Positions 1-64,000 of a DNA stretch of 64,000 nt are shown here, piece after piece. Position 1 is the first letter of the stretch; the number at the start of each line of letters is the position of its first letter. Where the stretch lies: the IMG/VR virus record IMGVR_UViG_3300035034_002381, positions 64,001 through 128,000 of that record; one strand, given 5' to 3'. A model generated the notes under the pieces. It was not told the DNA's origin and searched no databases. It saw only the letters and a program-made list of their open reading frames with translations. The position numbers and the translations under genes were made by a program. The stretch is from a virus. Its lineage: Duplodnaviria; Heunggongvirae; Uroviricota; Caudoviricetes.

Positions 1-1230
1 GTTTTAGTTTATCATTCTGAAGTAAATGTGACCGATAAAGTTTTTAAATTAGAAGCAGATTATTCAGGTGGGTTCGACATGTTTGAATTAATCACAGGAC
101 CCCTTGATTACTCTGAAGCTCGCAAAACTATCATTAGTGTTTTAGATTGGATAAGTTTGTATGGATATACAAATGATCGTTGTTCTATACATCTAAATGT
201 TTCTTTTGGGCCCAAATTAAAATCAACAATTGAAGTCACAGATCTAAACGTACTTAAGTTTATTCTTAACTTTGACGAAAAAAGGGTATATGAATATTTT
301 CCAGAACGTGAAAATTCTGTGTATGCAAAAAGTATCAAAAAGGATTTAGAACATACGATTTTTTTCCAGAATTATATACCAGTAGATTTTAATTTACAGG
401 ATTTGGTAAAAGTTCCTAATGAAAAATACTATGGAATAAACTTTCTCAAGAAAAATGATAATTATATAGAATTTAGATATTTAGGTGGAAAAAATTATGA
501 AAACAGAACTCCCAAGATATTAGAGATGATGGACTTCTTTATACAGAGTTTATTCTATAATATTAATCATCCTGAATATACCCAAGAAGAAGAAAACAAA
601 CTGAAAAACTTATTTAAGATTTTCCAGAAAAATTTACGAAGTATTAACGCATATCATAATTTTAAAAAGGATTATAAAGATGTAAATATAAGTATTGATC
701 TAAAAAGAGATGATCAAGTAATTGTCACTTATTGGGAACATATTAAATACCGCGTTTTTGATTTAGTCGCAAGATGTGGAGTTAAAAAAGGTCAAATCAA
801 TTATGATACCGAAGTGGGTAAATTGCAAATCTTTGAGTGTGATATGACTTATGCATCAATTACTGATTTAGACGTTATTAAATGTAAGATATCAAATTCG
901 AATGTGACTAGGTGTGAATTGTTTTATAATAAAATAGACAACTCGATAATTCATAATGCGAATGCTGTTAGAGAAAATGAGTTTGAAGATTGTAAAATTA
1001 AAGACACTAATCTTTATGCGACAAATATATGTAAAGATTGTGTAATCGAAAATGAGATACATACTATTAATGGTCAGTTCATTAATGGCATAATTAGAAA
1101 AGGAACTGTGGGTTCGTTAGCTAAATTAGATGGTACTATTCAAGTCGAAGAACAAATCGCAAAAAATACCAAGCCAGATAAAAAAATTATCAAGGACTGG
1201 AAGTGGTTAAAAAGTATACAAAAAACATGA
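1..1230 (+). CDS. Putative amidoligase (COOH-NH2 ligase-like), 5'-truncated by window edge
   Basis: Frame is open from base 1. Motifs ELITGP, CSIHLNVSF, KYYGINF and IEFRYLGG fit phage amidoligases. The C-terminus has short periodic beta-helix-like repeats. Confidence 0.65.
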   Translation, partial: VLVYHSEVNVTDKVFKLEADYSGGFDMFELITGPLDYSEARKTIISVLDWISLYGYTNDRCSIHLNVSFGPKLKSTIEVTDLNVLKFILNFDEKRVYEYFPERENSVYAKSIKKDLEHTIFFQNYIPVDFNLQDLVKVPNEKYYGINFLKKNDNYIEFRYLGGKNYENRTPKILEMMDFFIQSLFYNINHPEYTQEEENKLKNLFKIFQKNLRSINAYHNFKKDYKDVNISIDLKRDDQVIVTYWEHIKYRVFDLVARCGVKKGQINYDTEVGKLQIFECDMTYASITDLDVIKCKISNSNVTRCELFYNKIDNSIIHNANAVRENEFEDCKIKDTNLYATNICKDCVIENEIHTINGQFINGIIRKGTVGSLAKLDGTIQVEEQIAKNTKPDKKIIKDWKWLKSIQKT

Positions 1231-2141
1231 ATAAATTAAAAACTTTCCAAGAATTTATCAATGAATCTGAAGTCAATGAAAAGATGGCTTTGATTGATTA
1301 TAATAATTATGCGCAAATAATTCTTGACGCATTTAATGCAGCACCTAAATTTGATAGGTCCGCGACTAAACATTGGGATTCACTCTTAGATTCTTCAAGG
1401 GACTGGTATAAACGCATGATGTCAGATATTGAAATCGAAATGGTTGATAAAGAAGTTTATAACAGTGTACCTGAAATGATTAAGCGAGTTAAAGCGGAAA
1501 AGAAAATTTATGTGACTCGGGAATATAGAGATCATCCATATTGGAATGACGAAGAATATCGTATGTTTAGAGCTGTACATGATTATATAGTTCATGTTTT
1601 AGGAAAATCCAATTTCGATTTAAGAGGTGAAATGAAAGCAACAAATTTACATATGAAACTTATTCCTGAACTTGCAAAACCCGCGTTATTTATGGAAATA
1701 CCTTGTAATGTAGCAAATATAATTATTACTGGTAAAGCTCCTGACCAAATTAAAATAGCTGCATTAAATCAATTTGATTTCGAAAATATTGGTAACGTAG
1801 AAGGTTATGAGGTTGTCAATAAAAAATTAGTAAAAACAACAAATGAAAATATTGACGAGTCAAAATCTAATATAATAGGACAAACTAAATCCAGTAAAGA
1901 AATTTATTTAAACCCATCATTAAGTGATGTGGATGATTATACCAAGGAAGACCATAAAGAAGCAGCTGCTTTACATCATACATTATATACTGAAGCACCC
2001 AAAAATATGAGAAATCATAAAAAATATCAGAATCATAAAAGACAAGCCAAGTTCCACTCTGATTGGTCCAGCGGAAAGAGCGATAAGTCGACAAGTTATG
2101 GAAGTGTAAAAAACTTCACACCTACAAAAAGAACAATATAA
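1227..2141 (+). CDS. Leader-bearing putative internal head protein (MNKLKTFQEFINE), multi-module
   Basis: ATG at 1227 gives the leader. Contains an FRAVHDxxxH...GE motif and an internal TNENIDES linker. Confidence 0.6.
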   Translation: MNKLKTFQEFINESEVNEKMALIDYNNYAQIILDAFNAAPKFDRSATKHWDSLLDSSRDWYKRMMSDIEIEMVDKEVYNSVPEMIKRVKAEKKIYVTREYRDHPYWNDEEYRMFRAVHDYIVHVLGKSNFDLRGEMKATNLHMKLIPELAKPALFMEIPCNVANIIITGKAPDQIKIAALNQFDFENIGNVEGYEVVNKKLVKTTNENIDESKSNIIGQTKSSKEIYLNPSLSDVDDYTKEDHKEAAALHHTLYTEAPKNMRNHKKYQNHKRQAKFHSDWSSGKSDKSTSYGSVKNFTPTKRTI

Positions 2142-2146
2142 ATACA

Positions 2147-2668
2147 ATGAAAAATTTAAAAACATTTGACGAGTTTGTCAACGAAAAGAAGAAAGATACA
2201 TACGCAGAAGAACTTACTAAACTTGAAGGAAGACTTTTTGATTTAGGAAGCAACAAACTACATAATCCAACTACTGAAGCAGGTAAGCGGAAATTAAAAG
2301 CCCAACTTGAGAAAAGAATAAAAAAAGTTAAAGAAAAGCTTAGCGAAGGTATCATCAACGAAGGATCATACGAGGATTTTATTTCTACTTATGGTAAAGA
2401 AGTCAAAAGTCTCATAAAAACAATTGAGAAGATTGGTAAACAATGGGAGAAGGGTGAAATTTTAGACGACTCAGTACAAGCAGCGTTTGTGAAGATTGAT
2501 AAGATTTATGACCCAGAAGTCGGTCGTTTGATAGACAGTATTTTGGGTGGCCGAAGTATTGTACAGGACGTTGGTCAAACTGCAATAGATATACTAAACA
2601 AATATGGTACCGAGCCGATGCAAGTTGTGAATGCAATGAGCGAATTCACATACAATAAATTCAAATAG
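2147..2668 (+). CDS. Leader-bearing putative internal head protein (MKNLKTFDEFVNE)
   Basis: N-terminal leader; an internal LSEGIINEG linker separates two modules. Confidence 0.6.
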   Translation: MKNLKTFDEFVNEKKKDTYAEELTKLEGRLFDLGSNKLHNPTTEAGKRKLKAQLEKRIKKVKEKLSEGIINEGSYEDFISTYGKEVKSLIKTIEKIGKQWEKGEILDDSVQAAFVKIDKIYDPEVGRLIDSILGGRSIVQDVGQTAIDILNKYGTEPMQVVNAMSEFTYNKFK

Positions 2669-2723
2669 GTAAATGAATCTGGTGTGCAGTGGGATGCTAA
2701 TAAGAAAAAATAAATAAAAGGTA

Positions 2724-3455
2724 ATGACGCGTAATGAATTCATACTACAAGTAAAGGATGAGATCAAAGGATCTTGTGCATTGCCGTATAGTATACCTGA
2801 TAAAGAAATCAACAGGATCATTAATCAATCCAAGAAATGGTTTTTCCGAAACTATAATGAATCAGTCGAATCACAATATTATGTGGTTCCTCGTGATCAA
2901 TTTAAATTACCTGAGTTTAAAAATGGTAGAACTATTCAATTACCTAAATGCGTAGTGGCTGTTACTGAGCTTAAAGAAATTTCAGGTGGAGGAAGATTTT
3001 TTGGAAATGACCTAGATTTTACTGATGATAAATATTTTGCATCAGAAATTTTTCTATCTCCGTTCCAATCAGACGATTTAGTTATGCGGACTGCTCAATA
3101 TGCTTATTGGGATTTATCTAAGGCGTTTTTTCTAGAAGTTATTGCACATGATTTTAATGAAAATACTGGCAAATTAAAGATTAAAGGAAGAACTCCTAAG
3201 AAAGATGTATTTATTGATACATATATTCAAATACCTGAGGAGGATTTATTTGAAGATTGGTATTTTATTAGATTTGTGACTGCGACAGTCAAAAAAGCAT
3301 TAGGCAGAATTCTCGGTTTTTTTGAATATAATTTACCGGGTGGAGTGACTATTAATGTCGCCGATATTAAATCCGAGGGTGAGGATGAACTAAGAGATCT
3401 TAAAGAAGATATTGATAATCAGAATTCACCTGACTGGTTCTTCATGTTCCACTAA
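2724..3455 (+). CDS. Neck protein, T4 gp13-like
   Basis: The C-terminal LPGGVTIN...GEDE motif, 243-aa size and position before baseplate genes fit gp13-like neck proteins. Confidence 0.7.
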   Translation: MTRNEFILQVKDEIKGSCALPYSIPDKEINRIINQSKKWFFRNYNESVESQYYVVPRDQFKLPEFKNGRTIQLPKCVVAVTELKEISGGGRFFGNDLDFTDDKYFASEIFLSPFQSDDLVMRTAQYAYWDLSKAFFLEVIAHDFNENTGKLKIKGRTPKKDVFIDTYIQIPEEDLFEDWYFIRFVTATVKKALGRILGFFEYNLPGGVTINVADIKSEGEDELRDLKEDIDNQNSPDWFFMFH

Positions 3456-3467
3456 AATAAAAAAGTT

Positions 3468-3818
3468 ATGAAAACATTTAAAGAATTTATTAACGAGGGT
3501 TATGAAGATCTGCGAGATGAAGTTGCCCAGGCTGAATTTGGAATGGATTATGATCAATTAGGACCAGGAGAAAAAGAATGGGTGCGTGATGAATTAAACG
3601 AAAATGAGATTGAAGGAGGACTTTCTGACGGAAAGTCTATCGAGGACATTGCTGATAAACATGGAGTTTCACAAAAAGTTATCCAGGATCAATTAAAAAA
3701 GGGAATAAAGGTTGAAATGGAACATACAAATAGTAAAAACCAAGCCGAGGAAATTGCATTAGATCATTTGGTAGAAATGCCTGATTATTACGATAAGTTA
3801 GAAAAAATAGAAAAATAA
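3468..3818 (+). CDS. Leader-bearing protein (MKTFKEFINE) with DUF5661-like C-terminal module
   Basis: Leader is nearly identical to T4 internal-protein starts. QLKKGIKVEMEHT...EIALDHL.E.PDYY.KL module. Confidence 0.6.
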   Translation: MKTFKEFINEGYEDLRDEVAQAEFGMDYDQLGPGEKEWVRDELNENEIEGGLSDGKSIEDIADKHGVSQKVIQDQLKKGIKVEMEHTNSKNQAEEIALDHLVEMPDYYDKLEKIEK

Positions 3819-3820
3819 TC

Positions 3821-4072
3821 GTGGATTATTGTATAAGCTATAAAATATTGTATGAAAGTAGAGCTACACACATAGATATTAACAAATTACCAAAAAAGGA
3901 ATTTGATTATCTTATGAGATATTTACAATCTCCAACTCACATGGGAAAATTTGATGATGCCAAATATTATAGTTTGCGCACAGGTATTGATGTAGCTGAT
4001 TTACTTATTATGAAAATAGCACATGGAGACAAAAAATCTGTAGATTCGTTTAGAAAATATCATACTGTATGA
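3821..4072 (+). CDS. Hypothetical protein, weak leader variant
   Basis: GTG start, tightly packed ORF; begins VDYCISYKILYES. Confidence 0.45.
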   Translation: MDYCISYKILYESRATHIDINKLPKKEFDYLMRYLQSPTHMGKFDDAKYYSLRTGIDVADLLIMKIAHGDKKSVDSFRKYHTV

Positions 4073-5061
4073 ATAAGTTATTAAAATTCAAAGAATTTTC
4101 CCAGGATCCTAAAATACAAATATTGATGCGAGGGACTATTGGTCTAACATCAAAGGCAGATGAATTAGTTACAAAACTAATGAAAGAACTTTATGATGAT
4201 TGGATTCATTTAGTTTTAATCAAAAAATATCAGGATTATAATCGAGCAGAAAGAATACCAGATAATCGCAGATGGAATGATATAAACTATTCATTACCTA
4301 TATTGAATATGACTTCTAGACCACATGTACTCTTAGAAAACCCACGGGCAAAAATCTATAATAAAATACATGATTATCCAGTATCTGCAGATAAAGTCAT
4401 GTTTTCAAAAATTTTTAGTGGCTCTAAATTTTTACCCAAAACAGTTTTTCAAGAAAGAGAAATTAACCAATTAGAATTTCCAATTATTGCTAAGCCTAAA
4501 GCAGGTTTTTCGGCTCAAGGAATTGAATTGTTTAAAACAAAGGAAGAAGCTTTAGAATCTATGACAGAATTTGATCTATGGTCAGAAGCTAAAAATATTA
4601 AGACAGAGTTTAGATTGTTTATTATGAATGGTGAAATAATTCATTTAGCCGAAAGAATAAAAAATTCTAAAAATGATAAATCTGTAGGATCAAAGGATAA
4701 AGACGAAAAAATTGATCTTGTTTATATTGACCAAGATTGGAAAACATTTCCAGAAAATTTAAAGTCAAAATTACTTATTCTACATGAAGAAGTAAAACAA
4801 AAGGTTAATTTAGATTTTTATGATATTGATTTAATCTTAGATACTGAGGAAGAGTTTTGGGTACCTGAAATAAACGGTGCGCCAGGCATTGGACCTTCTA
4901 TGTTTTCTGCTATTTATACAGCATGGATAGAAATGACTCTTAATAGACCACCTAAAGAATCAACAATACAAAGATTAAATCAAATCAGAGATATTCATCG
5001 GGAGTTTATGAAAAATACTTACAAAAAGGAATATCAGGTATCGATTAATCCTGTGAAATAG
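4069..5061 (+). CDS. RimK-like ATP-grasp ligase with partial leader (MNKLLKFKEF)
   Basis: ATP-grasp motifs FPIIAKPKAGFSAQGI, EFRLFIMNG, DIDLI and VPEINGAPG. Confidence 0.75.
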   Translation: MNKLLKFKEFSQDPKIQILMRGTIGLTSKADELVTKLMKELYDDWIHLVLIKKYQDYNRAERIPDNRRWNDINYSLPILNMTSRPHVLLENPRAKIYNKIHDYPVSADKVMFSKIFSGSKFLPKTVFQEREINQLEFPIIAKPKAGFSAQGIELFKTKEEALESMTEFDLWSEAKNIKTEFRLFIMNGEIIHLAERIKNSKNDKSVGSKDKDEKIDLVYIDQDWKTFPENLKSKLLILHEEVKQKVNLDFYDIDLILDTEEEFWVPEINGAPGIGPSMFSAIYTAWIEMTLNRPPKESTIQRLNQIRDIHREFMKNTYKKEYQVSINPVK

Positions 5062-5079
5062 GATATTGGTTTAAAGTAA

Positions 5080-5087
5080 GATATATA
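5080..5087 (+). promoter_or_regulatory. GATATATA candidate late promoter
   Basis: Intergenic, 12 nt before the gp25-like start; recurs before many virion genes. Confidence 0.55.
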
Positions 5088-5099
5088 TTCTAATAACTA

Positions 5100-5465
5100 A
5101 TGCCTATACAAGAAATATATATAAGACAACCTGAAGATCCTAAATTTAATGCTACAACGTTAGATTTTTCAGATGAATATGAGATTATCATATCTAAAAT
5201 ATTCATGATATTAAATACTCGTAAAGGTGAAGTTTTGGGTGATTATAATTTTGGTGTAAGTTTGGAAGATCTTCTTTTCACATTTGAAATTAACGATACT
5301 GAAATAGAAACTAAAGTGCTAAATCAGATTCGTACATATATTCCTGAATCAATTAAATTTGATATTAAACTAAGTGTAAAAAGATATAGAGGAGAAGTAA
5401 GAGATATTATCCTTCTAGATTTTATAATTGATGGCCGCCAATCATTTGGTGTGTTAGTAAAATAA
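5100..5465 (+). CDS. Baseplate wedge subunit, gp25-like
   Basis: LNTRKGEVLGDYNFGVSLEDLLF is the gp25/GPW signature; 121 aa. Confidence 0.85.
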   Translation: MPIQEIYIRQPEDPKFNATTLDFSDEYEIIISKIFMILNTRKGEVLGDYNFGVSLEDLLFTFEINDTEIETKVLNQIRTYIPESIKFDIKLSVKRYRGEVRDIILLDFIIDGRQSFGVLVK

Positions 5466-5473
5466 GTTTGAGA

Positions 5474-7159
5474 ATGAACGAGATTTTTAGTACAACAAGA
5501 TTAAAGTTTGCGGAAATGTACCAAGACAGTGTAACATTTCTAGAAAAAACTTATGGTACTGTTGGTAATTATTTTACTAATGCTAGTCCTTTTGGGCAAT
5601 TACTTCGTGTATCGTTGAATTTAGCTCGATTGATTTTTTATTATATTGAGGATTCAATTACCGAGTTAAACATTTTCACAGCAACCCGAAATAATTCAGT
5701 TAGAGGATTAGCACAGTTGGTGGGTCATAATGTCACTCGTCCTATTGCCGCTTCAGGAGATCTCAAGTTCACATATAATGGAAAGCCTGTCAATATGTAT
5801 GGAAATTCTGTCATCTTACCTAATCATACAGAATTAAAAAATGGAGTCAACGGACTAAAATATACTATGTTTCTTTCAGGTGATTCTGTATCGCTAGAAT
5901 TAAATGCTCGTAATTCTATTGATGTAAGAGTTCAACAAGGTTCCATGGAAGTTCAAGTATTTACAGGTACCGGAGAAAAACTTCAATCTTTTAATGCTGC
6001 TACTCGTGGTGGTAAAAATATTGACCATCATGAAGTAACTGTTTTTGTCAACAATCAAAAATTCAAAATCTATAAATCGTTATTCGATATTCCTAAAGAT
6101 GCAAATGGATGTTTGGTAAGAACTTCACAAGGTGAAGGTATAGATATTTTCTTTGGAAATTCATATAATGGAGCAATTCCAGCAACAGGATCTGAAATCA
6201 GAATCGAATATTTAACTACTCAAGGTCAAGAAGGTAATATCAATACTACCGATACTGATATGCAATGGGAGTTTATTGATAGTGGATTTGATTTAAGTGG
6301 TGAAGAAGTAGATTTAAATGACATTATAAATGTTTCCATATCCAAACTTATTTCGTTTGGTTCTAGTTTTGAACCTATTTTCTTAACAAGAATTATTGCT
6401 CCTAGGACTTCGCGATCATATGTCTTAGCTAACCCTGATAATTACATTGTTTTTCTAGAAAAATTTAATTATTTCAGTATTATTGATGCATTTAATACTT
6501 TTGATGATGAGTATTTAGATGATGATAACGTCATTTATCTTTTCCTAATACCCGATGTCAATAAAAGAATTTCGGGTAATGATAATTATTTTACCATAGA
6601 CAAATCATATTTTACTTTAACTAAAGACGAAAAAGATAAGATCTATATTCTGATAGAAGAATCTGGTCAAAAAATGGTTACAGCAGTCAATACAATAATT
6701 GATCCAATCATCAAAAAATATATTTTGAATATCTCATTAGTAGTTTTTGAAGGCTTTAGTCGAAGTTTTATCAAACAGCAAATTATTTCTAAAATGTCAG
6801 AATACTTTATTTCGTTCAGAAGAAGAGATCGAGTACCAAAATCTGATTTAATTCGAATAATCGAAAATATCGAAGGTGTTGATTCTGTTAATTTATGGTT
6901 CACATCTCAAGAAAATGAGGCAAATAAAAAATCTAATCCTGATGCAGAAGCTGTAGGTTTAGATGAATTTGGTGATATCATTATCGGTAGAGGTGAATTA
7001 CCACTTATACGAGGTGGTTGGGAAGACAGAAACGAAGTGGTTTACGAAGATTCCACAAATGACGAAAAGCCCAGCTCAATCAATATTTCTGTTAAAAAGG
7101 TTATTCCCAAAAATTATAATTCTGAAGTACACAGAATTAATGTTGATAAAATCAGATGA
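5474..7159 (+). CDS. Baseplate wedge protein, gp6-like
   Basis: Follows gp25-like gene. Shows NIFTATRNNSVRGLAQLVGHN, the baseplate J/gp6-like N-terminus. ATG at 5474 preferred over TTG at 5468. Confidence 0.75.
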   Translation: MNEIFSTTRLKFAEMYQDSVTFLEKTYGTVGNYFTNASPFGQLLRVSLNLARLIFYYIEDSITELNIFTATRNNSVRGLAQLVGHNVTRPIAASGDLKFTYNGKPVNMYGNSVILPNHTELKNGVNGLKYTMFLSGDSVSLELNARNSIDVRVQQGSMEVQVFTGTGEKLQSFNAATRGGKNIDHHEVTVFVNNQKFKIYKSLFDIPKDANGCLVRTSQGEGIDIFFGNSYNGAIPATGSEIRIEYLTTQGQEGNINTTDTDMQWEFIDSGFDLSGEEVDLNDIINVSISKLISFGSSFEPIFLTRIIAPRTSRSYVLANPDNYIVFLEKFNYFSIIDAFNTFDDEYLDDDNVIYLFLIPDVNKRISGNDNYFTIDKSYFTLTKDEKDKIYILIEESGQKMVTAVNTIIDPIIKKYILNISLVVFEGFSRSFIKQQIISKMSEYFISFRRRDRVPKSDLIRIIENIEGVDSVNLWFTSQENEANKKSNPDAEAVGLDEFGDIIIGRGELPLIRGGWEDRNEVVYEDSTNDEKPSSINISVKKVIPKNYNSEVHRINVDKIR

Positions 7160-7419
7160 GAATTAAGAAAACATATTTAGTTAGAAAAAGTTTGTTTAGA
7201 CATATTCAGCACCGAAATGATTTAGGGCATCAGTTAGGTTTTGATTATGAAGATAAACTACTTGAGAATTCGATCAGTAGTTATTTTTTCGGTGAAGAAA
7301 AAAGAGTTTCGATAATTAAAAATATTGAAGAACTTTACGTCTTTATGGTCGATGGTGTTAAAAATATTAAAAAGACTTTTCATATTGCAATAGAGAAAAA
7401 TTCCAGAAACATAAACTAA
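7156..7419 (+). CDS. Small baseplate-operon protein
   Basis: Translationally coupled between the gp6-like and gp7-like genes. Confidence 0.55.
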   Translation: MRIKKTYLVRKSLFRHIQHRNDLGHQLGFDYEDKLLENSISSYFFGEEKRVSIIKNIEELYVFMVDGVKNIKKTFHIAIEKNSRNIN

Positions 7420-10400
7420 TGATATTTTTACAAAATTGGAAATTCTTTTCGAAAAAAGGTAATCAATTAAATCTTTCGAGAAAACAAAAGATCAGCATTA
7501 GTATTGCTGATTCTAGTGGAAATGGTGTCGAAATTCAACCTATTACATCACCTAGTGGTGATTTAGTTTTTTTGGAAATAATCAATGGTGGGCTAGGTTA
7601 TTCAACACCAGAAATAACTTTACTTGACGAATTAACACAAGAATCTCATGTCATTCCTGCAGGTGATATTATTATAGATGGTGACGGGATAATTACAGCT
7701 ATAAATTTAGGTACACCTAATACTAATTGGTCATATCCGGCTTTTTCTCTAGAAGGAAGCATTTTTATAGATGAAAAAATTCCCACTAATTTAATTGAAA
7801 CAGAACATATTTTTATTCTGGAAGAAGTACAAGATCTTATAGTTTCTACACAAAGAAATTATGTATTTCCAAGATATTGTAATGACTTGGTAGCCCCATG
7901 TACTTCAAACCAACCCAAAATAGAATTTTCTTGGACTACAAAAGAAACAGATGAAGCTGATAAAGATGCATTTTTTATCTTTGATGTAGACACAACAAGC
8001 GAACTTACTCCATATATTGAAAAAATCGATACATTGGCAGCAGATTTACTTGATGGATCAGTTAATGATTACAATTTAACTTCAACAAGATTAATCAGAA
8101 TATTGGGGGAAGAAAATCCGCGAGTAATCAAATCAAATATCGGATTTTCTTATGAAGAAGAAGGAGTATTTGAAAGAACTCTAGAAATATACGATGCTAG
8201 TCAAGAGACAAAGTATTTAATTGCAGAAATTAAAATACATGCTGAGACTGAATCAGAAGATCCAAGATTTAAAACTATTTTAGATAATCTTGGGCAAAAA
8301 ATTAATGCTGATGAAGAATTTATCTTTAGAGATTCTGATGTTAGTGAATCTTTACCAAATGTTAAGCTTCTAAATGAAAAACGTAAAGAGTTCATATTAG
8401 AACATGCAAACATTATTTCATATATTGGATCATACAAAGGTATTTTTAATGCTTTAAACTGGTTAGGTTATAACGATCTCAAGTTACAAGAATACTGGGT
8501 GAATGTTAATGATCAAACTATAAATTATCTCAAGTATAAACCTGTTGATATTCCTTTTGACCTTGCAAGAAAAGGTGAAGATATAGTTTCATCTCAATTA
8601 TTACCATCAAACAAATATAAGAAAACAAATTTATTTTCATTATCATATGATATTAATCGTGAAAGTGGTGAAATTGATGAGTTTGGTATTCCGATTACTG
8701 AGGATGCCTTTGAATTTACAGATGAGGAAGTTCTAATTAAACTTTTTGCTCTAAAAAAATATTTGAAGGATAAATTTCTGCCGTTAAATGCTAGAATCAT
8801 TGATATTAATGGTCAGGGAGTTTATTTTGAAAGATATGCGATAAGTTCTTGGACAGATGGTACACAAATTTTGGATATAAGTTTAACTAGAGAAGCTGAT
8901 TTTACTTGTCTACCCAAAGAATCTACAATTATTGATTTAAGATCTTTAGAAGAATATGATTATTTTCAACCTGCACAAATTACACCAGTATTAACACCCA
9001 CAGGTCAAATAGGATCTTTATCATTAGTTGATCCAGGATTTGGTTATGTAGGAACTGTTACTGTCAAAATTACTGGTGGAGCGCCAAGTGTACCTGCGAC
9101 TGCATCTGTTGTGTTAAATTCTTTAGGTGGAGTTGATAGTGTAAGTATTATTAATCCAGGATCTGGATATATTTATCGTCCAGAGATCAAAATTATTCCA
9201 GAAGCGACAAATCCAGATAAAGACTCTACAATTATACAAGAAATTAAATCCAGATTGTTAGGATTTTTTGATGGAATCAATGATCTTAGTGTTCTACCAG
9301 ATAAAGCAAATACTCCAGTTGGTGCTCCAGTATTTTTAGACGTTACTACATTTAACGATGTCATTTGGGATGACATCACACAACCATGGAATTCATTTTA
9401 TTATAATTATCGCCAGGCAGAAATTAATTTATTTGTAGATGGTAGTGGTACAATTTCAGGATTTGAGATCATCGATGAAGGTGAAGGATATGTTTCCGCT
9501 CCAACTGTAACTTTACAAGGTGGAAGTCCAACTGTTCCAGGAGCAATTACACTTACAATTACTGCAGGAAGTGTGACTAACGTTACAATCAATACTCCAG
9601 GTAGTGGATATGTTGCAGAACCTATTGTATCTTTATCGGGTGGTGTCCCAGTTTCTGCATTAAATACTTGGGATAGTATTGGTTTCGGAGATTTTTATGA
9701 AATAGAATGGATCATTAGAGGTCAAAATCCGCTAGTTTACGAATATCGCAGAAGAGGTAGAGTAGATGATTTGGCTAAACACATGGTCATATTACCAAAT
9801 ACTGGTGTATATGATATTGAACTAATTTTATATGACACTGACAATAATTGGACTAACGAAATTAAGAAAGGCTGTGTAACTGTTAAACAACCGGAAATTA
9901 CATTTGTAAATTTCTCAAGATTTTTACAAGGATGGCAAACATGGAATGACTTAGACAAAATAACGTGGGATGAAGCTACATTTGAATGGTTAACTCCAGT
10001 TAGACATAAGACAACTTGGGATGACCTTGATTTAACTTGGAATGAGTTAGAGATGGCGTATTATACACAAAACGAATTTAATAAGTTCACGCCGTTATTA
10101 ACACAAGATATTCTAAGAGTTTCCGAATATGACAGATATTTAGGTCAGATAACCGAAGTTGATATTTCTATTAATGAAATCACAGTAGTCAATGCGCCTG
10201 TTAGACCACCAAACACACCTGGTGATTATATTTATTTGCGCCAAGATGAAACGATTATTAGAAAACAAATAGTTTCAATTGATCATAAACATTTTATTGA
10301 TTCAGTAGAGGTTGATACACCAGGATCATATACAATTAACATTAATTTTGGTACAGGAGTTATCAATAATGCTAGACCTATTGCTGTTATTGATCCACCC

Positions 10401-12743
10401 ATAGGAATTGGTGAAACCGCGACTGCTAAGATTAGAATCGATGGTACTATGTCTCAACCTACATACGAGGATGCAGGACAAGGTTATCTAGTAGCTATAA
10501 ATTCGGCAGGTATCGAGGTTCCACTTGTACCACTTGCAGGATCTGGTGGTGGAACAAATAAATTAAATATTGAATTTGCTGATCCCGAATTGAATATTGG
10601 AGTTCCTGCTGTAGGAATAGGAAATTTTGATGATACCACAGGAAGTTTTATTTCATGGGATTCATTTACTTCAGCAAGTGGATATACTATGCCACCTAAT
10701 GCGTTTGTTATTACAGATGATAATGGAAATAAGGTTATTAATTCTTCGTATATAACGCCACAAAATTTAACATTTGAAGTTGAAATTGTAGGACCGATAG
10801 AAGATTGTATCGTTACTAATCAAGGATCAGGCTATACAACTATACCAACAATTACTATCACACCAGGTGGTGGTTCAGGAGTTTTATTTGCGAAATTATC
10901 AAGTATTAGTGATGAAAGTGTAATTGTTCTGAATAGTCTTCCGATAGGTTTTAATACTACATGGGAAATACTTAGAGAAATTGGGCAGACTATTTTAGTA
11001 GAAGACGATTTGGTCTTTACAGAAAATAATCTTCAGGGAATCAAAATTGGTGATTGGTTATCGATTGAAGGTAAAGACGATATTGACAAGATAGAAAAAA
11101 TAGAAATAGTAGAATCAGTTTTTAATTCACAAGATCTTTTAGCCGGTATATCTTTAGCTGGTGATTATACTGGACAATTTATAACTGGAGAAAAGGGTAA
11201 GGTTTATAAATTTAGAAGTATTGAATTTGGTACTGGTTTAGGATCAGACGAATTTAGTGTTGATACATTAACTGATATTATCACAATTAACGCACCCACA
11301 TTTGATCCATTTGAAGAAATTGTTGCAGGATATCATATGATAACTTTGAATAATATAGATTCTTCTGATCCATTAAATCCTACAATTTTTTCACAAAGAT
11401 TTTTAGTTGAAAATATTATTGAAAATGGATCCGATACTGATTTAAAATTAATCGCGATTGATGGAGATTTGTCATTATTCAATAATGATGCATTATCTAC
11501 ACTTGAATATAAATACTGGGAATTTCCAACAAAGGTAGTATCATTTTCATATGATTCTGTTAATACTGATGTTGTATTGAATTTTAATGATTGGCCAGAA
11601 AATAAAAACTTTGATGATACAAGTACTTGGTTTTTTGATTATGGAACAGCATCAGGGTTATATAATGCAAAGGTAATTGATATAGGTAACGAAGGTACAA
11701 ATACAATTGTAACTGTTGATGATCCTAATTCGTATTTATGGGAAGTGAGCACATCATTTGGATTAAGATGGCGAGTATTTAATGAAAAAGAAGCAAATCT
11801 AAGATCATCATTTAAAAACTTTACATGGGATTCATTTGACAATATTACGTGGGATGATATGGCTTTTACTACTTGGGATATGTTAGAGTATAACCAATAC
11901 AATTATTGTGGGTTTAGAATTAATGTCGTTACTGTCTCAGGACAAATACAATGGAATGAAGAAAGTATTTTTGAGTTTACTGGAATTACCGGAGGTATGA
12001 CAACTACTCAAAAAATAAACCAAGCTGTATTAGAATTAAATGAGACAGATAATTGTGGATTAACAAGATTTGATTATATTGCTATGCCAGATGCAATAAC
12101 ACCAACATACATTCAGGCTGTTGCTACTACACCTGGTTCAGAAAATCTAGGATACATTAGATTTTTTAACGGTACTGAGGGTGAATATACTGCTGATCCT
12201 ACAATATCACATACATTCCCAATTAATAACGCTAATAACCCAGATTGGTTATCAGGTTCGTTTGGACCAGACAATAATCCTGCAAACTGGGATGTTGCGT
12301 ACAGAACATATCGAGAATATGGAGTCGATCCAAATGCTGACATTGGATGGTACCCTGCTGATTCTTTACCTAATCTTTATTCATCAACACAAGATTTATG
12401 GAAATCAGAAAGAATCCCTTATAAAAATGCAATTGACGGAGTTTTTACATGGTCTGATTTGATGTGTTCGCCGCGAAATTCTATGATACCATTATATGCT
12501 ACAGTATTTTTTAGCGCGAGTGGTTGCAATATAGCAGGTAAATCTGGATATTTATGGAGAATAATTGATCAAGATGGCAATATTTTAATTGAAACAATAT
12601 CCCCGAATTTAATATGGACTTTTAATAATGAAGGTAAATATGATATTGAATTAAGTATTACAGATACTAATGGAAATGTCAAAACTAGAAGACGTAAAGA
12701 GTTTATGGAAATTGTCGGCGTAACAGCCTTGGAATATGAGTAA
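7419..12743 (+). CDS. Large baseplate wedge protein, gp7-like, with GSGY beta-repeats and PKD-like domains
   Basis: YIGSYKGIFNALNWLGY wedge motif; repeated PG(S/F)GY..P.V.I.GG units; PKD-like GxYDIELxxxD motifs; Trp-Asp repeats. Confidence 0.65.
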   Translation: MIFLQNWKFFSKKGNQLNLSRKQKISISIADSSGNGVEIQPITSPSGDLVFLEIINGGLGYSTPEITLLDELTQESHVIPAGDIIIDGDGIITAINLGTPNTNWSYPAFSLEGSIFIDEKIPTNLIETEHIFILEEVQDLIVSTQRNYVFPRYCNDLVAPCTSNQPKIEFSWTTKETDEADKDAFFIFDVDTTSELTPYIEKIDTLAADLLDGSVNDYNLTSTRLIRILGEENPRVIKSNIGFSYEEEGVFERTLEIYDASQETKYLIAEIKIHAETESEDPRFKTILDNLGQKINADEEFIFRDSDVSESLPNVKLLNEKRKEFILEHANIISYIGSYKGIFNALNWLGYNDLKLQEYWVNVNDQTINYLKYKPVDIPFDLARKGEDIVSSQLLPSNKYKKTNLFSLSYDINRESGEIDEFGIPITEDAFEFTDEEVLIKLFALKKYLKDKFLPLNARIIDINGQGVYFERYAISSWTDGTQILDISLTREADFTCLPKESTIIDLRSLEEYDYFQPAQITPVLTPTGQIGSLSLVDPGFGYVGTVTVKITGGAPSVPATASVVLNSLGGVDSVSIINPGSGYIYRPEIKIIPEATNPDKDSTIIQEIKSRLLGFFDGINDLSVLPDKANTPVGAPVFLDVTTFNDVIWDDITQPWNSFYYNYRQAEINLFVDGSGTISGFEIIDEGEGYVSAPTVTLQGGSPTVPGAITLTITAGSVTNVTINTPGSGYVAEPIVSLSGGVPVSALNTWDSIGFGDFYEIEWIIRGQNPLVYEYRRRGRVDDLAKHMVILPNTGVYDIELILYDTDNNWTNEIKKGCVTVKQPEITFVNFSRFLQGWQTWNDLDKITWDEATFEWLTPVRHKTTWDDLDLTWNELEMAYYTQNEFNKFTPLLTQDILRVSEYDRYLGQITEVDISINEITVVNAPVRPPNTPGDYIYLRQDETIIRKQIVSIDHKHFIDSVEVDTPGSYTININFGTGVINNARPIAVIDPPIGIGETATAKIRIDGTMSQPTYEDAGQGYLVAINSAGIEVPLVPLAGSGGGTNKLNIEFADPELNIGVPAVGIGNFDDTTGSFISWDSFTSASGYTMPPNAFVITDDNGNKVINSSYITPQNLTFEVEIVGPIEDCIVTNQGSGYTTIPTITITPGGGSGVLFAKLSSISDESVIVLNSLPIGFNTTWEILREIGQTILVEDDLVFTENNLQGIKIGDWLSIEGKDDIDKIEKIEIVESVFNSQDLLAGISLAGDYTGQFITGEKGKVYKFRSIEFGTGLGSDEFSVDTLTDIITINAPTFDPFEEIVAGYHMITLNNIDSSDPLNPTIFSQRFLVENIIENGSDTDLKLIAIDGDLSLFNNDALSTLEYKYWEFPTKVVSFSYDSVNTDVVLNFNDWPENKNFDDTSTWFFDYGTASGLYNAKVIDIGNEGTNTIVTVDDPNSYLWEVSTSFGLRWRVFNEKEANLRSSFKNFTWDSFDNITWDDMAFTTWDMLEYNQYNYCGFRINVVTVSGQIQWNEESIFEFTGITGGMTTTQKINQAVLELNETDNCGLTRFDYIAMPDAITPTYIQAVATTPGSENLGYIRFFNGTEGEYTADPTISHTFPINNANNPDWLSGSFGPDNNPANWDVAYRTYREYGVDPNADIGWYPADSLPNLYSSTQDLWKSERIPYKNAIDGVFTWSDLMCSPRNSMIPLYATVFFSASGCNIAGKSGYLWRIIDQDGNILIETISPNLIWTFNNEGKYDIELSITDTNGNVKTRRRKEFMEIVGVTALEYE

Positions 12744-13950
12744 TGAAAATTTTCCTAGAATCGAGGACGCGAATTCCGGTAATTCAATTCTAAAAATATC
12801 GGCTAATTCAGAAATAAATACCACAGTATTACTTAACAGAAATACGGTATTAAATTCTATCGAGGAATTAATCAACAATAAAATTCTTTTTAGATTAAAT
12901 GGTTCATTTTTAGATGATTCCGAATACGGTAATCTTATTACGATTTCTAATTTACTTAGAGTCTATTCCGAAACACAAGATGAATCTTGGGTGGACATTA
13001 CTATCACTGATGTATATTATGATATAGCATATCCTGGAGAGACTATCATTGAGGGAATAATTATAGATGGTTTATTTTCTTCGATCAGTGTGGGTGACGA
13101 AGTTCAATGGGGATTCTGGAAACAAAAGACTCCAGATAAAGATCAATTATTATCTACTCGGGTAACTAATATTACTGACACAAGTGCACAAATATCAATT
13201 ATCAATCTTTTAAAAAGTGATAACAATCTTTTTTATCAAGTAAAACATAGACTTCAAGAAGATACTTCGTGGGAATATTCAATTTTAGGTAATTGGATAT
13301 TCGAGTTCAAAGTTATCATAGAGGCTACAAATTTACCCAAGCCTAATAGGACATTTTCAGGTAAAAATGTTTTATGGGCACAAACACCAGAACCTGATAT
13401 TGAAGATGGTGTTCGAGCGAGTGCATGGGTAGAAATCATCAATGGTAATTTTGGTGAAATCTTTTTTCTGCAGGATGGTGGTGGATATCGTCAAGAACCC
13501 AAAATTGAATTTTATTACACAGACCCAGAACCACTAAAAATTATTAATCCACATTATCGTAAACCTTTTTGGTCAACTAACGAGATTATCATAGAAGAGG
13601 ATTCACATGGTTTTATTGACGGAGATGAAATACAATTTGATGGTGATATCATCAAAGGATTGTTCGAAATTTTTGATTCGACTGTCAATACATTCAAAAT
13701 TACAAGTCCTTCTTTTATTATGTTAGAAGATGATAATTTACTGAAACAGGAAGAAGGTCAAATCAATCTTAAAAATCTTGTGAGTGTTTCTAAGCCAGGT
13801 GAGTTAAAACCAGTTATTTCTAAAGATAAATATAATATAAAACTATTAAGTACAAATAGAGTTTATGAATATGCTGTCATACCATATTTCTCTAATGACT
13901 TAAAAAGTTTTGGTGAATATACTAAATCAGAGGAATTTACTACAAGATGA
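12736..13950 (+). CDS. Putative virion structural protein
   Basis: Overlaps the upstream wedge gene and carries one GGGYxxxP repeat of the same type. Confidence 0.5.
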   Translation: MSNENFPRIEDANSGNSILKISANSEINTTVLLNRNTVLNSIEELINNKILFRLNGSFLDDSEYGNLITISNLLRVYSETQDESWVDITITDVYYDIAYPGETIIEGIIIDGLFSSISVGDEVQWGFWKQKTPDKDQLLSTRVTNITDTSAQISIINLLKSDNNLFYQVKHRLQEDTSWEYSILGNWIFEFKVIIEATNLPKPNRTFSGKNVLWAQTPEPDIEDGVRASAWVEIINGNFGEIFFLQDGGGYRQEPKIEFYYTDPEPLKIINPHYRKPFWSTNEIIIEEDSHGFIDGDEIQFDGDIIKGLFEIFDSTVNTFKITSPSFIMLEDDNLLKQEEGQINLKNLVSVSKPGELKPVISKDKYNIKLLSTNRVYEYAVIPYFSNDLKSFGEYTKSEEFTTR

Positions 13951-13960
13951 TTATGATAAA

Positions 13961-14728
13961 ATGGGAAAGTCACTTAAAAAAATCCTTCAGTATAGAGAGG
14001 AGGAAGAAGAATTATTAACAATAAATAATTGGAGCAAATTGGAAGAATATAAAGCAAAAAAGGAAATATTTTCAAAAATATCAATACAACTAAAATGTGA
14101 AACGCCAGGTCAAAAAAAGTTAGTAAATGCATTTAAACATAAAGAGGTAACATTTGCTTCTGGACAGGCAGGGACTGGAAAAACATATTTAGCTTGTGCA
14201 ACTGCACTAAAATTACTTAAAGGTGATGCAAAATATGAAAAAATAATCATTGCAAAATCTGTTACTCCGATTCCAGGTGAAGAACTTGGATATCTAAAGG
14301 GTACAGTCGAAGAAAAAATGGATCCGTATATGTGGTCTTTTTGGACAAATTTTGAAAAAATCATTGGTAAAATAGAATGTCATAAACTCAGAAATGCAGG
14401 ATTAATTGAAGTCTGGCCTCTGGCATTTATTCGTGGTTCAAATATTGATAATTCAATTACTATAGTAGATGAAGCACAAAACATTTCTAAAAGTAGTATG
14501 AAAACTATTTTGACAAGAATAGGAAAGGATTCGAAAATGATTTTTCTGGGAGATTCTGATCAAGTAGATTTGAAAAAGAAAAGTGATTCATGCCTAGCAT
14601 TTTATATGAAGGAATTTAAAGATTTTGAAGAATTTGGAATGGTTGAATTGACTGATAAGGATCAAGTAAGAAATCCATTAATTGGAAGATATCTTGCAAA
14701 ATTAGAAGAAATAGAAAATAAAAGATAA
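13961..14728 (+). CDS. phoH: PhoH-family ATPase
   Basis: GQAGTGKT Walker A, GEELGYLKG, VDEAQN and LGDSDQVDL motifs. ATG at 13961 is the likely start. Confidence 0.92.
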   Translation: MGKSLKKILQYREEEEELLTINNWSKLEEYKAKKEIFSKISIQLKCETPGQKKLVNAFKHKEVTFASGQAGTGKTYLACATALKLLKGDAKYEKIIIAKSVTPIPGEELGYLKGTVEEKMDPYMWSFWTNFEKIIGKIECHKLRNAGLIEVWPLAFIRGSNIDNSITIVDEAQNISKSSMKTILTRIGKDSKMIFLGDSDQVDLKKKSDSCLAFYMKEFKDFEEFGMVELTDKDQVRNPLIGRYLAKLEEIENKR

Positions 14729-14730
14729 AT

Positions 14731-15108
14731 ATGAAAAATTTAAAATCATTCAAAGAAAAAGAACGCCAAGAAAAAGTCGCATTTATATGGAAATCAAAGA
14801 ATTTACATTTTACACATCAAGGTAAATCACCAGCGTTAAAGAGTCTCAAAGCTTTTGCAGCAGAATTTAATGAGTATATCAAAATTTCCCATCCTAATCT
14901 TAATAGCCCTCGACTTCTACATGCTATGAATTTCAAACCAGCAGGATCAATAACTTTGAATATTGGTAAAGGTATTCAAAAAAATGTTATTGCTCTGAAA
15001 TATGGTACGCGGAATAATCCAGTTGAACCTAATAGTCCTGATAGTGTAATAGAAAGATTAATCGATTTTTATCCGTTGTTTCTTGATAAAAAGTTATTGT
15101 TGAATTAA
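14731..15108 (+). CDS. Hypothetical protein with partial leader (MKNLKSFKE)
   Basis: Leader-like N-terminus; packed ORF. Confidence 0.5.
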   Translation: MKNLKSFKEKERQEKVAFIWKSKNLHFTHQGKSPALKSLKAFAAEFNEYIKISHPNLNSPRLLHAMNFKPAGSITLNIGKGIQKNVIALKYGTRNNPVEPNSPDSVIERLIDFYPLFLDKKLLLN

Positions 15109-15111
15109 AAT

Positions 15112-15948
15112 ATGAAAATTAAGAAGTTTTCTGAGTTTTTATTTGAAAAAGAAAATGTCAAGGAATTGAGATTATGCTTTGTTGGAGATATTATGCAACA
15201 TGATAAAGTCGTGACTGACGATTCATTCGAAAACGTGAGGTCACTTCTAAAATCTGCTGATATCTGTGTGGGAAATTTAGAAACTATAATTACTGGTGAA
15301 AACAATAATGAAATAATTGATGGGCAAATTAAATTTAGTGCTGATGAAAGTCTTATCAAAGTTTTAAAAAATGTTGGCTTCACACATTTATCTCTCATTA
15401 ACAATCATTCACTTGACTATGGAATCGCAGGATTTCAAAAATCACAGACTGCGGTTGCTAAAGAAATAAAAATACTTAGTAAAGAAACAGAAATTTCCAA
15501 GAATGATCATAAGATCAATCTAGTTAACTTTACTACACATGTTAATAATAATATTAATAATGAATTTTCGGATCATCTAATGACACCTGACGGTTATTCT
15601 AGTAAAGCTAAGAGCATTAATATAGGATATATCCATTGGGGAGGGCAATATAACCCTAAACCCGATTCTGAACAAAAATCTCTAGCATCTAATCTAATTA
15701 ATAATGGATATCCTATTGTTATTGGTTCAGGCCCACACGTTAATCATAAAGTTGTTCGAGATGGTGAATCGATTATTGCGTATTCTTTAGGAGATTTTAT
15801 AAGTAAACACAATGATGATAGAGCTAAAGATCAAGGAAAGATTTTGATTATAGATTTTAAAAATGATATCATTGATAATGTTATGGTTTATACGACACAG
15901 ACCGATAAGAATAACGTTATCCAAATTAAAAAAAGAGAAATAATTTAG
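15112..15948 (+). CDS. CapA/PGA_cap-family metallophosphoesterase-like protein with leader (MKIKKFSEFLFE)
   Basis: CapA motifs FVGDIMQH, GNLET, NNHSLDYG, IHWG, GPHV and YSLGDF. Confidence 0.8.
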   Translation: MKIKKFSEFLFEKENVKELRLCFVGDIMQHDKVVTDDSFENVRSLLKSADICVGNLETIITGENNNEIIDGQIKFSADESLIKVLKNVGFTHLSLINNHSLDYGIAGFQKSQTAVAKEIKILSKETEISKNDHKINLVNFTTHVNNNINNEFSDHLMTPDGYSSKAKSINIGYIHWGGQYNPKPDSEQKSLASNLINNGYPIVIGSGPHVNHKVVRDGESIIAYSLGDFISKHNDDRAKDQGKILIIDFKNDIIDNVMVYTTQTDKNNVIQIKKREII

Positions 15949-15961
15949 AGTATTAGAAAGA

Positions 15962-15969
15962 GATATATA
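15962..15969 (+). promoter_or_regulatory. GATATATA candidate late promoter
   Basis: Intergenic, 19 nt before ATG 15989. Confidence 0.55.
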
Positions 15970-15988
15970 ACATAAATTAAAACCCAGT

Positions 15989-17242
15989 ATGAAAAGAAAC
16001 ATATTATCATTTAGCGAATTTTTGCTCGAGTCTGTCGCAATACCCCAAGATGTTACAAAGTCAATAGCAGAATTTCATAAATTACAATCAGAAATAACTC
16101 GAGTTACTGCAGAACTTGAATTTCTAAAAGATGAATTTAAAGAGTTCGACGAGATGGTCGATCCTGTACTCACAGGATTAAAGGAGACTAACAAAAAAAT
16201 TGCGATTACTGAGGGTTATGCAATTAAAATTTCTCGTTTTGGTTATGAACGCACAAATAAATCTTATGCTAAAGCTTTTAAAATGGCTTTATCGAAAGTT
16301 AATAAGTCAACTCAAAAAATTCTAAGTGAGGCATTGGAAGCTTCTGCAACTACGTCAAAGATAAAATCCTCATATTCGATTGATAAATTATCAGAAGGTG
16401 AAATTAACGAGGCAGGAATTTGGGCTAAGATTGGAAAGGCGATTAAAGGTGTAGTCGGAAAATTTCTAAATATTTTTAAAAGAGAAATCAAAACTATTGA
16501 TCAATCAAATAATGAACTTGAAAAACTTGCAAGTCAATTAAGCGAATCTATTGATGAAAAAAAATCCGAAATTGAATCTATCAATGAAGCCATGAAAGAT
16601 ATTTCTAGACTAGAAAGTATTAAAAAGAAATCTGGTGGAAATCCTAATAAAGCTGCTATGTATGCTCGAAATATGGCCAAGTCTATTAAAGATAAACATA
16701 AAGCTTATGCCCGAGGAAAGGCGGCAATCGAAGTTTTTGGTGACGAGGGCGGAGAATTGGCAAGAATCTTTTTTGATAAAGCTAAAACTTTAGGTTATGA
16801 TATTGCTAAATCAGAATATCAAGATTTGAAGGTTATTGAAAAACCGATGCCAAGAACTTTGAAAAAAGGAAAGGATTTAACAGAAGCTAAAAAGCACGAT
16901 GGTAGAGAAGGATCTTCATGGGGTCATGGTCGTGATGGTGATCCAATTTTACCTATAGGTTCTGTTAATTTTATCAGTGGAAAAAATAAATATTTTAATG
17001 TTTATGAAACCTGGCCAGACAGTGTTTTGGAAATTTGGAAGACTAGAGATGGTAAATATCGAGCAGTCTGTACAGCGGGTAAAGGACCTATTTATAAAAT
17101 AGGCACAAGTAATTCGTTTATTCATGATCAAAACAGTAGATATTTATTTGGTGGTGAAATGGTTGATTGGGTAGAAGTTGAAGGTATGATGAATCTTGTA
17201 GATCTTTATGGTAAATCAATGCCCACATACACATATAAATAA
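15989..17242 (+). CDS. Leader-bearing polyprotein-like internal protein (MKRNILSFSEFLLES)
   Basis: Leader plus internal LSEGEINEA, LSESIDE, INEA and LTEA linkers. Confidence 0.6.
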   Translation: MKRNILSFSEFLLESVAIPQDVTKSIAEFHKLQSEITRVTAELEFLKDEFKEFDEMVDPVLTGLKETNKKIAITEGYAIKISRFGYERTNKSYAKAFKMALSKVNKSTQKILSEALEASATTSKIKSSYSIDKLSEGEINEAGIWAKIGKAIKGVVGKFLNIFKREIKTIDQSNNELEKLASQLSESIDEKKSEIESINEAMKDISRLESIKKKSGGNPNKAAMYARNMAKSIKDKHKAYARGKAAIEVFGDEGGELARIFFDKAKTLGYDIAKSEYQDLKVIEKPMPRTLKKGKDLTEAKKHDGREGSSWGHGRDGDPILPIGSVNFISGKNKYFNVYETWPDSVLEIWKTRDGKYRAVCTAGKGPIYKIGTSNSFIHDQNSRYLFGGEMVDWVEVEGMMNLVDLYGKSMPTYTYK

Positions 17243-17253
17243 AAACTAAAACT

Positions 17254-18852
17254 ATACTAAATTTCAAAGAACATTTAAACGAATCTAAAAGCGATTTCGT
17301 GGTTTATCATAATCAGTATTCAACAGCAATTAATGAGGGTGAAAAATATGCGAAAGCTAGAGGTTATGAATTAGATCAACAGGAATATTCAAATGCGTAT
17401 TTAGACGCATTCTTTAAACCTGAAGAAGGTAAGACTAAAAAGGATAGTTTTAAGCTTTTTAAAAATGATAAAGAACAAAGAAAACAACTACATGTTCAAA
17501 TATACAATCGCGGTATGAAAAAGTTTGAACTAAATATGTACATAAACAATAAAAAACTAATGAAAAGAAATCTTAAATTATTTGAAGAATTTATAAATGA
17601 ATCTTTTTGGTCTTTATCTAAATTAGGTGATAAATTCGATCAATTATTATCAAAAGAACTTAAAAAAATTAAAGGCTGCATATTTTATGTGAAAGGAAGA
17701 GATTTATATTGTAATGATGAATTACTTTTTAAAATAAATGGTGATAAAGATTCTGTAGAAAGTATTGTCAAAAAAGTTAGATTAAAGTTGAACGAATCTT
17801 TAATTAATGAAAAAGAATCTTATGAAAGAGGTTGTGCCATGCTATACTTTGAAAGTAATTGCACCAAAGAGGTTCGTGAGATGATTAAAGAAGAGGATTT
17901 ATATGTTGAGGAAGGCGATGTTTCTTTTGGTAAAGAAACAGAACCTCATTGTACTTTACTTTATGGGTTTGATAAAAAGGTAGAAGCAAATGAAGCATTG
18001 AAAATTTGTGAGAATTTTACATTTGAAGCATGTGAAGCACATAACATTTCTTTATTTGAATCTAAAAAATATGATGTTTTGAAATATGATATCAAAGGTA
18101 AAAATATTAAGGAATGTAATGAAGCCCTTTCTGATTTACCCTTTGAATCTGATTTTCCTGATTTTCACCCTCATATGACTGTTGCATATCTTCAACCAGG
18201 TAAAGGAAAGGAATATACTAAAATGATTAAAGAGTCTCATGCAAGATTGCAAGTGAATCCAGAAAAAATTGTTTATTCTCATCCTAATGGTAAGAAAGAA
18301 GAAATCCAAGTTTTAACGGAAGTTAAAGAAAATGAAAAAGATAATCCTTGCTGGGATGGTTATGAAATGATCGGTATGAAAACTAAAAATGGTAAAAAAG
18401 TTCCTAATTGCGTACCTATAGATGAATCAATTACCGAAAGTCGTGGGCCTAATAGTTTTGAACACTATTTTAAAAACGCCAAGAAAAAACTATCTAGATC
18501 CGGTTTCAAGATAAAAGAAGTTAAAGATACTTATATTAAAGATCATACTGCTATTGTTATTATTTATACTGAGTCTGGTCCAGGTGGTGGAGATAATGAA
18601 TGGATACAAATATTTTATAATACTGAGGAAGAAAGAAAGAAGATTTATAAAGAGTTTGATATCGATGAATCTGTAAGCGAAGGGAAAAAGGATGATAAAA
18701 AAGGCTGGTATAAGGATAAGAAAAAATGGAATCAGGCAAGAAAAAAACTAACTAATGTAGCCGATGACAATGAAATCTGGAGCAAAAATGCGGATGCAGA
18801 TATTATTGCCTTTTGGTATGACGAAAAAGACGAAGGTTGGGTACAAAAATAA
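17254..18852 (+). CDS. Leader-bearing polyprotein containing an Acb1/gp57B-like 2H phosphoesterase
   Basis: In-frame ATA at 17254 gives (M)LNFKEHLNES. A second leader MKRNLKLFEEFINES starts at 17560. HCTLLYG and HMTVAY are the two HxT motifs. A CWDGY...VPNCVP module follows. Confidence 0.65.
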   Translation: MLNFKEHLNESKSDFVVYHNQYSTAINEGEKYAKARGYELDQQEYSNAYLDAFFKPEEGKTKKDSFKLFKNDKEQRKQLHVQIYNRGMKKFELNMYINNKKLMKRNLKLFEEFINESFWSLSKLGDKFDQLLSKELKKIKGCIFYVKGRDLYCNDELLFKINGDKDSVESIVKKVRLKLNESLINEKESYERGCAMLYFESNCTKEVREMIKEEDLYVEEGDVSFGKETEPHCTLLYGFDKKVEANEALKICENFTFEACEAHNISLFESKKYDVLKYDIKGKNIKECNEALSDLPFESDFPDFHPHMTVAYLQPGKGKEYTKMIKESHARLQVNPEKIVYSHPNGKKEEIQVLTEVKENEKDNPCWDGYEMIGMKTKNGKKVPNCVPIDESITESRGPNSFEHYFKNAKKKLSRSGFKIKEVKDTYIKDHTAIVIIYTESGPGGGDNEWIQIFYNTEEERKKIYKEFDIDESVSEGKKDDKKGWYKDKKKWNQARKKLTNVADDNEIWSKNADADIIAFWYDEKDEGWVQK

Positions 18853-18859
18853 AAAGAAT

Positions 18860-18892
18860 ATGAAAACATTTAAAGAATTCTTAAACGTTTGA
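18860..18892 (+). pseudogene. Leader-only mini-ORF MKTFKEFLNV*
   Basis: ATGAAAACATTTAAAGAATTCTTAAACGTTTGA; the first 20 nt are identical to the start of ORF 3468. Confidence 0.6.
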
Positions 18893-18917
18893 GTAAAGCT
18901 GGGGCTATCAAAATATC

Positions 18918-19283
18918 GTGAAGTATATAATCAGTTATAAAGATCTTAATGAAAAAGTTGATTTGGATAAAGTCGAGCGATACGCAGATTTTCAAATGGA
19001 TCCCACTGATGTCGAGTTTAGTCGGCATTTTTTCGATAGACTTACAAGAATCGAACATAACGATGATGAGATAACTGATGATGATTTAATGGGATTTTTT
19101 AAAAGGTTAGCTAAACATAAAAAGAAGTTTCAAGATTTTATTGATCGTTATGATCAATTTATAGTTAAAGACAGAGAAACTCAAATTAATATTCCTTTTC
19201 AGAAAAGAATTGACCAAATAATTGCTAAAACTATTATGCGTAAAAAGGATTTTAAAACTCGAGATAAAGCTTACGTTATGTAA
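18918..19283 (+). CDS. Hypothetical protein with leader variant (MKYIISYKDLNE)
   Basis: Leader followed by a VEFSRHFFDR-containing domain. Confidence 0.55.
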   Translation: MKYIISYKDLNEKVDLDKVERYADFQMDPTDVEFSRHFFDRLTRIEHNDDEITDDDLMGFFKRLAKHKKKFQDFIDRYDQFIVKDRETQINIPFQKRIDQIIAKTIMRKKDFKTRDKAYVM

Positions 19284-19302
19284 AAGTGACTTCTATTTTT
19301 GG

Positions 19303-19310
19303 GATATATA
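19303..19310 (+). promoter_or_regulatory. GATATATA candidate late promoter
   Basis: Intergenic, 40 nt before ATG 19351. Confidence 0.5.
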
Positions 19311-19350
19311 CTAAAATTAAAACTGTAGGATAATCCCAAAAGTAAAAATA

Positions 19351-20586
19351 ATGAGTAATTTCAACAAATTTTTAAGCAACTTACCCACTGTGAAAGAAGT
19401 GGAAATCAAATCTTCTAATTCCAAGACATCAGTCATTTATCTTAAATCAACTGATAGGAATTCTCTCAAAGAAAATTTTTCAAAATATATTTCTGATATT
19501 GGTCTAGAATCAATTGAAAAAAGATCAAGTAGATCTAGTGTTAAAGCTGAAATAGTCAATACAGAAAATATCAATTATGAAATATTTTTTAAGCCTGTTT
19601 CTGGGGGTCAGTCTGAATCTACATTAAATGCTGCAATCACAGAACTTTTCCCTTGTATTGCCTTTATAGAAAATTTTCCAAATATTCAAGAGTCTCAAGA
19701 TTTTTATCAATTAATCTTAGAATCAGATACTCTCAAATGTTATCTCTCCGAAAATGATGCTGAGATGGGTAAAAGATTTATCACACAAGCTAAATATTCT
19801 ACTAAATTTGATGAAAAAATACAAAATGCGATTGCAATTTATAACTACATTAAAACACTAGATGAACAACAAAAAATCTCAGAATTGTTTTGGTGCCCAA
19901 GAGCTAAACCTGAAGGTATTGATAAAAACCATCCTGGTGATATATTCGTAAAGTTTACCAACCATTCATACATTGGAATTTCATTAAAGACAGGTAGCCA
20001 AAAATCAAATGAACCCAAACTTAATACTTATGTCAAACCTATTTTAGAATTTTTTAATGAATCTACCACAGATATTCAAAGGGAGTTAGGTGAATTAACA
20101 TATCAAAACTTAGGATTACCGGAAAGTTATTATACGAAGGAACATAAAGAAAGGACCTTTGACTTTCTTGAGAAATTAGAAGAAAACAATAAAGATATAT
20201 ACGAAGGATACTACAACAAAAACCTAGATTATTTACGAAGCAGATTAATTAAAGTTTTTACTGAGAATAATGATATTTTTGTAGATTTTATTAAACAAAA
20301 AATACTTAAAGATTTTGCAGAAGTACCTACAGTAGTTATTAAAGCAATTAATAAAGATTGGCAAGAAATTACTGAAAGTGATGAACTTTCTAAAGATATC
20401 GAACAGATTAAAAATATCACTGGAAGAATCCATCCAACAAGAAAACAACAATTTGAAATTGATTTAGATTTAGGTAATCAAGTTAAAAAAATGTCATTTT
20501 CAATTAGAACAAATAAACCGGCAGGTGTTATGCATAAATTAGGTCAATTTTATAATTTGGCAGTAAAATTTAATCATTACGAATGA
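19351..20586 (+). CDS. Putative PD-(D/E)xK restriction-endonuclease-like protein
   Basis: HPGDIFVKF...IGISLK arrangement of catalytic D and K. Confidence 0.55.
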   Translation: MSNFNKFLSNLPTVKEVEIKSSNSKTSVIYLKSTDRNSLKENFSKYISDIGLESIEKRSSRSSVKAEIVNTENINYEIFFKPVSGGQSESTLNAAITELFPCIAFIENFPNIQESQDFYQLILESDTLKCYLSENDAEMGKRFITQAKYSTKFDEKIQNAIAIYNYIKTLDEQQKISELFWCPRAKPEGIDKNHPGDIFVKFTNHSYIGISLKTGSQKSNEPKLNTYVKPILEFFNESTTDIQRELGELTYQNLGLPESYYTKEHKERTFDFLEKLEENNKDIYEGYYNKNLDYLRSRLIKVFTENNDIFVDFIKQKILKDFAEVPTVVIKAINKDWQEITESDELSKDIEQIKNITGRIHPTRKQQFEIDLDLGNQVKKMSFSIRTNKPAGVMHKLGQFYNLAVKFNHYE

Positions 20587-21191
20587 AAAGAAAACTTAAA
20601 ACTTACGATATGTTTCTAGAAAGCAGTGGAGATGAGCTGAATCTAAAAAGAAACAAATGGAAAAAAATGTCACGAAAAGACGCTGAAAAAGTAAGTGATG
20701 AAATCTATAATCTAATCGAAATAGCATATTCAGAAATTGGTGGTCATTTAAAGGTTAATAGTCCTGATGATGTTACTAAAGATGAATCTTGGAATTTTTG
20801 GGAAGGTGTTGATATTCACGATAGCCCTGATTTAGATGTAGTTATTTGGGGAAAGAAAACTAAATATGGTGTCAAATTTTCTGGAGTTGGACATGACGGA
20901 AAAAAAGATTCAAAAAGAAAATATTTAGATCAAAGAGGTTCTGATTTGAAAAATTTAGGATTTTTTATTGAGGTAAGCGGAAAACTTGCAGAAATTTTAA
21001 TGGCAAAATACGAAGTACCGTATGTCGAAGGAGAAGAAAATATCAACAAAATTCTTAATAAACAAGTAGAATATCATGGTGATCATCCTGTAGATGCTTC
21101 TTTACCTGGTAAAGGATGGTATTCAAGAAAAATAGGTGGAAAGCTTATGTCTAAAATTGTTTTAGGAAGACCGAAAGGAATTAAGTCATGA
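20583..21191 (+). CDS. Leader-bearing hypothetical protein (MKRKLKTYDMFLES)
   Basis: Leader present; the domain (IYNLIEIAYSEIGG, GVKFSGVGHDG) is not assigned. Confidence 0.55.
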   Translation: MKRKLKTYDMFLESSGDELNLKRNKWKKMSRKDAEKVSDEIYNLIEIAYSEIGGHLKVNSPDDVTKDESWNFWEGVDIHDSPDLDVVIWGKKTKYGVKFSGVGHDGKKDSKRKYLDQRGSDLKNLGFFIEVSGKLAEILMAKYEVPYVEGEENINKILNKQVEYHGDHPVDASLPGKGWYSRKIGGKLMSKIVLGRPKGIKS

Positions 21192-21886
21192 AGATAATGT
21201 ATTTACATGGCCTTGAAAGTAAAGGGTCAACAAAAAAGGATAAAATACTGCGGGAATATGGAGAGTTATATTCACCGGCCTGTTATTATAAATCTAATCT
21301 AAATACAATCTATAAAAGCCTACTTTATGAGGCGGCAGTTTTTGAACCTGATATAATTATTGGTTCTTCAATGGGTGGATTAATTGCTTATCATCTAGGT
21401 AATAGATTAAACAAACATTTGATTTTATTTAATCCAGCTTTGTATGAACAATCAATAGATATTCAATATAAATTTGATGCATCAAATTCTAAAAATGTAA
21501 TCATTCTTCAGGGCGACAAAGATGTTGTTGTTGATCCTAAAGTTACACAGAAATGGTTAAAAGATAATCATAAAGGATCATACACAATTGAAAAATATTC
21601 AGGTGGTCATAGAGTACCAGTCAATGTTTTCAAAGACGCAATGAAAAAATTTATGATTAGTGAAAGATATGTTTATAAGTATTCTGATTTACTTTTAGAA
21701 AAAGCAACTTCAAAAGCTCAACAAAGAGCAGCCGGAATGGCTTATTCAGCTAAAAAGGGCGATATGGATCCTGATGAATTAGAAGGAGCTGCCAAAGAAA
21801 TGTATGACGGTATGTCAGAAGAACAATTAAAGAAATTTGCTAAAACTAAACACAAAAATTTACCAGATAAAGTTAACAAAAAATGA
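21188..21886 (+). CDS. YqiA-like alpha/beta hydrolase fused to a DUF3008-like module
   Basis: YLHGLES, GSSMGG nucleophile elbow, GDKDVVV and GGH motifs. C-terminal ATSKAQQRAAGMA...KTKHKNLP. Confidence 0.75.
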   Translation: MKIMYLHGLESKGSTKKDKILREYGELYSPACYYKSNLNTIYKSLLYEAAVFEPDIIIGSSMGGLIAYHLGNRLNKHLILFNPALYEQSIDIQYKFDASNSKNVIILQGDKDVVVDPKVTQKWLKDNHKGSYTIEKYSGGHRVPVNVFKDAMKKFMISERYVYKYSDLLLEKATSKAQQRAAGMAYSAKKGDMDPDELEGAAKEMYDGMSEEQLKKFAKTKHKNLPDKVNKK

Positions 21887-22194
21887 AAAAAGCACAAAAG
21901 AAACCTATCATTATAGAGTTTATTCGACTCACAGATTCTAATATAAAGGAAGTTTACGAAGCAATTCATACAACAAAGGTGAACACACCAAACCTCAAAG
22001 CTCAAGATAGTTGGGATATCTATGAAGACATCGTAAAAAATAATGGTATGCACTTAAAAACACCTGAAAGTGGAGGTGAAACGCAAATAGCGTCAATAGG
22101 TGACTATATTGTCTTTGGTAACTCAGAAAAATTGGGACGCCATTGTTGGCCTGTTAAACCAGATTACTTTGAATCAGCATATGATATTTTATAA
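21883..22194 (+). CDS. Conserved phage protein (KKPIIIE...IGDYIV...PVKPDYF family)
   Basis: Matches the common KKPVVIEA...GD.I...PCKPDIF phage pattern. Confidence 0.6.
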   Translation: MKKAQKKPIIIEFIRLTDSNIKEVYEAIHTTKVNTPNLKAQDSWDIYEDIVKNNGMHLKTPESGGETQIASIGDYIVFGNSEKLGRHCWPVKPDYFESAYDIL

Positions 22195-23199
22195 AAGTTG
22201 TTGCCATTTCCATGCATGTATGAGTGCATCAGATAAGGTATATTGAGGACGCCATTTGAGAATTTGGTTTGCCTTTTTAGTGTCAGCAAAAATCGCTTCC
22301 ACGTCTCCTGCTCTTCTTGGACCATACTTCACTAGAAATTTTACTCCGTTTTCTTTTTTAAATGTATCAATAATTTCATCTACACTGTTTCCCTTTCCAG
22401 TACCAATGTTAAAAACATCATATTGAGGAGCTTCTTTTTGGCCGGTATATTCTAATGCTTGCACATGAGCTTCTGCTAAATCACACACATGAATATAATC
22501 TCTCACACATGTTCCGTCAACTGTTTTATAATCGCTTCCGAAAACTGTCAGTTCCTTCCTAATACCTGCCGCAGTTTGACAAACAAAAGGAATTAAATTG
22601 TCAGGTTTACCCAAAGGTAATTCACCGATTAGAGAAGAAGGATGAGCCCCAATAGGATTGAAATACCTTAATGAGATAAATTTTGTATCAATATTAGTAT
22701 TAGATAAATCCTCTACCATTCTTTCTCCAACTTGTTTAGTATAACCGTAAGGACTAAAAGCATTACCCATAGGCGTTTTTTCAAATACTTTAGTTGAGTC
22801 GGGTGATCCATAAACTGTACATGAGGATGAAAATACAAATCTTTGTATATTAAGTTTCTCAACTACATGAAGAATGGAAATCATAGATTTTAAATTATTA
22901 TCATAATATTTAAGTGGATTTTCTACAGATTCACCCACAGCTTTAAATGCTGCAAGGTGAATAATTCCTAAGATACCACCTTCCCTTTTGATAAGACTTA
23001 AAATTTCGTCAGAATTTCTACAGTCAATTTCATGAATCTTTTCTTTAAAACCTGTAATTTGTGAAATTCTTTTAGCAACTATACGTTTTGAGTTAGACAA
23101 GTTGTCTAATATAATAGGAGTGTAGCCAGCAGCACGAAGCGAAACAGCAATGTGCGAACCGATAAAACCAACACCACCTGTAAGTAAAATTTTATTCAT
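22189..23199 (-). CDS. galE: UDP-glucose 4-epimerase
   Basis: TGGVGFIG NAD-binding motif, SSSCTVYG, YGYTK (YxxxK), LRYFNPIGAH and RDYIHV. Confidence 0.93.
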   Translation of the reverse strand: MNKILLTGGVGFIGSHIAVSLRAAGYTPIILDNLSNSKRIVAKRISQITGFKEKIHEIDCRNSDEILSLIKREGGILGIIHLAAFKAVGESVENPLKYYDNNLKSMISILHVVEKLNIQRFVFSSSCTVYGSPDSTKVFEKTPMGNAFSPYGYTKQVGERMVEDLSNTNIDTKFISLRYFNPIGAHPSSLIGELPLGKPDNLIPFVCQTAAGIRKELTVFGSDYKTVDGTCVRDYIHVCDLAEAHVQALEYTGQKEAPQYDVFNIGTGKGNSVDEIIDTFKKENGVKFLVKYGPRRAGDVEAIFADTKKANQILKWRPQYTLSDALIHAWKWQQLL

Positions 23200-23203
23200 T
23201 TTC

Positions 23204-23476
23204 TTAGATTTTAATATAATCCTCTATAATATCATCATCAATATCCGGACAATTCCATTCAGAAGAAAGATAATTAGCAAAATCTCGGAGTTCTATAAGC
23301 TTTAATATTTCATCAATTTCCGCATCAGAAAAATCACTCGTACTTTCATATCCTTTTTGGATACCGTGTTCGATAATTTGTCTAACTTGAGATTTAGATA
23401 ATCTGTTTCCTTTGTGAGAAAATGCACGATAAATTTTATTTAGGTTTTTTAAAGAACCCTCAAGATTAGCATGCAT
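23204..23476 (-). CDS. Hypothetical protein
   Basis: Packed in the minus-strand operon upstream of galE. Confidence 0.55.
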   Translation of the reverse strand: MHANLEGSLKNLNKIYRAFSHKGNRLSKSQVRQIIEHGIQKGYESTSDFSDAEIDEILKLIELRDFANYLSSEWNCPDIDDDIIEDYIKI

Positions 23477-23479
23477 AGT

Positions 23480-23734
23480 CTATGTTATTAAATTTGTTTT
23501 GTTAGGTTTCGCCTCATCAGGGATTCCACCAGGAATCTTTTCAGATACAAAGTCAGGAATTTTTCCACATAATGTACATTGAAAAGCGTCAATAGGAACA
23601 ATTTCTTCCTTACCGGTTTCTGACATAATTGCTGATAATCTTTTAATTAATGTCACAGGTTGAAACATTAAATTTTTTTGTGGGCAGCCACAGTCTTTGT
23701 AATCAAGCTTGGCAATATCAATTTGTTTCTGCAT
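23480..23734 (-). CDS. Small Cys-containing (probable Zn-binding) protein
   Basis: CKDCGC-type and CTLCG cysteine pairs (DCGC, CTLC); first gene of the minus-strand operon. Confidence 0.6.
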   Translation of the reverse strand: MQKQIDIAKLDYKDCGCPQKNLMFQPVTLIKRLSAIMSETGKEEIVPIDAFQCTLCGKIPDFVSEKIPGGIPDEAKPNKTNLIT

Positions 23735-23841
23735 AGTTTTTGAAAATTTTGAAAAGCTTCTTTAGTTTTAAAGCTTTTAAGTTTATAAAATAAGTCTAAG
23801 CCGAATGTATACCTTACAGTTTTTAGGATACTTACAGTAAA

Positions 23842-23870
23842 TTATATTAGGTCTTGGGCCAAAAAGTTTT
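23842..23870 (-). promoter_or_regulatory. AAAACTTT-N15-ATATAA candidate promoter (leftward)
   Basis: Same bipartite motif as at 23914, 46195 and 59958; oriented toward the galE operon. Confidence 0.45.
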
Positions 23871-23913
23871 AGTTTTTTACTTTTTAACAAATATTTAACA
23901 TTCAAGGTTTTTT

Positions 23914-23941
23914 AAAACTTTCTATAGTCAATATTATATAA
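23914..23941 (+). promoter_or_regulatory. AAAACTTT-N14-ATATAA candidate promoter (rightward)
   Basis: Ends 10 nt before ATG 23952; divergent from the 23842 copy. Confidence 0.5.
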
Positions 23942-23951
23942 AAATAAAACT

Positions 23952-24629
23952 ATGGCAAATTTACTATATATAGATGCAGAATGGGTCCCAATTTCAAAAG
24001 ACTTTTCTACTCTCCAAACTGAATTTCCACTTCATGCTGAGGCTTGGTCCCGTAGATGTGAAAAATTTAGAAATCAAGGTAAGCATGAAGGTTTATCAGA
24101 TTCAGAAATTTATTCTAATGAAGCAGGATTTTATCCCGAATTCATTAAAATGATTTGTATTAGTGCAGGTTATTATAAAGAAGATGAATGGCGCTGCGAC
24201 TCTTTTTACGGCCATGATGAAAAAGAAAATCTGGAGAAATTTGCAGATCTACTTTCAAAAACACAAAGCCATTTTAAACTTTGTGGTCATTCAATTAAAA
24301 GATTTGATATGCCCTTTATTGCTAAGCGTATGGCTATCAATGGAATCAAAATTCCTTATGATTTAAATAACGGTGATAAAAAACCGTGGGAAATCACAGC
24401 AGTTGATATCGCAGAAGAATGGGGATTTGGATGTAACCAAGAAAAATACACACCATTAGATTGGATTTGTGTATCACTTGGAGTACCGACACCCAAAACA
24501 GATATTAGCGGAGCACAAGTTGCTGGAGCTTATTATAATGATAATCGTTTGGAAGATATTAAAGACTATTGTGAACGTGACGTTAAAGCTACTGCCGATA
24601 CATATCTCAAAATTAAAGAAGTAATATGA
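23952..24629 (+). CDS. Stand-alone PolB-type 3'-5' exonuclease (DEDDy)
   Basis: YIDAE, GHSIKRFDMPF and YCERDV Exo I/II/III motifs. Confidence 0.85.
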   Translation: MANLLYIDAEWVPISKDFSTLQTEFPLHAEAWSRRCEKFRNQGKHEGLSDSEIYSNEAGFYPEFIKMICISAGYYKEDEWRCDSFYGHDEKENLEKFADLLSKTQSHFKLCGHSIKRFDMPFIAKRMAINGIKIPYDLNNGDKKPWEITAVDIAEEWGFGCNQEKYTPLDWICVSLGVPTPKTDISGAQVAGAYYNDNRLEDIKDYCERDVKATADTYLKIKEVI

Positions 24630-24737
24630 CACTTACAACTGAAGAAATTGGAATTGTGATACTATCATTAGTTTAGTTTGTTACCTTTTATAGTAATTTC
24701 TACTGCTAAGTTTCAAAGAATTTAAAATAAAAACATT

Positions 24738-25249
24738 ATGCCAGAATGGGCCGAATTAAGAATAACCTCCGACTTTGTAAATAAGATTAGTGTTGGTAAA
24801 GGATTTATTAAAGCAGAAAAGTCTGATGTTTCCAAAGTGAAAACAGATTTAAGTTTTATGAATATGAATAGACCCTTTACAATTACCGCAGAATCTAGAG
24901 GTAAAGAATTGCGATTATCAATATCAGACCAAAAGGAAAGTAAGTATTTACTTATGTTTATGGGCATGAGTGGTGGATTTGCTTTGATTAGTCCTAAATA
25001 TAAGGACTATGATAAAGTTATGAAACATTCACATTTAAGATTCTATCGTGAGGATGGAATGATTTTATGTTTTCACGATATTAGAAGATTTGGTAAATGG
25101 AAGTGGGCCGACGAATGGTCAAATAAGTTCTAATGAACCAAAAATTATTTAGTGGTGTGGGTAATTATTTACGCGCAGAAATTCTGTGCAGAACTCAAGA
25201 TAATCCCTGGAAAAAACTTTCTGAATTTAATGCAGAAGAATTAGAATAA
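24738..25249 (+). pseudogene. Fpg/Nei (MutM-like) DNA glycosylase, broken
   Basis: MPEWAE N-terminus and FHDIRRFG end at a stop at 25133. The H2TH motif MNQKLFSGVGNYLRAEIL continues in another frame at 25133-25249, with the linker missing. Confidence 0.75.
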
Positions 25250-25397
25250 TACCTGTTAGATATAATCATGGTGTAATGGTTGAATCTATAAATCCAGATG
25301 GCACACTCAAGTCCCGACATCTTTTAGATATCAGACAATTAAACAAGGATATAATATTTGCAAGTAATGTTGAACAATTAGCAACAAAAAAATAAAA

Positions 25398-25607
25398 ATG
25401 AGAAAAATGAGAAAAATACTTACCGGACTTTATATAGTACTAGAAAAAAGAGAGAAAAAACCTTTAGGCGATATTTATACATATAGAAAAATGAATCCGT
25501 ATCCACTTACATGGTTCTTTATTTTCTTTGCCATACCTGTTTTAATTTTCCAGGTCGGATATACTGAAATGGGTGAAACATTGAAGGGTGTTTTTCAATG
25601 GAAATAA
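25398..25607 (+). CDS. Small membrane protein
   Basis: Hydrophobic stretch WFFIFFAIPVLIF. Confidence 0.5.
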   Translation: MRKMRKILTGLYIVLEKREKKPLGDIYTYRKMNPYPLTWFFIFFAIPVLIFQVGYTEMGETLKGVFQWK

Positions 25608-25646
25608 GTATTGATATGAATAAACCTAAGAAAAATATCTAATATA

Positions 25647-25654
25647 GATATATA
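25647..25654 (+). promoter_or_regulatory. GATATATA candidate late promoter
   Basis: Intergenic, at the head of the 25686-44649 structural block. Confidence 0.55.
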
Positions 25655-25685
25655 CTTCAAATCATAATAAAATCTTATTTGAAGT

Positions 25686-26513
25686 ATGGCTACAATAACA
25701 TTAAAAGACATTTTAGGAACTGATAATGTCGCATCATCTAGATTAGATGTTGCTCAGAATTTTCAAACAGTTCAAAATGCACTGAATACACTAGAACAAT
25801 TTCTAAACACTACTCCAGCAGGAGGTGATATAGGAATTGGGAATATTAAAGTGAACATTGGTGCAAATGCAGTAACGGACGTTCTGTTCGATCTCGAAGC
25901 TTCAGGTACAGTTGATGGAAACTTTTCAGTAAGTGGAGATTTGACAGTATCTGGTGCAATTTCATTAAGCGGAAATATTTCTGCGACCAATAAACTTTTA
26001 ATTACTGGTGCTGGAGCATCACCTGAATTTACTTTAGGAGGTGCGGGCGTTGTACCTTTTACTTTACAAGATGTAGTTTTCATCGACACTAAAATAGGTG
26101 CACCTGATTCTTACGATCCAACAGCTGAAACAGTTGGTGGTACAGGTAGACATGAATATGACCCAACTGAAAAACGTGGAGTAACTTTAGATTATACTCC
26201 TCTTGCTTCTAATGTCGGCGCATCAGTAATTCAACTCGCTGCTGGTGTAATTGGTCAAAGATTATATGTGACTGTTAGCGATCATGGAGATCCTGCAGAT
26301 ACAGATTCTGGTATTTATTTCGCAGACGCAAATTTCAACGCAAAATACGATGTTCTAGGGAGTGTTTCTACATATAACGGTAATTCCACAAACGTATCTA
26401 TCGGGTTTACTGGTACTACAGCGAATGAATTCAGAAGACAATGGGTCGAATTGGTTTATAAAGCTACAGGTTGGGAAGTTTATAATGCACACCCAGATGT
26501 TGTAGGACTTTAA
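25686..26513 (+). CDS. Putative virion structural protein
   Basis: Gly/Thr/Val-rich beta composition; fibre-like VDGNFSVSGDLTVSG segment. Confidence 0.5.
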   Translation: MATITLKDILGTDNVASSRLDVAQNFQTVQNALNTLEQFLNTTPAGGDIGIGNIKVNIGANAVTDVLFDLEASGTVDGNFSVSGDLTVSGAISLSGNISATNKLLITGAGASPEFTLGGAGVVPFTLQDVVFIDTKIGAPDSYDPTAETVGGTGRHEYDPTEKRGVTLDYTPLASNVGASVIQLAAGVIGQRLYVTVSDHGDPADTDSGIYFADANFNAKYDVLGSVSTYNGNSTNVSIGFTGTTANEFRRQWVELVYKATGWEVYNAHPDVVGL

Positions 26514-26527
26514 AAAATAATTAAAGA

Positions 26528-28687
26528 ATGGCTGTATCACCTTTTATAAAACCCATCCGGACTTCCGGTGGTTCATTTTACACATTTACTTCGGCATCTG
26601 AAGATTTAGGTTTTTCATTTAATAATGATGATAAGAAATTTAGATTTTCTAATTACGTGTGCCTTAATATTCCAGATATTCGAGGCGCTGACGCTAATCA
26701 AAATTGGGCACAATTTGATTCAGTACCAGGTAATTTTTCAATAGATGGTTCTAAATCATTAAATACATATTTAGGTGAGAGTTTACAAAATTATGCGCTT
26801 AACTTAGAAACTTCAATAATCACGGCGGATAGTTATAATCCCAATTTAGACAGATCAGTTTCCGAAAGAGTTTTCTTTAAGTGGTTAAAAGAAATCAATG
26901 TAATACGTTTTCGAGAAGCAAACTTATCTGAATTATCTGATGAGGTTTTTGGAGTACATTACGTTGAAGAAGACGAATCTGAAATATACTCAAAGGTAAT
27001 TCAATATATCGGCGGTATTGATGTAATTAATAACGTCAGAAATAAAGAAAACGCATATAGCGAGGTTTATGTACATATTCCCACTTCCCATGGTCGCCAG
27101 CCATCTATACTTTTCACAACCGAGGAAGATGATAACTATCGCCCAGACCTAGAATTTACAAATGATCCAGAAGATCCTTTAGATGGACCATATATTGTTG
27201 GTCGCAGTGTATCTGATATTCATCCCGCAGGACTGGATTTTGAGGCGCATTATGATTCTGAATTTGGAACATACGCTGCAGAATCTCCCACTTCAGGTGT
27301 ATCACCTGCCGCAGAATTATTTTATTGGGATGCAGTTAATTCACAATGGATAGACGAGACAGACCCTGATTTTTATTGGTGGTATCCAATACCTAAAGTT
27401 AATACATATTATTTAGAAAGAGATTTTTTCACAGATCCAGGCAACGATAAATTTAAAATTGATGATGGATCAAAAGTAGTTGAGTTTGTTAGAAGCCGGT
27501 TAGATGGAGTTTCAATGCAATTTAATCCAGCAACATACGCGGATATTGCGTCAAGTGCTAATATCAATAATTTTGGAGAACTTGCAGAATCGGGTTTAGC
27601 TGAAAATTTTGAATTCAACGCGGTACTTATTTATTATGAACTTTTTGATCCGTTGGATCCTGCAAATGCAGTTAGAAATTTATTTGGAGTCTTATTCCTA
27701 GATAATGTTGATCCTAAATCAGGCGGCGGTGGAGAAATTCCTAGATTAAAGAAATGGAAACCTAACCCAATAACCGGAGATAATGGTAACGCATATTCTC
27801 TTAAAATTAATTTAAAATTTGACGTCAACGCAGAGGATGTTTCTTCTGAAGTCACAATTAATGATTATAATACATTTTCCTTAGATTTATATGTGGACGC
27901 ATTAAACGAATTAAAGGAAACAACAAGAATTTTTAGAGAAAATTCAGCAAAATTAAGTGAAATTGAGACATTGTTAAATGATACTCGTGGTTTAGTTTTA
28001 GACAGCACAAATTCGGGAGAAATTTTATCAAGACTGAATTCTCTTGAAACTATAATTAATTCAAATCAAGAACTTTTTACAAACGCCAATCAACTGACTT
28101 CTTTAATTGAGAAAAACTATCAAGAAATACTTAATATCTATAACGGCGATACTTCTGTTGATGTAACATATAATTTAGATACCTTTCAACAAGGTCCTGG
28201 TATATTACTTAAAAAGAACGCAAATAACACAGTAGAAATATCTTCAGCTAATCAAGCATTTTCATTAACTAATTCACCAAGAGTTAGTGTAATGTCAGAT
28301 TTTGTTACTACTGCAAATAGATTTACATACGAAACTAATTTATTAAATTTTTCAAATTATTTAAGAATTACAGATGGTAGTGTTGACACACCCTTTGAAG
28401 TAGATCGAGATGTAGTCATTCAAATTAAAGACAATCCTTTTACTTGGAAAAAGGGTCAAAGATTTAGAATATCTTTTACACATGGGCTTAATTTATCCAA
28501 CACAAACGGTAATTTTAATTTCTTGATTTATACAGATTCTCAAGACACATTAAATACAGGCTTCAATTATTCAGCCGAAGTCGGAGTAGTTTCGTACACA
28601 CAATTTATTGCTCGAGGTAATGATCCAGTAATAGAAATAGTATGTATAGATCCATTAACCTTCGATTTTGATATAGATATATATTAA
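26528..28687 (+). CDS. Putative virion (tail/baseplate) protein
   Basis: 719 aa acidic ORF inside the structural block; no enzyme motifs seen. Confidence 0.5.
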   Translation: MAVSPFIKPIRTSGGSFYTFTSASEDLGFSFNNDDKKFRFSNYVCLNIPDIRGADANQNWAQFDSVPGNFSIDGSKSLNTYLGESLQNYALNLETSIITADSYNPNLDRSVSERVFFKWLKEINVIRFREANLSELSDEVFGVHYVEEDESEIYSKVIQYIGGIDVINNVRNKENAYSEVYVHIPTSHGRQPSILFTTEEDDNYRPDLEFTNDPEDPLDGPYIVGRSVSDIHPAGLDFEAHYDSEFGTYAAESPTSGVSPAAELFYWDAVNSQWIDETDPDFYWWYPIPKVNTYYLERDFFTDPGNDKFKIDDGSKVVEFVRSRLDGVSMQFNPATYADIASSANINNFGELAESGLAENFEFNAVLIYYELFDPLDPANAVRNLFGVLFLDNVDPKSGGGGEIPRLKKWKPNPITGDNGNAYSLKINLKFDVNAEDVSSEVTINDYNTFSLDLYVDALNELKETTRIFRENSAKLSEIETLLNDTRGLVLDSTNSGEILSRLNSLETIINSNQELFTNANQLTSLIEKNYQEILNIYNGDTSVDVTYNLDTFQQGPGILLKKNANNTVEISSANQAFSLTNSPRVSVMSDFVTTANRFTYETNLLNFSNYLRITDGSVDTPFEVDRDVVIQIKDNPFTWKKGQRFRISFTHGLNLSNTNGNFNFLIYTDSQDTLNTGFNYSAEVGVVSYTQFIARGNDPVIEIVCIDPLTFDFDIDIY

Positions 28688-28937
28688 AATAACAAAAAAT
28701 ATCAAAACATTTAACGAATTTATCACCTGGACAAATTTGACAACATATTCTTCAAAATCTGAAAATTTTGAAGAATATTTAATATTTTGATATAGATATA
28801 TATTAAAAATAACAAAAAATATGAAAAATATCAAAACATTTAACGAATTTATCACCGAGTCCAGTTTAAATGAAAGCTTCTGGACAAATTTGACAACATA
28901 TTCTTCAAAATCTGAAAATTTTGAAGAATATTTTAAT
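28665..28937 (+). repeat. Imperfect tandem duplication of promoter plus leader-gene 5' end (119 bp and 154 bp copies)
   Basis: Copy 1 (28665-28783) equals copy 2 (28784-28937) minus ATGAAAAAT, minus a 24-nt segment, and minus two single bases. Confidence 0.9.
28795..28802 (+). promoter_or_regulatory. GATATATA candidate late promoter (second copy at 28676-28683)
   Basis: 18 nt before ATG 28821. Confidence 0.55.
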
Positions 28938-29228
28938 GTGGCAGGTGTACCTGGAAGTAGCGTCTCCTTCTTAAAAAAATTACAAACTGAACTAGATTCG
29001 TCTGATAATGAAATTACCCAAGAAATTGTTGATATGATAAAAATGAAACTACCTAAAAGGGATCTTAATATCATAGAATCTAAAAAGGATAAAATGTCAT
29101 CTGATGACATTTGGGAAATGTATGATGAATTAAGAAATACGAGTCCTAAATACGCAGGTCTCGTAGCATTTTATGTATGGATGCATCAAAATATTGGTAA
29201 AACTATACAAGATAGACTTTCATATTAA
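28821..29228 (+). CDS. Leader-bearing protein (MKNIKTFNEFITESSLNES) inserted in the structural block
   Basis: Clear leader with two (I/L)xE sites. Confidence 0.65.
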   Translation: MKNIKTFNEFITESSLNESFWTNLTTYSSKSENFEEYFNVAGVPGSSVSFLKKLQTELDSSDNEITQEIVDMIKMKLPKRDLNIIESKKDKMSSDDIWEMYDELRNTSPKYAGLVAFYVWMHQNIGKTIQDRLSY

Positions 29229-29232
29229 AACT

Positions 29233-32200
29233 ATGACAGATACAAAAAACAGCTTTTCATCAATACTTGCCCAATTTGCAAGACTACAAACCCAGACTCT
29301 AGAAATTTTACAAGGACTTTCTGAGGCAGTGGGTTCTAATTCTGAAAACGTGACTCTCGAATTTTCGACTGCTGATGGAGAAGAAGTTGTTTATCAAATA
29401 CCAAGTTTTGGTTTTATTGAAGCTCAACTAAATAGAATTGATCACACACTAGAACAATTAATGGGACTTGACGGTTCTGACGCAAATATTAGAAGTGCGG
29501 ATGGATCGTTTAAAAAGATTTTAGAATCAAGATTAATCAACTCACCAGATAGAATAACCGGACTTATGGTGCCTGGAGAATTTGAGTATAAAAATAATTG
29601 GTTTTTCGAATCATTTTTAAGTCCTTCTTTATATACTACTGTTAATGTCACACCTTATGTAGATCCTTCAGCAAATAAAATTCTCACAAAGAGAATGATA
29701 TTGAATTTGGAATCTCAGGAAGAAATAGATTATTTCAATGATACTTATAATAATCAAAACAACATTGTCTATGAGGATCTATTGGTAGATTTACAAAACA
29801 GAGGTATTGAGTTTTTTCTTGATGAAACCGTCGAAGATTTACCTTTAGCAGTTATTCGATATGAGGGAACTTTTGATGTATATAAATATGATGATATAGA
29901 TTTTACTAATCCTGACGGATCCATTTCTAAAAGACGAAAATATTTCTTAGATAAGCTAACATATTCCGACGTTTTATCAAACGTGTTGGATACAGTAGAT
30001 TTAAAGGTTAATGATAAAATTGTTATAGGCGAAACGACTTATAAAATAGAAGTAATTGATAAAGATAATAATGCGATAATTCCTAAGAGAATTAGTGGTT
30101 ATGAATCTATTATAGTTGGAGCTGATGTTTTAAGAATTTATTCTGATAAATTCTCAATCAAAGAAGCGCAGATAGGTTTAGGATTTGATGAACATCAGGT
30201 AATTTTCTTTAAATCAGTAGACCCAAATTTTAATGTTGTATCAACTGACTGGTCAGATGGAATCGCATTCTATTCAAACGATCTAATTATTACGACTTCA
30301 AATGGCAATAAATCTCTTGAAGAATTTTATAAATCAGAAGTCGCAGATTTTGGTTTACAATTTATTTCAGCTGCTAAGGATAAACTTATACCAGCTGTCT
30401 ATGGAAATATTCCAGATCCACCTGTTATAGACGAAAATAATTTCGAAGTCACAAGAATAAATGATCATAAATTAGATACTTCTGAGGTTACTAAGATCAA
30501 CAACAAAGCTTCTGATAAACTAAGAATTCAATCGGAAATCTCTGAAATTGAAAAGTCAATTGAGACCAAGAAGGAAGAGCTTTCAAATAAAAAATTCAAC
30601 TCTGAAGCTGAACGAAGAGGTACTAAAAACGATTTAGATTCTTTAACACAAGAAAAAACATCTAAATCTAAACTTTATACATCAACAGTATCAGAATTAG
30701 CTGTGTTATCAAAGGATAAACCAGTAGTTCTAGAAAAACCTAAATACAGAGTTAGAGGATTTTTTGAGTTGCCTGAACCTAAGCAAAACTCACGAACTGG
30801 TGAACAAAACGTTATTCAATTCATTACTGAATATCGATATATTAGAACTGATGGAAGTGCAACAAATTCTAAACAATATGATTTCACAGATTCTCAGGGA
30901 CAAGTAAAAAGAGGTACTTATTCTAATTGGGTAAAACATACATCCGAAATTAGAAAAAAAGAATATGATACACAAACCGGCAAGTATATTTGGGCAACCG
31001 AAGATATTGAAAGCCCGGATATAAATAATGTTAATCAAGTAGACATTCCTATAAGTAAAGGTGAGCAAGTCGAATTGAGAATAAAAAGTGTTTCTGAAGC
31101 TGGTTGGCCAATTAATCCTATAGTTTCAGAATACTCAGCACCTGTCATTATTAGTTTTCCTGAAGATTTATTGGCTGAAGATGAAGCGACCAATGCAATC
31201 AAAGAAGCCAATGACGAAATGATTCGTATTTCATTTCAACAAGAACTTGATGCAAGAGGATTAGATTTACATTTAGCTCGAGCCTTTTCAAGCGGTGAAA
31301 AATATTATGCACATGATACCGAATCAATTGCATCAGGGTTTTTTACTAATGAGGGTAACGTCATTAATTTATTTGAAAAAATTAAGTCTTTAGAAAACGA
31401 ACTTTCTTTATTACGAGCAAAAGTTGAAGATATTCGTGGTGTTCTTAAATTAAGTCTTATAGATAATAATGGTACTAAAATACCAATCAAAAATAACTCG
31501 ACTGTTAATGTCTTTGCAGGTTACTATAAGGATTATATAGATTCTTTACCTGTAGGTGAACAAAAGGGTGCAATTATAACAACTACATATACGCTAGTTT
31601 TAGAAAATGGCGAAAGTAATCCTTTAGAATTAATTTCCAGATTACCTGGTGGAATTGGTGAAAGATTACCAAGTACAATTGATCCTTATGGCAATGCACC
31701 GTCATCTATAAATAATTCGTGGGTTAATGATGCTATAACTCCGCCTGATGCAAACTATAATTCAGCAAGAAGATATGATATTGTACCGATAGTAAACAAT
31801 TCTGTTGATAGTTCTGAGACAAACAACGCCTCAAAAATATCCGCTAACTTTTTACAGTCACAACAATTAATGTCACAATTCATTTATTCAAGATATACCG
31901 ATATTGGATTACGACCAAAATCTGGTGATTTATATTTTGATGCTGCAGGAAAGAGTAGTGAAAGTAGATATTCTGGTATTTATGAACCAAGAAAAAGATC
32001 ATTATTTCCAGTAACTGATTCAGGATTAAATGATGCATCGTTTATTTGGGATTATATAGCAGGTTATGATACAGCTAATGTGCCTATCGGTAATGGTAAA
32101 TTATCCAGATTTTGTATTCATACCTTACATCCATTACTTAATACTGGTTTAAGTATTCCATTTGTTGAATTACAAAATCCTGGATTCACATTATCTGGAT

Positions 32201-32988
32201 TTATTGAAGATGATCTTTATGGAAATATACCATTTTCAAATTCTGAGGAAGTTATTCCTGCGTTTAAACATTCATTGGGTATAAACATTCAAAACATACC
32301 TACAGATTTGGTAGATTCTAAAGAAATCACTAAATTAACTGGTGCCAAAAGAACACAACTTAATTATAGAAATAATTGGAATGAGTTAGGGGAAGATAAA
32401 TGGAAAAACAATTTCTTTGGTGGAGATGAAGTCGATGAAATAACATATCCAATCGCAATCAGCGCCGGAGATTACGACTCTGCTTCAAACAACCAATATA
32501 TTCTACCTGATAAATTTGGTTTTACTGAAAACGATAGATACTTAGTAGGTATTGATACCTGTGGTTCTTATTTATATATGGCTCCGGCGACATTTGATCA
32601 GTTATTGGTAGACGGTACTGACAATAGAGCACTTAAAATATTAGAACAAGGGACAGAAAACGGAATTCAAATTCCGATAGTTTTCCAATTTAGAATGACA
32701 GATTTTCATGGTGAAGGTAATGTCGGTAGTGGAATAATTGGTGGATTTGATCCTTCTTCTAGTTCGCAAATTACAAAAGCAAAAAGCAAAATTAATCTCA
32801 CATACGAAAATACTATCGGTTTAGATATATACACTAAGGATGAAACCACATTCTCGGTAGATCTAAACTTTTCGGTTAAATATAGACGAGAAAGTCTATC
32901 ACAAAAAACTGATTCTGTCGGGAACACAGTATCTAATACCAGACAACAAGTATCAGTTGATAAAAGCCAGATACGTAATTTGAGATAA
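29233..32988 (+). CDS. Large putative virion protein with coiled-coil segment
   Basis: ATG at 29233 in an AAAACT-ATG context is the likely start; heptad-like IQSEISEIEKSIETKKEEL region. Confidence 0.55.
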   Translation: MTDTKNSFSSILAQFARLQTQTLEILQGLSEAVGSNSENVTLEFSTADGEEVVYQIPSFGFIEAQLNRIDHTLEQLMGLDGSDANIRSADGSFKKILESRLINSPDRITGLMVPGEFEYKNNWFFESFLSPSLYTTVNVTPYVDPSANKILTKRMILNLESQEEIDYFNDTYNNQNNIVYEDLLVDLQNRGIEFFLDETVEDLPLAVIRYEGTFDVYKYDDIDFTNPDGSISKRRKYFLDKLTYSDVLSNVLDTVDLKVNDKIVIGETTYKIEVIDKDNNAIIPKRISGYESIIVGADVLRIYSDKFSIKEAQIGLGFDEHQVIFFKSVDPNFNVVSTDWSDGIAFYSNDLIITTSNGNKSLEEFYKSEVADFGLQFISAAKDKLIPAVYGNIPDPPVIDENNFEVTRINDHKLDTSEVTKINNKASDKLRIQSEISEIEKSIETKKEELSNKKFNSEAERRGTKNDLDSLTQEKTSKSKLYTSTVSELAVLSKDKPVVLEKPKYRVRGFFELPEPKQNSRTGEQNVIQFITEYRYIRTDGSATNSKQYDFTDSQGQVKRGTYSNWVKHTSEIRKKEYDTQTGKYIWATEDIESPDINNVNQVDIPISKGEQVELRIKSVSEAGWPINPIVSEYSAPVIISFPEDLLAEDEATNAIKEANDEMIRISFQQELDARGLDLHLARAFSSGEKYYAHDTESIASGFFTNEGNVINLFEKIKSLENELSLLRAKVEDIRGVLKLSLIDNNGTKIPIKNNSTVNVFAGYYKDYIDSLPVGEQKGAIITTTYTLVLENGESNPLELISRLPGGIGERLPSTIDPYGNAPSSINNSWVNDAITPPDANYNSARRYDIVPIVNNSVDSSETNNASKISANFLQSQQLMSQFIYSRYTDIGLRPKSGDLYFDAAGKSSESRYSGIYEPRKRSLFPVTDSGLNDASFIWDYIAGYDTANVPIGNGKLSRFCIHTLHPLLNTGLSIPFVELQNPGFTLSGFIEDDLYGNIPFSNSEEVIPAFKHSLGINIQNIPTDLVDSKEITKLTGAKRTQLNYRNNWNELGEDKWKNNFFGGDEVDEITYPIAISAGDYDSASNNQYILPDKFGFTENDRYLVGIDTCGSYLYMAPATFDQLLVDGTDNRALKILEQGTENGIQIPIVFQFRMTDFHGEGNVGSGIIGGFDPSSSSQITKAKSKINLTYENTIGLDIYTKDETTFSVDLNFSVKYRRESLSQKTDSVGNTVSNTRQQVSVDKSQIRNLR

Positions 32989-32991
32989 TAA

Positions 32992-35900
32992 ATGCCAGAT
33001 TTTACTAAAGATACCAAATGGTATAGTGTTAATTTTTCTAATGAAAACGTTCTTCAAGGACAACAAACACAGTTCCTAAGATTTAAAAATAGAACGCACA
33101 CTTCTGATATAGATAACCCCCGAAAAATTTATATTATGCCTATTGTCGAACTTTTAGGCATGGATGAATCTTTATCGGATGAAGAATTAGCCGAAAAATA
33201 TAGCAATCAAATATTTTTCAATGGGGCCGACATTTTCGATCTTAACACAATATTCAAATCTCCAACCAACTATACATTTCCAGAATCAGAGGGTCTAAAA
33301 GTATTATGGTATGGTGGTCCCAAAAATCATACTGACCCAGAAGATTTTGGGCAATATTTTCCAGATACACAAGCTGGTCTAAACATTGGTATTAATACTA
33401 CTCAATGGATTGGCGCCCCTTTATCAGGACCAGATGGACCGTTTACTACGCCAGGAGAAAAAACTAATTTCAGAATAGATTATAAGGGTGATCTAGATAT
33501 AATTGCCAAGATAACATTTTTTATAACCACTTCTGATCCCACTGAACCAGATTTTTGGGACACATTCCCAGTAATTAGAACTGATATGTCTACTCCTAAA
33601 CAAGGTGACGTTACTAAAAATGGTAGTGAATTTAATTTCTTTGATGGTAGTAACTGGGTATCATTTACAGATTCTACATTAGAAGAACCTATATATGGAA
33701 TTAAGCATTTACATCAAGAAGGATATTATCTACCTACAGGACCCCAAGATCATTGGCATGATTTTCAAGAAGTTTATTTGATAGGATACAAAGTAAATGA
33801 AAATAAACCCAACAGAGATAAATATTGGGTAGAAAAACAACTTGAAAATAAAAAGATATATGATGAGAAATCTTCATATATGTTAATGCGAACTAATCCT
33901 AAACTTTCCGGTAACATAAAATTCGTTATCGATAATGACTCCAATATGTATTTAGATACTATTGAAGCTAACGATGATTTATCAAACACAAAATTCAAAA
34001 GAAATCGAGTAAACGCTAAAGGTAATTACATTTCAGACCTAAAAAAATATTACTCTTCTCTTAATTCTGAAGTAATGTTTGATGTTTTTGAAAAAGATGG
34101 ACAATATCTGAATTCAAAAACGGCATACAAAGATCAATACGATTTTTATTATGGATATGGTGCTAGTCAATTAAAAAGCAAGTTTTATGATGAACATTTC
34201 AGATTATTTGCTCCACTTTGGGTAAAGGACAAACTTCCCGAATTTTTCGTGATATTCAAAGGCGAAGGACCTTACAATCCTGGTACATATGATAATTTTT
34301 CTAAGCAAGAAATTCTCGAAGAGCTTTTCACAAGCTCTAAGATCATTAAAACATATGATCTTAGGGATCAAAGTAATATCGGCACGTATTTATCAACTAT
34401 TACTAAAGACGCCAGATTTAAAAGAGTACCTCTAAATATTAATTATGAAAGTAATACGTTGTCTACATGGAATGGAATAGATTATCGTAAAGGCGTTCTT
34501 GGTGAAAAGGGCGAATATCTTCATGATTTTTTCAAAACAGATAGAGCGATTGTAGACTTTGAAGAATCTGTAACTAATGGATTCCAAAGAAATGGCTTGA
34601 TTTGTCCTAATCTTTTCAATTTTGAATTTTTGTTTTATGACGAATATTCTGATGATTATGATATTAATCGATATTTCGGATTTTATGTTAATGCAATAGA
34701 TTTAGCAAAAACAGAAATTTTTACAGAAGGTTTTTCTAAAATAGCTGAACAAGAACCCAAACCAATATCAGAAGTTGATATTGCCCCATATTCAAGAAAG
34801 GAGTTTAATCAAACTAACCCAGAAGGAATAGTATTGCCTATTGAATATAACCAAGGAGAGTTAATTGGTGAACCTTTAACGCGCGGAAATACTACCGGGA
34901 TTATACCTCTAGATACACACGTACAGGATAAAGCAAGATTCTTTTTTGTTCAGGGTAAAGATAATCAACTTTATAGAATAAACGCAATTAAAGATTATTC
35001 TTTAGGCAACGAAAATGCAAGTAATCAACAAGCATATACAGGAATACAAATATATGATAAGTCTTTTGATATTAGTAATTTCACTGGATTAGTTAGTCTT
35101 AAATCTCAGTTAGATTCAGAATTATTAAACGAAGGTCAAGCTCAATTAGTAATTAATCTACAAAGTTTAGATACAAGAGATTTAATATTTGAAGAAGGTG
35201 AAATTCTTGAATTTGAATATGTTGATATTAATCAAAATTTACAAAAATGGAAATGCAACGCAAATTCTACCGGACTTCAAAAGGGTGATGCATGGAATTA
35301 TCCTGTTTATGATTATTCCAATTTAATTTTTGAAAACAATTTTAATCCTAAAGGTACACCTAACGAAGTTGCTAAATCTTTAGTTAAATGTATTAATACA
35401 TTTGAAAACAACGTTATTTTCGCTTATCAAAACGATAATGAAGTAATTCTTAAAAGTAATTTAGATAATGCTGGCGGAAACGGAATAATCTTTAGAAGAA
35501 AACTTGTACCAAATTCGGTATTTGATAATACTTTAATCTACTCAAAAATACCCAACCGGGATTCTATCTTAAATGAGGATGATAAATCAGTAGATGTGTC
35601 TACTAACGGTGAAGTTCTTTCGTTTACTATGAAAGAACCTTCGCTAAGAAATAATACATACCTACTAAAACTTACAAACGCAGGTCCTGGATATGCAGTA
35701 GTTAATATAACAATCAACGGCGGTTTTTATAAAGAAAAGACTTTAGTTTTAGATGTAACTAAAAAATCTGTGATTTTTTCAGATGATAAATTTGATATCG
35801 AATTTTTATCTGTTGAAACTGATATAAACGGAGATCCTGTTGAAGATATTAATAGTGATTACACATTAGTAGATTATACATTAAATGATGAATGGGAATT

Positions 35901-38900
35901 TTCTTATTCTACACAAATAATTGAACAGCGATTTATTGGTGGTACACAAAGAAATCGTTCACGATGTAAAATTATAACAGAGGATGCTGAAAACATAGAA
36001 AAATTAGAATGGTTTCAGGTACAGAAAAATAAATACTCCAGACTCCAAAATTGGAATGTCCAGGGTCAAGATCTAGTTTACATTTATAATCTAGAAAACG
36101 AGATTTTAGATGAAGGTAATAACATCGTCGGTTATGATAATCTACTTTCACATTCTATAATACAACTTGATGATAACCAAAACGAATTTTATAGATCTTT
36201 AGATAGAAAAATATTAAGTTATGATAACTATAAACCTAGAGTTGGTATGTTATCGTTTTTACCGATTAAAGATTTTGATTTTGATTTAATTCGTTCAGAC
36301 TATGCGTATACACCTTCTGCAGAAATATTCAATTATTTTGATAAAATTTCACTAGGGCCTAACGATGAAAAGGAATTAGATTTAGGTCAATATTATGAAA
36401 TTGAATCAGGTAGTGTTGAGCTTTGGGGATTTAATACTAATTCTGATGAATGGGAAAAAATTCAAGTATCCGAAATAGATGTTTGGTCTGACACTTCTAC
36501 TGATGTGGTCTTTGATCCTGATAATGTAAAAAACTTTAATACTTTACTACCATCATATTATTATGAGTCTGATAAAGATTTATCTGATAAACTTGCAAAT
36601 ACTCCAACAACTAATACTAAAAGTTATTTTTATAGAGTTTATAAAGCATTAGAAAATATCCAGGTATATAGTAAACTTAAAGTTGTTGCTATTGATCCAT
36701 CAGTAATTGGTAAATATTTGTATGCTCAAGATGAAGATCTTAGTAATTTTTCCGGATTCTTAGGTTTAAGTGATTTCTTTTCTATCGAGGACGAAAATAA
36801 ATTACAAGAACTTATTGAAGATGAAGACATCGATAGATTCTTCTTCGGGCAATTATTATCAGAGTATAATCGATTAAGAGAAAACTTTAATAAAAATTAT
36901 GCCGTAAAATCTAGAGTTGTTCCATATATCAATAAATGGGTTAATCCAGGAACAGACTGTAGAGATAATCCATATAGACTAAATAATTCATATGCATTTG
37001 GGTTAACCGGATTTTCACCTGATAACGAAATTAATGAGAAAAATGCAAGCCTGCATACCCACGAATTTTATTATCTTGATGAATTCCCAGAAAATTTTGA
37101 AAACGAGTTTTTAGAAAATTCTAGATCTTACTTTTTTGAAAATATTTCTGATGATAATGTTATAATAGAAGATTCGGTAACTAATTGGTTAAGTTTATTT
37201 AAAGATTCTTCTAACGATTGGTTTATGAAATATTTCTCCGTTGGTTATCCAACTGATAAAAATAAAGAGGGTGAATCTATAGCTAAAAAACTTGAAGAAC
37301 GTTATACATTCATGAATTTTGTGCCTGGGGTTGAAAGATCGCAGTGTATATTCCGTGGGGCTAAAATAGAAGTTGTTGATATTAACCCTGATAATCAACA
37401 AGAAATTCAGTCTTCTAGAAAATATAATGACTATAAATTTTCTTCAATCTTACGCATAAAAACTCTACAAACTGATTCCAATAATGAGTCTCGGAATATT
37501 GAATTTGTTGCTAATGATCAATACAAGACAATTGTGATGATCACTACATTATTTATAGATGACTATAAAATCCAAAACAGTGGATATGGTTATTCATTTT
37601 TATATTCTGCTGAAGATTCCCTTAGAAGTTCAAGTCAGAAGAATGAAAATATGTTGTATGAGAGTAATAGTGGTTATGCTCATTGGAACGATGGAGTCAA
37701 TGATTTAATTGGTGGATTTGAAACACAAAAACATTATAATGCATTCCTAGGTTCTTCAGTTATAGATTTTTCAGATATTAAACTTCCAGGTATTTTTGAC
37801 ATTAATGTTTTTAATAGTACTTTTCCTAAAAATCTTAACGCAGTATCTAACACCGGTACTGAGTTTTCTCCGTTGAATGAAATAAAATCCATTAACGGTA
37901 ATGTTTATAACAAGAGAAATTTTTATAACATCTTAGGCGATAATGAAACTATTATCGACAGTGGAAATGTGCATATAGATTCACTGGAAAGAGGAGAATA
38001 TTCAGAATTTTCTCAGTATATTCCAAACTATCCAAATGATGGTGATGTATATATTGTTAATAATCAACCTGGTTTAGATCAAAATATTGAAATATTAGAA
38101 GATAAGATTATCATAGATCAGAATGCAAATTTAACATATTCCACATCATCAAGAACAAATACTTCAGTCACATTCCCGACTCGAAGAAAGTTCGGTTCAC
38201 CATCATTTGATTTAAACAACAATGATATAAGTCTGTGGTACTTATCAGGTGGAGAAGAATACCTTAATAAAAGAATTTCTACGATTTCCTTTGCAGAAAT
38301 TTTCAATAGTGTAAATTCTGGTGAAGACATTAAATTTGTTTCAATCCATAGTGATGGGTCTACATCAGAAAACAATTATCAAATTAATTTTATTGAATTC
38401 GATAAAATAATAAAAAACAATACATTATCTGTTATCGAAGACATAGATAAGCCTGATCTTTTTATAGAATACGGAATCATAGGATTTGATATTGAAAATA
38501 ATAATACACTAGAATCTGTTTACCGTCATAGAGGAAGATTTGAACCTAAAACACGTAAAATAATTGATTTTTGGGTTAGAGAAAATGAAAGTATGACTAA
38601 TCATTTTGATCGTGACTTTTTATTAAGTAATACAAGAATGTTAATCGAAAATCAATTTGTAGGAGACATTTCAAACTTATATTACACCAAAATATCTGAT
38701 GGTAGTATAGTTAAACTTTCAAATACTTCTAACTACCAATCACTTTATCCATTAGTTGATGAAATTTCTATAGATTTTAAAGATTTTTTCACATTCAATT
38801 CTAACTGGGATAACGATTATTACAATTTTTATCAAGTGAGATATGGTTCAATAAGTAGATCAAAGTATTTTACAATTAATGATAAATTAGAAGGTACTAT

Positions 38901-39522
38901 AGAACTCCAAGAACAAAAATCATTTTTTGGTAGTAAGTTAATGAAAACTCCAAATATTTATGAAGTCGATGAATTTAATTCTTTAGAAATTTCATTTGAA
39001 GTCGAAGAACCTATTATATCTACAGACATTACAGATTTCACCGAACCAATTCGTACACAAGATGGTGGACCGTCAGGTATTGGAATTAATAGAAATAGAT
39101 TTAATGATGGTAAATCAAGGTTAATCATTTCAATTAATACTGATGAAATTTTGACTAGATTAATGTTAGAAAATAATGCGATTAAAGAATTTTTGAAAAT
39201 TAAAAATTCAGGTAAAACTAGATTTGCATCGCTTACTGAAGAAGAACTTATTGAATTATGTAAAGAATATCTACAGAAAAACATACTTAACCTCTTCAAA
39301 ATAGATAAAATATCATTATTCGAAAAGACTGATGCAGTTAATAGGGGCCAAGAAATTTTTAGATTAGACTTATCAGAAAACGAAAAAAGATCTTTGGGAT
39401 ACATTAAAACGCAGAACGTTAATTTAGAAAAACTAAGTTCTTCTGAATATGAACTTATTCAAATATTAGATACGAAAAAATTTATCACTTATTCTATATC
39501 CATAAGTTTTATCAGGATCTAA
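32992..39522 (+). CDS. Very large (2176 aa) putative virion protein
   Basis: Uninterrupted ORF within the structural block. Confidence 0.55.
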   Translation: MPDFTKDTKWYSVNFSNENVLQGQQTQFLRFKNRTHTSDIDNPRKIYIMPIVELLGMDESLSDEELAEKYSNQIFFNGADIFDLNTIFKSPTNYTFPESEGLKVLWYGGPKNHTDPEDFGQYFPDTQAGLNIGINTTQWIGAPLSGPDGPFTTPGEKTNFRIDYKGDLDIIAKITFFITTSDPTEPDFWDTFPVIRTDMSTPKQGDVTKNGSEFNFFDGSNWVSFTDSTLEEPIYGIKHLHQEGYYLPTGPQDHWHDFQEVYLIGYKVNENKPNRDKYWVEKQLENKKIYDEKSSYMLMRTNPKLSGNIKFVIDNDSNMYLDTIEANDDLSNTKFKRNRVNAKGNYISDLKKYYSSLNSEVMFDVFEKDGQYLNSKTAYKDQYDFYYGYGASQLKSKFYDEHFRLFAPLWVKDKLPEFFVIFKGEGPYNPGTYDNFSKQEILEELFTSSKIIKTYDLRDQSNIGTYLSTITKDARFKRVPLNINYESNTLSTWNGIDYRKGVLGEKGEYLHDFFKTDRAIVDFEESVTNGFQRNGLICPNLFNFEFLFYDEYSDDYDINRYFGFYVNAIDLAKTEIFTEGFSKIAEQEPKPISEVDIAPYSRKEFNQTNPEGIVLPIEYNQGELIGEPLTRGNTTGIIPLDTHVQDKARFFFVQGKDNQLYRINAIKDYSLGNENASNQQAYTGIQIYDKSFDISNFTGLVSLKSQLDSELLNEGQAQLVINLQSLDTRDLIFEEGEILEFEYVDINQNLQKWKCNANSTGLQKGDAWNYPVYDYSNLIFENNFNPKGTPNEVAKSLVKCINTFENNVIFAYQNDNEVILKSNLDNAGGNGIIFRRKLVPNSVFDNTLIYSKIPNRDSILNEDDKSVDVSTNGEVLSFTMKEPSLRNNTYLLKLTNAGPGYAVVNITINGGFYKEKTLVLDVTKKSVIFSDDKFDIEFLSVETDINGDPVEDINSDYTLVDYTLNDEWEFSYSTQIIEQRFIGGTQRNRSRCKIITEDAENIEKLEWFQVQKNKYSRLQNWNVQGQDLVYIYNLENEILDEGNNIVGYDNLLSHSIIQLDDNQNEFYRSLDRKILSYDNYKPRVGMLSFLPIKDFDFDLIRSDYAYTPSAEIFNYFDKISLGPNDEKELDLGQYYEIESGSVELWGFNTNSDEWEKIQVSEIDVWSDTSTDVVFDPDNVKNFNTLLPSYYYESDKDLSDKLANTPTTNTKSYFYRVYKALENIQVYSKLKVVAIDPSVIGKYLYAQDEDLSNFSGFLGLSDFFSIEDENKLQELIEDEDIDRFFFGQLLSEYNRLRENFNKNYAVKSRVVPYINKWVNPGTDCRDNPYRLNNSYAFGLTGFSPDNEINEKNASLHTHEFYYLDEFPENFENEFLENSRSYFFENISDDNVIIEDSVTNWLSLFKDSSNDWFMKYFSVGYPTDKNKEGESIAKKLEERYTFMNFVPGVERSQCIFRGAKIEVVDINPDNQQEIQSSRKYNDYKFSSILRIKTLQTDSNNESRNIEFVANDQYKTIVMITTLFIDDYKIQNSGYGYSFLYSAEDSLRSSSQKNENMLYESNSGYAHWNDGVNDLIGGFETQKHYNAFLGSSVIDFSDIKLPGIFDINVFNSTFPKNLNAVSNTGTEFSPLNEIKSINGNVYNKRNFYNILGDNETIIDSGNVHIDSLERGEYSEFSQYIPNYPNDGDVYIVNNQPGLDQNIEILEDKIIIDQNANLTYSTSSRTNTSVTFPTRRKFGSPSFDLNNNDISLWYLSGGEEYLNKRISTISFAEIFNSVNSGEDIKFVSIHSDGSTSENNYQINFIEFDKIIKNNTLSVIEDIDKPDLFIEYGIIGFDIENNNTLESVYRHRGRFEPKTRKIIDFWVRENESMTNHFDRDFLLSNTRMLIENQFVGDISNLYYTKISDGSIVKLSNTSNYQSLYPLVDEISIDFKDFFTFNSNWDNDYYNFYQVRYGSISRSKYFTINDKLEGTIELQEQKSFFGSKLMKTPNIYEVDEFNSLEISFEVEEPIISTDITDFTEPIRTQDGGPSGIGINRNRFNDGKSRLIISINTDEILTRLMLENNAIKEFLKIKNSGKTRFASLTEEELIELCKEYLQKNILNLFKIDKISLFEKTDAVNRGQEIFRLDLSENEKRSLGYIKTQNVNLEKLSSSEYELIQILDTKKFITYSISISFIRI

Positions 39523-39526
39523 TTTT

Positions 39527-39534
39527 GATATATA
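39527..39534 (+). promoter_or_regulatory. GATATATA candidate late promoter
   Basis: Intergenic, 24 nt before ATG 39559. Confidence 0.55.
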
Positions 39535-39558
39535 ACTAAACCCAAATATATTTATCAT

Positions 39559-42078
39559 ATGATTATTAATCTACAGACATTAACTAAAGACGAAGATATT
39601 GGTAGTATCATTGAAAAACTGAATGCTAATTTTTCACAGATATCTACTTTAGGTGGTGGACCCCAAGGTTTACGAGGTAAACAAGGTCTTCCAGGACTTC
39701 CTGGTTTACGAGGTATTTCAGGGCCGAATGGTGAGAGTGGTAATGATGGAATAATTGTACAATTTATTGGTTCTGATGAAAATTGGGACGTTTTATATGC
39801 TGGAGACCCTAACCAAAATGTCGATGCGTCAAACGCAATTAATCAGGGTTATAATGTAGGAGATATTTGGATTGATAATGCTAATGGAGTTTTTTATGAA
39901 ATTGTAGAAACTACTCCTGGAATTTTTGAATTTGTACCTAGACCTATTTCTCCAGCAGCGCTAAGTTCTGGTGAGTTTTTTGTATCCGATACAAATTCAA
40001 ACAGGGATGCAGATGGTGTAAATAAAGGTGTTAGAAATGCGAATAGATTTGCATCATTTTCTGTAACTTCAACACAAAAAGGTACACCAACAGATCCTGG
40101 CGATACTGCAGAATATGACGAAAATGATTTAACGTTTAGTCAAATTGGTGGATATAATAGATCGGCGTTTAAACTTAGTCTTGATCAATTAACAACATTA
40201 GACCGAGTTAATGCACCATCAAACAACCTTGCTTTCATGCAACAAGAATTTGGTGACTTTTCACCAATTCTATATTTAGGAAGCTCAGACAATCCTGAAA
40301 CTTCTTTAGGATTCTTACATGGTTATTTTAGTAATTTAGAAGGTGACACAAGAATGTTATTACTTTCTGGTAATGATGGTTCAGCAGTACTCTCAACATT
40401 TGGAATCGATACTGATTTCATAGGAGTCGAAAGTAAAAACATGTACTTTTCGTCAAGCTCAAGCTCAGGAATAAATATGTTAAATCCTGCTACACCTGAA
40501 GATTCAGAATTTTGGTTGGCGTACTCATTAAATCCTGGTGTTATACCCGCTGGTACAAGTTCAATCACAAATACTTTCGGTCTTAGATTATTTATAGATA
40601 ACGCGAATACTCGGGGAAATATAGAATTTTATACAGCAGAAGATTCAACAGCAGATAATGCTGCACACGTGATGACTATTAATGGTTTACAAAAGGTAAA
40701 TATTGGTGATACACCAAGTAACATTTTAGAATCAAGATTTTCTGTTCATGCCAAACCAACAGAAGAACATCAAATTGCATGGTTTTTAAATAATCCAGCC
40801 ACCGATGATATTCATTTAGGAATAGGAATTACGATTGATGATACTGATCCATCACCAGAAATTAGACCTATGATTTATAGCGAAACTGGTCTAACAGGAA
40901 CAAAAACTCCTGCACAATTAGTTTTACAACCAGATGGTATATACAAATCTGATTGGGATGATTTCACAGATGAACAAAGAAATGATGGAGAATATGCAGG
41001 TACAGGAGTAGGACACACCGATCCAAAATCAAGACTTTCTATTTCGGGTAATTTGACTGTCGGGAAAAGAAATATTCAAGCACCAGATGAAGGTATGGTT
41101 GTAGAAGGCAATGTTTTGTTTTCTGGTACAGCCTCTGACACATTTGCTTTGAGTGCTTTACCCCTCAACTGGCCACAAGGATTTCAGAGATCGCCAGGAG
41201 TATTCCAAGAACCACCTACCGATAACGCTAAGTTTACTATAGGCCAAAACTTTAAATTTTGGAACTTTTTTACTAATGACTCAGATCCTGGGCAAAATGG
41301 ATTAAGTTACACATTCTTTTTACAAGATGAACAAGCATCTAGAATGATGCTCTCATCATTTACTAAAAAATTAGTATTTGGTATTGAACCGGTATCCTTT
41401 AATTCCGACACTGTATTTAAAGGACAAGATATTGTACTTTCACATGGGGGAAATACAGTATTTGGAATTCCCAATGAATTTCCATACCTAAGTTTATTGG
41501 ATCCTAAACAACGTGTTGCTATAACGAAGAAAAGTGTCAATGCAACTGAAGGATTACAAATAACTGATGGTTCTATAGGATATGAGGCTGATGAAGGATT
41601 TCAATTTAGAACAAATGGAGAAGGTCATGGTCAAATATACATGGGTCAAGATAAGAAAATAGAAATTTTTGTAAGAAAGAATAAGCGTTACGAAATCAAT
41701 AATGATGGCCGTACTACAATTAGACCTACAACAACGATTATTTATCCATTCGAAGAAGTTAAGAAAGGAACCACTTTAAGAATTCAGGGTGATGAATATA
41801 CAGACACTTATAACCAGGAAGTAAATATTGGTGCCATGAATGGCGATGCTATTGCAGGAATGAGCACAGGCGCTGGGTATGTGGGATATAACGCGTTTTA
41901 TGATGATGAAGAAAATGATGTAGTATTTAAAAGTAATCCAGGCGATACAACACCGAATAATGGTGCCGGTGTATTTACCTTTAGTGACTCAATTGGCGGA
42001 TATCATATAGCATGTTCTTATCTTACTACAGAATCAGGTGGTGGAGTAGTAACTACTCCACCAGTTTTAGGAAATTAA
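39559..42078 (+). CDS. Tail fibre-like protein with collagen G-X-Y repeat
   Basis: GPQGLRGKQGLPGLPGLRGISGPNGESGNDG; fibre-like VGIG/GNLTVG segments. Confidence 0.7.
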   Translation: MIINLQTLTKDEDIGSIIEKLNANFSQISTLGGGPQGLRGKQGLPGLPGLRGISGPNGESGNDGIIVQFIGSDENWDVLYAGDPNQNVDASNAINQGYNVGDIWIDNANGVFYEIVETTPGIFEFVPRPISPAALSSGEFFVSDTNSNRDADGVNKGVRNANRFASFSVTSTQKGTPTDPGDTAEYDENDLTFSQIGGYNRSAFKLSLDQLTTLDRVNAPSNNLAFMQQEFGDFSPILYLGSSDNPETSLGFLHGYFSNLEGDTRMLLLSGNDGSAVLSTFGIDTDFIGVESKNMYFSSSSSSGINMLNPATPEDSEFWLAYSLNPGVIPAGTSSITNTFGLRLFIDNANTRGNIEFYTAEDSTADNAAHVMTINGLQKVNIGDTPSNILESRFSVHAKPTEEHQIAWFLNNPATDDIHLGIGITIDDTDPSPEIRPMIYSETGLTGTKTPAQLVLQPDGIYKSDWDDFTDEQRNDGEYAGTGVGHTDPKSRLSISGNLTVGKRNIQAPDEGMVVEGNVLFSGTASDTFALSALPLNWPQGFQRSPGVFQEPPTDNAKFTIGQNFKFWNFFTNDSDPGQNGLSYTFFLQDEQASRMMLSSFTKKLVFGIEPVSFNSDTVFKGQDIVLSHGGNTVFGIPNEFPYLSLLDPKQRVAITKKSVNATEGLQITDGSIGYEADEGFQFRTNGEGHGQIYMGQDKKIEIFVRKNKRYEINNDGRTTIRPTTTIIYPFEEVKKGTTLRIQGDEYTDTYNQEVNIGAMNGDAIAGMSTGAGYVGYNAFYDDEENDVVFKSNPGDTTPNNGAGVFTFSDSIGGYHIACSYLTTESGGGVVTTPPVLGN

Positions 42079-42091
42079 AAATAGAAAATAA

Positions 42092-42640
42092 ATGGCAAGT
42101 AATTTACCAACAACAGAATTAGAAGAAAAAGTAATTTTTAGCGTCGTTCCAGGAAATAATGGAAAGGTAGGAATAAAAAATACCGAACCTACAGAAAGAT
42201 TTGTTGTTAACGATCCTATTAGAAGAAGTTTCAGTATTGGAAATAATTTTACTACATCAGGTACTCCATCAAATGTACAGGAAGCATTTTTTTACGGTGA
42301 AGGAAGTAGATTATATTTACAAGGAAGATTAAACCTTGAATTCAATGAAACATATACGGTCAATGATACTGCTCCAGTGGCGGAAATTCCATCAGGTTAT
42401 AGACCACTTAAAAATTTTAATGTAATTGCCAATTGTTTTTTTGTGGTAGGAGGTTCCGATGTCTGGGTAACCTGTACATTGACTATTAAAACAAACGGAC
42501 AAATAACAGTAAAAAGATTAGGTAGTGGATTAGTATCAACCAACACGTATGTGGGTGTCACTGATTCTTCACCAGCAGCTCCAGGCTCATTTTATGTGGA
42601 GTTTGATAACATTGACTTTATTTACAAACAACCAGTATAA
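42092..42640 (+). CDS. Fibre-associated protein
   Basis: GKVGIKNTEP fibre repeat; EIPSGYRP...LTIKTNGQI distal-domain pattern. Confidence 0.6.
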   Translation: MASNLPTTELEEKVIFSVVPGNNGKVGIKNTEPTERFVVNDPIRRSFSIGNNFTTSGTPSNVQEAFFYGEGSRLYLQGRLNLEFNETYTVNDTAPVAEIPSGYRPLKNFNVIANCFFVVGGSDVWVTCTLTIKTNGQITVKRLGSGLVSTNTYVGVTDSSPAAPGSFYVEFDNIDFIYKQPV

Positions 42641-44649
42641 TGGAAACTTCTAGATACATACAGATAAACGATTGGGCATTACTAGAATATGAATATCTTT
42701 CTGAAGAAATTCAATTAAGTAACGCAAAACCATTTAGAATTGAAAATGCGTATAATGATGAATATGTCTTTGTCAATAATAATATTGCCAAAAATCTTAC
42801 TAACAATATACAGGACAATAGTTCAATCGAAATTAGTACAGTAGGTAATCGGTGGGCATATTTAGATACCGATACTATTATTACTGCAATAGAAAGTGAT
42901 TCTAAGTTAGAATTATTTGATGAAAGTGTAAATTTTAATACTACGATAGATTATGATCGAGTCAAAATTCATATTATCTCTGGATTTAATCTTGAAGGTT
43001 TAGATGGAATAATTGCCAGTATTAAAATCAATGAGTTAAATGGACAAAGGGTATCTTTGGCAAATCATACGTTTTTAACAAGCGATGGTAATTATGAATT
43101 TAATTCGACTCCTTTATTTTTAGGTGAGAAGCTATATGACAAATATATAGAATTCAAAATTCCTGCATTAAGTCAAATACTTGCAGAATTTCAAGCTAAT
43201 CCTACAAATGATGGCTCTTTTGGTTATATTTATTCACATGAAAATCTAGGGTTTCAGTTTGATAGTCTAATAGATTTTACTTTACATGAGATTTCTAACA
43301 CAGAAATTTTAAATGGTAATCGTTTCTTTATTACTGGAGAAAAATATGAGACTTCTTTTTTACCAGCAGATATTTATGGTCTTTTAGGTGCAACAATTCG
43401 AGAAAGTTCTAATGGTGATTATTATGAATATTTTACAACGTTTGATGGCGGATTTGCTGAAAATTATATTGCTAATCTGAATGATTCTGGTGGTCAATGG
43501 GTAATCATTCACCAAATTGAAGTATATGAACAAGTGGGTGCTGAAACTATCAGAACACATAATATGACAGTACTTCAAGAAAATGAATTTGATAAACCCA
43601 ATATTTATCGTCCTGTAATCATTAATGCAGATATTGCCTTTTCTTTTTCTATAGATTATACGATGAGATTTTTAAATAAAGCTGATGGACAGCAAATAAT
43701 TAGAAAGTCATCATTAACTTCACTTGAACCTAAAAAATATGGTAGAGAGATTGAAAGAATCCAAGTATCAAATGGATACAGACCTATTAAAGTCTATAAT
43801 AAAATAGTAAATACTGAGGATAGAACAGCAAAATCATTTTTAGATGCCGCACCTGGAACATTCAAAAATTTAAAAGCAACTAAATATGTTCCAATATTTT
43901 TCAGTAATTCTAACATATCTATTTCAACCATAGGAAAAACCTCCCAAAGATTAGATCAAACTATTTGGGCACAGGGTAAAGCAACTATATTATTAAATGA
44001 ATTTGATAATCGATTGAAATTCAAAGTTTATGATAAAAATATTGACGGAGAATTAGAAAGTCTAGATTTAACAACTAATGCTAAATTACAATTAAGTTTT
44101 ATTATAGATGATCGCTCAAAAATTTATATTGATTCAATAATTTCAAAAGATGTTGATCCAAATGCTGGAGAAATAGAATTTCTAATTCCAGGTGATGTTT
44201 CTGGTAAACTTTTAAGTCAAGAAAACAAAAACTTTTATATTATTTCTGTAGTAGGGAATCAGGAAAGTGAGACTGTGATTTATCAAGGAAAATATGAAAA
44301 CTTTACAAATCGTGATGAAGTCATTACAGAATTAAATCGAGAAGTAGAATCTGCAATCGATCAGAAAATTTTGACTCTTAGAGGTTTAGAAGAAGGTAGA
44401 AATCAATTACAACGTAGTACACCAGAAAAAAGTATCTTAAAGGCTGAAGAGTCTAAACTAAAAAATCAAGATCAATTAGATAATGAATTAGTATCATCAA
44501 CTCGAGTGCGCACACAAGAACAATTACGAGACGGACAAAATGATAAGAATTTTAAGCTTCGTGAAATACCTGGCAGAAGTATTTCTTTATCTTCAGGATT
44601 CAGATCAATAACACCTATTCAAGAAAATGAAAATACTGGAGGCCGATGA
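42640..44649 (+). CDS. Putative virion structural protein
   Basis: Coupled to neighbours; ends the structural block. Confidence 0.5.
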   Translation: METSRYIQINDWALLEYEYLSEEIQLSNAKPFRIENAYNDEYVFVNNNIAKNLTNNIQDNSSIEISTVGNRWAYLDTDTIITAIESDSKLELFDESVNFNTTIDYDRVKIHIISGFNLEGLDGIIASIKINELNGQRVSLANHTFLTSDGNYEFNSTPLFLGEKLYDKYIEFKIPALSQILAEFQANPTNDGSFGYIYSHENLGFQFDSLIDFTLHEISNTEILNGNRFFITGEKYETSFLPADIYGLLGATIRESSNGDYYEYFTTFDGGFAENYIANLNDSGGQWVIIHQIEVYEQVGAETIRTHNMTVLQENEFDKPNIYRPVIINADIAFSFSIDYTMRFLNKADGQQIIRKSSLTSLEPKKYGREIERIQVSNGYRPIKVYNKIVNTEDRTAKSFLDAAPGTFKNLKATKYVPIFFSNSNISISTIGKTSQRLDQTIWAQGKATILLNEFDNRLKFKVYDKNIDGELESLDLTTNAKLQLSFIIDDRSKIYIDSIISKDVDPNAGEIEFLIPGDVSGKLLSQENKNFYIISVVGNQESETVIYQGKYENFTNRDEVITELNREVESAIDQKILTLRGLEEGRNQLQRSTPEKSILKAEESKLKNQDQLDNELVSSTRVRTQEQLRDGQNDKNFKLREIPGRSISLSSGFRSITPIQENENTGGR

Positions 44650-45197
44650 TATTAGGAAGTAAAAATAATAGTTTCAGAGTAACTTTCCCTAAGAATTTCT
44701 TATATCCTCAGATAGAAGAAAAATATTCTAAGTTTATCAAAAAGTTGAATAGCCCATATGAATCTACGATAGATTATTTAAACTCGTCTATACAACAGAT
44801 AACATTCCCTGGCGCCAATACTGAAACTGTTCGCCAAACATTGCATGAAGATCCAGTTCAATGGAAAGCTGGTTATAGAATGGGTATTGAATTTGAAAGA
44901 GAATTCGATATAACATTTAAGAATTATGAAGGATATCTTAATTATTGGATCATGTTTGAACAATTAAGAGAATATCTTGATTATGATCAAAAAGATGAAT
45001 TTATGCCTAATATGTCAATTCAATTTTTAGATTATTCAGGTTATGAATTTGTGTCATTAGAATATAAACAAATTATAATGCGTTCAATTACTGAACTAGA
45101 TTTAAATTATTCTTCTAATACACCAGAATTTCAGACTTTTTCATGTGGATTTTCGTTTAACTATTTTGAGCTTAAGCAAAGACTTGAAAAGAATTGA
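44646..45197 (+). CDS. Tail tube / tube-initiator-like protein (gp19/gp54-like)
   Basis: 183 aa; pattern QQITFPG...FDITF...LDLNYS...FQTFSCGFSFNYF typical of tube folds. Confidence 0.6.
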   Translation: MILGSKNNSFRVTFPKNFLYPQIEEKYSKFIKKLNSPYESTIDYLNSSIQQITFPGANTETVRQTLHEDPVQWKAGYRMGIEFEREFDITFKNYEGYLNYWIMFEQLREYLDYDQKDEFMPNMSIQFLDYSGYEFVSLEYKQIIMRSITELDLNYSSNTPEFQTFSCGFSFNYFELKQRLEKN

Positions 45198-45203
45198 TAT
45201 ATA
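45196..45203 (+). promoter_or_regulatory. GATATATA candidate late promoter
   Basis: Directly before ATG 45208. Confidence 0.45.
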
Positions 45204-45207
45204 AATT

Positions 45208-45546
45208 ATGAAAAGTTATAAAAATTTAATTGGCCATGAATCTGCTATTTTCGAAAGTCACGAAATTGAAGGTTTGACTTTAACTGAGGTTGCCGATGCC
45301 GAACGCATATATGAAGAACTTGAAATTATATACGAAAGTGAAGGACTCGAAGGATTGGCGAGTTTGGATGAAGGATTTTTATCTAAAATTATTGGCGGTG
45401 TTGCCGGATTTGTTATTGGTCCTTCTGTAGGAAAAATTATTGCAAAGGCTCTAGGAATAAATAGGGGTCTTTTGTATGATATGTTAACATCTAGATTAGT
45501 AGGAACTGCGTTAGGATCAGCCCTGACCAAAAACTTACGTAAATGA
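45208..45546 (+). CDS. Small protein with weak leader and glycine-zipper hydrophobic C-half
   Basis: MKSYKNL...IFES; LDE followed by GFLSKIIGGVAGFVIGPSVG. Confidence 0.55.
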   Translation: MKSYKNLIGHESAIFESHEIEGLTLTEVADAERIYEELEIIYESEGLEGLASLDEGFLSKIIGGVAGFVIGPSVGKIIAKALGINRGLLYDMLTSRLVGTALGSALTKNLRK

Positions 45547-46214
45547 TTATATCAATAGATTTTAGTATTCTCTCACCTGGTGTATGTATTTTAGACAATG
45601 ATCAAAAAATACATTTCGCTTGTTTCCCATATAAAGATGTAGTTAAACAACATATTGTAGATTCTTTAAGAGATTCTGGTGTTTACTGTGATATTAGAGA
45701 AAGAAATGAAGATAAATCTAATCTAAATACACAGTCTAGATTTCATACTGAGGAAGCTATCAATCTAGGTAAATTAATGGCCAAATACATTGAAACATTC
45801 GATTACGATAAAGAAAATATTGTAATATTTGAAGGATTCTCGTTCAATTCAGGTGGTAATAGACTTGCGCAAATTTCTGGTTATCAATATCTATCCCGAT
45901 ACTTCTTACTTGATAAATTTTCAAAAATTGATTCTTTGTTTATCTATGCCCCACAATCAGTCAAATCTACTGCCAGAGCTGCCAAGAAAGGAATGGGTAA
46001 AGTCGATATGATTACATCATTTATTGATGATGATAGTTCAATTTTAAAAGGAAATAAATTTCATGAAGATATTTCTGATGATCCGATGAAATTCAAAAAT
46101 ATTCCTACTAAAAGAACAAAAAAGATAGTCTTTCAGAAACCTATTGATGATATTGTTGATTCTTATTGGTTATTAAAAACATATTTCAAAAAGGAAAACT
46201 TTATCCTAAAATAA
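45543..46214 (+). CDS. RuvC-like Holliday junction resolvase
   Basis: ISIDFS, FEGFSF, PQSVK and DDIVDSY RNase H-fold acidic motifs. Confidence 0.8.
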   Translation: MIISIDFSILSPGVCILDNDQKIHFACFPYKDVVKQHIVDSLRDSGVYCDIRERNEDKSNLNTQSRFHTEEAINLGKLMAKYIETFDYDKENIVIFEGFSFNSGGNRLAQISGYQYLSRYFLLDKFSKIDSLFIYAPQSVKSTARAAKKGMGKVDMITSFIDDDSSILKGNKFHEDISDDPMKFKNIPTKRTKKIVFQKPIDDIVDSYWLLKTYFKKENFILK

Positions 46215-46243
46215 GAATATAAATTTAAATCACCAAAAAGTAA
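46195..46243 (+). promoter_or_regulatory. AAAACTTT-N14-ATATAA promoter plus conserved AAATTTAAATCACxAAAAAGTAA leader
   Basis: Near-identical element at 59958-60008. Confidence 0.55.
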
Positions 46244-46401
46244 TGGAAAATAATAAATATAGTTTAAAAACAAAATCTGGAGAAGTTATAAAAAGTCTTT
46301 ATGCTCAGGATTATCAACTTGCTGTAATAAAATTTTCCATTATTAAAAATCTTGAACCTACCAAATTAACCAAAATTTACGATGTCACTATCTCAAATTA
46401 G
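46243..46401 (+). CDS. Small hypothetical protein (52 aa, below ORF-track cutoff)
   Basis: MENNKYSLKTKSGEVIK...ISN*, read directly; follows the promoter element. Confidence 0.55.
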   Translation: MENNKYSLKTKSGEVIKSLYAQDYQLAVIKFSIIKNLEPTKLTKIYDVTISN

Positions 46402-46651
46402 AATAGATTCTAGTATTATCTGTGAAATTTATAATGAATATGCAGAATTGCATAAAGGCGCAGACTCTATTAAAAAACAAATCAAAGCGCTAGAAGATAA
46501 ACTTAGTGAATTTCATTCTAAAACTCAACATATTAGAGAACAAGAAGAATCTTTTTATAACAGTATTTCTAAAAAGTATAATGTTCCAGTCGAAGAAGTC
46601 AAAAAATTTGTCGGGGATGCAATTCTGAGAATTAAAACACATAATGAATAA
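46382..46651 (+). CDS. Coiled-coil hypothetical protein
   Basis: Heptad pattern IKKQIKALEDKLSEF. Confidence 0.5.
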   Translation: MSLSQIRIDSSIICEIYNEYAELHKGADSIKKQIKALEDKLSEFHSKTQHIREQEESFYNSISKKYNVPVEEVKKFVGDAILRIKTHNE

Positions 46652-46997
46652 AGATAATCTAATTATTGCATTAGATCATTACATGCAAAATTTTAAAGAT
46701 TCACTGAATTCTCAAGTAGAATTATATTCTTTAATAGAATCAGCATTTATTGATAAAGAAATTTTCTTTGAAAAAATCAGAGAAGTCGCACTGGAAAACT
46801 ATAAATTCACTAATGATTTTGTAGTTAATGTTGGCCAATTTAAAAAAGTTTATATGGAATGCATACATAATAAGGTAAAATCAGAGTACGATTCTCTAGT
46901 AGATGAAGGTTATATTTCTGTCGAAAATGCAGTAACTATGATGACTCAAAAAGGAAAAAAAGAATTAAAAATACACAAAAATACACAAAACAATTAA
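46644..46997 (+). CDS. Hypothetical protein
   Basis: Packed ORF. Confidence 0.5.
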   Translation: MNKDNLIIALDHYMQNFKDSLNSQVELYSLIESAFIDKEIFFEKIREVALENYKFTNDFVVNVGQFKKVYMECIHNKVKSEYDSLVDEGYISVENAVTMMTQKGKKELKIHKNTQNN

Positions 46998-47005
46998 CAA
47001 AAAAG

Positions 47006-47013
47006 GATATATA
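47006..47013 (+). promoter_or_regulatory. GATATATA candidate late promoter
   Basis: Intergenic, before the gp32-like gene. Confidence 0.5.
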
Positions 47014-47071
47014 ATATCTAATATATTAACAACAGTAACTAGCGCTAATTACTAAAAACTAAAACTAAAAA

Positions 47072-48034
47072 ATGGAAAATCAATTACAAGATTTATTTAA
47101 TCTCTCCGCGGACGATCTAGTCCAAACAAAAAAAACAACAAACACAGATCTTTATAAACCTACTCCTGAAAAAGGAAAGGAAAATGTTTATTCTTCTGTG
47201 ATTCGTTTTATTCCTTGGCACAGTGACGCAAAAAAGTCTATTATGCAAAAATGGACTGCATGGCTAACTGATCCTTTATCTGAAAAGTCACGTTACGTTG
47301 ACTGTCCTTCAAGTGTAGGCAAAGAATCCATATTACGTAATGTATGGAACAAACTTAATTACTCTGATAGTGCTGCTGATCAGCAGTTGGCGAAAGCATT
47401 TTCACGAAGACGTCAGTTTGCATCTTTAATACAAATTATTAAAGATGATAATAATCCTGACTTGGTGGGTAAAATCCTGGTTTATACTTATGGTGTTAAA
47501 ATCCATGACAAAATCCAAGAAAAGCTTAAACCAGAATTTGGTGAGTCTCATAATCCTTTCGATGTCTTTGAAGGTAAAGCATTTCACTTAAAACTTACAA
47601 AAGTTGGTGGTTATAATAACTATGACAGCTGTAAATTTTTAGATAATGGTGCACCGATTATGATCGATGGTCAACCTGCTGTTAAAACAGAAGAAGGAAT
47701 GAAACAAGTTGTCGAATTTCTTAAAACTGAATCTCCAGATCTTGCAAAATATGATTATCAAGAATGGGATGAGCAAACTCACGAGTTTGTAAATAACGTT
47801 GTAAGAAACACTATTCCTGCTGGTCGCAAAATTGCTGGCGTACAGACTGAAAATGTAGGTGCTCCTGCTTCTGCATCAAAGGCTGTTGTTACAGATGATC
47901 CGTTAGGAGACGAGAATGATGCTCCTTTGGAAGATAAGCTACCAAAAATCGAAAATGCAGAATCTGGTGGTTTAGATGATCTAGATGATCTAGAAGATGA
48001 AGATTTCGATGAATCACTTTATGACGACATGTAA
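47072..48034 (+). CDS. Single-stranded DNA-binding protein, T4 gp32-like
   Basis: SVIRFIP, DCPSS, YTYGVKIHDKI, NPFD..EGK.F.LK and YNNYD motifs; acidic C-terminal tail. Confidence 0.9.
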   Translation: MENQLQDLFNLSADDLVQTKKTTNTDLYKPTPEKGKENVYSSVIRFIPWHSDAKKSIMQKWTAWLTDPLSEKSRYVDCPSSVGKESILRNVWNKLNYSDSAADQQLAKAFSRRRQFASLIQIIKDDNNPDLVGKILVYTYGVKIHDKIQEKLKPEFGESHNPFDVFEGKAFHLKLTKVGGYNNYDSCKFLDNGAPIMIDGQPAVKTEEGMKQVVEFLKTESPDLAKYDYQEWDEQTHEFVNNVVRNTIPAGRKIAGVQTENVGAPASASKAVVTDDPLGDENDAPLEDKLPKIENAESGGLDDLDDLEDEDFDESLYDDM

Positions 48035-48036
48035 AA

Positions 48037-49170
48037 ATGTCTGATCCACAAACTAAGAGAACACCAAATTCGGTGTTCTCTTTTTCTCTTGAAGACGAAA
48101 AATCTTACTCTGTAACTGAGTTTGTTGATATTGCACAAACTAAACTTGGTAAAGTATTACGAGAAAGATTTAACGGTCTAACTCCAAAACAGTCAATTAA
48201 AGTAATGACGGACAGGCTTAATTTTGCTTGTCCCTATTGTGGTGATTCCCATGAAAACCCATACAAAAAACGAGGTAATTTATATTTCGAGGGTTTTAAT
48301 TTTCATTGTTTTAATTGTCATGAACATACGTCGTTTGAGTCATTACTTAAAGATTTCGATGAAAAAGTTACACACAACGAACTTTCATTTCTAATTGACC
48401 AGCATGAAAAACATGCAATCGAAAGTTCAGTATCGAAAGTAAATTCTCAGGTATTTTTAGATTCATCAAGTGTGGACATGTGGGCCATAGATAGAAATGA
48501 ACTAATTAAGGTTATGGGTTTTCAAGAAATAAAAGGAAGTTCAATTGAAAAATATCTTCTTAAACGTAACCAAAAAAGATTTCATAAATTTGCCTGGAAT
48601 CCTAATACACAAAAATTGGCCCTTTTTAATCTGAACCCAGATAATACAAAGGTCATAGGAATGCAACTTAGAAATTTTGATAAATCCAAGAAAGGAGAAC
48701 CAAAGTATTTAACGTTTAAATTATCGAAAATCTATGAAGACATTCTAAAATATGAAAGTTTACCTCAAGATTCAAGATTTCAATATGCTGACGAAATCTC
48801 GACAGTCTTTGAATTGTTACATATAGATATTAGTAAAGATATTTATGTATTTGAAGGGCCAATGGATGCTTTTCTTCTAAAAAATGCTGTTGCGTTATGT
48901 ACAGCAGGAAGAGATTTTCCATTTAATCTTCCAGTAAAATGGATTTTTGATGATGATAAAACAGGTCAAAGAGAATCTATTAAAAGAATTAAACAAGGTC
49001 AGCCTGTATTCCTCTGGAAAAAATATATAGAAGAGATACATATTAAAATACATAATAAGTATAAAACTGATTTTAATGATCTTGTGAATATTGCAAAATC
49101 ACAAAATATAAAATTACCTTCGATCAAAAAATACTTTTCGACTGATAAATACGATTTATATTACTTATAA
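48037..49170 (+). CDS. DNA primase, T4 gp61-like
   Basis: CPYCGDS...KKRG...FHCFNC Zn ribbon; TOPRIM VFEGPMDA and FDDD. Confidence 0.85.
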   Translation: MSDPQTKRTPNSVFSFSLEDEKSYSVTEFVDIAQTKLGKVLRERFNGLTPKQSIKVMTDRLNFACPYCGDSHENPYKKRGNLYFEGFNFHCFNCHEHTSFESLLKDFDEKVTHNELSFLIDQHEKHAIESSVSKVNSQVFLDSSSVDMWAIDRNELIKVMGFQEIKGSSIEKYLLKRNQKRFHKFAWNPNTQKLALFNLNPDNTKVIGMQLRNFDKSKKGEPKYLTFKLSKIYEDILKYESLPQDSRFQYADEISTVFELLHIDISKDIYVFEGPMDAFLLKNAVALCTAGRDFPFNLPVKWIFDDDKTGQRESIKRIKQGQPVFLWKKYIEEIHIKIHNKYKTDFNDLVNIAKSQNIKLPSIKKYFSTDKYDLYYL

Positions 49171-49315
49171 AAAAAAATTAAAAGTTATGAATAAATTAGA
49201 AGTTTACGACAGATCCTTTATTAAAAGAATCAAAACATTTACATAATCATTTCATTGGAAAGTATAGCTTAACTGCAAAACCAGATCACATTGAAAGCAC
49301 TATTAAAAGATTAAA

Positions 49316-49531
49316 ATGATGACCGATATTGATATACCAAGCGAAATAGATATGGGACTTTCTGAAGAGGATGATAAAATTAAGACTAGTATTGTAATTA
49401 AGTCTAAAGACTATGAAAAGTCTAATGCCAAAAATTTTACACCTGAACCTCCTAAGAAAAAAACTAACGCAATTGTAATCACTCAATCAAATGGAAGAAG
49501 AAAACATAAAAAATCATCCCCTCTTTTTTGA
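49316..49531 (+). CDS. Small hypothetical protein
   Basis: Packed ORF between primase and the UvsY-like gene. Confidence 0.4.
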   Translation: MMTDIDIPSEIDMGLSEEDDKIKTSIVIKSKDYEKSNAKNFTPEPPKKKTNAIVITQSNGRRKHKKSSPLF

Positions 49532-49991
49532 TAATCCTCCACCTAATGAAGATGATCAAGGAGGAGAAGAAGATTCTTTAAGCATTAGACTTGAAAAAGA
49601 ACGTACAGATCGTATGAAAACTATTCAGGAATTATCTAAAAGAATAAAGGATATTAATTTTATTCATGAACTACAAGTTGATGTTTATTCAGAAAGACAA
49701 AATCTTCTTGAGCGATATCATTATCTATTTACATTATTGGCAAAACAAAATGCTAAGATCAGAGCAAAAAAGAAAAAAAGATTTGAGTATTATGCAAATG
49801 AATATCAATATAATGCGACACCTAAACAAAGAGAAGAAATGATTCGAGTAGATTTAGAATCAGAATATGATGTTCGTGATGAATTGGATAATCAAATGAA
49901 ATATATTAGTGGCTCAATGTCAACTATAGATAATATCATTTTTGGTATAAAACATAGAATAGATGTAGAAGAGTATAGAAGAAGGATGTAA
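49491..49991 (+). CDS. Recombination mediator, UvsY-like
   Basis: All-helical, 166 aa, ending IFGIKHRIDVEEYRR; lies just upstream of uvsW. Confidence 0.55.
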   Translation: MEEENIKNHPLFFDNPPPNEDDQGGEEDSLSIRLEKERTDRMKTIQELSKRIKDINFIHELQVDVYSERQNLLERYHYLFTLLAKQNAKIRAKKKKRFEYYANEYQYNATPKQREEMIRVDLESEYDVRDELDNQMKYISGSMSTIDNIIFGIKHRIDVEEYRRRM

Positions 49992-50809
49992 TGTGGGTTT
50001 ATAAAATTACAAATAAAATTAATGGAAAGATTTATGTGGGTCAATCACACAAGAAAAGATCTATGTATTTAGGTAGTGGTAATCTTATAAAAGCCGCAGT
50101 GAATAAATATGGTAAAGAAAATTTTATTAAAGAGTGGATAGATCAAGCTTTGACACAAGAAGAATTAGACAAAAAGGAAATTTATTGGATAAAGAATTTG
50201 AATGCGCAAGATAAAAATATTGGATATAATATTGCTGACGGTGGATGGAATGCCTTTACGATGAATGATGAAACTAAAAAGAAAATTTCAGAAACATTAA
50301 AGGGTAAGTATGTTGGTGAAAATGCCTTTAGAAAAGGAATAAAACTTAGTGAAGAACACAAGCTTGCAATATCAGAAGCTAATAAAGGAAGAAATAAATT
50401 AGTTTCTGAAGAAACAAGAAGAAAGATGTCTTTATCGAGAATCGGTATTAAATATTCCGATAATACAAGGAGAAAGATGTCCGAAAGCCATAAAGGTAAG
50501 AAACTTTCCATTAGACATAAATTGAAAATATCTGAATCTATAAAAGGAAGACAATTTTCAGCTGTGTCTATAGAAAAAATTCGAAAATCTAATATGGATA
50601 AGCAACAAAAACATTCAATACCAGTAATTTTAGAAAACCAAGATACTGGAGAAATACTAAATTTTAATAACTTATCTTCAGCCGCAAGATATTTTGATAC
50701 TTCTAGACATATAGTTAAAAATAACAAAATTTCAGGTTGGGAAATACAATTGGGTTACCCAATTGTTAAAATAACACAGCTACGTAATGAAAGCACGCGT
50801 GACGGATGA
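49991..50809 (+). mobile_element. Free-standing GIY-YIG homing endonuclease with NUMOD3 repeats
   Basis: VYKITNKINGKIYVGQ...GSG...E...GYN catalytic domain; repeated (H/T)xxKxSxxxKG NUMOD3 units. Confidence 0.9.
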
Positions 50810-52339
50810 TGGCCGTTTTATACAAATAGTAGAGTGTTCAGAATTGGAACATTCGCAAATGCAACTGTCTTTTCGTAAGAGAATCGGACACTGGAGGTTT
50901 CACCCTCTGGTGAAAAAAAAAAAATATGGGATGGCTATATCAATTTTTATGATAAACATCGAAGAATTCCATTAGGTCTTTGGAATAGACTTCAGTCTGA
51001 ATGTAAAAAATATAAGTTTAAGTTAAATTTTCAAGGATCCGAGTTTATTGTTAACAAAGATTTTGATGCAGAAAGCTTTGAAGAGTGGGTATGGGATTTT
51101 TTTAAAGACACACGATATGGTAAAGGAGGATCTCGAGAACTTCGAGATTATCAAATTAAAGCTTGTAAAGACACTTTGACTTTTTATAAGTCAAGATCAG
51201 AGCTAGCGACATCTGCTGGTAAAACTATTATCATGTTTACGGTTTTTGCGTATCTTTTTGAACAACAAAATATTGAGCACCAACTTATAATCGTTCCTAA
51301 TGTTTCTTTAGTAATTCAAACACAAGAAGCATTTCTAGAGTATGCCGAAAATACTCGTCTTGAGAATGATTTTAAAATCCAAATGTTTGGTGGTGGTCGC
51401 TCGACTAAAGATAAAAATGCCCAAATTTATATTGGTACTTATCAAACATTGAAAAAATTTGATATTGAGTTTTTTGATAAAATTCAATGTATCTGTGTTG
51501 ATGAAGCTCATCATACACATGCAAAAAGTATCAAGGATATTATTATTAAATCTTACGATTCAAAATATCGATATGGATTATCAGGTACACTTGATCAAGG
51601 TGATACAGTAGAAGCGATGACACTTGATGCTTATTTGGGACCTATTATAAACAAGGTATCAGCAAAATATCTGATCAAAAACAATTTCGCTACAAAAATT
51701 CTTGTGAAGGCTATTTTCTTGGATTATTTCAAAGATGAAGCAAAAGAAAAGCTTTACCAATTAAGAGAACGTAGAGGTAAAGACATTGACGGTACTAAAC
51801 TTTTAGATATTGAAAGAAAACTTGTAATTGAAAATCGCACAAGATTCAAATTTGTATGTGAGACTATTGCTAAAACTAATAAAAATTCTTTAGCATTATT
51901 CCTTGATGTTAAACATGGATATGGTAAAAGAATATATGACTATCTTCGTGAAAACACGGATAAAACAGTCTTTTATATTGACGGCGGTACAGCATCTGAT
52001 GCTCGAGAAGAATATAAAACTGAAATGGAATCGGGATCAAATAAAATCCTGATTGCATCATTTGGTACCTTTGCCACTGGTATTTCTATACATAACTTGC
52101 ATCATATATTTTTCTTAGAATCATATAAGTCAGATAGAATAGTTAGACAATCGATAGGAAGAGGAATGCGATTACTTGAAGGTAAAGATAAAGTTTATCT
52201 ATGGGATTTTATTGATGATTTTTCCTGGGGAAGTGATAATCGCTTTAAAAACAATTATCTAATACGTCATGGAAGAGAAAGACTTAAAACATATAAAGCA
52301 CAAGGATTTCCCTTTAAAAAATATAAAGTAAAATTGTAA
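50787..52339 (+). CDS. uvsW: UvsW-like SF2 helicase, frameshifted at an A12 run (50913-50924)
   Basis: The 62-aa ORF continues in the -1 frame as IWDGYINFY...LRDYQ...ATSAGKT...VDEAH...GLSGT...QSIGRGMR, in frame with ORF 51176. Confidence 0.88.
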
Positions 52340-52349
52340 TATATACATT

Positions 52350-52598
52350 ATGGAATATGTTAAACTATACGAAGATTTTAATCCTTCAGTAAGTAGACAA
52401 AGAAATAATGAACGCAAAAAGAAATTAGTCGAAAGATATAAAAGGCGTGATGAACAAATCAAAAACACCAAAGATAAAGGAGACGAATCTAAAGCTAACT
52501 TGTATACTAAACGAAAGGAAGTTGATAGATTAGAAATCCAGAAAATTGATGTTAAAAACGAAATTATCAATATCAAGGAAAAAAGAAGAAAGAAATGA
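52350..52598 (+). CDS. Basic small protein with partial leader (MEYVKLYEDF)
   Basis: Preceded by the AATATATA promoter variant at 52338. Confidence 0.5.
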   Translation: MEYVKLYEDFNPSVSRQRNNERKKKLVERYKRRDEQIKNTKDKGDESKANLYTKRKEVDRLEIQKIDVKNEIINIKEKRRKK

Positions 52599-52843
52599 AA
52601 AAATTTGAAGAATTTGTAAACGAAAAAATAGTATTTGGTATTTATGACAAATTTAAAAATACATCGGTAGGTGCAAAAGAATTTGCTTCTGCAATCAGCT
52701 CAGATGATGATGCAGTAGAGGCGTCAATAGATTTTTTAGATGCTATGGAAATTTGGTTTAAAAAAACCCAAAAAGGAAATTGGGAAGATGTTCAACAAGA
52801 ACTAGCAGACAATATTCCTAATGATATAGAATCGTATAGATAA
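52595..52843 (+). CDS. Leader-bearing small protein (MKKFEEFVNE)
   Basis: Clear leader. Confidence 0.6.
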   Translation: MKKFEEFVNEKIVFGIYDKFKNTSVGAKEFASAISSDDDAVEASIDFLDAMEIWFKKTQKGNWEDVQQELADNIPNDIESYR

Positions 52844-52857
52844 AAATAAATAAGAAT

Positions 52858-53033
52858 ATGAAAAAATTTGAAGAATTTGTAAACGAAGGATCAACTTTCG
52901 ATAGTATCGCTGATCATTTGAGAAACAAAAAAATATCAGATGCTGTTTATAAAAAGGAACAATGTCATTATTATTAGACGATAATAGCACTCTAGAATTT
53001 ACATTTAATGACAATACTAAAATAAAAAGATAA
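52858..53033 (+). pseudogene. Leader-bearing small gene (MKKFEEFVNE), apparently frameshifted
   Basis: Stops at 52977. A -1 shift in TATAAAAAGG continues as KGTMSLLLDDNSTLEFTFNDNTKIKR* to 53033. Confidence 0.5.
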
Positions 53034-53035
53034 TT

Positions 53036-53266
53036 ATGAAATCATTTACAAAATTTGTAGAAACAACAAGATCACTTAACGAAAAGGAAGATCTAGAAAA
53101 GGAGTATAAAGAAGTCTTTGATGCTCTATTAGATAAATACGAAGTATCTTCACCCGCAGAACTTAGCGACGAAAAGAAAGCTGAATTTTTTGATGAAATT
53201 AAAAAACATTATACTGCAGGTAAAGGCGCAACCGATAAAGGCGAAGATCTTGTAGGAAAGGAGTAA
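53036..53266 (+). CDS. Leader-bearing small protein (MKSFTKFVE..SLNE)
   Basis: YKEVFDALLDKYEVSSPAELSDEKKAEFF module. Confidence 0.6.
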   Translation: MKSFTKFVETTRSLNEKEDLEKEYKEVFDALLDKYEVSSPAELSDEKKAEFFDEIKKHYTAGKGATDKGEDLVGKE

Positions 53267-54540
53267 TGCAATACGTCCACGGATATACACAATTTCTTAA
53301 TGAACAATTGATAATGGAAGGTGGCGCTTTTGGTCACCTTCATCATCCATTTGAAGATCATAGTTTAACATTTAATGATTTATCAGAAATGATAGAATTA
53401 ACTGTAACTGGAGCGTTTAATCAAAACAATTTTGTTCAAGAAAAAACTGATGGTCAAAATCTCATGTTTACATGGAAAAATGGCGAAATACGTGGTGCCC
53501 GAAGCAAGAAACATTTAAGAAATCAAGGTGAAAACTCATTATCCAAACAAGAAATAAGTCAAATGTATTCTGGTCGTGGTGAAATTTTTACAGCATTTAC
53601 AGAAGCTATTAATGATTTAGAATCAGCAATTAAAAGTCTTTCTTCTAAACAAAAAGATAGAATTTTTTCTGAAGGAAGTAAATTCATGAGTGTAGAAATT
53701 ATTACACCTATGACACAAAACACGGTACCATACGGTTTATCAATGTTAGTCTTCCATGGTACTAATGAATATGATATCGAGGGCAATGTTTTAAATCAAT
53801 ATAAAACTGAGGCTAAAATTCTTGCAGGAATGATTAAGCAAATAAACCAAGACGTACAAAATACGTTCTTTATCCGTGGTCCGCAAAATATTAATTTAGA
53901 AGCTTTACCCAATACTGCTAAAAAGAAAAATTACTATCAAGGTAAGCTACGTAAATTAGTAAATAAATACAATTTGTCTATGTCAGATTCTATACCAGAT
54001 TATTTGTATAAAGTATGGCGAGATAAAACTATTGACATTTTATCTAATAAAAATTATACAGAAGAAATAATCGATGGATTAGCTATGCGCTGGGGTAAAA
54101 AACAAAAATCATATTCAATACCTAATATCAAAAAAGATCTTGGTTCAGAATTTTCTGATTGGGTCAAAAACTTTGAAAAGCGTGGCGGAGAGTATGATAA
54201 ACTCTGGAAAGAATATATTGCACCTGTCGAAGGTTTATTTTTAGAACTTGGTGCAGATATTTTAACCAATATTGAAAGTTTCTTAACAGCAGATCAAAGA
54301 AATGCGACTGAAGAAATGCGTCAAGAAATTGAAAGTACAATAGAAAAGATTAGAAATTCTGATGATGTTACAGCTATTGAAAAGTTGGAACATCAATTAC
54401 AAAGAATTGATACAGCAGGTGGACTAAAAAGATTAGTGCCTTCTGAAGGTATTACATTTTTATATAAAGGAAAACTCTATAAATACACAGGACTATTTGC
54501 TGCTATTAATCAAATAGGTTCACTCATAAGATATAACTAA
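53266..54540 (+). CDS. Leader-bearing RNA/DNA-ligase-fold nucleotidyltransferase (KxDG)
   Basis: MQYVHGYTQFLNE leader; GGAFGHLHHPFED; motif I EKTDG; C-terminal EGITF..KYTG. Confidence 0.65.
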   Translation: MQYVHGYTQFLNEQLIMEGGAFGHLHHPFEDHSLTFNDLSEMIELTVTGAFNQNNFVQEKTDGQNLMFTWKNGEIRGARSKKHLRNQGENSLSKQEISQMYSGRGEIFTAFTEAINDLESAIKSLSSKQKDRIFSEGSKFMSVEIITPMTQNTVPYGLSMLVFHGTNEYDIEGNVLNQYKTEAKILAGMIKQINQDVQNTFFIRGPQNINLEALPNTAKKKNYYQGKLRKLVNKYNLSMSDSIPDYLYKVWRDKTIDILSNKNYTEEIIDGLAMRWGKKQKSYSIPNIKKDLGSEFSDWVKNFEKRGGEYDKLWKEYIAPVEGLFLELGADILTNIESFLTADQRNATEEMRQEIESTIEKIRNSDDVTAIEKLEHQLQRIDTAGGLKRLVPSEGITFLYKGKLYKYTGLFAAINQIGSLIRYN

Positions 54541-55394
54541 TGACAACTGTTGAAAATACGAAAGTTTTAAAAGAATTTACGCAACCTATTCTTAACTCAG
54601 ATGTTCCAGAAGTCTTGGGATTTTTGAATAAATATATTTTGCCTGAAATAGGACTATACGGATTAGATGAAGATGCAACAATAATTGGTTCTGCTGGAAA
54701 AAAGTTATTAAATCAAACCAGCGGTGATATAGATATTGCAATCTTACGAGGTTCCGTTGCTAAACATTTTGATAGGGATGATGTATTAATGGCTATACAT
54801 GAAAAACTTTCATCAATGGGATATAGAACAAATATTCAGAAAGGATTTAGTCAAGTTAACTTTGCTCTTCCAGCACCAAATGGGTTTGTTCAAGTTGATT
54901 TAATGATCACTGATAATTTGGATTGGGCAAAATTTGTTTTTCATTCTCCAGATTATACTAAATCTGAATCAAATTATAGGGGTGTCTACCGAGGAATGTT
55001 ATTAAATGCTGTTGCATCTGAAATTGTTAAAAAAACAGTCAAAAAATTAGATGGGGAAATTGAGGAATATGAACAATATGTAATACGTTCTACCTTTGGT
55101 TTATTTAAAGTACGTAAAACTCTTTTAGGAAAAAATGGTAAGCTAATCAAGACACCTAAACTTTTAGATAAATATGAGCAACGCATCTCCAATAATCCTA
55201 TTGATGCTGTAAAATTACTTTTTGGTAAAGACGTTAGAATCGATGATATAAGTACATTTGAAAAAATGTTGAATGTAATCAAGAGTCAAAAATTCTTATA
55301 TCCTGGAAAGGTTGGAATTATCAAAAATAAATTTATGTGGTATCTTGGAAAAACCAATTTAAATATACCATCAGAAATAACTAATATACCATGA
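54540..55394 (+). CDS. Pol-beta-superfamily nucleotidyltransferase
   Basis: IGSAGKK...SGDIDIA and third acidic residue in VQVDLM. Confidence 0.75.
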   Translation: MTTVENTKVLKEFTQPILNSDVPEVLGFLNKYILPEIGLYGLDEDATIIGSAGKKLLNQTSGDIDIAILRGSVAKHFDRDDVLMAIHEKLSSMGYRTNIQKGFSQVNFALPAPNGFVQVDLMITDNLDWAKFVFHSPDYTKSESNYRGVYRGMLLNAVASEIVKKTVKKLDGEIEEYEQYVIRSTFGLFKVRKTLLGKNGKLIKTPKLLDKYEQRISNNPIDAVKLLFGKDVRIDDISTFEKMLNVIKSQKFLYPGKVGIIKNKFMWYLGKTNLNIPSEITNIP

Positions 55395-55831
55395 AACATA
55401 TAAAATCATATAAAGAAATTCTTAACGAGTCTATTAATTCTCGAGTACGTTCAAAAATTGTTAAGTTACTCAAGACTCAAGGAATTCAGCATAAAGTAGA
55501 TTATGAATATTCTGCTGGACATTTTTTGGTGCCTACTATAGAAGCAGCTGAAGATATTGCTGATGCGATCGGTGATAAATTTCATGTGACTATTTTAGAT
55601 AGAAAGGGTAAAGAAGGAAATACACTTGTAATGATAACTGAAGATGTTAATGAGGCTATCGATTATATGGAAATGGATTATAATTCAAGAAAAGAAATTC
55701 TTAAAAAAACCTTTCCAGATCTTATGGAAGATTCAGTAAAAGATTACGCTTTAAAAACATTTAAAGAATTACCGCCAGAAATGCAAAAAGAAATAGCTGA
55801 ACAATATAACGTAATACTAAAAGATCAATGA
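55391..55831 (+). CDS. Leader-bearing two-module protein (MKHIKSYKEILNES)
   Basis: Leader; internal ITEDVNEA linker. Confidence 0.6.
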   Translation: MKHIKSYKEILNESINSRVRSKIVKLLKTQGIQHKVDYEYSAGHFLVPTIEAAEDIADAIGDKFHVTILDRKGKEGNTLVMITEDVNEAIDYMEMDYNSRKEILKKTFPDLMEDSVKDYALKTFKELPPEMQKEIAEQYNVILKDQ

Positions 55832-56571
55832 AAAATTTTGTAAGTTTCTCAAACTTTGTTAATGAATCTCAAAAAGATACACAGGGAAATACACCTGTCA
55901 ATATTTTGATTGGTAGATTTGATCCCTTCCATATCGGGCATTATTCTGCTGCGAAAGAATTAGTTGATAAAAATGGCTATCCTGTAGTAATTGTTTCTGT
56001 TAGAGGAAAGGGAGATTTTGGAAAGGGTACAACAGTAAGTAAAGAACTTTTTGATAAAATGGTTTCAAAGCTTGTAAAGACTGTGCCATTTATTAACGGA
56101 CACATAGAAATAACTAATGTTTCTTTTGATAAACAATTGTTTGTGAATCTTAGACCTAAGTATGAACCTGTACTTTTAGGAGCAGGCGCAGACAGAATCA
56201 AAGGATATACTGCGCAAATGAATTCTTTCAGAGACAAAAAGGGCAATGTAATTAATATGCGCCAAGATTTTGATGTAGTTCAAACTTCACGAAAAGCAAG
56301 TGGCACTGAGGTCCGTGAAATAATTTCTAAAAAAGATAAAAAGAATTTCTTAAGATTAATGCCTAAAGAACTTCATAATTTTTGGGATGAACTGGTCAAA
56401 GAACTTAATGAGACAAAAAGACCATTATCTTACCATATTGATATATATGATAAGGCCATACAAAAATTGGTAGAAAGTAAGAAAAAAGATAACAAAACTA
56501 TTTCAACAATAGAAAGATTAATAGTGGAGAAGACTAAACTAATCCAAAATTATTCTGATCTTATTAAGTAA
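55828..56571 (+). CDS. Leader-bearing HIGH-motif cytidylyl/adenylyltransferase-like protein
   Basis: MKNFVSFSNFVNES leader; IGRFDPFHIGH; GAGADR; ASGTEVR. Confidence 0.8.
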   Translation: MKNFVSFSNFVNESQKDTQGNTPVNILIGRFDPFHIGHYSAAKELVDKNGYPVVIVSVRGKGDFGKGTTVSKELFDKMVSKLVKTVPFINGHIEITNVSFDKQLFVNLRPKYEPVLLGAGADRIKGYTAQMNSFRDKKGNVINMRQDFDVVQTSRKASGTEVREIISKKDKKNFLRLMPKELHNFWDELVKELNETKRPLSYHIDIYDKAIQKLVESKKKDNKTISTIERLIVEKTKLIQNYSDLIK

Positions 56572-56576
56572 AAGAC

Positions 56577-58358
56577 ATGCCAGGAATAAAGAAATTAGAC
56601 AGAATTTATCAATCAGACGGATTGATCGAAGCTAAAAAACATTTAGAAGGTAACATAACGATTACTGAAAAATTGGATGCTCATAGATTTTCGTTTCAAG
56701 TAAATGAAGATAAAAAAGTTTCGTATTATAAGAAAAACGATAATCGTGAGATTTCTAAAATTGATCGGATTATTACTGATTTATATGAGCGAGCAATAGT
56801 TCATATCGAATCTTTACCTAAGTCTATTCTTAAAAACATTCCTAAAAATACGAGGTTTGGATTTTCATATTTTCCGAATCAGAAACCTCTTAGAATAAAA
56901 TATTCAAAAATTCCAGAAAGCAGATTAGTACTAACTGATATATCATCAAGATCTGATGTAGGTAAAGTCCGCAAGGTTTATGAAGATCAAAAATATTTAG
57001 ATAATTGGGCAGATATTCTTAAAGTTTCTAAGCCCCCAATAATTTTTCAGGGTGTACTTGAAGAAAATCAAAGAGATCATATTCTTAATCTTGTGAAGGG
57101 AACAGATTCTACTGTTGCGTTTTTCTCACAACATATCGAGGGAATATTTGAAAAAACATTTTCTGGCAATAACATTATTGAGGCGCTAGTTTTCAAAAAT
57201 AAAAATGGCTTAACTCAATTAAGGGATCCATCATATAAAATTTTTAATGAAGCTGCTCGACCTACAGTTAGTCGGGATTTTTATGACTTGACAATTATAC
57301 AAATTCAAGAATTCATGGAGAATTATGAATTCGGTATTTTTCGAGATAATCTTTCAGAAAATGAACGATATATCAATTTAATATCTGATGCATATAACAA
57401 ATTTATTGATGCCGATTTAATCGATGAAAATTTTAATCCTGAGTTTCTTAAACCTAATATTATTGGCACGCATGGTTGTTTAGGACGCAAATTTATCAGA
57501 AATAACGAAACTCTTCAAAAAATAAATAGATCAGCTTTAAACGAGGAACTATTTAAAGTATTTTTGATTAGTCTACATCGTAAAAAATCTCCTCATGGAT
57601 TATTGAATCAAAGCATAATCAACAGTTTTAATCAGACTATCGAAAAAATTCAAGAAAGTATAAGTGCAAATGATGGCGAGGGTCTTCTTTCGTATCATGA
57701 AACTATTAAAATTCTCGAGGGTAATAACGTTAAATTAGACGATCAACAACCTAATTATATCAAGGTAGTTTCTTCATTACAAAAATCATTCAATAAAGAA
57801 ATTAAACATAAAGAAATTGAGCCTTTACCTAAAGCTATATGTATTATTGGCAAATTCGATTTTATTACAAAAAAACATATAGATTTAATCGAAGGATTTT
57901 CGGCAGAAAATGTAATCATTGTCAATCTTTCTAAAAAGAAGTTGAAATTATCTAAAGAACTTTTTCAACTTGAGGATCGTGAGGTTGATAAAATACTTAA
58001 ATCTTTACAAGATGAAAACGATAACATTAAAGAAATTGTTAATTGTTCATATTATTCTCTTGAAAAGATTTTTTACAAAGTTAGAAAAGTGGGATATGAA
58101 CCGATTAATTTTTATGTAAATGAAAAATCAATTGCTAATTATTCGATTCAATATAATACGATCAAACATATTTTAGGTGATCGTTTAAAAATCTCAAAGG
58201 ATTTTGATATCTCTGGTTTTTCTATTGATGATAAGCGCACTATTTTCAGATCAATTGAAGATGATGATTATGTAAAATTTAAAGAAGTCTCACCTAAAAT
58301 TCTTAAGAACTTCTGGGAGATATATAAATCCAGATATAACATTTGGAAAAAAGAATAA
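56577..58358 (+). CDS. Fusion of degenerate ligase-fold domain and degenerate HIGH-transferase domain
   Basis: ITEKLDAHRF (KxDA instead of KxDG), IEALVF and IGKFDFITKKH (HIGH lost). Confidence 0.6.
   Translation: MPGIKKLDRIYQSDGLIEAKKHLEGNITITEKLDAHRFSFQVNEDKKVSYYKKNDNREISKIDRIITDLYERAIVHIESLPKSILKNIPKNTRFGFSYFPNQKPLRIKYSKIPESRLVLTDISSRSDVGKVRKVYEDQKYLDNWADILKVSKPPIIFQGVLEENQRDHILNLVKGTDSTVAFFSQHIEGIFEKTFSGNNIIEALVFKNKNGLTQLRDPSYKIFNEAARPTVSRDFYDLTIIQIQEFMENYEFGIFRDNLSENERYINLISDAYNKFIDADLIDENFNPEFLKPNIIGTHGCLGRKFIRNNETLQKINRSALNEELFKVFLISLHRKKSPHGLLNQSIINSFNQTIEKIQESISANDGEGLLSYHETIKILEGNNVKLDDQQPNYIKVVSSLQKSFNKEIKHKEIEPLPKAICIIGKFDFITKKHIDLIEGFSAENVIIVNLSKKKLKLSKELFQLEDREVDKILKSLQDENDNIKEIVNCSYYSLEKIFYKVRKVGYEPINFYVNEKSIANYSIQYNTIKHILGDRLKISKDFDISGFSIDDKRTIFRSIEDDDYVKFKEVSPKILKNFWEIYKSRYNIWKKE
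58319..58326 (+). promoter_or_regulatory. GATATATA candidate late promoter
   Basis: Inside the end of the upstream ORF, 38 nt before ATG 58365. Confidence 0.4.
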
Positions 58359-58364
58359 AAAAAC

Positions 58365-59315
58365 ATGAAAAATATTAGATCATTTCGAGAATTTGAAGCT
58401 TTAACCGAAGCTAAGAAATTTTATACTACAAAGGATATTGTAAAAATGGCAAAAAATGCTGGTGATATTGTCATAGATGCCAAATACGCAATTGAGGATT
58501 TGGGAGTAGCTTATGGAAATAAAGTACCATCAACTGAATTGGATAGAGTTTTGACTCAATATGATTTAGAATTAGAAGATTTAAATGAGGGTCGTAAAAA
58601 AATCCAACTTAAAAGAAAATATGGAGAACGTTCTGCAGTTACCGCCGGTAAGCGTGCACCTGTCAGAGATAGGATATTAGGAAAAATCGCTGAGTCTGAA
58701 GAAGGCAGAATGTCCAGAAGTTCATTACAAGCATTTATCGCATCCACAAACGAAGATTCAGGTAGAAAAACCACTTTTTCATGGGTCCGAAAAAACTCAC
58801 GATATTTTAAAACTGTTAAAGAATCTGGTACAACATACTATAAATTAAGTATGTATGGTAAGCGTGCACTAAAGCGCGGAAATCTTAATGAATCTGAATC
58901 TTTAAATGAAGGACAGTTTTCTTGGTTGACTCAAGATGGTGGGACTCAAATTGGAAGTGAAAGAAAAAATACTATAACCGTTTATATGTTTGATGACAAA
59001 GGAAATAAATGGGAAGAAAGAAGTTATGAGGGTTATGGAGAATTTGGTGGAAAAGATTATTTTGATCTTTTAGCTGAAATGAATGGTTATTCTCAAGAAG
59101 ATGCTAAAAGTAAAAGTCGTAAAATAGGCGAAGATCTTCGCGAAATAGGTATTGATCTAATGTATGATAAAGGTATTAAACCTAAAAATGGTGGTAAGGT
59201 ATTATTTCCAGCTTTAGTTTCAAATAAAAATTACAATTGGAAACGACACGATTTTACAAAACAACCCGAATACGATCCTAACCAAGGTTGGTATACTGAA
59301 GATTACGGTTGGTAA
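58365..59315 (+). CDS. Leader-bearing three-module polyprotein (MKNIRSFREFEALTE)
   Basis: Modules separated by LTE|A, LNE|G and LNESESLNE|G. Confidence 0.6.
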   Translation: MKNIRSFREFEALTEAKKFYTTKDIVKMAKNAGDIVIDAKYAIEDLGVAYGNKVPSTELDRVLTQYDLELEDLNEGRKKIQLKRKYGERSAVTAGKRAPVRDRILGKIAESEEGRMSRSSLQAFIASTNEDSGRKTTFSWVRKNSRYFKTVKESGTTYYKLSMYGKRALKRGNLNESESLNEGQFSWLTQDGGTQIGSERKNTITVYMFDDKGNKWEERSYEGYGEFGGKDYFDLLAEMNGYSQEDAKSKSRKIGEDLREIGIDLMYDKGIKPKNGGKVLFPALVSNKNYNWKRHDFTKQPEYDPNQGWYTEDYGW

Positions 59316-59328
59316 AAAAACAAATATT

Positions 59329-59790
59329 ATGAAAAAATTTAATGAAACTGAAGCAAGTCCAGTAAATACTCCAGGTATGGGAAATGTTGTTCCAGGAGAA
59401 GTAGGATCTGGTGATGATTTTGGTGATGAAGAAGAAGAAGAAAAAGTTCGCCGAAAAAGACTTAAAAATCTTAGAACATTTGAAGAATTTGAAACAGCAG
59501 GTATCAACGAGGGTAGAACATATGAGGGACGGCCAATAACTCCTTCAATTTATACTACTGCTGATATTAGAAAACCTATCACTAAGAGATCACAGCTTAA
59601 AGATGGCATGAATGTTATGATATTAGACCATGGATTAAACCAATGGATAGCTTATATGAGATATATCGGATTTGAACAATTTATGCATAAATTTAATTCT
59701 GCTAGCCAATATGAAGACATGGTTTTCGATTATTCGACAGAAGAATTAGAAGATGCTATTAAGAATGGCGAGATTCTTATGATGAAATAA
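59329..59790 (+). CDS. Leader-bearing two-module protein (MKKFNE; internal LKNLRTFEEF..INE)
   Basis: NTPGMGNVVPG..GSGD module followed by a second, internal leader. Confidence 0.55.
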   Translation: MKKFNETEASPVNTPGMGNVVPGEVGSGDDFGDEEEEEKVRRKRLKNLRTFEEFETAGINEGRTYEGRPITPSIYTTADIRKPITKRSQLKDGMNVMILDHGLNQWIAYMRYIGFEQFMHKFNSASQYEDMVFDYSTEELEDAIKNGEILMMK

Positions 59791-59808
59791 TAAATTCAGT
59801 TAAAAATT

Positions 59809-59845
59809 AAAGGGATAGAGATTAGGTTCTTTATCCCTTTCTATG
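59809..59845 (+). terminator. Rho-independent terminator closing the leader-gene cluster
   Basis: AAAGGGATAGAGA / TCTTTATCCCTTT stem with 6-nt loop; A-rich before and T-rich after. Confidence 0.65.
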
Positions 59846-59957
59846 TTTAATCTAGTGATCATTAGATTAACTTTCTACTATTAGATAATAATATACCTAT
59901 CCATTTTTAAATAATGTCTTAGATTGAATCTATTGACATATTTTGTTATTCATATGT

Positions 59958-60008
59958 AAAACTTTTATCAAAAAATCTAATAAAAAAATTTAAATCACAA
60001 AAAAGTAA
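59958..60008 (+). promoter_or_regulatory. AAAACTTT-N14-ATAAAA promoter plus conserved leader
   Basis: Matches 46195-46243; heads the dUTPase-PolB-RNR unit. Confidence 0.55.
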
Positions 60009-60013
60009 AATTT

Positions 60014-60481
60014 ATGGCAAACACAGATAATGAATGTAAAGATCTAGAGATAAAAGATTTTTACGAACAATCAAAAACACATCTTGCAGATATTATGGAA
60101 CATCAAAAGGAGATGCAAGAAAAAACGTATAATATCGATTTTTCCGAGATGACTATTCGAGAAATTATGGATTTCTGGTTAGTTAATATTCATGCATTAA
60201 ATGATGAAATTCATGAAATGGTTGATGCTCTTGGTGGAATTAAAGACGGTTCAGGAAACGCTGTTTGGAAATATTGGAAAAAGGACCATTTCCGTTATGC
60301 AAACATGACTATAAATGATTTATCAGAAAATGATAAGAAGGAACTTTTTATGGAATGGGTAGACGGTCTACATTTTTTCATGAATTTTCCAGCATCAATT
60401 GGTCTTGACGCAAAAACTGCATACAATTATTATTTTGCAAAAGCCGAAGAAAACAAACGCAGACAAAAAGACGGATATTAA
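60014..60481 (+). CDS. Dimeric dUTPase / MazG-like NTP pyrophosphatase
   Basis: DEIHEM, EWVDGLHFFMN and C-terminal K..EN..RQ..GY. Confidence 0.8.
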   Translation: MANTDNECKDLEIKDFYEQSKTHLADIMEHQKEMQEKTYNIDFSEMTIREIMDFWLVNIHALNDEIHEMVDALGGIKDGSGNAVWKYWKKDHFRYANMTINDLSENDKKELFMEWVDGLHFFMNFPASIGLDAKTAYNYYFAKAEENKRRQKDGY

Positions 60482-60484
60482 AAT

Positions 60485-61876
60485 ATGATAGTAGATATTT
60501 CTCAAGAATTAGGAAAGTTAGAAGTCTCTTATATCGGTGAAGAAGGTGAACTTAGACTTTTACAATTAGATATTCCAGCCAGCGAACAGTATATTTGGGA
60601 TTATGTAAATCCTTCGCAGCGCAAAGATCCAAATTTTAAAAGCTGGGATAATAAACCAGTAAAGAAAACCAAAAGTAAATTTCTTAACAAATATAGGATT
60701 CAGGAATTTCTTTTGAATCAACCTAAACACATAAAGGATAAGTTATATGCAAAACATTTACCTAAAATGTTTTTCTGTGATATTGAAACTGAGGTAACAG
60801 ATGATGGATTCCCAGAACCCAAACAAGCAAAAAACGCAGTTACAGCAATAGCGTTTTCAACAGGAAATAAAATCATTGCTTTGGGTACAAAGAAATTAAC
60901 AACCAATGAAATTCTTGGAATTAAAGAAAAAATTAATGTTTATTTCAAAGATTTCAGATCCGAAATAGATTTTAATTATCTTTATTTCGAAACAGAATTT
61001 GATATGCTTTATTCTTTTATGGGTAAAGCAACTCATAAAATGCCGTTAATTACAGGATGGAATTTTATACGATTTGACTGGGAATATTTATTGAATCGTT
61101 GTAAAAGATTAAATATTGATCCAGCAATATCATCACCTAGAAATGAACTTACGTATAAGAACTTACCATTACATAGAATTATAGTCGATTACTTAGAAAT
61201 TTATAAAAAGTGGGATAAAAGTATTGACGTTAAGGAAAACAATAGTCTTAACTTCGTGTCACAAGAAGTTCTAGGTATTAAAAAGATTAATTATTCTGGT
61301 AGTCTTCAAGATTTATATGAACAAGATTTCGCAAAGTATATTTATTATAATGCTGTTGATACTTATCTGGTTCAATTAATTCACGAAAAACTACAGACTA
61401 TTCAAACATTTTTTACTTTAGGAATTTTAACAGGCGTCGAATTACAAAAAGTTTATTCGCCAATTAATATGGCAGAAACAGCGATGCTGGCCGAATTCTA
61501 TAAGCGTGGATGTATTTTTCCTAGGGTTAAAAAATCTAATGATAACGAGAAAAAGGGTTATAAGGGTGCATTTGTATTTAAACCCAAACCTGATATGTAT
61601 GAATGGATAGCTGCGTTTGACTTTGCATCACTATATCCTTCTATTATGAGACAGTTTAACATTTCTCCAGAGAATTATATCAAAAACATAGAACCAGGAG
61701 AAGAAATAGAAGCAGGTCAAGTAGTAACTAAATCTGGAGCTGTGTTCGATGATACTGAAGATAGTGTTTTCAGAACTGTTCTTACTGAATATTATGCAAA
61801 AAGAAAGGAAGCTAAAAGTGAAATGTTTGCCATTGAACAGGAAATTGATTTCTTAAAAAAATATATACATCAATAA
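60485..61876 (+). CDS. Family B DNA polymerase, N-terminal part only (exonuclease plus motif A)
   Basis: CDIETE, GWNFIRFD, YNAVD and DFASLYPSI present. Ends after KRKEAK with no KxxxNSxYG or YGDTDS. Confidence 0.88.
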   Translation: MIVDISQELGKLEVSYIGEEGELRLLQLDIPASEQYIWDYVNPSQRKDPNFKSWDNKPVKKTKSKFLNKYRIQEFLLNQPKHIKDKLYAKHLPKMFFCDIETEVTDDGFPEPKQAKNAVTAIAFSTGNKIIALGTKKLTTNEILGIKEKINVYFKDFRSEIDFNYLYFETEFDMLYSFMGKATHKMPLITGWNFIRFDWEYLLNRCKRLNIDPAISSPRNELTYKNLPLHRIIVDYLEIYKKWDKSIDVKENNSLNFVSQEVLGIKKINYSGSLQDLYEQDFAKYIYYNAVDTYLVQLIHEKLQTIQTFFTLGILTGVELQKVYSPINMAETAMLAEFYKRGCIFPRVKKSNDNEKKGYKGAFVFKPKPDMYEWIAAFDFASLYPSIMRQFNISPENYIKNIEPGEEIEAGQVVTKSGAVFDDTEDSVFRTVLTEYYAKRKEAKSEMFAIEQEIDFLKKYIHQ

Positions 61877-62010
61877 AATAATTATTTATTATCTATGAAA
61901 CAATGCCTCTACAATCCAAATATCAACAACACGATTAAAGACTGCATTGTTTTCCTTTTTTATTCTTGGTCCACCTAAGAATAATTTACAATTTTTTCCA
62001 AAGATTTTTC

Positions 62011-62031
62011 AGGATTCTAATTTAGAATCCT
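62011..62031. repeat. 21-nt near-perfect palindrome before nrdB
   Basis: AGGATTCTAA-T-TTAGAATCCT. Confidence 0.7.
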
Positions 62032-62061
62032 TAAATTTTTAAGCTCAAAAATAAGAAATTT

Positions 62062-63042
62062 ATGTCAGATATTTTTACTAAACGAGATTCTTATAAGCCC
62101 TTCGAATTCGGGTATATTACTAATCCTTTAATTAACGCAATGTGGTCAGGTCACTGGACTCACAATGAATTTACTTTTCGGAGTGACGTCCAAGATTTCA
62201 AAACACAATTAACAATAGAAGAACAACAGGTAATTAAAAGATCTGTATTATTAACATCACAGGTCGAAGTAGCAGTCAAATCTTACTGGTCAAATATTGG
62301 TAAATTAATTCCTAAACCTGAAGTTGCAGACATGGGTGCAGTCTTTGGTGGAGTCGAGGTCATCCATTCAAGAGCTTACAGTGAAATTTTAAGTAAATTA
62401 GGATTTGAAGACGAATTTGATGAGTTATTCAAAGAACCAGTTGTTGTAGGTCGGGTTAATTATTTGAACAAATATTTAAATAAGGTATACAAAAAGGATC
62501 ATAAAAACATTACTTATTCATTAATACTTTTTACATTATTTACAGAATATTGCGCATTATTTTCGCAATTTTATATTATTCTTGGTTTCAATAGATTCAG
62601 AGCAATTTTTAAAGATATTGCTAACGTTGTACAATATACATCAAAGGAAGAAAACCTTCATGCAGAAGGTGGTATAGCTTTGGTAAACGCTATTCGTAGT
62701 GATCATCCAGAGATTTTCGACGCCGAGTTCAATGCAAGAATTCAAGAAGAAGTCCAAGAAGCATTTATAGCAGAATCGCAGTTAATAGACTGGATGCTGC
62801 AAGATTACAGTAACGAATTTCTTTCAAAAGAAATATTAAAAGGATATGTTCAAAGACGGTTGAATGATTGTCTGTTAAAATTAGGATTCAATAAAGTTTT
62901 CAATGTTAACGAAGAAATCATTCAAAAAACTAATTGGATGGAAGAAGAAGTATATGCTTCTGCAATGACAGACTTTTTTCATAAAAAACCTATTGACTAT
63001 TCTAAAAATTCAAAATCATATGACACAAATGAATTATTCTAA
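62062..63042 (+). CDS. nrdB: Class Ia ribonucleotide reductase beta subunit
   Basis: WTHNEF, EVIHSRAY, EYCALFSQF and EENLHAEGG di-iron ligands; DFFHKKP. Confidence 0.95.
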   Translation: MSDIFTKRDSYKPFEFGYITNPLINAMWSGHWTHNEFTFRSDVQDFKTQLTIEEQQVIKRSVLLTSQVEVAVKSYWSNIGKLIPKPEVADMGAVFGGVEVIHSRAYSEILSKLGFEDEFDELFKEPVVVGRVNYLNKYLNKVYKKDHKNITYSLILFTLFTEYCALFSQFYIILGFNRFRAIFKDIANVVQYTSKEENLHAEGGIALVNAIRSDHPEIFDAEFNARIQEEVQEAFIAESQLIDWMLQDYSNEFLSKEILKGYVQRRLNDCLLKLGFNKVFNVNEEIIQKTNWMEEEVYASAMTDFFHKKPIDYSKNSKSYDTNELF

Positions 63043-64000
63043 TTTTTATTGGCTAAACGAAAACTCTCGAAAATTTTTAGAACGAGGATATTTACTTCCA
63101 GGAGTCACAGGTGAAGAACGAGTAAAACAAATAGCAGACAGGGCAGAAGAACTTTTAGGAATAGAGGGTTTTTCTGATAAATTTTATCATTATATGGCTA
63201 AAGGCTATTTTAGTTTAAGCACACCTGTTTGGACTAACTTTGGATTAGGGAGAGGACTTCCTATTAGTTGTTATGGGATTGATATTCAAGATGACACAGC
63301 AGATATTTTGCGTGCAGCAGCTGAAATAGGCGTACTCACAAAACAAGGTGGTGGAACTGCTGGTTATTTTGGAAAAATTCGACCACGAGGATCTGTCATT
63401 AATAATAACGGAGTCACGAATGGTTCAGTTGCAATGATGGAACTTTTCCAGACAGTTACTGGTGTTATTTCGCAAGGTCAAGCAAGAAGAGGCTTTTTTG
63501 CTGCATACCAAGACGTTGATCATGGAGATTTTTGGGAATTTATTAAATGTCGTGACGAGGGACACGCTATACAAGATTTAGCTATTGGAGTTTGTATTTC
63601 TGATGATTTTATGATACGAGCAAAGGATGGTGATCCTGAGGCTAGGAAAAGACTGATGGCTATTCATAAAAAGAGAGACGAATCTGGATTTCCTTATATT
63701 TTCTTTAGTGATAATGTTGAACGTGGAAAACCCCAAGTTTATAAAGATAAAAAAATGCGAATTAATCATTCGCAAATGTGTACAGAAATAATCGAATATA
63801 CTGATGCAGAAAAAACATTCGTTTGTTGTTTATCATCGGTTAATCTTTTACATTGGGATGAAATTAAACATACTGATGCAATTGAAACATTGACATATTT
63901 TTTAGATGCAGTCTATAGTGAGTTCATTGAAAAGGCTGATGGGTTACCATTTATGGAAAAAGCTGTTAAATTTGCTAAAGAACATCGCAGTATTGGAGTC
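63029..64000 (+). CDS. nrdA: Class Ia ribonucleotide reductase alpha subunit, 3'-truncated by window
   Basis: Read directly: MNYSNFYWLNENSRKFLERGY...STPVWTNFG...LPISC...GGGTAG...RRG...SQMCTEI...FVCCLSS. Confidence 0.95.
   Translation, partial: MNYSNFYWLNENSRKFLERGYLLPGVTGEERVKQIADRAEELLGIEGFSDKFYHYMAKGYFSLSTPVWTNFGLGRGLPISCYGIDIQDDTADILRAAAEIGVLTKQGGGTAGYFGKIRPRGSVINNNGVTNGSVAMMELFQTVTGVISQGQARRGFFAAYQDVDHGDFWEFIKCRDEGHAIQDLAIGVCISDDFMIRAKDGDPEARKRLMAIHKKRDESGFPYIFFSDNVERGKPQVYKDKKMRINHSQMCTEIIEYTDAEKTFVCCLSSVNLLHWDEIKHTDAIETLTYFLDAVYSEFIEKADGLPFMEKAVKFAKEHRSIGV

What the first reader, a model, noticed from the sequence alone, without database searches (positions are those of the whole stretch)
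53266..58358. Three-fold nucleotidyltransferase cluster (ligase-fold KxDG + Pol-beta DxD + HIGH transferase), partly leader-tagged
Seen: one tightly coupled run encodes a ligase-fold protein (EKTDG), a Pol-beta NTase (GS...GDID...D), a HIGH transferase (RFDPFHIGH) and a fusion carrying both ligase-like and HIGH-like domains. The first and third have clear leaders. Known: these three folds catalyse NMP transfer by different routes (Lys-adenylate, two-metal DxD, NTP activation of small phosphates). Inference: a dedicated multi-step nucleotidylation pathway delivered at infection. Options are RNA/tRNA end repair, synthesis or decoying of a nucleotide signal, NAD-related recycling, or CDP-donor formation plus LicD-like transfer. 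I know of no assigned substrate for this combination.
Basis: partly seen in the sequence, partly recalled or inferred. Interest (0 to 1): 0.85.

Follow-up and report, generated by a model that had tools for sequence, protein, structure and literature searches.

The report
Capsid-tagged phage RNA-ligase/nucleotidyltransferase repair kit
A large uncultured T4-like phage carries a tightly packed, widely conserved set of four nucleotide-transfer enzymes, three of them tagged for loading into the virus head in this family; it most likely forms an untested RNA (tRNA) repair kit that is injected ready-made with the DNA.

Summary
Five translationally coupled genes lie at 53266-58358:

- A (424 aa) is a new family with an RNA-ligase fold and all ligase motifs invariant.
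- B (284 aa) is a Pol-beta-type nucleotidyltransferase.
- C (146 aa) is an orphan.
- D (247 aa) is an intact HIGH nucleotidyltransferase.
- E (593 aa) is an Rnl2-like ligase domain joined to a D paralogue with a decayed HIGH motif.

A, C and D carry a T4-type capsid-targeting leader, and the genome encodes a gp21-type head protease.

The set is not a chance neighbourhood. Of 19 contigs found through E alone, 14 also hold B, 14 hold D (two as a fusion to A) and 10 hold A. In 36 of 36 larger relatives the A domain is fused behind a HIGH domain. That fusion often also carries a polynucleotide-kinase-like domain (20 of 36), sometimes an HD domain (4) and once a CCA-adding enzyme.

My best reading (about 0.55) is an RNA end-healing and sealing kit, partly delivered from the capsid. 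The role of the ever-present HIGH enzyme is unexplained, and it is the novel part. No activity has been tested.

Other agents of this scan noted the same module on other DNA (e1-5323235, e1-3862038). I found no paper describing it.

The parts
53266..54540 (+). Gene A, 424 aa. An RNA-ligase-fold covalent nucleotidyltransferase of a new, phage-only family. The nucleotidyltransferase domain is split by a helical insert of about 185 residues (about aa 205-390).
   Evidence: Model pLDDT 85.3. Foldseek top hits are Trl1, Rnl3 and T4 Rnl1, probability 0.97-0.99. VIA Z 8.2 to Naegleria Rnl and 7.8 to T4 Rnl1, with about 185 residues aligned across aa 20-418. K60, D62, G63, E144, F163, H164, G165, E394, G395 and K406 are invariant in 48 homologues. 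More than 1000 homologues exist, none named. No Pfam, PHROG or NCBIfam hit.
53266..53319 (+). Leader of A (aa 1-18) with two (L/I)xE sites, FLNE and LIME. The predicted mature N-terminus is GGAFGH.
   Evidence: Sequence. Most of the 48 aligned standalone A homologues begin with a comparable leader, and all but two or three have Glu directly before an invariant GGAxGH.
53440..53454 (+). Motif I of A (EKTDG). K60 is the predicted nucleotidyl-accepting lysine.
   Evidence: Invariant column. In relatives L073 and L074 a split intein sits exactly between this K and T.
54540..55394 (+). Gene B, 284 aa. A Pol-beta-superfamily nucleotidyltransferase with no leader in this phage.
   Evidence: G50, S51, G53, K54, S61, G62, D63, D65, Q118 and D120 are invariant in 30 homologues. 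The Atlas's own model (pTM 0.82) has neighbours with NTP_transf_2 (TM 0.77) and with DNA pol beta palm and thumb. It is not RlaP, PolyA_pol or the pol-beta palm by profile. Orthologues mostly start with a leader followed by E|GG or E|SG.
55391..55831 (+). Gene C, 146 aa. A leader-tagged orphan (ILNE at aa 10-13) of unknown function.
   Evidence: no family hit, and no homologue in the related loci.
55828..56571 (+). Gene D, 247 aa. A leader-tagged HIGH (PF01467) nucleotidyltransferase with an intact HxGH motif and SGTxxR motif.
   Evidence: Pfam E 1.8e-5, 25.4 bits against a cut-off of 21. G29, R30, F31, P33, H35, H38, S158, G159, T160 and R163 are invariant across standalone and fused relatives. 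NMNAT-type models match only at the motif level (20.5 bits against a cut-off of 127).
56577..57671 (+). E, N-terminal part (aa 1-365). An Rnl2-like ligase domain plus a helical domain. Motif I is EKLDA (Lys kept, Gly replaced by Ala) and motif IV is IEALVF.
   Evidence: Model pLDDT 85.6. Foldseek to T4 Rnl2: E 3.7e-7, probability 1.00. The motif I lysine is kept in 34 of 41 family members and is N or Q in the rest. The family has 289 cluster representatives.
57819..58358 (+). E, C-terminal part (aa 415-593). A paralogue of D with a PPAT/NMNAT-like fold and degenerate catalytic motifs (GKFDFITKKH, and no SxTxxR).
   Evidence: BLASTP against D: E 2e-9. hhalign 99.9% probability. Foldseek to PPAT: TM 0.65 by target. 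Distant family members keep GRFQPF(H/T)xGH and ISATxVR.
52595..53266 (+). Upstream leader-tagged small genes (52595-52843 and 53036-53266). Context only: part of the same cargo array.
58365..59790 (+). Downstream leader-bearing genes (58365-59315, and 59329-59790 with an internal leader). Context only.

Best explanation
The cluster is a split version of a widespread, phage-only RNA end-healing and sealing machine.

Predicted roles:
- A and the N-terminal part of E are ATP-type RNA ligases. They would join broken RNA, most plausibly tRNA cut by host anticodon nucleases.
- B would add back one or a few nucleotides to a trimmed 3' end, as RlaP and CCA-adding enzymes do.
- An unlinked kinase plus HAD-phosphatase protein elsewhere in the genome would heal the ends.
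- D, the HIGH enzyme that accompanies these ligase domains in every A fusion and most E-anchored loci examined, performs an unknown step that uses NTP and a phosphate. It might activate an RNA phosphate end or make a dinucleotide cofactor.

A and D in this phage, and B as well in relatives, carry a T4-type capsid-targeting leader. They are probably loaded into the head, trimmed by the gp21-type protease and injected with the DNA. Repair could then start before any phage protein can be made. E has no leader and would act from within the infected cell.

Shown: the folds, the motifs, the fusions, the synteny, the leader and the protease gene.
Inferred: the substrate, the order of steps, packaging and injection.
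For: Folds and catalytic residues:
- A and the N-terminal part of E have RNA-ligase folds with catalytic residues conserved.
- RNA ligases rank above DNA ligases for A (Z 8.2-7.0 against 6.7 and below).
- In the A model motif V is followed only by a short helix, so there is no OB domain.

Fusions and linkage:
- Every one of 36 upstream parts of larger A-domain proteins holds PF01467. Twenty also hold an AAA_33/Zeta P-loop kinase, four hold HD, and one holds a complete CCA-adding enzyme.
- The nearest solved relatives of the fused kinase are L-seryl-tRNA(Sec) kinase (E 1.9e-4), entries 4MDE/4GP6/4GP7 (E 4e-4 to 9e-4) and Pnkp1 of the Pnkp1-Rnl-Hen1 complex. From memory, 4MDE/4GP6/4GP7 are the Clostridium thermocellum Pnkp kinase domain. 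NadR is not among the matches.
- This genome encodes a homologous kinase (hhalign 93.5% probability) fused to a HAD/NT5C-like domain.
- Of 19 contigs anchored on E alone, 14 have B, 12 have a standalone D, two more have D fused to A, and 10 have A. The order is the same in all of them.
- A 462-kb phage keeps the order uvsW, A (with leader), E, gp43 N-terminal part.
- Microcystis phage Mel-JY01 has a HIGH-A fusion.

Leader and packaging:
- The leader is conserved on A, B and D across families and is never on E.
- A PF03420 head protease is encoded in this genome.
- In cyanophage S-SZBM1 the D-like cytidylyltransferase gp140 (hhalign 94.9% probability; it starts MRFRQFIIE) was detected in purified virions by mass spectrometry (PMC9146016).

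Known precedent:
- Pairing of RNA ligases with Pol-beta nucleotidyltransferases in RNA repair is established for RlaP (PMC7824862, PMC12776372).
Against: - No enzyme activity has been tested for any member.
- No described RNA repair pathway uses a HIGH nucleotidyltransferase, so the central, most conserved partner has no assigned step.
- A, B and E match no curated RNA-ligase, RlaP or CCA profile.
- The held 173.5 kb is about 60% of the genome. It gave no Pfam hit to Tpt1, HD or a CCA enzyme, and only a weak 2H hit.
- The HAD domain of the kinase protein is below the Pfam cut-off and looks like a nucleotidase.
- The cluster lies inside an array of unrelated leader-tagged genes, so adjacency alone is weak evidence.
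- T4 polynucleotide kinase and Rnl2-type ligases also act on DNA or hybrid substrates, so a DNA-end role is not excluded.
- In this phage B and E lack the leader. The whole pathway therefore cannot run from injected protein alone.
Confidence: 0.55

Rival explanations
1. A DNA-end or nick repair kit for the injected genome. A and the N-terminal part of E would seal nicks or join ends of the phage DNA (or of RNA-DNA hybrids). B would act as a minimal Pol X-like gap filler. The proteins would travel with the DNA so that they act at entry.
For: - The structural neighbours of B include DNA pol beta palm and thumb clusters.
- DNA ligases are also among A's matches (Z 5.3-6.7).
- A and, in relatives, B are capsid-tagged, so they would sit next to the DNA.
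- Pairs of a ligase with Pol X are known in viruses such as ASFV (own knowledge).
Against: - RNA ligases outrank DNA ligases for both A and E.
- There is no OB domain.
- One relative is fused to a tRNA-specific CCA-adding enzyme, and many are fused to kinases nearest to tRNA or RNA kinases.
- This reading gives the HIGH enzyme no role either.
Confidence: 0.13
2. An NAD-centred module. D and the fused HIGH domains would be NMN adenylyltransferases, and the fused kinase a nicotinamide-riboside kinase, giving a NadR-like logic. They would rebuild NAD+ during NAD-depleting defence, and the ligase-fold domains would use or depend on that NAD+.
For: - GRFQPFHxGH and SGTxxR resemble archaeal NadM-type NMNAT.
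- The best NCBIfam hits of D and of the fused HIGH domains are NMNAT models.
- Kinase plus HIGH is the domain pair found in NadR.
- A PRPP-synthetase-like gene sits next to the genome's kinase-HAD gene.
- Phages are known to rebuild NAD+ (PMC9503650).
Against: - The NMNAT scores are far below the cut-offs (20-30 bits against 127-181) and cover little more than the HIGH motif.
- The kinase matches PSTK and Pnkp, not NadR.
- No nicotinamide phosphoribosyltransferase is adjacent.
- The ligase folds lack the NAD-specific domain Ia of LigA-type enzymes (own knowledge, not tested here).
- This reading does not explain B or the CCA-adding fusion.
Confidence: 0.12
3. Synthesis or decoying of a nucleotide signal, or another small-molecule nucleotidylation such as CDP-donor formation with LicD-like transfer. 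This would be delivered as anti-defence cargo.
For: - Pol-beta nucleotidyltransferases include signal synthases.
- HIGH enzymes activate small phosphates.
- The module lies among leader-tagged genes, a class that other notes of this scan link to anti-defence cargo (unchecked).
Against: - There is no CD-NTase, LicD or SMODS profile or structural hit for B.
- Ligase-fold enzymes with all five motifs are polynucleotide enzymes.
- The fusions are to RNA-end enzymes.
Confidence: 0.07
4. There is no joint function. These are unrelated cargo genes that sit together only because they lie in a hyperplastic array of leader-tagged genes.
For: In relatives A, D and B are separated by several unrelated leader-tagged genes, and the order differs from this phage.
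Against: - Fusions exist in every pairing: HIGH-A (36 of 36), ligase-HIGH (the E family), and B-fold proteins with PF01467 or DUF6267 (Atlas).
- The genes co-occur in contigs anchored independently on E.
- A and E are adjacent in a phage with only 27-31% protein identity.
Confidence: 0.05

Closest known systems
T4 Pnkp + Rnl1 (and Rnl2) tRNA repair; fungal Trl1; bacterial Pnkp/Hen1 and Pnkp1-Rnl-Hen1
   Same: - Lys-nucleotidyl ligase fold with motifs I, III, IIIa, IV and V.
- Association with a polynucleotide-kinase-like P-loop domain and a phosphoesterase: fused in relatives, unlinked here.
- A phage setting.
   Different: - A and the N-terminal part of E match no Rnl1 or Rnl2 profile.
- A has a helical insert of about 185 residues and an invariant GGAxGHxxHP N-terminus.
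- A HIGH nucleotidyltransferase accompanies the ligase domain in every A fusion and most related loci examined, which no described repair system has.
- The enzymes carry a capsid-loading leader, whereas the T4 repair enzymes are made after infection (own knowledge).
RlaP (PF10127), the RNA-ligase-associating Pol-beta nucleotidyltransferase, and CCA-adding enzymes
   Same: B is a Pol-beta-superfamily enzyme encoded next to RNA-ligase-fold genes in phages. RlaP adds one or two nucleotides to damaged RNA 3' ends (PMC12776372).
   Different: B gives no hit to PF10127 or PF01743, and its activity is untested. B relatives occur in Lak megaphages.
Archaeal NadM-type NMNAT and PPAT (HIGH / PF01467 nucleotidyltransferases)
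   Same: The GRFxPFHxGH and SGTxxR motifs and the Rossmann fold. PPAT is the best structural match for the paralogous domain in E.
   Different: Scores are far below the equivalog cut-offs. The domain is fused to ligase domains rather than to Nudix, and the fused kinase is not NadR-like.
T4 capsid targeting sequence of internal proteins IPI, IPII and IPIII (Mullaney & Black 1996; PMC3012670)
   Same: An N-terminal peptide of about 10-18 residues of the type MKxxxxFxEF(I/V)xE, ending in an (L/I/V)xE protease site. A gp21-family protease is present.
   Different: Here the tag sits on enzymes of 250-450 residues and on whole conserved enzyme families. Cleavage and packaging are not shown for this phage.
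Cyanophage 'cytidylyltransferase' with DUF6267 (for example S-SZBM1 gp140 and gp141)
   Same: - A D-like HIGH enzyme with a leader, found in the virion proteome (PMC9146016).
- It lies next to a protein of about 400 residues with KWDG near the N-terminus and EGFVA near the C-terminus, the same motif layout as A.
   Different: A is not detectably DUF6267. The cyanophage gene is treated in the literature as an auxiliary metabolic gene of unclear function.

Membership tests
Covalent nucleotidyltransferase (ligase/capping) superfamily: gene A | Motif I KxDG with the nucleotidyl-accepting lysine | tested here: met
   EKTDG at aa 59-63. K60, D62 and G63 are invariant in 48 homologues.
Covalent nucleotidyltransferase (ligase/capping) superfamily: gene A | Motifs III, IIIa, IV and V in order | tested here: met
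   SVEII (E144), VFHG (F163, H164, G165), EGITF (E394, G395) and KGKLYKY (K406) are all invariant or nearly so.
Covalent nucleotidyltransferase (ligase/capping) superfamily: gene A | Nucleotidyltransferase fold | tested here: met
   The top 40 VIA rows are ligases: Z 8.2 and rmsd 4.2 over 184 residues for Naegleria Rnl, Z 7.8 for T4 Rnl1. Foldseek probability is 0.97-0.99. The Z values are moderate, so the call rests on fold and motifs together.
Covalent nucleotidyltransferase (ligase/capping) superfamily: gene A | Self-nucleotidylylation on the lysine | not testable with these tools
   Needs purified protein with labelled ATP, GTP or NAD+.
Rnl1 (PF09511) / Rnl2 (PF09414) RNA ligase families: A and the N-terminal part of E | Match to the curated family profile | tested here: not met
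   No hit in Pfam scans of the proteins or in six-frame scans of the genome at E up to 10. The N-terminal part of E resembles Rnl2 only by structure.
Pol-beta nucleotidyltransferase superfamily: gene B | The hG[GS] x9-13 Dh[DE]h signature plus a third carboxylate | tested here: met
   GSAGKK, SGDIDI and VQVDLM. G50, S51, D63, D65 and D120 are invariant in 30 homologues.
Pol-beta nucleotidyltransferase superfamily: gene B | Pol-beta fold | tested here: inconclusive
   Only the Atlas's own model was compared: TM 0.77 to an NTP_transf_2 cluster and 0.47-0.48 to pol-beta thumb clusters. I made no model and ran no PDB search for B.
RlaP (PF10127) and CCA-adding / PolyA_pol (PF01743): gene B | Match to the curated profile | tested here: not met
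   No match at E up to 10 (RlaP) or up to 0.1 (PolyA_pol). hhalign to a phage CCA domain aligns only the GS...D.D motif, E 0.077.
HIGH / cytidylyltransferase-like (PF01467): gene D | HxGH motif, SxTxxR motif and a profile score above the cut-off | tested here: met
   HIGH at aa 35-38 and SGTEVR at aa 158-163. The score is 25.4 bits against a cut-off of 21.
NMN adenylyltransferase (TIGR01527 / PRK01153): gene D | Score above the equivalog cut-off | tested here: not met
   16.7 bits against 181.2, and 20.5 bits against 127. The match covers about 30 residues around the HIGH motif.
HIGH nucleotidyltransferase: C-terminal domain of E | Catalytic HxGH and SxTxxR | tested here: not met
   The domain has GKFDFITKKH and no SxTxxR, although it is homologous to D (hhalign 99.9%). 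Distant family members keep both motifs.
T4-type capsid targeting sequence cargo: A, C and D | N-terminal leader ending in an (L/I/V)xE site | tested here: met
   FLNE and LIME (A), ILNE (C), FVNE (D). About 17 such N-termini occur genome-wide. The leader is conserved on the A, B and D families.
T4-type capsid targeting sequence cargo: A, C and D | A gp21-family prohead protease is encoded | tested here: met
   PF03420 scores 48.3 bits against a cut-off of 27 at G000:C1:17162-17539.
T4-type capsid targeting sequence cargo: A, C and D | The protein is found in virions with the leader removed | not testable with these tools
   The only indirect support is that a D-like enzyme of cyanophage S-SZBM1 was detected in virions (PMC9146016).
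DUF6267 (PF19782): gene A | Match to the profile | tested here: not met
   No hit. hhalign and BLASTP against S-SZBM1 gp141 are not significant, although motif I aligns in register.

The most novel reading that the evidence does not exclude
A and its obligatory HIGH partner form a new two-enzyme chemistry on RNA ends. For example, the HIGH domain might adenylylate an RNA 5'- or 3'-phosphate (or make a special dinucleotide donor), and the ligase-fold domain would then use that product. The enzymes would be pre-loaded in the capsid so that a phage can restore translation in a cell whose tRNAs are already cut. This would be an injected repair machine, which is not known for any virus.
Probability: 0.2. 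Interest if true: 0.88.

Novelty: new variant of a known kind. Interest (0 to 1): 0.7.

Why it matters
- The A family alone has more than 1000 members in aquatic phage sequences and carries no name, no Pfam model and no paper that I could find.
- A HIGH nucleotidyltransferase accompanies every A-domain fusion and most related loci examined, which points to a step in nucleic-acid end chemistry that current repair schemes do not contain.
- If the leader does load these enzymes into the head, phages inject repair enzymes as well as inhibitors. That would change how tRNA-cutting defences and their counter-measures are understood.
- It would also re-label the cyanophage 'cytidylyltransferase' now listed as an auxiliary metabolic gene.
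- The enzymes may be useful as new RNA ligases.

Tried and rejected
- Structure-based complex prediction of mature A with mature D gave no verdict. It counts neither for nor against binding.
- Sequence searches of A, B and E against Pfam, PHROGs, NCBIfam and PDB sequences gave nothing significant.
- hhalign of the A family against the E family is not significant (E 0.072). It aligns motif I only, so A and the N-terminal part of E are not close paralogues.
- The idea that the virion protein gp139 of S-SZBM1 is A-like was rejected.
- A alignment against DUF6267 was not significant.
- A scan of 185,579 species genomes for A found only five contigs from metagenome-assembled genomes. The family therefore looks phage-only, and there is no cellular operon context to borrow.
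- The held genome fragment gave no Pfam match to Tpt1, HD, CCA-adding enzyme, Rnl1 or Rnl2. The fragment is about 60% complete, so absence is not shown.
- The first search of viral contigs with E as a single protein found nothing. An alignment of close homologues was needed.
- Literature searches for the combination of RNA ligase with cytidylyltransferase in phages, and for DUF6267, found no paper.

Full report
**Setting.** The window is bases 64001-128000 of a 173.5-kb IMG/VR virus record with 31.5% G+C, estimated about 60% complete. The genes around the finding are T4-like. They include gp32, a GIY-YIG homing endonuclease, a UvsW-type helicase, a MazG-like pyrophosphatase, the N-terminal half of a family B DNA polymerase and NrdB.

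**The observation.** Five genes run head to tail on the + strand:
- A, 53266-54540
- B, 54540-55394
- C, 55391-55831
- D, 55828-56571
- E, 56577-58358

They are joined by TAATG, ATGA and ATGA overlaps and then a 5-nt gap.

**Gene A.**
- A has no hit in Pfam, PHROGs, NCBIfam or PDB sequences. It nevertheless has 1039 homologues at E up to 0.001, none of them named.
- In an alignment of 48 homologues, K60, D62 and G63 (motif I), E144 (III), F163, H164 and G165 (IIIa), E394 and G395 (IV) and K406 (V) are invariant. So is an N-terminal GGAxGHxxHP block.
- The AlphaFold model has pLDDT 85.3.
- Its best Foldseek matches are Trl1 ligase domains, archaeal Rnl3 and T4 Rnl1, with probability 0.97-0.99.
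- VIA-align gives Z 8.2 to the Naegleria nick-sealing RNA ligase, 7.8 to T4 Rnl1, and 7.4-7.2 to REL1, Trl1 and Rnl2. DNA ligases follow at 6.7 and below.
- The aligned residues span aa 20-418, so the nucleotidyltransferase domain is interrupted by a helical insert of about 185 residues. No OB domain follows motif V.
- The Z values are moderate. The assignment rests on fold, complete motifs and a uniform hit list taken together.
- A is therefore a new family in the ligase superfamily, closest in shape to RNA ligases.

**Gene E.**
- The model has pLDDT 85.6 and shows two domains joined by a disordered linker at aa 366-413.
- The N-terminal part matches full-length T4 Rnl2 (E 3.7e-7, probability 1.00). 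The C-terminal part matches phosphopantetheine and NMN adenylyltransferases (TM 0.65 by target).
- The C-terminal domain is a paralogue of D: BLASTP E 2e-9 and hhalign 99.9% probability.
- The E family has 289 cluster representatives.
- Distant members keep EKLDG, IEGIVF, GRFQPF(H/T)xGH and ISATxVR.
- In the subclade of this phage the HIGH and SxTxxR motifs have decayed. Here they read GKFDFITKKH, and there is no SxTxxR. The ligase lysine is kept, in EKLDA.
- In other members the reverse holds. For example, the 462-kb phage LR756500 has ENLDG with an intact HIGH domain.
- E is thus half decayed, not a double pseudo-enzyme.
- E is not a close paralogue of A (hhalign E 0.072).

**Gene D.**
- D passes PF01467.
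- It shares invariant GRFxPxHxxH and SGTxxR with both standalone and fused relatives.
- NMNAT models are its best named matches, but they fall far below their cut-offs and cover little more than the HIGH motif.

**Gene B.**
- B has an invariant GS, DxD and D signature.
- The Atlas's own model of it (pTM 0.82) lies near clusters that carry NTP_transf_2, pol-beta palm and thumb, and fusions to PF01467 and DUF6267.
- It is not RlaP, PolyA_pol or the pol-beta palm by profile.
- I did not fold B, so its subfamily is open.

**Linkage.**
- Among 80 viral contigs found through A, most A domains are the C-terminal end of proteins of 1000-1600 residues.
- In 36 of 36 upstream parts there is a PF01467 domain. 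Twenty also have an AAA_33/Zeta P-loop kinase, four have an HD domain and one has a complete CCA-adding enzyme.
- The fused kinase is nearest, among solved proteins, to L-seryl-tRNA(Sec) kinase, to entries 4MDE/4GP6/4GP7 and to Pnkp1. NadR is not among its matches. From memory, 4MDE/4GP6/4GP7 are the Clostridium thermocellum Pnkp kinase domain.
- Microcystis phage Mel-JY01 has a HIGH-A fusion of 639 residues.
- Nineteen contigs were found independently through E. Of these, 14 hold B (usually directly upstream of E), 12 hold a standalone D, two more hold D fused to A, and 10 hold A. The order is always A, D, B, E. The two contigs with no partner have almost no upstream sequence.
- In LR756500 the order uvsW, A, E, gp43 N-terminal half is the same as here, at 27-31% protein identity.
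- Standalone D proteins match the C-terminal domain of E better than they match the HIGH domains of A fusions. In L074 a D gene precedes an E that has no HIGH domain. D therefore looks like a split-off or replacement of E's own HIGH domain.

**Leader.**
- About 17 proteins of the genome start with the pattern MKxxKTFxEF(I/V/L)NE. This is close to the T4 capsid targeting sequence MKTYQEFIAE (own knowledge; PMC3012670).
- A gp21-family protease gene is present.
- Most of the 48 aligned standalone A homologues carry such a leader, and all but two or three have Glu directly before the invariant GGAxGH.
- Most B homologues have (L/I)xE before GG or SG. The D homologues in related loci have the leader. 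No E homologue does.
- In this phage B has lost its leader.
- In the fusions, the junction before the A domain reads LLE, LIE, LTE or LLM followed by GG. This is compatible with protease release or an internal start.
- Cyanophage S-SZBM1 gp140 is homologous to D (hhalign 94.9% probability) and starts MRFRQFIIE. It was the one enzyme found by mass spectrometry in purified virions (PMC9146016).
- The neighbour gp141 is DUF6267. It has KWDG near its start and EGFVA near its end, the same layout as A, but homology to A is not demonstrable.

**Interpretation.**
- Ligase-fold domains fused or linked to a polynucleotide-kinase-like domain, a phosphoesterase, a CCA-adding enzyme and a Pol-beta nucleotidyltransferase are the parts list of RNA healing and sealing. 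This is known from T4 Pnkp/Rnl1, Trl1, Pnkp/Hen1 and the ligase-RlaP pairs (PMC7824862, PMC12776372).
- This genome also encodes, 28.5 kb before the window, a kinase homologous to the fused one (hhalign 93.5% probability). It is joined to a HAD/NT5C-like domain, which is the T4 Pnkp layout.
- Other agents of this scan reported a Ro60-like protein with tRNA-like RNAs and many tRNA genes in the same genome. I did not check these.
- I therefore favour RNA, probably tRNA, repair at about 0.55.
- Packaging would solve a real problem. A phage cannot translate repair enzymes if the tRNAs are already cut.
- The HIGH enzyme has no place in any described repair scheme. HIGH enzymes couple an NTP to a phosphate or carboxylate, so activation of an RNA phosphate end or supply of a dinucleotide cofactor are the natural guesses. 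Both are untested.

**Rivals.** The alternatives are:
- a role on the injected DNA's ends or nicks;
- an NAD-rebuilding role;
- small-molecule or signal chemistry;
- mere co-location in a cargo array.

The fusions argue strongly against the last.

**Novelty.** I found no paper on this module or on DUF6267. The cyanophage gene is discussed only as an auxiliary metabolic gene of unclear function. Other agents of this scan noted the same module on other DNA. That is neither independent evidence nor publication. I class the module as a new variant of a known kind, RNA repair, with a real chance that the ligase-HIGH pair is a new chemistry.

Noticed in passing
L074:6378-8162 and L073:7995-9779: In two related contigs the A gene is broken exactly between the K and the T of the catalytic KTDG motif. 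The first ORF ends ...VQEK followed by CLSPGT... and then a stop. A second ORF begins with about 42 residues ending ...ILVHN and continues TDGQQ... This looks like a naturally split intein (trans-splicing) at the active-site lysine.
   Followed up: partly
G000:C1:34123-36457 (L082:591-2457), about 28.5 kb before the window: A PRPP-synthetase-like or phosphoribosyltransferase-like gene (299 aa) lies directly upstream of a gene for a P-loop kinase joined to a HAD/NT5C-like domain (324 aa). The kinase is homologous to the kinase fused to HIGH-A proteins in other phages. The pair could belong to RNA end healing or to nucleotide or NAD salvage.
   Followed up: partly
L093:8390-10671 (Synechococcus phage S-SZBM1 gp140 and gp141): The cyanophage 'cytidylyltransferase' seen in virion proteomics has a T4-like leader. 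It sits next to a DUF6267 protein whose KWDG...EGFVA layout suggests that DUF6267 is itself a ligase-fold family.
   Followed up: partly
L110 and L111: 7233-11095 (from contigs of 425 kb and 115 kb): Another arrangement: one protein with a leader, a HIGH domain and an A domain (652 aa) is followed by an E that consists of the ligase-like half only (365 aa).
   Followed up: no
window 60485-61876: The family B DNA polymerase ORF stops after the exonuclease domain and the start of the polymerase domain. The next gene is nrdB. The same break occurs in the 462-kb phage LR756500 (L085:13007-14425), so the split is conserved and is not an assembly error.
   Followed up: partly
Prevotella Lak megaphages (for example MK250021.1:534687-535466): B has 30-32% identical relatives in all Lak megaphage genomes, which are unannotated there.
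   Followed up: no
window 17299-18852: A leader-tagged multi-module protein gives a weak match to the 2H phosphoesterase family PF13563 (E 0.0013, below the cut-off). A 2H domain could be the cyclic-phosphate-opening step of RNA repair or an anti-signal enzyme.
   Followed up: partly
L094:6114-10506: One relative has two tandem full-length E paralogues, plus a separate 220-residue protein like the C-terminal domain of E, and a B gene.
   Followed up: no
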